A stretch of DNA of 27,562 nt, from contig JBBIJY010000032.1 of the NCBI GenBank assembly GCA_037445735.1, forward strand, positions 1-27,562. Reading direction: 5' to 3'. The DNA is from Armatimonadota bacterium (GTDB lineage: Bacteria; Armatimonadota; Fimbriimonadia; Fimbriimonadales; GBS-DC). The position numbers were made by a program, and so were the translations under genes. The notes under the pieces were generated by a model. It saw nothing but the letters and a program-made list of their open reading frames with translations. It made no database searches and was not told the origin of the DNA. This document shows positions 1 to 27,562 of the stretch, in pieces; position 1 is the stretch's first letter, and each line of letters starts with the position of its first letter.

Positions 1-55
1 CGATGGTGCCGATGTTGACATGCGGCTTCGTTCGCTCAAATTTCTGTCGTGCCAT
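1..55 (-). CDS. tuf: Elongation factor Tu, N-terminal fragment (runs off the window edge)
   Basis: Manual translation gives MARQKFERTKPHVNIGTI, the canonical EF-Tu N-terminus. SD-like GGAGGAG lies at 64-70. Confidence 0.97.
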   Translation of the reverse strand, partial: MARQKFERTKPHVNIGTI

Positions 56-118
56 CGTCTGATCTCCTCCATCTGTCCGATTTTTTTGCCTGAGTGCTTG
101 CTTTAAGGATACCTTAAC

Positions 119-193
119 TGGAGCCCACGACGGGATTCGAACCCGTGACCTCGTCTTTACCAAAGACGCGCTCTACCCCTGAGCTACGTGGGC
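119..193 (-). tRNA. tRNA-Thr(GGT)
   Basis: Cloverleaf GCCCACG...CGTGGGCTCCA, anticodon arm CGTCT-TTGGTAA-AGACG, T-loop GGTTCGAATCC, encoded CCA. Confidence 0.97.
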
Positions 194-200
194 GTCCGTC

Positions 201-286
201 TGGTGGGGGGAGCAGGATTCGAACCTGCGAAGGCGTCCGCCACCAGATTTACAGTCTGGCCCCTTTGGCCGCTCGGGCATCCCCCC
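201..286 (-). tRNA. tRNA-Tyr(GTA)
   Basis: Anticodon arm CCAGA-CTGTAAA-TCTGG, long variable arm, GGTTCGAATCC, encoded CCA. Tyr-Thr-tuf order resembles a reduced tufB operon. Confidence 0.97.
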
Positions 287-297
287 GCGCAGGCGTT

Positions 298-328
298 ATT
301 ATACCCACCCGCTGACAGGCTCTGTCAA
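298..328 (-). promoter_or_regulatory. Sigma70-type promoter of the tRNA-tuf operon
   Basis: TTGACA (323-328) and TATAAT (298-303) are both consensus, with an unusually long 19-bp spacer. The -10 is preceded by GG. Confidence 0.8.
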
Positions 329-921
329 GGGGTAGAGAGGCTGTTCGAAAGCAGGGTAGCGACCGGTTCGAAGGTGCGCCGATGGATTGGTGAGGGTCCC
401 AGCTGGTGGAGCTGGCGCAGGTGAAACGGCGTTGCATAGCCCTTGTGCCGGGCAAAGCCGTAGCCCGGATAGAGGCGGTCGTATTCGTGCATGAGCCGAT
501 CACGCACCACTTTGGCAAGAACGGAGGCAGCCGCGATGCGCTCATCCAGCGCGTCGCCATCGATGAGCGCGCGCTGGGGCAGGACACAATCCGTGATTGC
601 ATGCCGACCGTCGATGAGCAGCTCATCGGGCACGATGGGAAGGCTTTCAACGGCGCGGCGCATCGCCAGCAGGCTCGCACGCAAAATGTTCATCTGTTCG
701 ATCTCGCGCGCGGTGGCGATGCCGACCGCCCACGCCAGCGCAACTTCCCGAATCGCATCGAAGAGCTGTTCGCGCACGGGCGCGGTCAGCTGCTTGCTAT
801 CTCGAATGTTGCAGAGGGTGTGATTGGGCGGCAGGATGACGCAGGCGGCGACCACGGGACCCGCCAGCGGACCGCGCCCCGCCTCGTCCACACCAGCCAC
901 CCATCGCCGCACCATCCGCAT
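325..921 (-). CDS. rnhB: Ribonuclease HII
   Basis: Motifs AGVDEAGRGPLAGPVVAA, DSKQL, IDG, IAAASVLAKVVRD, HKGY and HRRTF. The start is uncertain (921 or 915); the track's 1209 start overlaps tdk. Confidence 0.95.
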   Translation of the reverse strand: MRMVRRWVAGVDEAGRGPLAGPVVAACVILPPNHTLCNIRDSKQLTAPVREQLFDAIREVALAWAVGIATAREIEQMNILRASLLAMRRAVESLPIVPDELLIDGRHAITDCVLPQRALIDGDALDERIAAASVLAKVVRDRLMHEYDRLYPGYGFARHKGYATPFHLRQLHQLGPSPIHRRTFEPVATLLSNSLSTP

Positions 922-1044
922 CGTCCGATGCGATTCGCCCTCTGTCGCGCTGCTCCTGCTGGCGTCGAAGGGATGTCCGACCACCTTGCCAGAGAGGTGA
1001 ACAGGAGAATCGCGGGCGGTTGCGAATCTGCCACCCGGGGAGCC

Positions 1045-1689
1045 ATGAAACCGCTGGGACAGTTGACCGTGATCTGCGGCAGTATGTTCGCAGGCAAGTC
1101 GGAAGAGCTGATTCGGCAGGTACGCCGCGCGATGTACGCCCGCAAGAAGGTGCAGGTGTTCAAGCACGCACTGGATGACCGCTTCGAACGCACGGCGGTC
1201 GCCACGCATAACGGGGTTCAGCTCTCCGCCGTGCCCGTGCGCAACAGCCAGGAGTTAGCCGCGCTGATTGAACCCGACACCGACCTGATAGCCGTTGAAG
1301 AGGCGCAGTTTTTCGACGAGGGGCTGATCGACCTCTGCGTGCAGCTGGCGGATAGCGGGCGAACGGTGATCGTGGCGGGGCTGGATCAGGACTTTCGGCG
1401 TCAGCCGTTCGGGATTATGCCGACGCTGATGGCGCTGGCGGATGAGGTGGTCAAGCTGCGGGCGATCTGCGTGGTGTGCGGTCGCCCCGCCAGCCACACC
1501 CAGCGTCTGGTGGATGGTCGCCCTGCTGCATGGGATGAGCCGACCATTCTGGTGGGCGCGGCGGACCACTACGAAGCCCGCTGCCGCAACTGCCATCAGG
1601 TGCGTAAAGTGCCCGCGGCATACCGCCAGCGGGCGCGTCGGCTCGCCATCGGGCGCAACGCCTATCGTCCGAAGGAGCCAGCGAAATGA
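1045..1689 (+). CDS. tdk: Thymidine kinase
   Basis: GSMFAGKSEELIR P-loop, VEEAQFF, VAGLDQDF, and Zn motifs CVVC and YEARCRNC. GGGGAG precedes the ATG at 1045. Confidence 0.96.
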   Translation: MKPLGQLTVICGSMFAGKSEELIRQVRRAMYARKKVQVFKHALDDRFERTAVATHNGVQLSAVPVRNSQELAALIEPDTDLIAVEEAQFFDEGLIDLCVQLADSGRTVIVAGLDQDFRRQPFGIMPTLMALADEVVKLRAICVVCGRPASHTQRLVDGRPAAWDEPTILVGAADHYEARCRNCHQVRKVPAAYRQRARRLAIGRNAYRPKEPAK

Positions 1690-2237
1690 CCTTCCGATGG
1701 TCAGGCGCCGTCGCTTATGATGACCAGCAAGCCCGCGAGCGACTGCAGGGCTACTTTGAGGCAATTGGCTACCAGTGCGTGCAGCGCGAGCCGGATCTGA
1801 TGCTCCAGCGTGGCTCGTTCTGGCGCGGGCTGATCAGCGCGGCGCCACGCCATATCTGGATGCGCATCCTCGCGCGTGCACAGCCGTGGGGCGTGCATAC
1901 GCTGGTCGATGTGGAGTTCCAGATTCTCCAGCGGGGTCGCAGCCTGCAGGCGCTGGATGCCGAACTGCTGGTGGAGGAGGCTCGCCAGATGGTGCGCTAC
2001 CTGCAGGAGGGCGACGCCGACTTCGAAAAGTTGCAACAGCTCAATCAGCGGGCGATTCGCACCGCTCGCCGCGCCCTCATCACAACGCTGGTGATTGTGG
2101 CAGCGCTCGCACTGCCGGTCGGGCTGGCGCTGGCGGGGATGCGTGTGCCGTCCGCGCTTGCCCCTGTTATCGGTGGCGCGATTGGTGGGCTTATCGCCGG
2201 TTTTTTGTTCCGCCACCTCACCCGACGCCGACGGTGA
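1686..2237 (+). CDS. Hypothetical membrane protein with two C-terminal TM helices
   Basis: ATGA overlap with the tdk stop, two hydrophobic segments and a basic RRRR tail. Confidence 0.8.
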   Translation: MTFRWSGAVAYDDQQARERLQGYFEAIGYQCVQREPDLMLQRGSFWRGLISAAPRHIWMRILARAQPWGVHTLVDVEFQILQRGRSLQALDAELLVEEARQMVRYLQEGDADFEKLQQLNQRAIRTARRALITTLVIVAALALPVGLALAGMRVPSALAPVIGGAIGGLIAGFLFRHLTRRRR

Positions 2238-2258
2238 AAAGCGTTCAGAACGGCATGC

Positions 2259-4631
2259 CTATTCTTCGGTGCGAATCGCTTTGAGCAGGAAAGGCGTGCC
2301 ATCGGGCAGCTGGTGCAGTGTGCGTGGGTGGTTCAGATAGCGGCTGAGTGCGCCTGACAGCCCGCGTGCCCACGGATTGCCCGCCATCGTCAGGTTCACA
2401 ATCAGGTAGTCGCGGGCGCGGGTGAGCGCGACATAGAGTTTGCGCTGCGATTCGGCGATCTCGTCGCTCCGATGACGCTCATGCAGGAGGCGGTAGGTGG
2501 CGGTCTCGTAGCCGTTGCGCAGGCGCAGCCCGATCCGTCGTTCGGTCGGCTGCACATGCAGGGGTAGGTCGCGCACACGCTCGCGATAGCCCGTGTCGGC
2601 AAGGAACACCACGGGAAACTCCAGCCCTTTGGCGCCGTGAACGGTATAGAACCGCACCACATCCGCGCTCTCTTCGCAGGTGGGCGCGTTGCCCTCGCGC
2701 TGTTCGGCACGCACGAGCGCATCCAGCTGCTCCGCGAACGCCAGCGGCGGCACCTCCGGCTGATCGATTGCCAGCGCGACCAGCTTGCGCACATTGGCGA
2801 CCTGCTGGGCGCCATCTGGCTCGCGCAACAGCTGGGCTTCGTACGCGCTGGCTTCCAGCGCGCGCATCAGCAGCCAGCCGACGGTGCGCCGACCGACCTC
2901 GCGCTCCAGCTCGGTGAACCAGCCGAGAAAGCGCGCCAGTTTCTCGCGGTCGGGCGCGGGCAGTTCCGTCGGCGGCTCGTTCAGCGCAAGGCGCAGGGGC
3001 AGCTGGCGTGCGTGCGCCTCGTCCATCAGCAGCACCAGCGCGTCGAGGCTCAGTCCCGCCATCGGCGAGCGCAACAGGCTCAACAGCGCGACCTCATCCT
3101 CCATGTCGGTGAGCGCCCGCAAAAGATTTGCCAGATCGCGCACCTCATAGCGCAGCCAGTAGCCGCGCCCGCCGCCCACCACATAGCACGGCACCCCCAT
3201 CGCCTGAAACTGGCGCTCGTACTCGTCCACCGCCGTGTATTGATGGAACAGCAGCGCGAAGTCGCCGTAGCGCGCGGGGCGCAGTTCGCCCGCCTCCAGA
3301 TCGTGAACGGGCAGGCAACCCTCCTGCACCCATCGGCGGATCGTGCCTGCAATCAGCGCGGCTTCGGCACAGGGGTCACGCCGCTGCCAGCGCCACACCT
3401 GCACATGCGGCTCGCTGGCGTGTCCCGCCGTCTCGTTCGGATAAACCCGCGCGTGCTGGGGTGGCAGGAACCGCTCGCCCCATATCTGCTCGAACACGAA
3501 GCGCACAAACGCCAGAATCTCCGCGCGCGAGCGGAAGTTGGCGTTCATCTCCAGAATACAGCCCTGCTCGTGCGCCTGCGTGCGGTCGCGCCACTCGTGG
3601 AACACGCGCAGATCGGCGAATCGGAAGCCGTAAATCGACTGTTGCGCGTCGCCCACCACCATCAGGTTGCCCTGCTCGCCCGTGAGCAGTTCGATCAGCT
3701 CCGCCTGCAACGGGTCGATGTCCTGCGCTTCGTCCACCAGCACATACTGGAACAGTTGCTGATAGCGTCGGCGCACAGTCGCCGACTGGCGCAACATCTG
3801 CAGGGTGCGCAGCTGGAGGTCGTCGAAGTCGAGCGCGGCGCGCTGGGCTTTGAGCTGTTCGTATTGCGCCAGATACTCACATGCGAGCGCGAGCAAGGCG
3901 CTCTGCAACGCCTGCGCATAGGCTTCCTGCTCGGGATCGGTATCCCCCTCACCCATACCCTCTCCCCCGCTGGGGGAGAGGGATTTAGTTAGACCCCCCT
4001 CTCCCACAGCGTGGGAGAGGGGCTGGGGGTGAGGGCAAGCCCACTCCCGCAAATCGGGCAGATCCAGCCCCTGATGGCGAGCTTCGTCCACCAGATGGCG
4101 CATCATGCGATAAAGCGTCTGCAGCGGGTCGCCCCGCGTCAGGCTGTCGCCCAGCATCAGATATTCGGCAATCAGCGACTGCAACGCCTGCGGCTCCACA
4201 GGGCACGCGCTTGGCTTGCCGCTCAGCAATCGCTCCAGCGCCCTGTGGAACGCCTCGAGGCGCAGCTGCTGGCTTTCGGGCGCAGTCAGAACGGCGGGGT
4301 CTGGCTCAACGCCCGCTTCAAACGGGTTCTCCTGCAGCAGCCGTCGGCACAGGGCGTGAATCGTGTGGATATACGCGCTCTCGATGCGGTGGCGGGCGTC
4401 CAGCAAGCCGCGCGATTCAAGCTTGCGAATGATGCGGGCTTTCATCTCGGCGGTCGCCGTGCGGGTGAAGGTGATGGTCAGGATTCGTTCAGGATCAACT
4501 CCGCACGCGCTCACGAGGTGGACGAACCGCTCGGTCAGCACGCCCGTCTTACCCGACCCCGCGCCCGCCACCAGCATCAGCCGCCCAATCCCGAACTCAA
4601 TCGCCCGCCGCTGAACCTCTGTGAACTGCAT
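2259..4631 (-). CDS. UvrD/AddA-like SF1A ATP-dependent helicase lacking a C-terminal nuclease domain
   Basis: Motifs AGAGSGKT, TFTRTA, VDEAQD, VGDAQQSIYGFR, NFRS, TVHGAKGLEFPVV and LYVALTRARD. The LSLLRSPMAGLS segment is AddA-like. Confidence 0.92.
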   Translation of the reverse strand: MQFTEVQRRAIEFGIGRLMLVAGAGSGKTGVLTERFVHLVSACGVDPERILTITFTRTATAEMKARIIRKLESRGLLDARHRIESAYIHTIHALCRRLLQENPFEAGVEPDPAVLTAPESQQLRLEAFHRALERLLSGKPSACPVEPQALQSLIAEYLMLGDSLTRGDPLQTLYRMMRHLVDEARHQGLDLPDLREWACPHPQPLSHAVGEGGLTKSLSPSGGEGMGEGDTDPEQEAYAQALQSALLALACEYLAQYEQLKAQRAALDFDDLQLRTLQMLRQSATVRRRYQQLFQYVLVDEAQDIDPLQAELIELLTGEQGNLMVVGDAQQSIYGFRFADLRVFHEWRDRTQAHEQGCILEMNANFRSRAEILAFVRFVFEQIWGERFLPPQHARVYPNETAGHASEPHVQVWRWQRRDPCAEAALIAGTIRRWVQEGCLPVHDLEAGELRPARYGDFALLFHQYTAVDEYERQFQAMGVPCYVVGGGRGYWLRYEVRDLANLLRALTDMEDEVALLSLLRSPMAGLSLDALVLLMDEAHARQLPLRLALNEPPTELPAPDREKLARFLGWFTELEREVGRRTVGWLLMRALEASAYEAQLLREPDGAQQVANVRKLVALAIDQPEVPPLAFAEQLDALVRAEQREGNAPTCEESADVVRFYTVHGAKGLEFPVVFLADTGYRERVRDLPLHVQPTERRIGLRLRNGYETATYRLLHERHRSDEIAESQRKLYVALTRARDYLIVNLTMAGNPWARGLSGALSRYLNHPRTLHQLPDGTPFLLKAIRTEE
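3946..4035. repeat. Inverted pair of REP-like palindromes inside the helicase ORF
   Basis: Hairpins at 3958-3982 and 3996-4022, flanked by CCCTCACCC (3946-3954) and GGGTGAGGG (4027-4035). Confidence 0.88.
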
Positions 4632-4669
4632 CGCTCACTCCATACACCCCTCCCCGCAGCGATAGCAGG

Positions 4670-4694
4670 ATTGTACCTCTCATTGGGGTATGAT
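4670..4694. promoter_or_regulatory. Back-to-back divergent -10 elements for the helicase and dinB-family gene
   Basis: GGTACAAT on the minus strand (4670-4677) and GGTATGAT on the plus strand (4687-4694). Confidence 0.6.
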
Positions 4695-4711
4695 AGGAAC
4701 GAGGTTTCGCT

Positions 4712-5179
4712 ATGACTTTCTATGAGGCGCTGGAGCGGATGACATGGGAAGCGGTGGAGATGCTCTTTCGCTATGCGCGGGCGGTGCCAGCGGAGAAGCT
4801 GAGCTGGCGCCCTGCCGAACATGCCCGCAGCGTGCTGGAAATCCTGCAGGAGAACGCCATCACGCCTTACTTTCTGATGATTGCCCTGCAGGAGCGACCC
4901 CAGCAGCCCGATAAAACCATCTCACAGCGGGCGACCGAGCAGGCGGGCAACATCAGCACGCTGGACGGCTGCGAGCAAGCCTGCCGCAAAGGCACCGCCG
5001 AACTGCTCGCGCTCATCCAGCAGATACCACCTGCCGAGCTGGAGCAGACCGTGATGATGCCGTGGGGCAAGGCGATGAGCCTTTTTGAAATCGCGTACGA
5101 CCACTACTGGAACCTGACCTATCATCTGGGGCAGGTCGCCTATATCCAGCTGCTGTACGGCGACCGTGCGCATCACTGA
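4712..5179 (+). CDS. DinB/YfiT-like four-helix-bundle protein
   Basis: LSWRP..ARSVLEIL and the C-terminal HYWNLTYHLGQV pattern. GAGG precedes the start. Confidence 0.85.
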   Translation: MTFYEALERMTWEAVEMLFRYARAVPAEKLSWRPAEHARSVLEILQENAITPYFLMIALQERPQQPDKTISQRATEQAGNISTLDGCEQACRKGTAELLALIQQIPPAELEQTVMMPWGKAMSLFEIAYDHYWNLTYHLGQVAYIQLLYGDRAHH

Positions 5180-5191
5180 GCGCGCAAACAA

Positions 5192-5226
5192 GCAGGGAAC
5201 GGTTTTCACCGCCCCTGCCTGAAAAA
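5192..5226. terminator. Probable terminator hairpin between convergent genes
   Basis: GCAGGG-AA-CGGT-TTTC-ACCG-C-CCCTGC stem between two converging stop codons, without a clean U-tract in either direction. Confidence 0.5.
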
Positions 5227-5244
5227 TGGGCTTCGCTGCCGCCG

Positions 5245-5394
5245 TCAGTGCCCTGCGCAGCAGGCGGGCTTTTTGGTGCTGTTGGACACCGCTGCGGCGG
5301 ATGACGCTTTCCCCTCGCGCAGACCTGCCACGAGCGCAGCCGCACCCGCGCCCAGCAGGGCTGCAACCGCCAGAATCAGCCCGATCTTGTTCAT
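5245..5394 (-). CDS. Small 49-aa membrane or exported peptide with C-terminal CCAGH (absent from the ORF track)
   Basis: MNKIGLILAVAALLGAGAAALVAGLREGKASSAAAVSNSTKKPACCAGH. SD GGAGG at 5401-5405, GGTATAAT at 5412-5419, and an ATGA overlap with the upstream stop. Confidence 0.8.
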   Translation of the reverse strand: MNKIGLILAVAALLGAGAAALVAGLREGKASSAAAVSNSTKKPACCAGH

Positions 5395-6338
5395 GACTTG
5401 CCTCCGCTCAGATTATACCACCATTCGCGTGGCAGATCGAGCGCGCGCAGCGCCGATTCGAGCACCGGGCGAATCGCCTCTGCCCAGTCGGCAGGCGCAC
5501 GCCCCCGCACCACCACTGGCTCCACATCCAGCCCCGTGCATTCGAACCGATACGCATCGGGCTGGTCCGCCGCGCGAATGGTCAGCATCGGCATGCCAAT
5601 CGATCGGGCGAACTCGGTGATGAGACGATCCTTCTCGGTCGTTTGCTCGTTCTCCTGATGGGCGTTATGCAGGTTCAGGTTGATAGGCAGCACCACCAGC
5701 GCATCGGGATTCACCCCGAAGCTGAGCGTGATGACCAGATCGACAGCGGAGCGAGCGATGGCGGAAGGCATATTCGCCCGATAGCCCGTGACGAAGCCGA
5801 ACGGAACCTGATGATGGCAGGCAATCGCGTACTGCAACGCGAGGCAGTCGACAGCTTCGCGCAGAAGCCGCTCATGGAAGCTCTGCACCAGTCGCCCCGG
5901 CGGGGTATGTGTCCGTCCGTAGCGGGCACGCAGGAGCGCGAGCGGCGCCTGAATCGCCATCCCCAGATGCGGCATCGCAGCAGCTATCTCCATCCGAACG
6001 CCCGCCATCTCGCAGTTCAGGTGGACGCCCGCAGGTCCCTCATAGACCTCCAGCCATAACAGCTCGCACTCGCGATACGCCTCTCGCAACGCCTCGCTCA
6101 AGGTCGGCTCTGTTTCCAGCACCATAAAGGGGCGCTTCTCCAGGTCATCGGGCATCACCAGCACGCCGAAGCAGGGCTTGTTGAACTCCGGGATATATGC
6201 CGACGGACGATAGAGCGGATGGAACACGAACCGTCGCGCCGGACGCAACAGCAGTTCATATTCTCCCGTCGCTTGCAGAACCTCCGCTAAGTATCTATTT
6301 ATCGGATGCGTCAGCAATCGATTCGGTTGAAACGCCAT
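5391..6338 (-). CDS. Hypothetical protein with a DUF2726-like (Vsr/PD-(D/E)XK fold) C-terminal region
   Basis: SD GGAGGTGA supports the start. The pattern SFHERLL..HQVPF..AVDLVI..INLNLHNAH..KDRL..IGMPMLTI resembles DUF2726. The ORF is confident; the domain call is tentative. Confidence 0.6.
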   Translation of the reverse strand: MAFQPNRLLTHPINRYLAEVLQATGEYELLLRPARRFVFHPLYRPSAYIPEFNKPCFGVLVMPDDLEKRPFMVLETEPTLSEALREAYRECELLWLEVYEGPAGVHLNCEMAGVRMEIAAAMPHLGMAIQAPLALLRARYGRTHTPPGRLVQSFHERLLREAVDCLALQYAIACHHQVPFGFVTGYRANMPSAIARSAVDLVITLSFGVNPDALVVLPINLNLHNAHQENEQTTEKDRLITEFARSIGMPMLTIRAADQPDAYRFECTGLDVEPVVVRGRAPADWAEAIRPVLESALRALDLPREWWYNLSGGKS

Positions 6339-6395
6339 TTGCTATCACCTCCATACTCGAACTTGACAGATGCTGCTCAAAAGTCATCCCCATTT

Positions 6396-6425
6396 CAGTC
6401 GGCGTTCGGATGTGAATGCCGACTG
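6396..6425. promoter_or_regulatory. Inverted repeat in a divergent intergenic region (operator or hairpin)
   Basis: CAGTCGGCGTTC-GGATGT-GAATGCCGACTG. Confidence 0.45.
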
Positions 6426-6471
6426 TAGAGAGATTCGCCCCGCAAGCCGATAATTCCTGCAGGGACGAGCG

Positions 6472-8166
6472 ATGTATGGCACAAAGCGTCTGGGCGAATG
6501 GCTGATTCAGCAGGGCAAAATCACGCCGCAGCAGTTGCAGGAGGCGCTGGAGGCTCAGCGCCTGACAGGCAAGCGGCTCGGTGAAACGCTGATCGAGCTG
6601 GGCTATATCACGCGCGAGGACTATTATCAGGCGCAGGCTGCCCAGTATGAGGTACCTTATGAGCCGCTCCAGTCAACCTCGTTGCGCATCGATCCGTCGC
6701 TGTGCGCACTGGTGCCGCCTGCGATAGCGACGCGCCACTTCGTGCTGCCCCTGCATCGCGAGGGCAACATCCTGCACCTGACGATGGCAGACCCTAACGA
6801 TGTGGAGGCGCAGGACTATATCCGCCAGCTCACCGGATTGCAGCTGAAGCTCTACTATTCGCCGCCCGAGCGCATCCTGCAGGCGATAGCCCAGCTCTAT
6901 GGCGTGCAGGACGAGATTCTGGAGACCGAGCTGGAGCCAGACGGCGCCACGGAATCGGATGACCTGCTTCGAGTGCAGGAGGCGATGAACCAGCCGCCCA
7001 TCATCCGGCTGGTCAACACGATTCTGTTCGAGGCGGTGGAACAGCGGGCGAGCGATATTCATTTTGAGCCGCAGGAGCAGCGGCTGCAGGTTCGGTTCCG
7101 TGTGGATGGCGTGCTGTATCCTGTGCGCACGATCCCGCGCAGTTTGCAGGCGTCGGTGCTGGCGCGGGTCAAGTTGATGGCGGAGATGGACATCGCCGAG
7201 CGGCGTCGCCCCCAGGATGGGCGATTCTCGTTCCGTGTCGGCGAGCGCAAGATCGATGCGCGCGTGTCCACCCTGCCGACCGCTTTTGGCGAGCGGATTG
7301 TCGTGCGCCTGCTGGATCGGAGCCAGTCCCTGCTCTCGCTGAATCAGCTGGGCATGCCCGACGCGGTGCTGAACCCGCTGCTGGAGCTGGTCGCGCGTCC
7401 GTGGGGACTGATTCTGGTGACGGGTCCCACTGGCGCGGGCAAGACCACCACGCTCTATGCCCTGCTGCAGCACCTGCGCTCGGATCGACGCAACATTCTC
7501 ACCTGTGAAGACCCCATCGAATACACGCTGGAGGGCGTCGGTCAATCGCAGGTGAATGAGCGTGCGGGGCTGACCTTCGCCCATCAGTTGCGGGCGATTC
7601 TGCGTCAGGACCCCGATGTGGTGCTGGTGGGTGAGATTCGCGACACCGAAACCGCCGAGATTGCCTGCCGCGCCGCGATGACAGGGCATCTGGTGCTGTC
7701 CACTCTGCACACCAACGACGCCACCAGCGCGCCCGCTCGCCTGCTGGATATGGGTATTCCCGCGTTTCTGATCAACTCCGCGCTCACCGGCGTGCTGGCG
7801 CAGCGACTGGTGCGCAAGCTCTGCCCGCGATGTCGCGAAGCGGTGTCGGTGGACGCCGAATCGGTATGTCGCTGGCTGGGTACGGGAACTGTCACCCTGT
7901 ATGAACCACGCGGCTGCTCGGCGTGCAACCAGATTGGCTATCGGGGTCGTGTCGGGGTGTATGAGCTGTTGATTGTCAGCGACCCGGCGCGTCGGCTGAT
8001 CGCGCATGGTGCTGATAGCGCCACGCTACGCACCGCCTGCTCACCTGACACGCTCTTCCCGCTCTGGGAGGATATCCGCCAGAAGGTGCTGCAGGGCGTC
8101 ACCAGCCTGGATGAGGCTCTCGCCGTGCTGGGCGAGCTGCCTGCGTCCCTCCCACAGGCAGCATAG
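6472..8166 (+). CDS. GspE/PilB-family secretion/pilus ATPase with an N-terminal MshEN domain
   Basis: ASDIHFEP, GPTGAGKTTT, EDPIE, LRQDPDVVLVGEIRD, GHLVLSTLHTN, CPRC and CSAC, plus tandem RLGxxL motifs at the N-terminus. Confidence 0.93.
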   Translation: MYGTKRLGEWLIQQGKITPQQLQEALEAQRLTGKRLGETLIELGYITREDYYQAQAAQYEVPYEPLQSTSLRIDPSLCALVPPAIATRHFVLPLHREGNILHLTMADPNDVEAQDYIRQLTGLQLKLYYSPPERILQAIAQLYGVQDEILETELEPDGATESDDLLRVQEAMNQPPIIRLVNTILFEAVEQRASDIHFEPQEQRLQVRFRVDGVLYPVRTIPRSLQASVLARVKLMAEMDIAERRRPQDGRFSFRVGERKIDARVSTLPTAFGERIVVRLLDRSQSLLSLNQLGMPDAVLNPLLELVARPWGLILVTGPTGAGKTTTLYALLQHLRSDRRNILTCEDPIEYTLEGVGQSQVNERAGLTFAHQLRAILRQDPDVVLVGEIRDTETAEIACRAAMTGHLVLSTLHTNDATSAPARLLDMGIPAFLINSALTGVLAQRLVRKLCPRCREAVSVDAESVCRWLGTGTVTLYEPRGCSACNQIGYRGRVGVYELLIVSDPARRLIAHGADSATLRTACSPDTLFPLWEDIRQKVLQGVTSLDEALAVLGELPASLPQAA

Positions 8167-8230
8167 TACCGACCTGCTTGTTTTGAGCCAGCTCAGGGGC
8201 GCTTGTCAGCAGGTATCCTCTACAGGGTAG

Positions 8231-9415
8231 ATGAGCGATTCGGAGCTGCAAGTTGAGCGTGGCACAGCGGTGCAGGCGGTGCTACTGCTGGTGACGCTGG
8301 TCGCGTTTCTGGATACCTTTGCGATGGTGCCTGTACTGGCGCCCTATGCGCAGCAACTGGGTGCGAACGAAGCGCAGGCAGGGCTGATTGTGGGCATCTA
8401 CTCGCTGGCGAACATGCTGGCGAGTCTGGGCGCGGGTGTCCTGCTGGATCGGCTGGGGCGCCGCGTGCCGCTGGCGCTGAGCCTGATGGCGGCAGCGTTG
8501 TTGATCGCGCTCTATGGTCTTGTGCGCAGCTGGGGTGGGCTGCTGCTAATGCGCATCCTGCATGGTGCCAGTAGCGCGGTGTTTGTGCCCGCGCTGTTCA
8601 CTCTGGTGGGCGAGCATAACGCATCGAATCGGGTCTGGGCGATGGGGCGCACGGGTGCGACCATCGGGCTGGTCGCGCTGCTGGCACCGCCCATCGGGGG
8701 CATCGTGGCGGATCGGTGGGGTGAGCCAGCGCTCTTTCTGGGAATCGCACTGCTGATGGCGCTGACGGGGTTGATGGCGCTGCTGGGGCTGCCTGAAAGC
8801 CACCGTCGCCCCCTGCATAAGACGCCCGTTCACCCGTTCCGCGTGCTGCGCCAGCCACCCCTCACAGGCGAACCACCCATCGTGAGCGTGCTGCTGCTGA
8901 CCCTCGGCATAACCTTCGCGATGGGCATGCTGACCTATCGGCTGCCTGTGATGCTGGAAACAGCGGGCTACAACGCTGCGTATCGCGGTCGGCTGTTCGG
9001 GCTGTTCGCGCTTCTGTCGGTTCTGGTGATGGCGACGGTTCGGCGGCGGGCGGTGCTGGGTGGCGCGTTTCAGCGCGCGCTCGCGGGCGTGGGACTGATT
9101 ATGCTGGGCGCACTGGCGCTGGAAGCCATCACGCTCCCCTATGGCGCCTGGAGCGCCGTCGTGCTGTTCGGCGTGGGCTTCGGGCTGTGCTTCCCTGCCG
9201 TGCATCTGCTCGCCTATGAGAGCGTCGAATCGCATCTGCGGGGCATCGCGCTCGCCCTGCTGTACGCCTTCTACTCACTCGGCTATGTGCTGGGACCCAT
9301 CGGCGCGGGGCTGTTGCCCGCTAACCTGCCTGCAGGCTGGATGGGCGCACTGGTGGCAGGTTTCTGCCTGCTAATGGCATTTACACTTAGAGAACGCCTG
9401 AAAAGCGATCTGTGA
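8231..9415 (+). CDS. MFS transporter
   Basis: About 12 hydrophobic helices and motif A GVLLDRLGRR. Confidence 0.9.
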   Translation: MSDSELQVERGTAVQAVLLLVTLVAFLDTFAMVPVLAPYAQQLGANEAQAGLIVGIYSLANMLASLGAGVLLDRLGRRVPLALSLMAAALLIALYGLVRSWGGLLLMRILHGASSAVFVPALFTLVGEHNASNRVWAMGRTGATIGLVALLAPPIGGIVADRWGEPALFLGIALLMALTGLMALLGLPESHRRPLHKTPVHPFRVLRQPPLTGEPPIVSVLLLTLGITFAMGMLTYRLPVMLETAGYNAAYRGRLFGLFALLSVLVMATVRRRAVLGGAFQRALAGVGLIMLGALALEAITLPYGAWSAVVLFGVGFGLCFPAVHLLAYESVESHLRGIALALLYAFYSLGYVLGPIGAGLLPANLPAGWMGALVAGFCLLMAFTLRERLKSDL

Positions 9416-9510
9416 TGTGAAGGCGTGCTGGAGCGCGGCGGCATGTGTTCGGTGACGGGTGCGTCAAATAGCGAGGCGGAATGGAGCGCCGCTGGGAGAG
9501 GCTCCCGCTT

Positions 9511-9885
9511 TCAGTCCTTGCCTGCCTCACGGATGCGGGTGATTTCGACGCCCGCCAGCTCGACCACATTGCCCGTGGGGGGCAGGCGTTTGGCGACGCG
9601 CACCTGCACGCGCTGAACAGGCGGAAACCGCCCCAGTATCGCGTCGCACAACCGCTCGGCAAGCGTTTCCATCAGGCGCACCGACCCCTGCGTGCCTATC
9701 TGCTGAACCAGTCGGGCGACCTCCCCGTAGTTGACCGTATCGTCCAGTCGGTCGGTGCGCCCTGCCCGCGACAGGTCCAGCTCCAGCACCACATCCACAC
9801 GGTAGCGATGTCCGATCTGCTGTTCGGCGTCGGGCACGCCGTGATAGGCGTAGAACTCGATGCCCTCAATAAAGAGCCGATCCAC
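9511..9885 (-). CDS. folB: Dihydroneopterin aldolase
   Basis: FYAYHGV..EQQIG, TVNY, LMETLAE and VRVAK. GTG start. Confidence 0.95.
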   Translation of the reverse strand: MDRLFIEGIEFYAYHGVPDAEQQIGHRYRVDVVLELDLSRAGRTDRLDDTVNYGEVARLVQQIGTQGSVRLMETLAERLCDAILGRFPPVQRVQVRVAKRLPPTGNVVELAGVEITRIREAGKD

Positions 9886-9909
9886 GCCCCGATTGTACCT
9901 GTTGTGGGT

Positions 9910-11136
9910 TTAGACGATCGCCTGCTCCAGCTCGGCGTAAGGAGGTTGCGGCTGAATGGCGCTGAGCGGGAACTGGAGCGGGCGGCGCAGCTGGGCGAAC
10001 AGCCGGGCATATGCCTGCCCGACCGCCTGCCAGCTCATGCCTGCCGCCTTGCGCTGCGCCACCGCCTGATGATAGCGCATCAGGTACGGGTCGGACAGCA
10101 GCTGAATCGCCGCGTCCGCGATGGAGGTGGGATCCTTGAACTGCACCAGCAGCCCGCCCCCATCGCCCAGCACCTCCTGCGCGTAGAGATAGGGCGTCGA
10201 GATAATCACGCAGCCCGATGCCAGCGCGTACGCCAGCGTGCCGCTGGTGATCTGGTCGGGATTGTGATAGGGCGTGATATACAGATCGGTCGCCCGCAGA
10301 TAGAGCCGAATCTCGTCCAGTGTCAGGTAGCGATTGACGAACTGCACATGGTTGTCCAGACGCAAGCGCTTCACTTCCGATTCGAGCATCTGGCGATACT
10401 GCTCCCCTTCACGGGCGCGCACTTTGGGATGGGTCTCGCCCAGCACCAGATAGAGCGCGTTCGGGAACTGCTTGACGATGGCGGGCATCGCCCGAATCAC
10501 ATCTTCGATCCCCTTGCCGGGGTTCACCAGTCCGAAGGTGCTCAACACGATGCGCCCGCTGAGATTGAGTTGCGCCTTTGCCTGTTGCGGGCTGATCGGC
10601 AGCGGTTGGGGCGCCCCGTGCGGAATCACATACACATGATGCACGGGCACATCGTACACCGTGCGCAGCAGATGCACCGCCGTGCGCGCCATCACCACCA
10701 CCGCGTCCGAGTGAATAATGACCTTGCGCAGCAGGTCGCGCATGAGGTCGGTCGGGCGCGGCACGACGGTGTGCAGCGTGGTCACCAGCGGCACTTCCAG
10801 CCGACGCACGAACGGAATGATATATTCGCCCATCTCCCCGCCGAAGATGCCATATTCGTGTTGCAGGCTGACCACCTGCACAGCGGAGCGGTTGAGCAGT
10901 TCGGCGGCTTCCACATAGTCGCCGATCCGCTCGCGCCGAATCTGATAGATGACACGCGGGTCGGGATGCTCCGTTCGCTCCTCATGGTCTGCCGAGATGA
11001 CCCGTCCGCTCCAGCCCTGTTGTTCCACCGCCTGCAACAGGTCGGCTGTGAAGGTTGCCAGCCCGCACTCCGTGGGCGGGTAGGTGCTCACAAACGCGAC
11101 CTGCGGTCGGATGTCCATAGCCTTGTCCCTCATCAT
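9910..11136 (-). CDS. Glycosyltransferase family 4 (mannosyltransferase-like)
   Basis: STYPPTECGLATF, QHEYGIFGG, TTLHTV, IPHG, KGIE and SGTLAYA. SD GGAGGTGA at 11143-11150. Confidence 0.92.
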   Translation of the reverse strand: MMRDKAMDIRPQVAFVSTYPPTECGLATFTADLLQAVEQQGWSGRVISADHEERTEHPDPRVIYQIRRERIGDYVEAAELLNRSAVQVVSLQHEYGIFGGEMGEYIIPFVRRLEVPLVTTLHTVVPRPTDLMRDLLRKVIIHSDAVVVMARTAVHLLRTVYDVPVHHVYVIPHGAPQPLPISPQQAKAQLNLSGRIVLSTFGLVNPGKGIEDVIRAMPAIVKQFPNALYLVLGETHPKVRAREGEQYRQMLESEVKRLRLDNHVQFVNRYLTLDEIRLYLRATDLYITPYHNPDQITSGTLAYALASGCVIISTPYLYAQEVLGDGGGLLVQFKDPTSIADAAIQLLSDPYLMRYHQAVAQRKAAGMSWQAVGQAYARLFAQLRRPLQFPLSAIQPQPPYAELEQAIV

Positions 11137-11385
11137 TCAACTTCACCTCCAGAACACAGTAGATAGCTGTGTCAGTGTCTTACAGACACTTCCAGACTGT
11201 GGCAGTTTGGAGCGCACAAGCAGACCATTTCAACCGACAGCTACCGTGCCACCCGATAGCCGTCCAGCACAGAGCCGTTCGGGTTTGACCCGAATGCTCC
11301 GCTGCAATCGGGAGCGTGACGCGCTTCTCTATGGGTGGCATCCATGCCTGGTGCAGATGGGGTTTCCTGTATCCTCTCCAGCAAC
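11137..11385 (-). promoter_or_regulatory. Long structured 5' leader, candidate cis-regulatory RNA switch
   Basis: At least six stems, some mutually exclusive, between the promoter and the SD (see findings). Confidence 0.55.
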
Positions 11386-11391
11386 ACTTTA

Positions 11392-11421
11392 AGCATACCC
11401 CATACAGGACAGGAAAATCAA
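11392..11421 (-). promoter_or_regulatory. Sigma70-type promoter of the glycosyltransferase
   Basis: TTGATT (11416-11421), 18-bp spacer, then TATGCT preceded by GG (11392-11399). Confidence 0.65.
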
Positions 11422-11474
11422 GTCCTTTCGGTGAATATATACCCCCTTTGCCAGGCGGATGGTTCCCCGCGGCG

Positions 11475-11493
11475 GTGCTTGTGCGACAAGCAC
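11475..11493. terminator. Hairpin downstream of dnaA
   Basis: GTGCTTGT-GCG-ACAAGCAC. There is no U-tract in the dnaA direction, so the role is uncertain. Confidence 0.35.
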
Positions 11494-11529
11494 AGTCGGT
11501 TTTATTATCGGCAGGGGCAGGTGATTTCT

Positions 11530-12939
11530 TCAGGGGCAGTTGTGCAGGCGGCGGCGGATCGCCTCGATTCGGGCGCGCAGATGGGGGTCGCGGGGCAGGC
11601 GGCGGCTCACCTGCTGATAGGCGTGCAGGATGGTGGTGTGGTCGTTGCGTCCGAACGCCTGGGCGATTCGCGCCCACGGCTCGCCTGTCAGGTCACGCGC
11701 GGCATACATCGCAATCTGGCGAATGGGCACAATATCGCCACGCCGACTGCGACCCGTCAGCTCCTGCGGCTCGATGCCGAACTCCTGACAGACGGCTTCC
11801 AGCACGCGCTGAACGCTCACCGGCTGCGGTCTGGCGTCCACGAAGAAGGTGCGCAGCACCTCCGCCGCCAGCTCCAGGCTGAGCGGCTCGCGGTGGAGCG
11901 AGCTGTGCGCGATCAGGCGGGTGAGCGCGCCCTCCAGCGCCCGCACATTCGATTGAACCTTGTCAGCGATAAACTCGGCAATCTCCAGCGGCAGGGCGAC
12001 GCCCTCCCGCTCCGCTCGGGCAAGCAGGATCGCCACCCGCAGCTCGAAATCGGGCGGGGCAATATCGGCGCACAAGCCCTGCTCGAAGCGCGAGCGCAAC
12101 CGCTCTTCGAGACCGAGCAGCTCGCGCGGCGGCTTATCGCTGGTGAGCACCATCGGGCGCGCGGTGGCAAACAGCGCGTTGAAGATATGGAAAAACTCTT
12201 CCTGCGTGCGGTCGCGCCCCGCAAGGAACTGCACATCGTCCACCAGCCACAGATGCACGCTACGGTGGCGCTCGCGGAACTCGTCCGCCTGACCCTGCCG
12301 AACGGCCTGCACATAGTGGCGCAGGAACTCCTCCCCGCTGATATAAAGCACCCGCGCCTGCGGGAACCGCTGTAAAAATGCCTGCCCGATCGCGTGCAGC
12401 AGGTGCGTCTTGCCCAGCCCTGGCAGGCTATAGAGAAAAAGCGGATTGTAGCGTTTGCCGGGCGAATCGACCACCGCCTGCGCCGCGCCGTACGCCAGCC
12501 GATTGCTGCGCCCCACCACGAAAGTTTCAAAAGTGTAGTCCCGATTGAATCGGGGCGGCGGCAGGGGCGGCGCCGCAGCGGGCGTATCCAGTGGCAGCAC
12601 CACCGCCTGCTCCAGCGGTGCCGACTCCGCCAGCTGCTCCTCACCAACCAGCTCGATGCGCACGGGGAAGCCCAGCTGCTGACCGAGCAGGCTTTCAATC
12701 TCGTGGCGCAGGCGATGATAAATCCACTGGCGCCCGAAGGTGTTATCCAGTCGCAGGCGCAGGCGGTCGCCCTCCAGCTCCACTGGCTCGACCGCTTCCA
12801 GATAGCGCCGACTGCTGATGGCGACCTGTGGGAGCAACGCCTGCAGTGCATTGCGCCATGCCCGCCGCAACTGCACCTGCGCCTCGCTCTCTCCGAAACG
12901 CAACTGCTCCAGCTCGCTCTCTTCCCTGCGCCGCGTCAT
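11530..12939 (-). CDS. dnaA: Chromosomal replication initiator DnaA (divergent)
   Basis: YTFETFVVG.SN, YNPLFLY..GLGKTHL, DDVQFL, QEEFFH.FN, RLRSRF, NVRALEGAL, RQIAMY and DHTT. The start at 12939 is preferred over 13095. Confidence 0.93.
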   Translation of the reverse strand: MTRRREESELEQLRFGESEAQVQLRRAWRNALQALLPQVAISSRRYLEAVEPVELEGDRLRLRLDNTFGRQWIYHRLRHEIESLLGQQLGFPVRIELVGEEQLAESAPLEQAVVLPLDTPAAAPPLPPPRFNRDYTFETFVVGRSNRLAYGAAQAVVDSPGKRYNPLFLYSLPGLGKTHLLHAIGQAFLQRFPQARVLYISGEEFLRHYVQAVRQGQADEFRERHRSVHLWLVDDVQFLAGRDRTQEEFFHIFNALFATARPMVLTSDKPPRELLGLEERLRSRFEQGLCADIAPPDFELRVAILLARAEREGVALPLEIAEFIADKVQSNVRALEGALTRLIAHSSLHREPLSLELAAEVLRTFFVDARPQPVSVQRVLEAVCQEFGIEPQELTGRSRRGDIVPIRQIAMYAARDLTGEPWARIAQAFGRNDHTTILHAYQQVSRRLPRDPHLRARIEAIRRRLHNCP

Positions 12940-13245
12940 TCCGATTGCATCCCTGCCTCTGTGAGTGGGGTCGTTACAGGGTGCGGAAGCACGCCCCCTG
13001 CAGAGCCATATAATAGCATGCACCCCTGCCGACTCCTGCCTTGAGCCGCCCAAGAAAATGAGCCGATAACAGCCGATGAACGCTTTCATCAGCACTTGAG
13101 AAGATTTTTCCCTTTTTTCTGGCTTTCTCCGTACTTATTCGCGCTTTTCCTCGCTTTTTTCTACCTGTTGTGGAGACTTTCTCGCAGACTACAAGATTTG
13201 GCAAGGGGGCGTCGTTCTGCTCCCAGCGGCGGGTATAATAGGCGC

Positions 13246-13671
13246 GTGCGGTTGCCGATTGAGCTGGTGGAGCGGTGTCTGGAGCTGATGGAGCGCCATC
13301 AGCTACAGGAGCTGAGCGTGGAGATGGGCGATATGAGCGTGCATCTGGAGCGTGCGACGCCCGCGCCTGCGCCCGCCACCGCCATCGTGACACCCGCGCC
13401 CGTTAGAGAGATTACCGAACAGCCCAACTTCATCCCCATCGAGGCGCCGATGACGGGCATGTTCTATCGCGGTCCCTCGCCGAACGAGCCGCCCTATGTG
13501 GAAGAGGGCGACCTCGTTCACGAGGGTCAAACAATCGGGCTGATTGAGGCGATGAAGGTGTTCAACGAAATCCCATCGCCCGCCACAGGCGTCGTGCGCC
13601 GAATCGTGGCGCAGAACGCCTCGCTGGTTCAGCAGGGCGAGATTCTGATGCTGCTGGAGCCGCCCGAATAA
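13246..13671 (+). CDS. accB: Acetyl-CoA carboxylase biotin carboxyl carrier protein
   Basis: APMTGMFY, the EAMKV biotinylation motif and a Pro/Ala linker. The GTG start lies 6 nt after TATAAT. Confidence 0.94.
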   Translation: MRLPIELVERCLELMERHQLQELSVEMGDMSVHLERATPAPAPATAIVTPAPVREITEQPNFIPIEAPMTGMFYRGPSPNEPPYVEEGDLVHEGQTIGLIEAMKVFNEIPSPATGVVRRIVAQNASLVQQGEILMLLEPPE

Positions 13672-13681
13672 GGAGAGCCAG

Positions 13682-14971
13682 ATGAGAACGGTGCAGATTG
13701 CTCTGCTGGGGGCTGGCACGGTCGGCAGCGGCGTGTTGAGCCTGCTCCGCGAGAACGCCGACCTGCTAATGGCGCAAACGGGCTGCCAGTTTGAGGTGCG
13801 CCATGTGGTGGTGCGCGACCTCGCCAAGCCGCGCGCCGTGCCTGTACCGTCGGAACGGCTCACCACCGACGCCGAACGCGCCATCAACGACCCCGAAGTG
13901 GAGATTGTGATCGAAGTGATGGGTGGGCTGGAACCCCCGCGCAGCCTCATCCGTCAGGCGTTGCAGGCGGGCAAAAATGTGATCACCGCCAACAAGATGG
14001 TGATGGCGATTGCGGGCGAGGAGCTGCTGCGCCTGGCGATGGAGCGCGGCGTCGACCTGCTCTATGAGGCGAGCGTGGCGGGCAGCCTGCCGATTCTTAC
14101 TCTTCTGCAGGGCGCACTCGCTGGCAACCGCATCGAGCGCGTCGTCGGCATCGTGAACAGCACCACCAACTTCATTCTGACACGCATGGAGCAGGCGCTG
14201 ACGGACGGCACGCCCGCCGAAGAAGCCTATGCGATGGCATTAGCGCAGGCGCAGCAGCTGGGCTACGCCGAAGCCGACCCCAGCAGCGATGTGGAGGGCT
14301 ACGACGCTCAGTATAAGATGGCGATACTGGCGCGGCTGGCGTTCCTGCAGTATGTGCCCGTGGAGGCGGTCTATCGCGAGGGCATCACCCATCTGGACGG
14401 ACGCGACTTGATGTGGGCGCACCAGCTCGGCTACGGCATCAAGCTCATCGGCACGGCGGAGCGCCTGCCCGATGGACGGCTGAATGTGCGCGTGCATCCG
14501 CTGCTGCTGCCCCGCGATCACCCGCTCTGCAGCCTCAAAGACGCCAATAGCGGCATCTTCCTGCAGGGCAACGGCTTCCAGCAGCTGTTCATTCACGGCT
14601 TCGCGGCGGGCGCCCGCCCGACCGCCAGCGCCGTCGTGGGCGACCTGATTCTGGTGGCTCGCAACCTGATGCTGGGCGTTACGGGTAAACAGCCCCAGCC
14701 GTGCCTGCAACCGGGCGAGACCGCGCCGATCGAAGCGCTCACCTCCCGCTACTATGTGCGCGCGGTGGGCACGAACGCCGACGCGCTGCAGACAGTCCGC
14801 GACGCGCTTGCCGACTGGCTGTTAGAACAGCGTCATCCACCCGAGCCAGTGCCCGACGGCATCGAGCAGCTCTTTCTGACCGCGCCGGCGCCCGAAAGCC
14901 TGGTGCAGGCACGCCTTGCGCCCCTGCGCCAGCGAGCCGACCTGCGCCTGCAGGTCATCCGCATGCTGTAG
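13682..14971 (+). CDS. hom: Homoserine dehydrogenase
   Basis: GAGTVG, VITANK, YEASVAG, NSTTNFIL and LGYAEADPSSDVEGYDA..K. SD AGGAG. Confidence 0.95.
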   Translation: MRTVQIALLGAGTVGSGVLSLLRENADLLMAQTGCQFEVRHVVVRDLAKPRAVPVPSERLTTDAERAINDPEVEIVIEVMGGLEPPRSLIRQALQAGKNVITANKMVMAIAGEELLRLAMERGVDLLYEASVAGSLPILTLLQGALAGNRIERVVGIVNSTTNFILTRMEQALTDGTPAEEAYAMALAQAQQLGYAEADPSSDVEGYDAQYKMAILARLAFLQYVPVEAVYREGITHLDGRDLMWAHQLGYGIKLIGTAERLPDGRLNVRVHPLLLPRDHPLCSLKDANSGIFLQGNGFQQLFIHGFAAGARPTASAVVGDLILVARNLMLGVTGKQPQPCLQPGETAPIEALTSRYYVRAVGTNADALQTVRDALADWLLEQRHPPEPVPDGIEQLFLTAPAPESLVQARLAPLRQRADLRLQVIRML

Positions 14972-15029
14972 GTCGGACAGGGTACAATTCTTGCCAGCGC
15001 ACTGTTGAGCGCGTGAGGAGGGTATCACC

Positions 15030-15950
15030 ATGCAGACGCCATTCGGCACCTTTTCCATCGTGGGATACGATGCGCGCACGGGCGATCTGGGTGTAGCGGT
15101 CGCCTCGAAGTTTCTGGCGGTCGGCTCCGTCGTGCCGTTTGCCCAGGCGGGTGTCGGCGCGATTGCCACGCAGGCGTTCGCGAACACCACCTACGGTCCG
15201 CGCGGGCTGGAACTGCTCAAGCGCGGGCTGAGCCCCGAAGCGGTCATTCGGCGCCTCACACTGGGAGACCCCCAGCGTGAACAGCGTCAGCTCGGCATCG
15301 TGGACGCGAAAGGACGCTCCGCCACCTACACCGGCAGGGCATGCATCCGCTGGGCAGGCGGTATCGCGGGCGAATACTTCGCCGCGCAGGGCAATATCCT
15401 GACGGGTGAAGCGGTCGTCAAAGCGATGGCGGACACCTTCCAGCGCACGCGCGGCGAGTTAGCCCGACGATTGCTCGCCGCGCTCGAAGCGGGCGAACGA
15501 GCGGGCGGCGACGCACGCGGCAAGCAGTCCGCCGCAATCCTGGTGGTGCGCAAACAGGGCGGCTACGCCGGATTCGACGACCGCTACATCGACCTGCGCG
15601 TGGATGACCATCCTGACCCGATCCCCGAACTGCGTCGCCTGCTCACCATGCAGTTAGCTATGCGCCGCCAGGATCGCGCCTTCCGACTCTATAACGCCAG
15701 GCGCTATCGGGAAGCCGCCGCCATGTTCGCCGAGATCATCAGGGAGCTGCCCAACGACGCAAACGCCCACTACAACTACGCCTGCATGCTGGCGCTTTCA
15801 GGCGAGCGCAAAGCTGCCCTCCAGCACCTGCAACGCGCACTGGAACTCGATGCCAGCCTCGTGCGTATCGCTGAAAGGGATGGCGATCTGCAATCGTTGC
15901 GCAACCTGCCTGAGTTCCAGCAACTGATGAAGCAGTATCGCCAGAAATAG
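15030..15950 (+). CDS. DUF1028 Ntn-hydrolase-family protein with C-terminal TPR
   Basis: TFSIVG, GAIATQA, AQGNIL, GGDARGKQSAA and DLRVDDH. The TPR includes AHYNYACMLAL..ALELD. SD GAGGAGG. Confidence 0.88.
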   Translation: MQTPFGTFSIVGYDARTGDLGVAVASKFLAVGSVVPFAQAGVGAIATQAFANTTYGPRGLELLKRGLSPEAVIRRLTLGDPQREQRQLGIVDAKGRSATYTGRACIRWAGGIAGEYFAAQGNILTGEAVVKAMADTFQRTRGELARRLLAALEAGERAGGDARGKQSAAILVVRKQGGYAGFDDRYIDLRVDDHPDPIPELRRLLTMQLAMRRQDRAFRLYNARRYREAAAMFAEIIRELPNDANAHYNYACMLALSGERKAALQHLQRALELDASLVRIAERDGDLQSLRNLPEFQQLMKQYRQK

Positions 15951-15960
15951 GAGGTCAACT

Positions 15961-17442
15961 ATGCCAACAATTATTATTCCAACAGCGTTAAGGGCGTACA
16001 CGAACCAGCAAGCGAGCCTGCAGGTGGAGGCATCCACCGTCGGTGAGGCGATCGAGAAGCTGACGGAGCGCTATCCGCAGCTGAAGCCACACCTCTTTAA
16101 CGACGAAGGTCGCCTGCGCAGCTTCATCAATCTCTATCGGGGCGATGAGGATGTGCGCTACCTGCAGGGACTGGACACACCGCTCAAGGCGGACGACGAG
16201 CTGACGATCGTGCCATCGGTGGCGGGCGGCGCAGTCGCCGATGCGCCCGCGGAAACAACCTTTCGAAGCATTATCGATGACGCCCGCCTGCGCGACATCA
16301 GCCTCTCACAGGAGGAGGTGCTGCGCTACAGCCGCCACCTGATTATGCCCGAGGTCACGATGGAGGGTCAGAAGCGGCTCAAAGCGGCGCGCGTGCTGCT
16401 GATCGGCACGGGCGGGCTTGGCTCGCCCCTTGCCCTCTATCTCGCCGCTGCAGGCGTTGGCACCATCGGGCTGGTCGACTTCGATGTGGTCGACTATACC
16501 AATCTTCAGCGCCAGATCATCCACTTCACGCCCGATGTGGGGCGCCCGAAACTGCAGTCCGCCATCGAAAAGATTCGCGCCATCAACCCCTTCGTGCAGG
16601 TCGTGCCGTTCGAGACGCGCCTCACCTCCGAGAACGCGCTGGAGATTCTGCGCGATTTCGATGTGATTGTGGACGGCACGGATAACTTCCCGACACGCTA
16701 TCTGGTGAACGACGCCTGCGTGCTGCTGGGCAAACCGAATGTGTACGGGAGCATCTTTCGGTTTGAGGGTCAGGCGTCGGTCTTCTGGGCGCAGCATGGA
16801 CCCTGCTATCGCTGCCTCTATCCGGAGCCGCCACCGCCGGGTCTGGTGCCCAGCTGTGCTGAAGGGGGCGTGCTGGGCGTGCTGCCCGGATTAATCGGGA
16901 CGGTGCAGGCGACGGAGGTCATCAAGCTCATTCTGGGGCAAGGCGAACCGCTGATCGGGCGACTGCTGCTGCTGGACGCGCTGGCGATGCGCTGGCGCGA
17001 ACTGAAACTGCGCAAGGACCCGAACTGCCCCGTGTGCGGTGAGAACCCGACCGTGCGCGAGCTGATCGATTATGTGGAGTTTTGCGGCTTGCGCGGTGTG
17101 GAGACGCCCACCCATACGCAGGAATTACCCAGCATCACACCGCGTGAACTCCGGGAGCGGCTCGATCGGGGCGAGCGCCTGATCATCCTGGATGTGCGCG
17201 AGCCGTACGAGCTGGAGATCAGCCGCCTGCCCGGCGCGATTCATATCCCGATGGGGCAGGTCGCCGAGCGCGTGCATGAGCTGAACCCCGCCGATGAGAT
17301 TGTGGTGATGTGCCGATCGGGTGGGCGCAGCGCCCAGATCACACGCCTGCTCCTGACGATGGGCTTCGGGCGCGTCAAAAACCTTGAAGGTGGTATCAAC
17401 GCCTACGCGCAGGAGGTGGACCCCAGCCTGCCCGTGTATTGA
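15961..17442 (+). CDS. moeB: MoaD/ThiS ubiquitin-like + MoeB/ThiF E1-like adenylyltransferase + rhodanese fusion
   Basis: The Ubl domain ends in SVAGG at aa 90. E1 motifs RYSRH, GTGGLG, NLQRQ, DGTDNF, CYRC, PSCAEGG and CPVC; rhodanese loop CRSGGRS. Confidence 0.92.
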   Translation: MPTIIIPTALRAYTNQQASLQVEASTVGEAIEKLTERYPQLKPHLFNDEGRLRSFINLYRGDEDVRYLQGLDTPLKADDELTIVPSVAGGAVADAPAETTFRSIIDDARLRDISLSQEEVLRYSRHLIMPEVTMEGQKRLKAARVLLIGTGGLGSPLALYLAAAGVGTIGLVDFDVVDYTNLQRQIIHFTPDVGRPKLQSAIEKIRAINPFVQVVPFETRLTSENALEILRDFDVIVDGTDNFPTRYLVNDACVLLGKPNVYGSIFRFEGQASVFWAQHGPCYRCLYPEPPPPGLVPSCAEGGVLGVLPGLIGTVQATEVIKLILGQGEPLIGRLLLLDALAMRWRELKLRKDPNCPVCGENPTVRELIDYVEFCGLRGVETPTHTQELPSITPRELRERLDRGERLIILDVREPYELEISRLPGAIHIPMGQVAERVHELNPADEIVVMCRSGGRSAQITRLLLTMGFGRVKNLEGGINAYAQEVDPSLPVY

Positions 17443-19363
17443 GCCAGTGGGCAAGCGCGAGCAGAATAAATCCCAGCGCCACACCCAGCAAAGCGCCCCA
17501 GCCCACCCGCGCCAGACTCACCACCAGCGGCGAGTGCAGATGACAGAAGGTGTTCACCACCGACACCTGCCCGACGGCGGCGAGCAACATCATCAGGGGC
17601 AGCCACGCATAGGCACGGCGCATAAGCAACGCAATCGCAATCACCAGCGCAGGATGCCCCACCAGAAACTCCTTCGTGCGCGGGCGCACATTCATAATGC
17701 TCTCTAACAGCGCACGGAAGCGCAGCTCAATATCGGAGACTGCGCCAGGCGCCTCGTTGCCCGTGCGCACGAGCATCAGCACCAGCGCGAGCAGCACCAC
17801 CAGCGCAATCCCCGCCTGCCACCAGAAAACGGGCTGATAGAGCCAGCGCCGCCAGAAGTCCCAGCGACCAGTCGCATACGCCGCATAGAACGCGCCCACC
17901 AGCAGCAGCGGCAACACATGCGCGACCTTGATCCCAACAAACTGATCCGCCTTGACCAGAAACGCTGTGCCAGCAAGCAGCCCGACGATATGCAACGCGC
18001 CCATCAGACTCCAGCCGAAGGGAAATATCAACAGGTTCGCCCACTGCAACACGCTTCCCACTCCCCACCGGGGAGAATCCCATTCGCCACCCTCTCCCCG
18101 CTGGGGAGAGGTCCCTCCGCTTCCCTCTCCCCGCTGGGGAGAGGGTACGGGTGAGGGGTAAGCCGGCAATAGCATCAGCCCTACGGTGGGGAACAGAATC
18201 GCCGCCAGCAGCGCGGCGAGCTTCCTGCCCTCGGGCAGCAGGCACAGCAGCCCCAGCCCAAGCCCCATCAGTGCGGGCAGCCAGCCAATCGCAGTCGTTG
18301 TTCCCTGGTCGGGGCTACCGCCCGCCCACAGCTGATAGAGAACCCAGCCCGTGAGGATGCCCACACCCAATCCAATGAAGGGGAACAGCCACAGTGGTGG
18401 CTCCAGCGGCTGGAACGGGCGCGCGCCGTTCGCCTGCACCACGAGACCCGACCGTTGCAGCGCACGAACCAGCGCCTGCAGGAACGCCTGCAGGCGGGGT
18501 GTGTCCCCCGCGCCCCAGCGGAGATACAGCACACGAATGTTGCGCTCCTGCGCCGCCCGCTCGAACCGCTCCACCAGCTCCTCGGGCGTCATCTGAACCG
18601 CTTCCGACGCGCTGATGCTATGCACGCGCACCGTGCGCTCCGGGATGAGCGCGCCCAATTTGCTATCGCCCGCCTGCTTGCCAAACTCAACAGCGCCGTA
18701 GCGCATGCCAAAGGTGCGAATGGCGGCTGCCATCGCATCGATGGCGTGGCGGTAGCCCAGCACCTGCTCGCCTGCGAAGATCAGCAGCGTCGCGCCCTGC
18801 TGGTGAGTCTGTTGCAGCGTGCCACGAATAATGAACTCATTCACACCGGGCAGGTTATAGAGCCGCGCCACGGGTCGCGCACCGCCCGCCTGCACCTCGC
18901 GCAGCTGCCACGGATTCAGCCCCAACCCCAGTTGCGCCACCCAGTCGGGATCGCCCACCACCGCGAACCGCCCACCATCGGTGGATTGAACGGTGGTGTA
19001 GGGCAGTTGCGCAGGAGGTTTGAGTTCCACGCGGGTTTTGAGCGCGAGCGCCGCCTTTGCCTGACGATACCGCTCCGCATCCAGCAGATAGATCGGACCC
19101 GTGCTGGCGACCGAACGCATGCCCCATTCCTGCAATGTGCCCTCCGTGAGCGCAACCGAGAGCGGCACAGGCAACGCTCGCAACCACTCGGCGACTGTTT
19201 TGCCCTCCGCTGCCGCCAGTGCCGCCACCTCCGGGTACTCCATCACCAGCTCCACCGAGCGATTGCGCCCCTCCACGCGCAATCGCTCCAGCGCAATCCG
19301 CCCTGCCGCCAGCGACGACAGCAGCAGACCAGCAATCAGCAGATATCGATTTGCACGCTCCAT
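17396..19363 (-). CDS. DUF5693-like integral membrane protein
   Basis: N-terminal TM, RAAQERNIRVLY, RTGN, VRPRTKEFLVGHP and VNTFCHLHSP, with a multi-TM C-terminal half. Confidence 0.82.
   Translation of the reverse strand: MERANRYLLIAGLLLSSLAAGRIALERLRVEGRNRSVELVMEYPEVAALAAAEGKTVAEWLRALPVPLSVALTEGTLQEWGMRSVASTGPIYLLDAERYRQAKAALALKTRVELKPPAQLPYTTVQSTDGGRFAVVGDPDWVAQLGLGLNPWQLREVQAGGARPVARLYNLPGVNEFIIRGTLQQTHQQGATLLIFAGEQVLGYRHAIDAMAAAIRTFGMRYGAVEFGKQAGDSKLGALIPERTVRVHSISASEAVQMTPEELVERFERAAQERNIRVLYLRWGAGDTPRLQAFLQALVRALQRSGLVVQANGARPFQPLEPPLWLFPFIGLGVGILTGWVLYQLWAGGSPDQGTTTAIGWLPALMGLGLGLLCLLPEGRKLAALLAAILFPTVGLMLLPAYPSPVPSPQRGEGSGGTSPQRGEGGEWDSPRWGVGSVLQWANLLIFPFGWSLMGALHIVGLLAGTAFLVKADQFVGIKVAHVLPLLLVGAFYAAYATGRWDFWRRWLYQPVFWWQAGIALVVLLALVLMLVRTGNEAPGAVSDIELRFRALLESIMNVRPRTKEFLVGHPALVIAIALLMRRAYAWLPLMMLLAAVGQVSVVNTFCHLHSPLVVSLARVGWGALLGVALGFILLALAHWLNTRAGWGPPPARRR
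18061..18157. repeat. Three REP-like palindromes inside the DUF5693-like ORF
   Basis: Hairpins at 18061-18075, 18091-18111 and 18123-18145, plus a GGGTGAGGG tail. Same family as 3946-4035. Confidence 0.88.
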
Positions 19364-19369
19364 GTGCCG

Positions 19370-20164
19370 TTAGAAGTCATACGAGAAGTAGAGAGCAATC
19401 CCTTTCTCGCGTGCGTACTCATCCACGCCGCGGCTGGTAATCATGTGCGTAACCAGCACGGGAAATATCCGATCGTAGATGCGCTGCAGGGGTTTCAGCT
19501 TGCGCCGAATGAAGCGGTCGATATCCTGTTTGGAGAGCTGCACTTTGCTTTCACCGACGATAGTCAGCACCTCACCGTCGCGCTGTGCCTCACCCAGTAT
19601 GTTGACCTCGTATTCGTTGCCCTCCATATCGACGGCATAGTCGCGCTTCAGCCTGCCAATCACCTTCAGCCCGTAATCGCGCTCCAGCAGGGCAGGCAGG
19701 GCTTTGTACGCCTCATTCTCCAGCGTAAACCCAACCGTGATGGATAGTCCACCCACCTGCTTTTCTAATCGATCGAGGCGTTCCGTGCTGCGCCGCGCTT
19801 CCTTCACCAGCTGCGCAATCGCCTCGGTATTCCGCTGGGTCTGTTCCGAAAGCGCAGCAATTGCTTCTGTATTGCGCTGGGTCTGCTCCGCCAGCTGCGC
19901 AATCGCCTCCGTATTGCGCTGGGTCTGCTCCGCCAGCTGCGCAATCGCCTCTGTATTCCGCTGGGTCTGCGATTCCAGCGCTTCAAAGCGTTCAATCATG
20001 CGCCGTTCGAAGTCGCGCAGTTGCTGGCTGAGCGCGTCAATATGCACCAGCAGTTGTCGCTCATACAGCGACTGCACCATCTCGTAAATCGCCAGCGCGA
20101 GCTTTTCCGCCTGCGCCGGCTCAAACGACCCCGATAACCGTTGCACCAGCTGCTGGATATCCAT
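19370..20164 (-). CDS. Coiled-coil repeat protein with a C-terminal PD-(D/E)XK-like domain
   Basis: Four 14-aa repeats followed by LENE..EVNILG..VGESK. Confidence 0.8.
   Translation of the reverse strand: MDIQQLVQRLSGSFEPAQAEKLALAIYEMVQSLYERQLLVHIDALSQQLRDFERRMIERFEALESQTQRNTEAIAQLAEQTQRNTEAIAQLAEQTQRNTEAIAALSEQTQRNTEAIAQLVKEARRSTERLDRLEKQVGGLSITVGFTLENEAYKALPALLERDYGLKVIGRLKRDYAVDMEGNEYEVNILGEAQRDGEVLTIVGESKVQLSKQDIDRFIRRKLKPLQRIYDRIFPVLVTHMITSRGVDEYAREKGIALYFSYDF
19808..19975 (-). repeat. 42-bp tandem repeat, 4 copies (AEQTQRNTEAIAQL)
   Basis: Units start at 19808, 19850, 19892 and 19934, with mostly third-position differences. Confidence 0.93.
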
Positions 20165-20191
20165 CGGCTCACAACAAGTATACCTGAGTGA

Positions 20192-21082
20192 TTATTTCGT
20201 ACGCGGGCGTGCCGTACGGGAACGAGCGGGGCGCCGGGCAGGTTGCGCAGGGGCTGGCTCCGGATGGTAGGGAACAGGCACATAGTCCACGCCCGCTGCT
20301 CGCTGAATCGGTTGCGGATAGAGCGACATCAGCTGATACACTTCGACGGGCAAATCGGTGCGCACATTCAGCCCCAGCTGGGCAGCCTCCTCAGCGGAGA
20401 TGGCATAGTCGTGCGTATAATACCCCTGCGTGAGCTTATCGGCGACCTCCGCTGCCTGGGTCTCTGCCATCCCGTTGCTTTGCAGAACCCTGCACACCAG
20501 CTCATAGGTCTGCCGGAGCGCCTTGCGCGACACATCCGCCAGAATCAGCGTCTGGTCATCGATTTCGTTTGCGTTTTTTTGCTCCAGCACTTTCAGGATG
20601 GAGGCGGCGGGAAACTGACCCACCTGTGGGTCAACGGGTCCCAGCACGGCGTGCGGATCCATCACGATTTCGTCGGCAGCCAGCGCGATCAGCGTGCCGC
20701 CCGACATCGCATAGTGGGGCACGAACGCCGTGACCTTCGCTGGATGATCACACAGGGCGCACGCTATCTGCTGGCTTGCCAGCACCAGCCCACCCGGCGT
20801 GTGCAAAATGATGTCGATGGGCATATCGGGTGGGGTCATGCGAATCGCGCGCAGCACCTCCTCCGAATCCTCCATCGTGATGAACCGAAAGACGGGGACA
20901 CCAAAGAACGAGAGGGCTTCCTGACGATGGATCAGCACAATCACGCGGCTACCCCGTAGCTTTTCAAGGCGTCGTATCATCTGCATCCGTGCCGCCTCCA
21001 GCATCCGCTGGCGAATCATCGGCATCAACGCCAGAAAGATGAACACGAACCAGAACAGCTGCGAGATGAGCGACTCCATCAT
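20192..21082 (-). CDS. SDH-family (ClpP/S49-like) membrane-anchored serine protease
   Basis: N-terminal TM, IHRQE, LHTPGG, AMSGGT (Ser), LGPVDPQ (Asp) and THDY (His). Confidence 0.9.
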   Translation of the reverse strand: MMESLISQLFWFVFIFLALMPMIRQRMLEAARMQMIRRLEKLRGSRVIVLIHRQEALSFFGVPVFRFITMEDSEEVLRAIRMTPPDMPIDIILHTPGGLVLASQQIACALCDHPAKVTAFVPHYAMSGGTLIALAADEIVMDPHAVLGPVDPQVGQFPAASILKVLEQKNANEIDDQTLILADVSRKALRQTYELVCRVLQSNGMAETQAAEVADKLTQGYYTHDYAISAEEAAQLGLNVRTDLPVEVYQLMSLYPQPIQRAAGVDYVPVPYHPEPAPAQPARRPARSRTARPRTK

Positions 21083-21090
21083 GCATGGCG

Positions 21091-21118
21091 ATTATACCCC
21101 GCCGTGATTCGGTATGCT
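21091..21118. promoter_or_regulatory. Back-to-back divergent -10 elements for the protease and uvrC
   Basis: GGTATAAT (minus, 21091-21098) and GGTATGCT (plus, 21111-21118), each 8 nt from an ATG with no SD. Confidence 0.7.
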
Positions 21119-21126
21119 TAAAGCCG

Positions 21127-22956
21127 ATGAGCGCCGATCTGCATGCGCGGCTGAAAACCCTTCCCAAACAACCAGGTTGCTATCTGTTCAAAGACGCGCA
21201 GGGGGCTGTGATCTATGTGGGCAAAGCGGTCAACCTGCGCCAGCGGGTGCGCTCCTACTTCCAGCAATCAGCCCAGCACACGCCCAAAACGGCTCGCATG
21301 GTGCGCAAAATCGCCGATATCGAATGGATTGTCACCGACAGCGAGCTGGAGGCGCTCATTCTGGAGTGCAACCTCATCAAGCGGTATCGCCCGCCCTACA
21401 ATGTGCTGATGCGGGACGATAAGTCGTATCCGTACCTGTGCCTGACCACTGCCGAGAAGTTCCCGCGCCTGCTGGTGACGCGCCGCGTGCGCAAAGATGG
21501 CAACCGCTACTTCGGACCCTTCGCGAACTCCAGCGCGGTCTGGAGTACGCACCAGCTGTTGCATCGCACTTTTCCGCTCATCCCGTGCGGCAAGGTGTGG
21601 TCGGGCGAGCCTGTGCAGCGACCCTGCCTTTACTATCATATGGGACGCTGCATGGCGCCCTGCGCGGGGCTGGCGAACCCCGACGAGTACCGCAAAATCG
21701 TTCAGCAGGTGGAGCTGTTTCTGCAGGGCAAGGGCGACACGCTCATCCGCGAGCTGACCGCGCAGATGGAAGCCGCCGCCGAAGCCTTAGAGTTCGAACG
21801 CGCCGCCCGAATTCGCGACCAGATTCGCGCCCTGCAGGAGGTGCTGCAACGCCAGAAGGTCATCCACACCGATGGCATCGATGAGGATGTGATTGCGCTG
21901 GTCAAGGATGAACGGGGCGCATGCGTGCAGATGTTCTTCATTCGAGGCGGCAAACTGCTGGGTCAGCGGCACTTCTTCCTGAGCGAAGGCGCCGAGGAGA
22001 ACCCGCGCGCGATTATGAGCGAGTTCCTCAAGCAATACTATCAGGACGCGCCCGAAGTGCCCGAGCGTATCCTGCTCCCGTACGAGGTGGACGAGGCGCA
22101 GATTATCGCCCAGTGGCTGCGTCAGAAGCGGGGCGACGGCGCAGTGGAGATTCGAGTGCCCCACCGCGGCGAGGACGCCCAGCTGCTGGAGCTGGCTGCC
22201 CAGAACGCCGAGCTTGCCCTGCAGAGCCTGCGTGCCGAACTGGAGCAGAAAGCCGAATGGCTCGAAAGCGCACTGCTCGAACTGCAGGAAGCGCTGAACC
22301 TGCCCCATGTGCCCCAGCGCATCGAAGCGTACGACATCTCCAACATTCAGGGTGTGGCGCCCGTCGGCAGCATGGTGGTGTTCGAGGGCGGTCAGCCGAA
22401 AAAGTCGGACTATCGGCGGTTCCGCATCCGGTGGCATCCCGAAACGCCCGACGACTTCGCCATGATGCGCGAGGTGCTCACGCGCCGCCTGCGTGAGGCG
22501 CTGGAGGGCGACGACCGCTGGCGCACGCTGCCCGACCTGATGCTCATCGATGGCGGGCGCGGTCAGCTCAACGCCGCCCTCGAAGCCATCCGCACGCTGG
22601 GCTTCGAAATCCCCGCCGTCGGGCTGGCAAAAAAGCATGAGCTGGTTATCCTGCCCGACCGTGAAGAGCCGCTGGAGCTGCCCCGCCACAGCAAGGCGCT
22701 GCACCTGCTCCAGCGCGTTCGCGATGAAGCGCACCGCTTCGCGCTCAGCTACCATCGCAAGCTGCGCGCGGAGCGCGCCGTACGCTCTCCCTTAGATGAG
22801 ATTCCGGGCATCGGGCCCCGCCGCAAGAAGATGCTCCTGCGCCTGTTCGGCTCCATCGACCGCATCCGCGAGGCGAGCGTCGACGAGCTGGCAGCGGTGC
22901 CCACCATGACACGCAAACTGGCGCAACAGGTGCTGGACTACCTGCGCAGCGAATGA
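21127..22956 (+). CDS. uvrC: Excinuclease ABC subunit C
   Basis: GIY-YIG domain (PGCY..IYVGKAVNLRQRV), Cys cluster, FERAARIRD, RIEAYDISN, IDGGRGQL, RDEAHRFA and HhH (IPGIGP). The start at 21127 is preferred. Confidence 0.97.
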   Translation: MSADLHARLKTLPKQPGCYLFKDAQGAVIYVGKAVNLRQRVRSYFQQSAQHTPKTARMVRKIADIEWIVTDSELEALILECNLIKRYRPPYNVLMRDDKSYPYLCLTTAEKFPRLLVTRRVRKDGNRYFGPFANSSAVWSTHQLLHRTFPLIPCGKVWSGEPVQRPCLYYHMGRCMAPCAGLANPDEYRKIVQQVELFLQGKGDTLIRELTAQMEAAAEALEFERAARIRDQIRALQEVLQRQKVIHTDGIDEDVIALVKDERGACVQMFFIRGGKLLGQRHFFLSEGAEENPRAIMSEFLKQYYQDAPEVPERILLPYEVDEAQIIAQWLRQKRGDGAVEIRVPHRGEDAQLLELAAQNAELALQSLRAELEQKAEWLESALLELQEALNLPHVPQRIEAYDISNIQGVAPVGSMVVFEGGQPKKSDYRRFRIRWHPETPDDFAMMREVLTRRLREALEGDDRWRTLPDLMLIDGGRGQLNAALEAIRTLGFEIPAVGLAKKHELVILPDREEPLELPRHSKALHLLQRVRDEAHRFALSYHRKLRAERAVRSPLDEIPGIGPRRKKMLLRLFGSIDRIREASVDELAAVPTMTRKLAQQVLDYLRSE

Positions 22957-23062
22957 GAAGCGCGGCTGAGATCAACGACTGCACCTGCACCAGCCCTCAC
23001 CCTGTCAGCCAGTGGGCACAATAGAAACCCCTTCGAGAGCGATTCGTCTAAGGGTTGGAACG

Positions 23063-26000
23063 ATGAGGGACTGGATGTGGCGGGCAACGGCTGGCGGGAT
23101 CGGGGCGCTGCTGCTTATCGCAGCCGTGAACGCCCAGCTCTATCACAATATTGTGAACCGCCCCTTTGAGACGGTCAGCAACGGTCCGCAGAATGTGATT
23201 GTGGTCGATATCGACCGCGCGGGTCGTTCACCCGATGCAATTGAGCGACTGGTTCGGGAGCGGGTGGCGCAGGTGAGCCGTGCGCAGATAGCGGGCGCGC
23301 GCCCGCTGATTCGCCTCTACAAGCGCATGGGGCTGCTACCGCCCGACTATCGGGTCCCCATCTTTCACACGGTGGTGCTGCGGCGGAATGGGCAACTGCT
23401 GCTGCCCCATCGCACGCGCGATGGCGGACTGGGCAACGGCACGCTCACCATCCAGATTCAGGATGGCGATAACCCCTTCCCCGCCCAGTATAAAGCCCTG
23501 CTGCAGACTGTGGCGAGTCGGGTGCTGACCCTTGTGGAAGCCGAATACGGCAAAGCCGCCCGCACGCTCACCATCACCGTCGTCAACTACGATGACCAGA
23601 TTGGCGACCGCGACGCGGTGGTGGGCGGGGTCTACGATGTGAGCAACAGCCGATTTTTATTTGCCATCTATAACGCGCCCGAAGCGGCGGCGGTGAGCCT
23701 GCTCTACCTGATTGTGCGAGCGTTCCATGCCGATGCGGGCTTCGCCTATGACGCCTGGGAGGAGGGCTTCGCCCGCGCCGTAACGGCGCGGATCGCCCGC
23801 AGCAGCGCGTTTCGCCAGATCGCAGGGCTGAACCCCGCCACCATCGACCTGATGCTGGATCAGAACTTCGATGTGCGCCCCTATTATGATGCGTGGAACC
23901 AGCCCGTGCTGGGCAGTCCGGGCTTCATCGCACCGTCGCTGCGTCAGGCGCCGATTGCGCCCGGCACCACCGGCGGGCTGTGGCTGGTGCGCTATCAGAT
24001 GGCAGGTTCCGCATGGCTCAAGCTCGCGACGGAGTACCCCAGCTTCTTCCGCGAGTTCAACACCCGCTACTACGCTCAATACACGCCCGACCTGCGGGGC
24101 AACATTCCGAACCTGCTCGCAATTGCTCGCCAGACGCTCAGTGCCCTCAGCGGCTCGGGCAATCCGACAGTGGAAGGCGTGCCGTTCGACCAGTGGTATC
24201 GCCAGCAATATATTCTGGATACCAGCCTGACCTACGGGCGCAAACTGCACGCCCAGATGTTCCCCTACATCGCCAGCATCCAGCCCGACGAGCAGGCGGT
24301 CTTTACCGTGTTTTTGACCTATTTTCAGACGGTACGCACAGCGGGCGGCTGGGACGAGGCGATGCTCAACGGAACCAGCTACCCCATCTACTGGGATTTC
24401 AGCTACAATCGGCTGACGCTCTCGCCGCAATATGAGCGGGTCGACATCCGCGTGGGCACAGGGGCGGTCGTGCCGAGCTTTATCGGCAGCGAGGTCGCCC
24501 ATCAACGACTGACGGTCGATTTCAGCGTCGGCACGGAGAACGCGCGCGTCGTCTACCCCAGCAGTAAGGTGCAGGGCACGAACTTCCGCAACAACTTCTT
24601 CGGCGTGGTGTATGGGCTGGACAACGGCAGGGTGCGCATCGATCTGGGCGTGGAGCAGAAGGAGGCGGAGATAACAAAGGGCGCGTTCGGCGTCGCCTTC
24701 AGCGAATCGGCGCTCCGCCGCGAGCGCATCGCCCGACTCACCTTCTTCGACGCGCAGAGCGTGGAGGTGGGGACAGTACAGGTCAACACAGGGATCGGCT
24801 TCCAATTTGTGATGGTGCGCTTACAGACGGCTGCTGATACCTTCCCGCTGAGCCTGCCCGCAGGGCTGAACATGATAAGCCTGCCGTTGCGCCCCTACGA
24901 GAGCGACTTCGCGAAGCTGCTGAACATCCCTGCGAACCAGCTGCGTCTGGCGCACTGGCGTCAGGAGCGGTTCAACTATGTGTACTATCCAGAAACGCCG
25001 CCGCCAGCGCCCGGCGTGGGCTACTTCCTCTATCTTGCCAGCCCGCTGACTGTCTCCATACAGGGCGAGCCTGCGCCGACCGACCGCGAGTTCGCCATCG
25101 CGCTCCAGCCAGGCTGGAACCTGATCGGGCATCCGTTCCGGGAGTCGGTCGATCTGCGCTCGGTGCGTGTGGTGCATCAGTTCAGCGAGCCAGTGGTGTG
25201 GGAGACGGCGACCGAGTCGATAGGGGGCGAGCCGCCGCTGGTGGGCGATAAGGTGTGGACGCTGGGCACGGCAGGCTATATCTCAGCGACGCTGCTGGAG
25301 CCGGGCAAGGCGTACTGGGTGCGCGTGTTGCGCCCGGAGGGCGTGACGCTGTTGATCCCGCCGCCCACTCGCTCGCGAGCGGCGTCCAGTCGCGCACCGG
25401 AGCGCCCCGCATGGGCGATGGAGCTGGCGTTGCAGTCGCGCGCGGGCGGCGGCGTCGTGACGCTGGGGCTGGACACCCCTCCACGCACGCGCAGCCGCTG
25501 GGCAAAAGCCGAAGCGCCGCCAGCCCTGCCAGGCATGACCGCGTTCGCCATTCTGGGCGAGAACCAGCAGCAGCTGCTGCAGGATACGCGCACGCTGGGA
25601 ACGCGCCAGCAGTGGAGCCTGCAGGTCGTGCCCGCTGAGCCGAACAGCGAACACACGCTCACCTGGCGCATCCCGCCCGCGCGACGCCGCTGGCGCATCG
25701 TGCTGGAGAACCCCGTCACGGGCGAGCGGGTCGATATGCGCCGCCAGAGCGCGTACCGCTTCACGCCCGGTGGGGCGCAGGTACTGCGCATCACGCTGGA
25801 GCCAGAGAGCCATCTGCCGCCGCGCATCGTGGGCGTGCAGGTATCCGCCACACGCGGCAGCGCCGTCACCATCCGCTATCAGCTGACCGCCGATGCCACC
25901 GTGCGGGCTGAGGTCCGCTCGATGCGGGGCGAGACGCTGCGCGTGCTTCAGCCCTCACGCGCGGCAGGCGCAGGCGTGCAGAGCCTCACCTGGAACGGGC

Positions 26001-26113
26001 GCGACTCGCAGGAGCGTGCCCTGCCCCCAGGCTCCTACCTGCTGCTGCTGGAAGCCGTCGATTCAGAGGGGCGCATCGCACGCGCCACCGCGCCGATTGT
26101 GCTGACCCGATAG
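23063..26113 (+). CDS. Large exported protein with a C-terminal FlgD-like Ig domain
   Basis: Signal peptide ending AVNA-Q, repeated LPAGLNMISLP/LQPGWNLIGHP, and the tail LTWNGRD...LPPGSYL. The start is approximate. Confidence 0.8.
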   Translation: MRDWMWRATAGGIGALLLIAAVNAQLYHNIVNRPFETVSNGPQNVIVVDIDRAGRSPDAIERLVRERVAQVSRAQIAGARPLIRLYKRMGLLPPDYRVPIFHTVVLRRNGQLLLPHRTRDGGLGNGTLTIQIQDGDNPFPAQYKALLQTVASRVLTLVEAEYGKAARTLTITVVNYDDQIGDRDAVVGGVYDVSNSRFLFAIYNAPEAAAVSLLYLIVRAFHADAGFAYDAWEEGFARAVTARIARSSAFRQIAGLNPATIDLMLDQNFDVRPYYDAWNQPVLGSPGFIAPSLRQAPIAPGTTGGLWLVRYQMAGSAWLKLATEYPSFFREFNTRYYAQYTPDLRGNIPNLLAIARQTLSALSGSGNPTVEGVPFDQWYRQQYILDTSLTYGRKLHAQMFPYIASIQPDEQAVFTVFLTYFQTVRTAGGWDEAMLNGTSYPIYWDFSYNRLTLSPQYERVDIRVGTGAVVPSFIGSEVAHQRLTVDFSVGTENARVVYPSSKVQGTNFRNNFFGVVYGLDNGRVRIDLGVEQKEAEITKGAFGVAFSESALRRERIARLTFFDAQSVEVGTVQVNTGIGFQFVMVRLQTAADTFPLSLPAGLNMISLPLRPYESDFAKLLNIPANQLRLAHWRQERFNYVYYPETPPPAPGVGYFLYLASPLTVSIQGEPAPTDREFAIALQPGWNLIGHPFRESVDLRSVRVVHQFSEPVVWETATESIGGEPPLVGDKVWTLGTAGYISATLLEPGKAYWVRVLRPEGVTLLIPPPTRSRAASSRAPERPAWAMELALQSRAGGGVVTLGLDTPPRTRSRWAKAEAPPALPGMTAFAILGENQQQLLQDTRTLGTRQQWSLQVVPAEPNSEHTLTWRIPPARRRWRIVLENPVTGERVDMRRQSAYRFTPGGAQVLRITLEPESHLPPRIVGVQVSATRGSAVTIRYQLTADATVRAEVRSMRGETLRVLQPSRAAGAGVQSLTWNGRDSQERALPPGSYLLLLEAVDSEGRIARATAPIVLTR

Positions 26114-26122
26114 AGAACCGCT

Positions 26123-27001
26123 ATGCGACGCTTGAACTGGCTCTGGATTGCTCTCTTGCTGATAGGGTTGAACGCCTGCGGAGGTGGGGGCGGGCTGGGT
26201 CCTGTCGCCATCCTGCGCGGGCGCGTGGTGCTGGTGGGCACAGGTTTGCCGCCCAACCCCGCTGCCACCGTCGAAGCGGGCGGTGCGCGAACCACCACCG
26301 ACACGCAGGAAGGCACTTTCCAGCTCGCCGTACCGCCGACCGCCACGCAATTGACTGTGCGCTCGCAGGGGCTGCCCGATTTCACCTTTCGCCTGCCTCC
26401 CCTGCAGGTAGGACAGACCTACGATCTGGGCGATCTCTACATCGGACCGCAGACCGTGGTCGTGCGCGGGCGGGTGGTGAACGCGCTCACGCAGGAGCCT
26501 GTCGAGGGCGCCATCATCAGCCTGCTGGGTCAGCTGACGCAAAGCGACGCGAACGGACGCTTCACCCTCAATGATGTCGCCTACGATCCCAACGGCGTGC
26601 TGGACCCCGAGGGCACCATCCAGCGCACGGGATACCTGCCGCGACGCTTTCTTGTGGATCAGCCTCCCGACAATGGCGAAATCGAGCTGGGTGACCTGCC
26701 GCTCCAGCCCGAAACGGACGAGAATCCCCCCAACACGCCAGGCAATGTGCAGGGTCGCGTGCAGGTGCCCGTGGGGACACCCGCAGGCACGCGAATCGAT
26801 ATCTACACGCCGCCCGACGCCCAGTTCCCGTCCGAATCGGTGGTCATCACACGCGATACAGGCGAGTTCCGCCTGTGGCTGCTGCCAGGCAACTATAAGC
26901 TGGTCTTCATCAGCGCAGGAGGCACCTATCGCGCCGAGCGCACCATCAGCGTAACGAGCCTCACCACCGTGACGGATCTCGGTGTGGTGCAGCTGCGGTA
27001 G
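26123..27001 (+). CDS. Lipoprotein with repeated carboxypeptidase-regulatory-like beta-sandwich domains
   Basis: Lipobox LNA-C followed by GGGGG, and three xGRV...G.F.L units. Confidence 0.85.
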   Translation: MRRLNWLWIALLLIGLNACGGGGGLGPVAILRGRVVLVGTGLPPNPAATVEAGGARTTTDTQEGTFQLAVPPTATQLTVRSQGLPDFTFRLPPLQVGQTYDLGDLYIGPQTVVVRGRVVNALTQEPVEGAIISLLGQLTQSDANGRFTLNDVAYDPNGVLDPEGTIQRTGYLPRRFLVDQPPDNGEIELGDLPLQPETDENPPNTPGNVQGRVQVPVGTPAGTRIDIYTPPDAQFPSESVVITRDTGEFRLWLLPGNYKLVFISAGGTYRAERTISVTSLTTVTDLGVVQLR

Positions 27002-27350
27002 CGGCAATCTAAGAACGCGAGATTGCCAGCTTGCCTCCTGCGGCACCAGCCGGTGAAACCAGCAGGAATCTGCCCCTGCCTGACGAACCTATCCCCACAC
27101 AGGAGGTGAGCAGAGAGGCAAAGGGCATTCAGCGGACACCGCCCTCGCTTGCCCGATGAATTTTGAGCGCGAGTGGCGCAACAAATGAGAGCGGGCAGTC
27201 AACCCGCGTGCAATGCGGCGCGAGGGGTGTCAAGGGCTTTCCTGATACAAGAGACAGTATCATGTAGCATCCAGCCAAAAGGCGAGCCATCCACCTGTTT
27301 TTGCCTCCGCATTCGCACGGGCGTTCGCGCCCATCCCCTGTCCCCCCGAT

Positions 27351-27562
27351 GTGCCTACCCTGACCCTGCCCAACGGCGATGCCAACCGAGATGGCGTGAT
27401 TGATGCCAGCGATTATACCTTTGTGGAGAGCCGCCTGGGTACCACCGATGCGCAAGCGGACCTCAACGGCGACGGCAAGGTGAACGAAGACGATTTAGCC
27501 ATCATCAAAGCCAACAAGGGGCTGCAAAGCGACACGGTGTGGGAAGGTTCTTTTCCCGCGCC
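27351..27562 (+). CDS. Dockerin type I domain protein, partial (runs off the window; 5' end unclear)
   Basis: Manual translation VPTLTLPNGDANRDGVIDASDY...ADLNGDGKVNEDDLAII shows paired Ca-binding loops. Confidence 0.8.
   Translation, partial: MPTLTLPNGDANRDGVIDASDYTFVESRLGTTDAQADLNGDGKVNEDDLAIIKANKGLQSDTVWEGSFPA

Follow-up and report, generated by a model that had tools for sequence, protein, structure and literature searches.

A conserved structured leader RNA with candidate alternative folds upstream of a glycosyltransferase gene in one family of Fimbriimonadales

The 5′ leader of a GT4 glycosyltransferase gene is best explained as a conserved structured cis-regulatory RNA of one Fimbriimonadales family, in which stem A on one side and hairpin B with stem A′ on the other would form a switch that most likely sets translation and has CsrA as its most likely effector. 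This reading as a whole is modestly favoured, and its parts differ in strength. That the leader is a genuine conserved structured element is highly probable. Whether it operates as a switch that has A and B/A′ as its two states is evenly balanced, an action on translation comes out slightly below that, and CsrA as the effector is a tentative proposal that we would call unlikely if it had to stand by itself. The sensing of a metabolite by a riboswitch is no more likely than a protein effector.

The DNA under study, referred to as the window, is a stretch of 27,562 nt from an Armatimonadota bacterium (contig JBBIJY010000032.1 of assembly GCA_037445735.1). A first-pass annotation had placed a candidate RNA switch at 11137-11385 on the minus strand and had read it as a strand-exchange cascade acting on translation initiation. 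UGCCAC (11204-11199), an alternative pairing partner that is better conserved, and the upstream sigma-28-type promoter were absent from that annotation.

Results

A long leader behind a conserved promoter

A 393-nt gap separates dnaA from the glycosyltransferase gene, both of which lie on the minus strand (Table 1). A sigma-70-type promoter with the consensus TTGAC(T/A)-18 nt-TATnnT is located in this gap; the spacer was 18 nt long in nine of nine aligned leaders, and its sequence was variable. The promoter was found 184-383 nt upstream of the start codon in all 47 orthologous loci collected. A regular expression for it matched 17 of 17 genome loci in which the glycosyltransferase was at least 71% identical and, among the metagenome loci listed, 30 of 30 with an identity of at least 68%, and it matched none of eight more distant loci. 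Based on the conserved promoter, transcription is predicted to start near 11385, which is the 5′ limit chosen in the first-pass annotation, and the view that a long leader is transcribed together with the glycosyltransferase gene was thereby supported. The predicted leader would be about 250 nt long when made from the sigma-70-type promoter and about 360 nt long when made from the sigma-28-type promoter farther upstream.

The order dnaA followed by the glycosyltransferase gene was seen in eight of the nine related genomes that were aligned, and in the ninth (G001) the glycosyltransferase gene was on another contig. After removal of duplicates and of one sequence that contained N, the set comprised 42 distinct leaders of 184-383 nt from the clades g1 (n = 9, including the window), g5 (n = 5), g4 (n = 2), g3 (n = 23) and gX (n = 3). 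The hairpin at 11470-11498 looks like a terminator only when read on the plus strand, and an analogous hairpin is present in genus g5.

Table 1. Features of the leader and its surroundings (positions in the window)
Feature	Positions	Strand	Remarks
dnaA	11530-13095	minus	Bac_DnaA and Bac_DnaA_C domains
Sigma-28-type promoter TGAAGAAATCACCTGCCCCTGCCGATAA	11505-11532	minus	-35 TGAA, -10 GCCGATAA; overlaps the dnaA stop codon
Hairpin GUGCUUGU-CGC-ACAAGCAC	11470-11498	minus	inverted repeat directly after the sigma-28-type -10 element and the dnaA stop codon
Sigma-70-type promoter	11392-11421	minus	-35 TTGATT 11421-11416, spacer 18 nt, -10 TATGCT 11397-11392; GGG directly 5′ of the -10 element conserved
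5′ leader of the GT4 mRNA	11137-11391	minus	start near 11385 predicted from the promoter
Purine-rich block GGAGAGGAUA at the 5′ end	11370-11379	minus	conserved in clades g1, g3, g4 and gX; not in g5
Conserved ACCCC	11359-11363	minus	possible anti-SD (with GG(A)GGU); possible partner of GGGGUA in the longer transcript
P2 hairpin GGCA-UGGA-UGCC	11337-11348	minus	family consensus GGC-AAGGAU-GCC; resembles a CsrA site (AnGGA in the loop)
Stem A, 5′ arm UGCCACCCAUAG	11329-11340	minus	pairs with 11259-11247, 8 bp + 4 bp around one bulged C
Two hairpins inside stem A	11278-11315	minus	11315-11296 (-7.0 kcal/mol) and 11294-11278 (-8.2 kcal/mol)
Hairpin B	11236-11264	minus	11 bp including two G-U pairs; -16.7 kcal/mol alone; pivot in the loop; excludes stem A
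Stem A, 3′ arm CUAUCGGGUGGCA	11247-11259	minus	contains the pivot segment GGUGGCA 11253-11247
CUCCA	11208-11212	minus	complementary to UGGAG at the leader 5′ end and to the SD; pairing putative
Hairpin	11191-11211	minus	-6.4 kcal/mol
UGCCAC, 3′ arm of stem A′	11199-11204	minus	partner GUGGCA 11252-11247
Hairpin T, AGUGUCU-GUA-AGACACU	11174-11190	minus	-6.7 kcal/mol; most widely conserved hairpin
Hairpin ACACAG/CUGUGU	11154-11172	minus	contains ACAGCUAUC (11170-11162); -5.3 kcal/mol; this genome and its closest relative only
SD GGAGGUGA and start codon	11134-11150	minus	SD 11150-11143, AUG 11136-11134
GT4 glycosyltransferase gene	9910-11136	minus	408 aa

Helices on the minus-strand RNA

Every helix and complementarity listed in the first-pass annotation was present on the minus strand at the positions given there. 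Stem A and hairpin B share CUAUCGGGUGGCA and are therefore mutually exclusive. When 11137-11385 is folded on the minus strand, the structure of lowest energy includes stem A; its energy of -94.7 kcal/mol is better than chance only to a modest degree (z -1.93, with five of 200 shuffled sequences folding as well), whereas the plus strand scored better (z -3.50, with none of 200 shuffled sequences as good). Folding energy by itself thus decides neither whether the structure is real nor which strand carries it, and palindromic DNA content is no guide to the strand either.

Several shorter complementarities around the SD are put forward here as possible pairings. CUCCA is complementary to the SD, as had been pointed out, but it also matches UGGAG at the 5′ end of the leader and so does not single out the SD, and since its register varies among the g1 relatives we treat both of its pairings as suggestions. 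ACCCC and its partner in the SD are both nearly invariant, so this pairing too is suggested rather than demonstrated; one compensatory case was seen (L144). A search by eye for a pairing partner of the P2 loop found none.

Covariation among orthologous leaders

The evidence for a structured RNA comes mainly from the way in which pairing is kept while the sequence changes. Thirteen g1 and g5 leaders were aligned with MAFFT, leaving out G003, which has a large insertion. In this alignment stem A has nine pairs with 91.5% of the cells paired and one pair changed on both sides, and it encloses an inner stem C (six pairs, 85% paired, two changed on both sides) and an inner hairpin GGGUY-RAA-CCC (five pairs, 80% paired, two changed on both sides). 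Hairpin T has seven pairs, all cells paired and three pairs changed on both sides. In hairpin B, eight of ten pairs were changed on both sides, with 86.8% of the cells paired. All six pairs of stem A′ were formed in 13 of 13 leaders, and one of them was changed (AU in nine, GC in two and GU in two leaders); in g5 the stem reaches 12 bp and shows another compensatory change. The 3′ arm of stem A′, UGCCAC, is conserved within a stretch that is otherwise unalignable. When the whole structure was counted with hairpin B and stem A′, 92.7% of the cells were paired in these 13 leaders compared to 82.2% after shuffling. In both counts made on the g1 and g5 leaders, none of 500 shuffles reached the observed pairing, and sliding the partner reduced it to 29-56%.

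Stem A could also be followed across clades. A set of 36 leaders (33 distinct sequences) from four clades was trimmed from P2 to the 3′ arm of stem A to fix the register at both ends, with the ends chosen by reading of the arm; six leaders in which no clear stem A arm was seen, three short ones of g3 and three of gX, were left out. In this set 93.3% of the cells were paired, compared to 81.8% after shuffling (0 of 500 reached the observed value) and 15-44% when the partner was slid. Four of the nine pairs were changed on both sides, for example AU in 14, UA in nine and UG in five sequences at one position, and GC in 17 and CG in 14 at another. The 11 nt that follow P2 had the aligned 3′ arm of stem A as their best duplex partner in 33 of 42 leaders. 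In contrast, P2 itself did not covary; 17 of 33 sequences lack its fourth pair, and the same column covaries with stem A. P2 was thus dropped as a covarying hairpin.

The covariation among orthologous leaders that bears on the earlier proposal was therefore found for stem A in four clades and for hairpin B and stem A′ in two. These sequences are kin, so that each helix has probably seen only about one to three independent compensatory changes, and the shuffle controls overstate the significance.

G-U pairs were frequent in stem A (GU in 16 and in 12 sequences at two positions). They are valid on the minus strand only, which makes the RNA strand that of the glycosyltransferase gene; the placement of the structure on the minus strand, which folding energy had left undecided, is supported by pairing that is kept through compensatory and G-U changes valid only there. 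This argues against an element that acts as DNA, such as a replication origin with a cluster of DnaA boxes or palindromes bound by a transcription factor. Such an element could be imagined from the position directly downstream of dnaA, from the better folding of the plus strand and from one degenerate DnaA-box-like site, TTATCGGCA, at 11505-11513. However, this site has two mismatches and is the only one in 11137-11529, it coincides with the -10 element of the sigma-28-type promoter, and the window as a whole contains 40 matches compared to 30.5 expected. The leader also travels with the glycosyltransferase gene and not with dnaA: in G001 and in all of genus g3, this gene and its leader are found elsewhere. 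We consider an element of this kind very improbable, and an oriC or DnaA-box cluster was rejected because the gap contains no cluster of boxes.

The pattern of substitutions is equally at odds with an upstream open reading frame whose leader peptide would control the downstream gene. Reading frames can be drawn, for example one of 51 aa at 11241-11396, and AUG triplets occur in P2 of g1 and g5. The substitutions keep base pairs and not codons, though, and the insertions and deletions are not multiples of three, even when compared to the 93%-identical relative (258 versus 259 nt). Moreover, the frame at 11241-11396 begins within the -10 element, and most g3 leaders, in which P2 has the sequence GGCAAGGAAGCC, have no AUG there. 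With its start inside the -10 element, an AUG that is not conserved and indels that break the frame, this explanation is scarcely credible and was rejected.

Family status and distribution

Scanning the whole window with the 4227 models of Rfam 15 at their gathering thresholds returned two tRNAs and nothing else. Between 10900 and 11700, three matches appeared when E values up to 10 were admitted, with 11.8-15.2 bits compared to gathering thresholds of 34-66, and none of them was on the leader strand within the element. The first-pass remark that no known riboswitch class was recognised thus agrees with Rfam 15. A leader profile searched with nhmmer against the 2.78-Mb genome found this locus alone (E 3.6e-28; next E 1.8), and a repeat or mobile element was rejected, as the genome has just one copy of the region.

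A covariance model of the module from P2 to stem A (R1, 102 positions) gave exactly one match each in 22 of 29 genomes of family f1, counting this genome, no match in 24 genomes of the families f2, f4 and f5, and two marginal matches (E 0.006-0.0095) among 98 genomes of family f3. In the 19 genomes with comparable coordinates, the match was directly upstream of the glycosyltransferase gene and on the same strand. Genus g6, with a glycosyltransferase 64% identical, has a shorter and different leader in which a T-like hairpin is all that is kept. In other Armatimonadota classes, orthologues that are 52-56% identical are preceded by a leader of about 150 nt with a conserved promoter and a hairpin, CUCAUUAC/GUAAUGAG, around the SD and AUG. 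This leader resembles the one described here in that it precedes the orthologous GT4 gene, has a conserved promoter and hides the ribosome site. It differs in that it consists of a single hairpin, has no P2, A, B or T, and gave no match to the leader profile.

The domain enclosed by stem A and the enzyme it precedes

The general architecture of the leader is that of riboswitches and Rfam orphan candidates: a long 5′ leader on a biosynthetic gene, a P1-like stem that closes a domain of several hairpins, conserved helices that share a strand and, in g1 and g5, exclude each other, and an SD nearby. Unlike these, it has no match in Rfam 15, its junction varies between clades, it lacks a terminator and it is limited to one family. 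As a metabolite riboswitch, the stem A domain would be an aptamer, and a ligand, perhaps an amino sugar or a nucleotide sugar akin to the substrate of the enzyme, would stabilize A against B/A′. The P1-like closing stem and the mutually exclusive conserved helices would suit such a device, as would the absence of a match to known families and the dedication of a long leader to a single biosynthetic gene.

The gene itself offers a further hint in this direction. The function of the glycosyltransferase is described by generic GT4 names, and only distant relatives were found in the PDB. Its resemblances in NCBIfam are to the GlcNAc-transferring GT4 enzymes MshA and BshA, all far below the cut-off. 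In a g3 subclade, glmS (GATase and SIS domains) follows within 22 nt of the glycosyltransferase gene; it was found after the gene in 11 of the 91 loci searched, many of which are too short to tell. Both the weak resemblance to MshA and BshA and the glmS neighbor would fit a metabolite sensor.

On the other hand, the interior of stem A, where a ligand pocket would be expected, differs between clades in helices as well as in sequence, and the invariant nucleotides GGAGAGG, ACCCC and P2 all lie outside it. The restriction to one bacterial family and one gene also counts against a metabolite sensor. We therefore regard a metabolite riboswitch as unlikely, and prefer a structured leader of one family whose effector may be a protein.

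Two incompatible folds and the Shine-Dalgarno sequence

The earlier proposal that stem A and hairpin B exclude each other was confirmed, and both were found to be conserved in g1 and g5. The segment GUGGCA is used by stem A as well as by stem A′. Stem A excludes both hairpin B and stem A′, and all three covary, which supports a conformational switch. On geometric grounds, the connecting loops of 1-3 nt should be too short for a pseudoknot that would hold A and B at once. Two incompatible folds that are both conserved in g1 and g5 would be the hallmark of a switch, and the comparison of the leaders supports this view.

The downstream half of the proposed cascade fared differently. Hairpin B was thought to release its 3′ arm to pair with ACAGCUAUC, but this pairing is strong only here (-13.5 kcal/mol, 0 of 300 shuffles) and in the 93%-identical relative. 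In the other 12 g1 and g5 leaders, the pairing of the B 3′ arm did not beat shuffled sequences at 0.05 in 11 cases, and in the twelfth it did so with a different partner. Likewise, the hairpin next to the SD at 11154-11172, which was to be opened in this way, is absent from the other relatives. When stem A was forced or blocked in the 42 leaders with constrained partition functions, there was no consistent effect on the exposure of the SD, which was predicted to be about 0.2 unpaired in most leaders in either case. Thus, of a strand-exchange cascade that ends in translation initiation, the exclusive and conserved helices stand and the downstream half does not, and with SD exposure essentially unchanged by the state of stem A, translational control is a step that we infer.

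The two predicted transcripts differed slightly. Mean predicted SD exposure over the 42 leaders was 0.35 for the long sigma-28 transcript and 0.30 for the short sigma-70 transcript; the long form exceeded the short one by a margin above 0.05 in 17 leaders and fell below it in three, a weak trend among leaders that are not independent.

These results leave some room for a structured leader without an effector-driven switch, in which the RNA would serve as a folding or stability element, as a target of an RNase or Rho or as a temperature-responsive element, and the alternative helices would represent intermediates of the folding path. The SD that is predicted to be mostly paired in either imposed state is in line with this, and so is the distribution of the helices: hairpin B and stem A′ were seen in g1 and g5 alone (14 leaders), with a possible analogue in g4, whereas the largest clade, g3 (23 leaders), has stem A and hairpin T and no clear alternative partner to stem A. 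The simpler leader that encloses the SD and AUG of the distant orthologues points the same way, as it suggests that what is conserved may be a general translational damping of the glycosyltransferase. Against this, A and B/A′ both keep their pairing by compensatory change in g1 and g5, and UGCCAC is kept inside a stretch that cannot otherwise be aligned. A leader without a switch is therefore a minority view in our assessment, and the A versus B/A′ switch is retained in what follows.

A flagellar-type promoter and a candidate CsrA site

The sigma-28-type motif has the form TAAAGAAT-N12-TGCCGATAAT. A regular expression for it matched 36 of the 42 leaders, and the other six had near-variants. 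The motif lies 32-157 nt upstream of the sigma-70-type -35 element and accompanies the glycosyltransferase gene even where dnaA is not its neighbor. In the window, the -10 element GCCGATAA with TAAA about 15 nt upstream is present at 11532-11505. According to PMC12784957, sigma-28 promoters have the -10 element GCCGATAA and the -35 element TAAAG, both in the consensus and in the P. aeruginosa fliC promoter. The motif is like these sigma-28 (FliA) promoters in both elements, and the gap from TAAAG to GCCGATAA is 15 nt here compared to 14 nt in P. aeruginosa fliC as given there (PMC12784957). In contrast to late flagellar sigma-28 promoters, there is here a second, sigma-70-type promoter at the distance given above downstream.

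The same motif precedes flagellar genes in this genome, namely flagellin (C18), FliM (PF02154, E 2.5e-49) and rod proteins (PF00460 and PF06429). The 170 nt that were inspected upstream of the second flagellin gene (C7) contained no sigma-28 motif. A search for FliA gave a best TIGR02479 score of 108 bits against a cut-off of 189.6, so the orthologue is not secure; C25 encodes a sigma factor of 301 aa that is group-3-like and has regions 2, 3 and 4. The purine-rich block GGAGAGGAUA was considered as a signal shared with a flagellin leader and was dropped, since it has 14 copies in the genome, several of them in a repeat family.

The E. coli pgaA leader has several CsrA sites. In this group of bacteria, 40 of 41 related genomes have csrA (PF02599 above the cut-off); in the present genome, which is one of the 40, the gene is at C1:12055-12210 and adjoins fliW and an flgL-like gene. 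The P2 loop presents CAAGGAUG, which resembles a CsrA target and is a candidate site. With the general form GGC-A(A/U/G)GGA(U/A)-GCC, P2 has GGA in its loop in 36 of 42 leaders and GGU or AGU in the other six. The SD contains GGA (GGGAGG or UGGAGG) in 39 of 42 leaders, and by reading of the alignment the three gX leaders have GUGAGG or GCGAGG.

According to PMC6692469, the rule for CsrA is AnGGA in a hairpin loop, the E. coli SELEX consensus is RUACARGGAUGU, and a FliW-CsrA partner switch governs the CsrA-repressed leaders of B. subtilis hag and C. jejuni flaA. Judged by that consensus (PMC6692469), CAAGGAUG matches its CARGGAUG core, and a second GGA lies in the SD. The leader is also like the CsrA-repressed flagellar leaders in that csrA and fliW are present and a flagellar-type promoter lies upstream of the gene. 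It is unlike hag and flaA in being far longer, with covarying helices for which a two-site operator would have no need; in addition, GGA is missing from the loop in some leaders, the CsrA site is a prediction and the target is a glycosyltransferase and not a flagellin. A strict CsrA site would rarely lose its loop GGA, as is the case in six of 42 leaders. No GGA was seen on reading one flagellin leader of this genome (C18).

Discussion

The leader described here is very probably an RNA element in its own right, with a stem that covaries in four clades and two further helices, incompatible with it, that covary in two. The leader probably tunes the amount of glycosyltransferase that is made. In the mechanism that we propose, the pivot GGUGGCA would pair upstream with UGCC(A/G)CC beside the invariant hairpin P2 to form stem A, closing the multi-hairpin domain. 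In the alternative state, the pivot would lie in the loop of hairpin B and pair downstream with UGCCAC as stem A′. The switch, together with the conserved ACCCC and the pyrimidine-rich anti-SD segments, would then act on translation initiation of the glycosyltransferase.

If CsrA is the effector, which is possible and by no means the probable outcome, the CsrA of a FliW-CsrA checkpoint would bind the GGC-AAGGAU-GCC hairpin and the GGA of the SD. The UGCC of the P2 3′ arm is also the outer part of stem A, so a protein that clamps P2 would favor the B/A′ state.

A more far-reaching version of this model is a long shot. It would be a checkpoint-coupled RNA switch that ties the glycosyltransferase, possibly a flagellin-modifying enzyme of the GlcNAc type, to flagellar assembly through the FliW-CsrA partner switch, acting on the CAAGGAUG hairpin, and through two mRNA isoforms. 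Binding of CsrA to the CAAGGAUG hairpin would flip the pivot to B/A′ and close the ribosome site, and the tandem promoters would give two mRNA isoforms with different built-in translatability. The sequence GGGGUA, which stems from the sigma-70-type -10 region, would be present only in the sigma-28 transcript and could there sequester the ACCCC anti-SD. If this were true, the regulatory design would be a new one, in which a protein drives the strand exchange and a promoter element doubles as an anti-anti-SD.

Gene regulation is almost unstudied in Armatimonadota, and a full-text literature search found nothing relevant on riboswitches or CsrA in Armatimonadota or Fimbriimonas. With 42 sequences and a working covariance model, the element is ready for an RNA family database and for the bench. 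As judged from its promoter sequence, the GT4 enzyme can provisionally be assigned to the flagellar regulon, which would be a lead to the role of the enzyme. Finally, the flagellar-type promoter in front of the leader and the csrA and fliW genes of these genomes suggest that, in deep-branching phyla, the targets of the CsrA checkpoint may extend beyond flagellin.

Surroundings of the leader in the window

The features mapped in the window, together with those elsewhere in the same genome and in related loci, are listed in the table. The hairpin found directly past the dnaA stop codon was not followed by a U tract on the strand carrying dnaA and the GT4 glycosyltransferase gene (GT). Upstream of dnaA (13096-13671), beyond the T-rich stretch, a divergent ORF was found whose translation includes EAMKVFNE, which on reading resembles a biotin carboxyl carrier motif. 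The gene dnaA is not followed by dnaN, and the window showed no cluster of DnaA boxes.

Mapped features and their positions
Feature	Position	Strand	Remark
Hairpin directly past dnaA stop	11475-11493		Intrinsic-terminator-like on + strand only; tail TCGGTTTTAT
T-rich stretch upstream of dnaA	~13100-13170		Within 13096-13671
Two tRNA genes	122-286	minus	Rfam RF00005, 72 and 59.8 bits
Second flagellin gene (same genome)	C7:68760-68945
Repeat (same genome)	C2:9904, C8:100722, C25:7993, C46:7270
glmS after GT, g3 subclade	L055:3746-5614
Further g3-subclade loci with glmS after GT	L133, L136, L139-L143, L217, L218, L221

A shared 5′ motif elsewhere in the genome

The second flagellin gene of this genome is preceded by a leader of about 115 nt, which opens with GGAGAGGAUAC, as the GT leader does, and contains AAUCCCCU and the SD GGGAGGAUGA. 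The sigma-28-type motif was absent from the 170 nt read before this gene. A search for the 5′ motif of the GT leader also brought up a repeat, GGGGAGAGGG...CCCTCTCCCC...GGGGGAGAGGATACGGGTGAGGGGGC, on several contigs, at positions outside the window.

Leaders of GT orthologues

In G003, one genome of the same genus, the GT leader (L005) is interrupted after hairpin B by about 120 nt of inserted sequence, which separates this hairpin from UGCCAC, and additional sequence separates its sigma-28-type motif from the sigma-70-type promoter. The orthologues with 52-56% identity (L057-L061, L149 and L151) belong to other Armatimonadota classes. They have another conserved promoter in common, CUUGCAAAA...UGGUAUAAU, in the region some 150 nt ahead of GT, and at the end of their leaders the SD and start codon are enclosed by a hairpin, CUCAUUAC/GUAAUGAG.

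The glmS gene of the window's genome is not beside GT but on contig C13. In a subclade of genus g3, glmS, encoding a GATase and two SIS domains, follows GT within 22 nt, and the leader there therefore probably heads a GT-glmS operon. The orthologue of genus g6 (L226, in G008) has 64% identity and a shorter leader, in the region about 150 nt upstream of GT. The only hairpin there, UAUUCU-AAG-AAAUA, is T-like and adjoins the SD, which suggests that hairpin T is the most ancient component of the leader.
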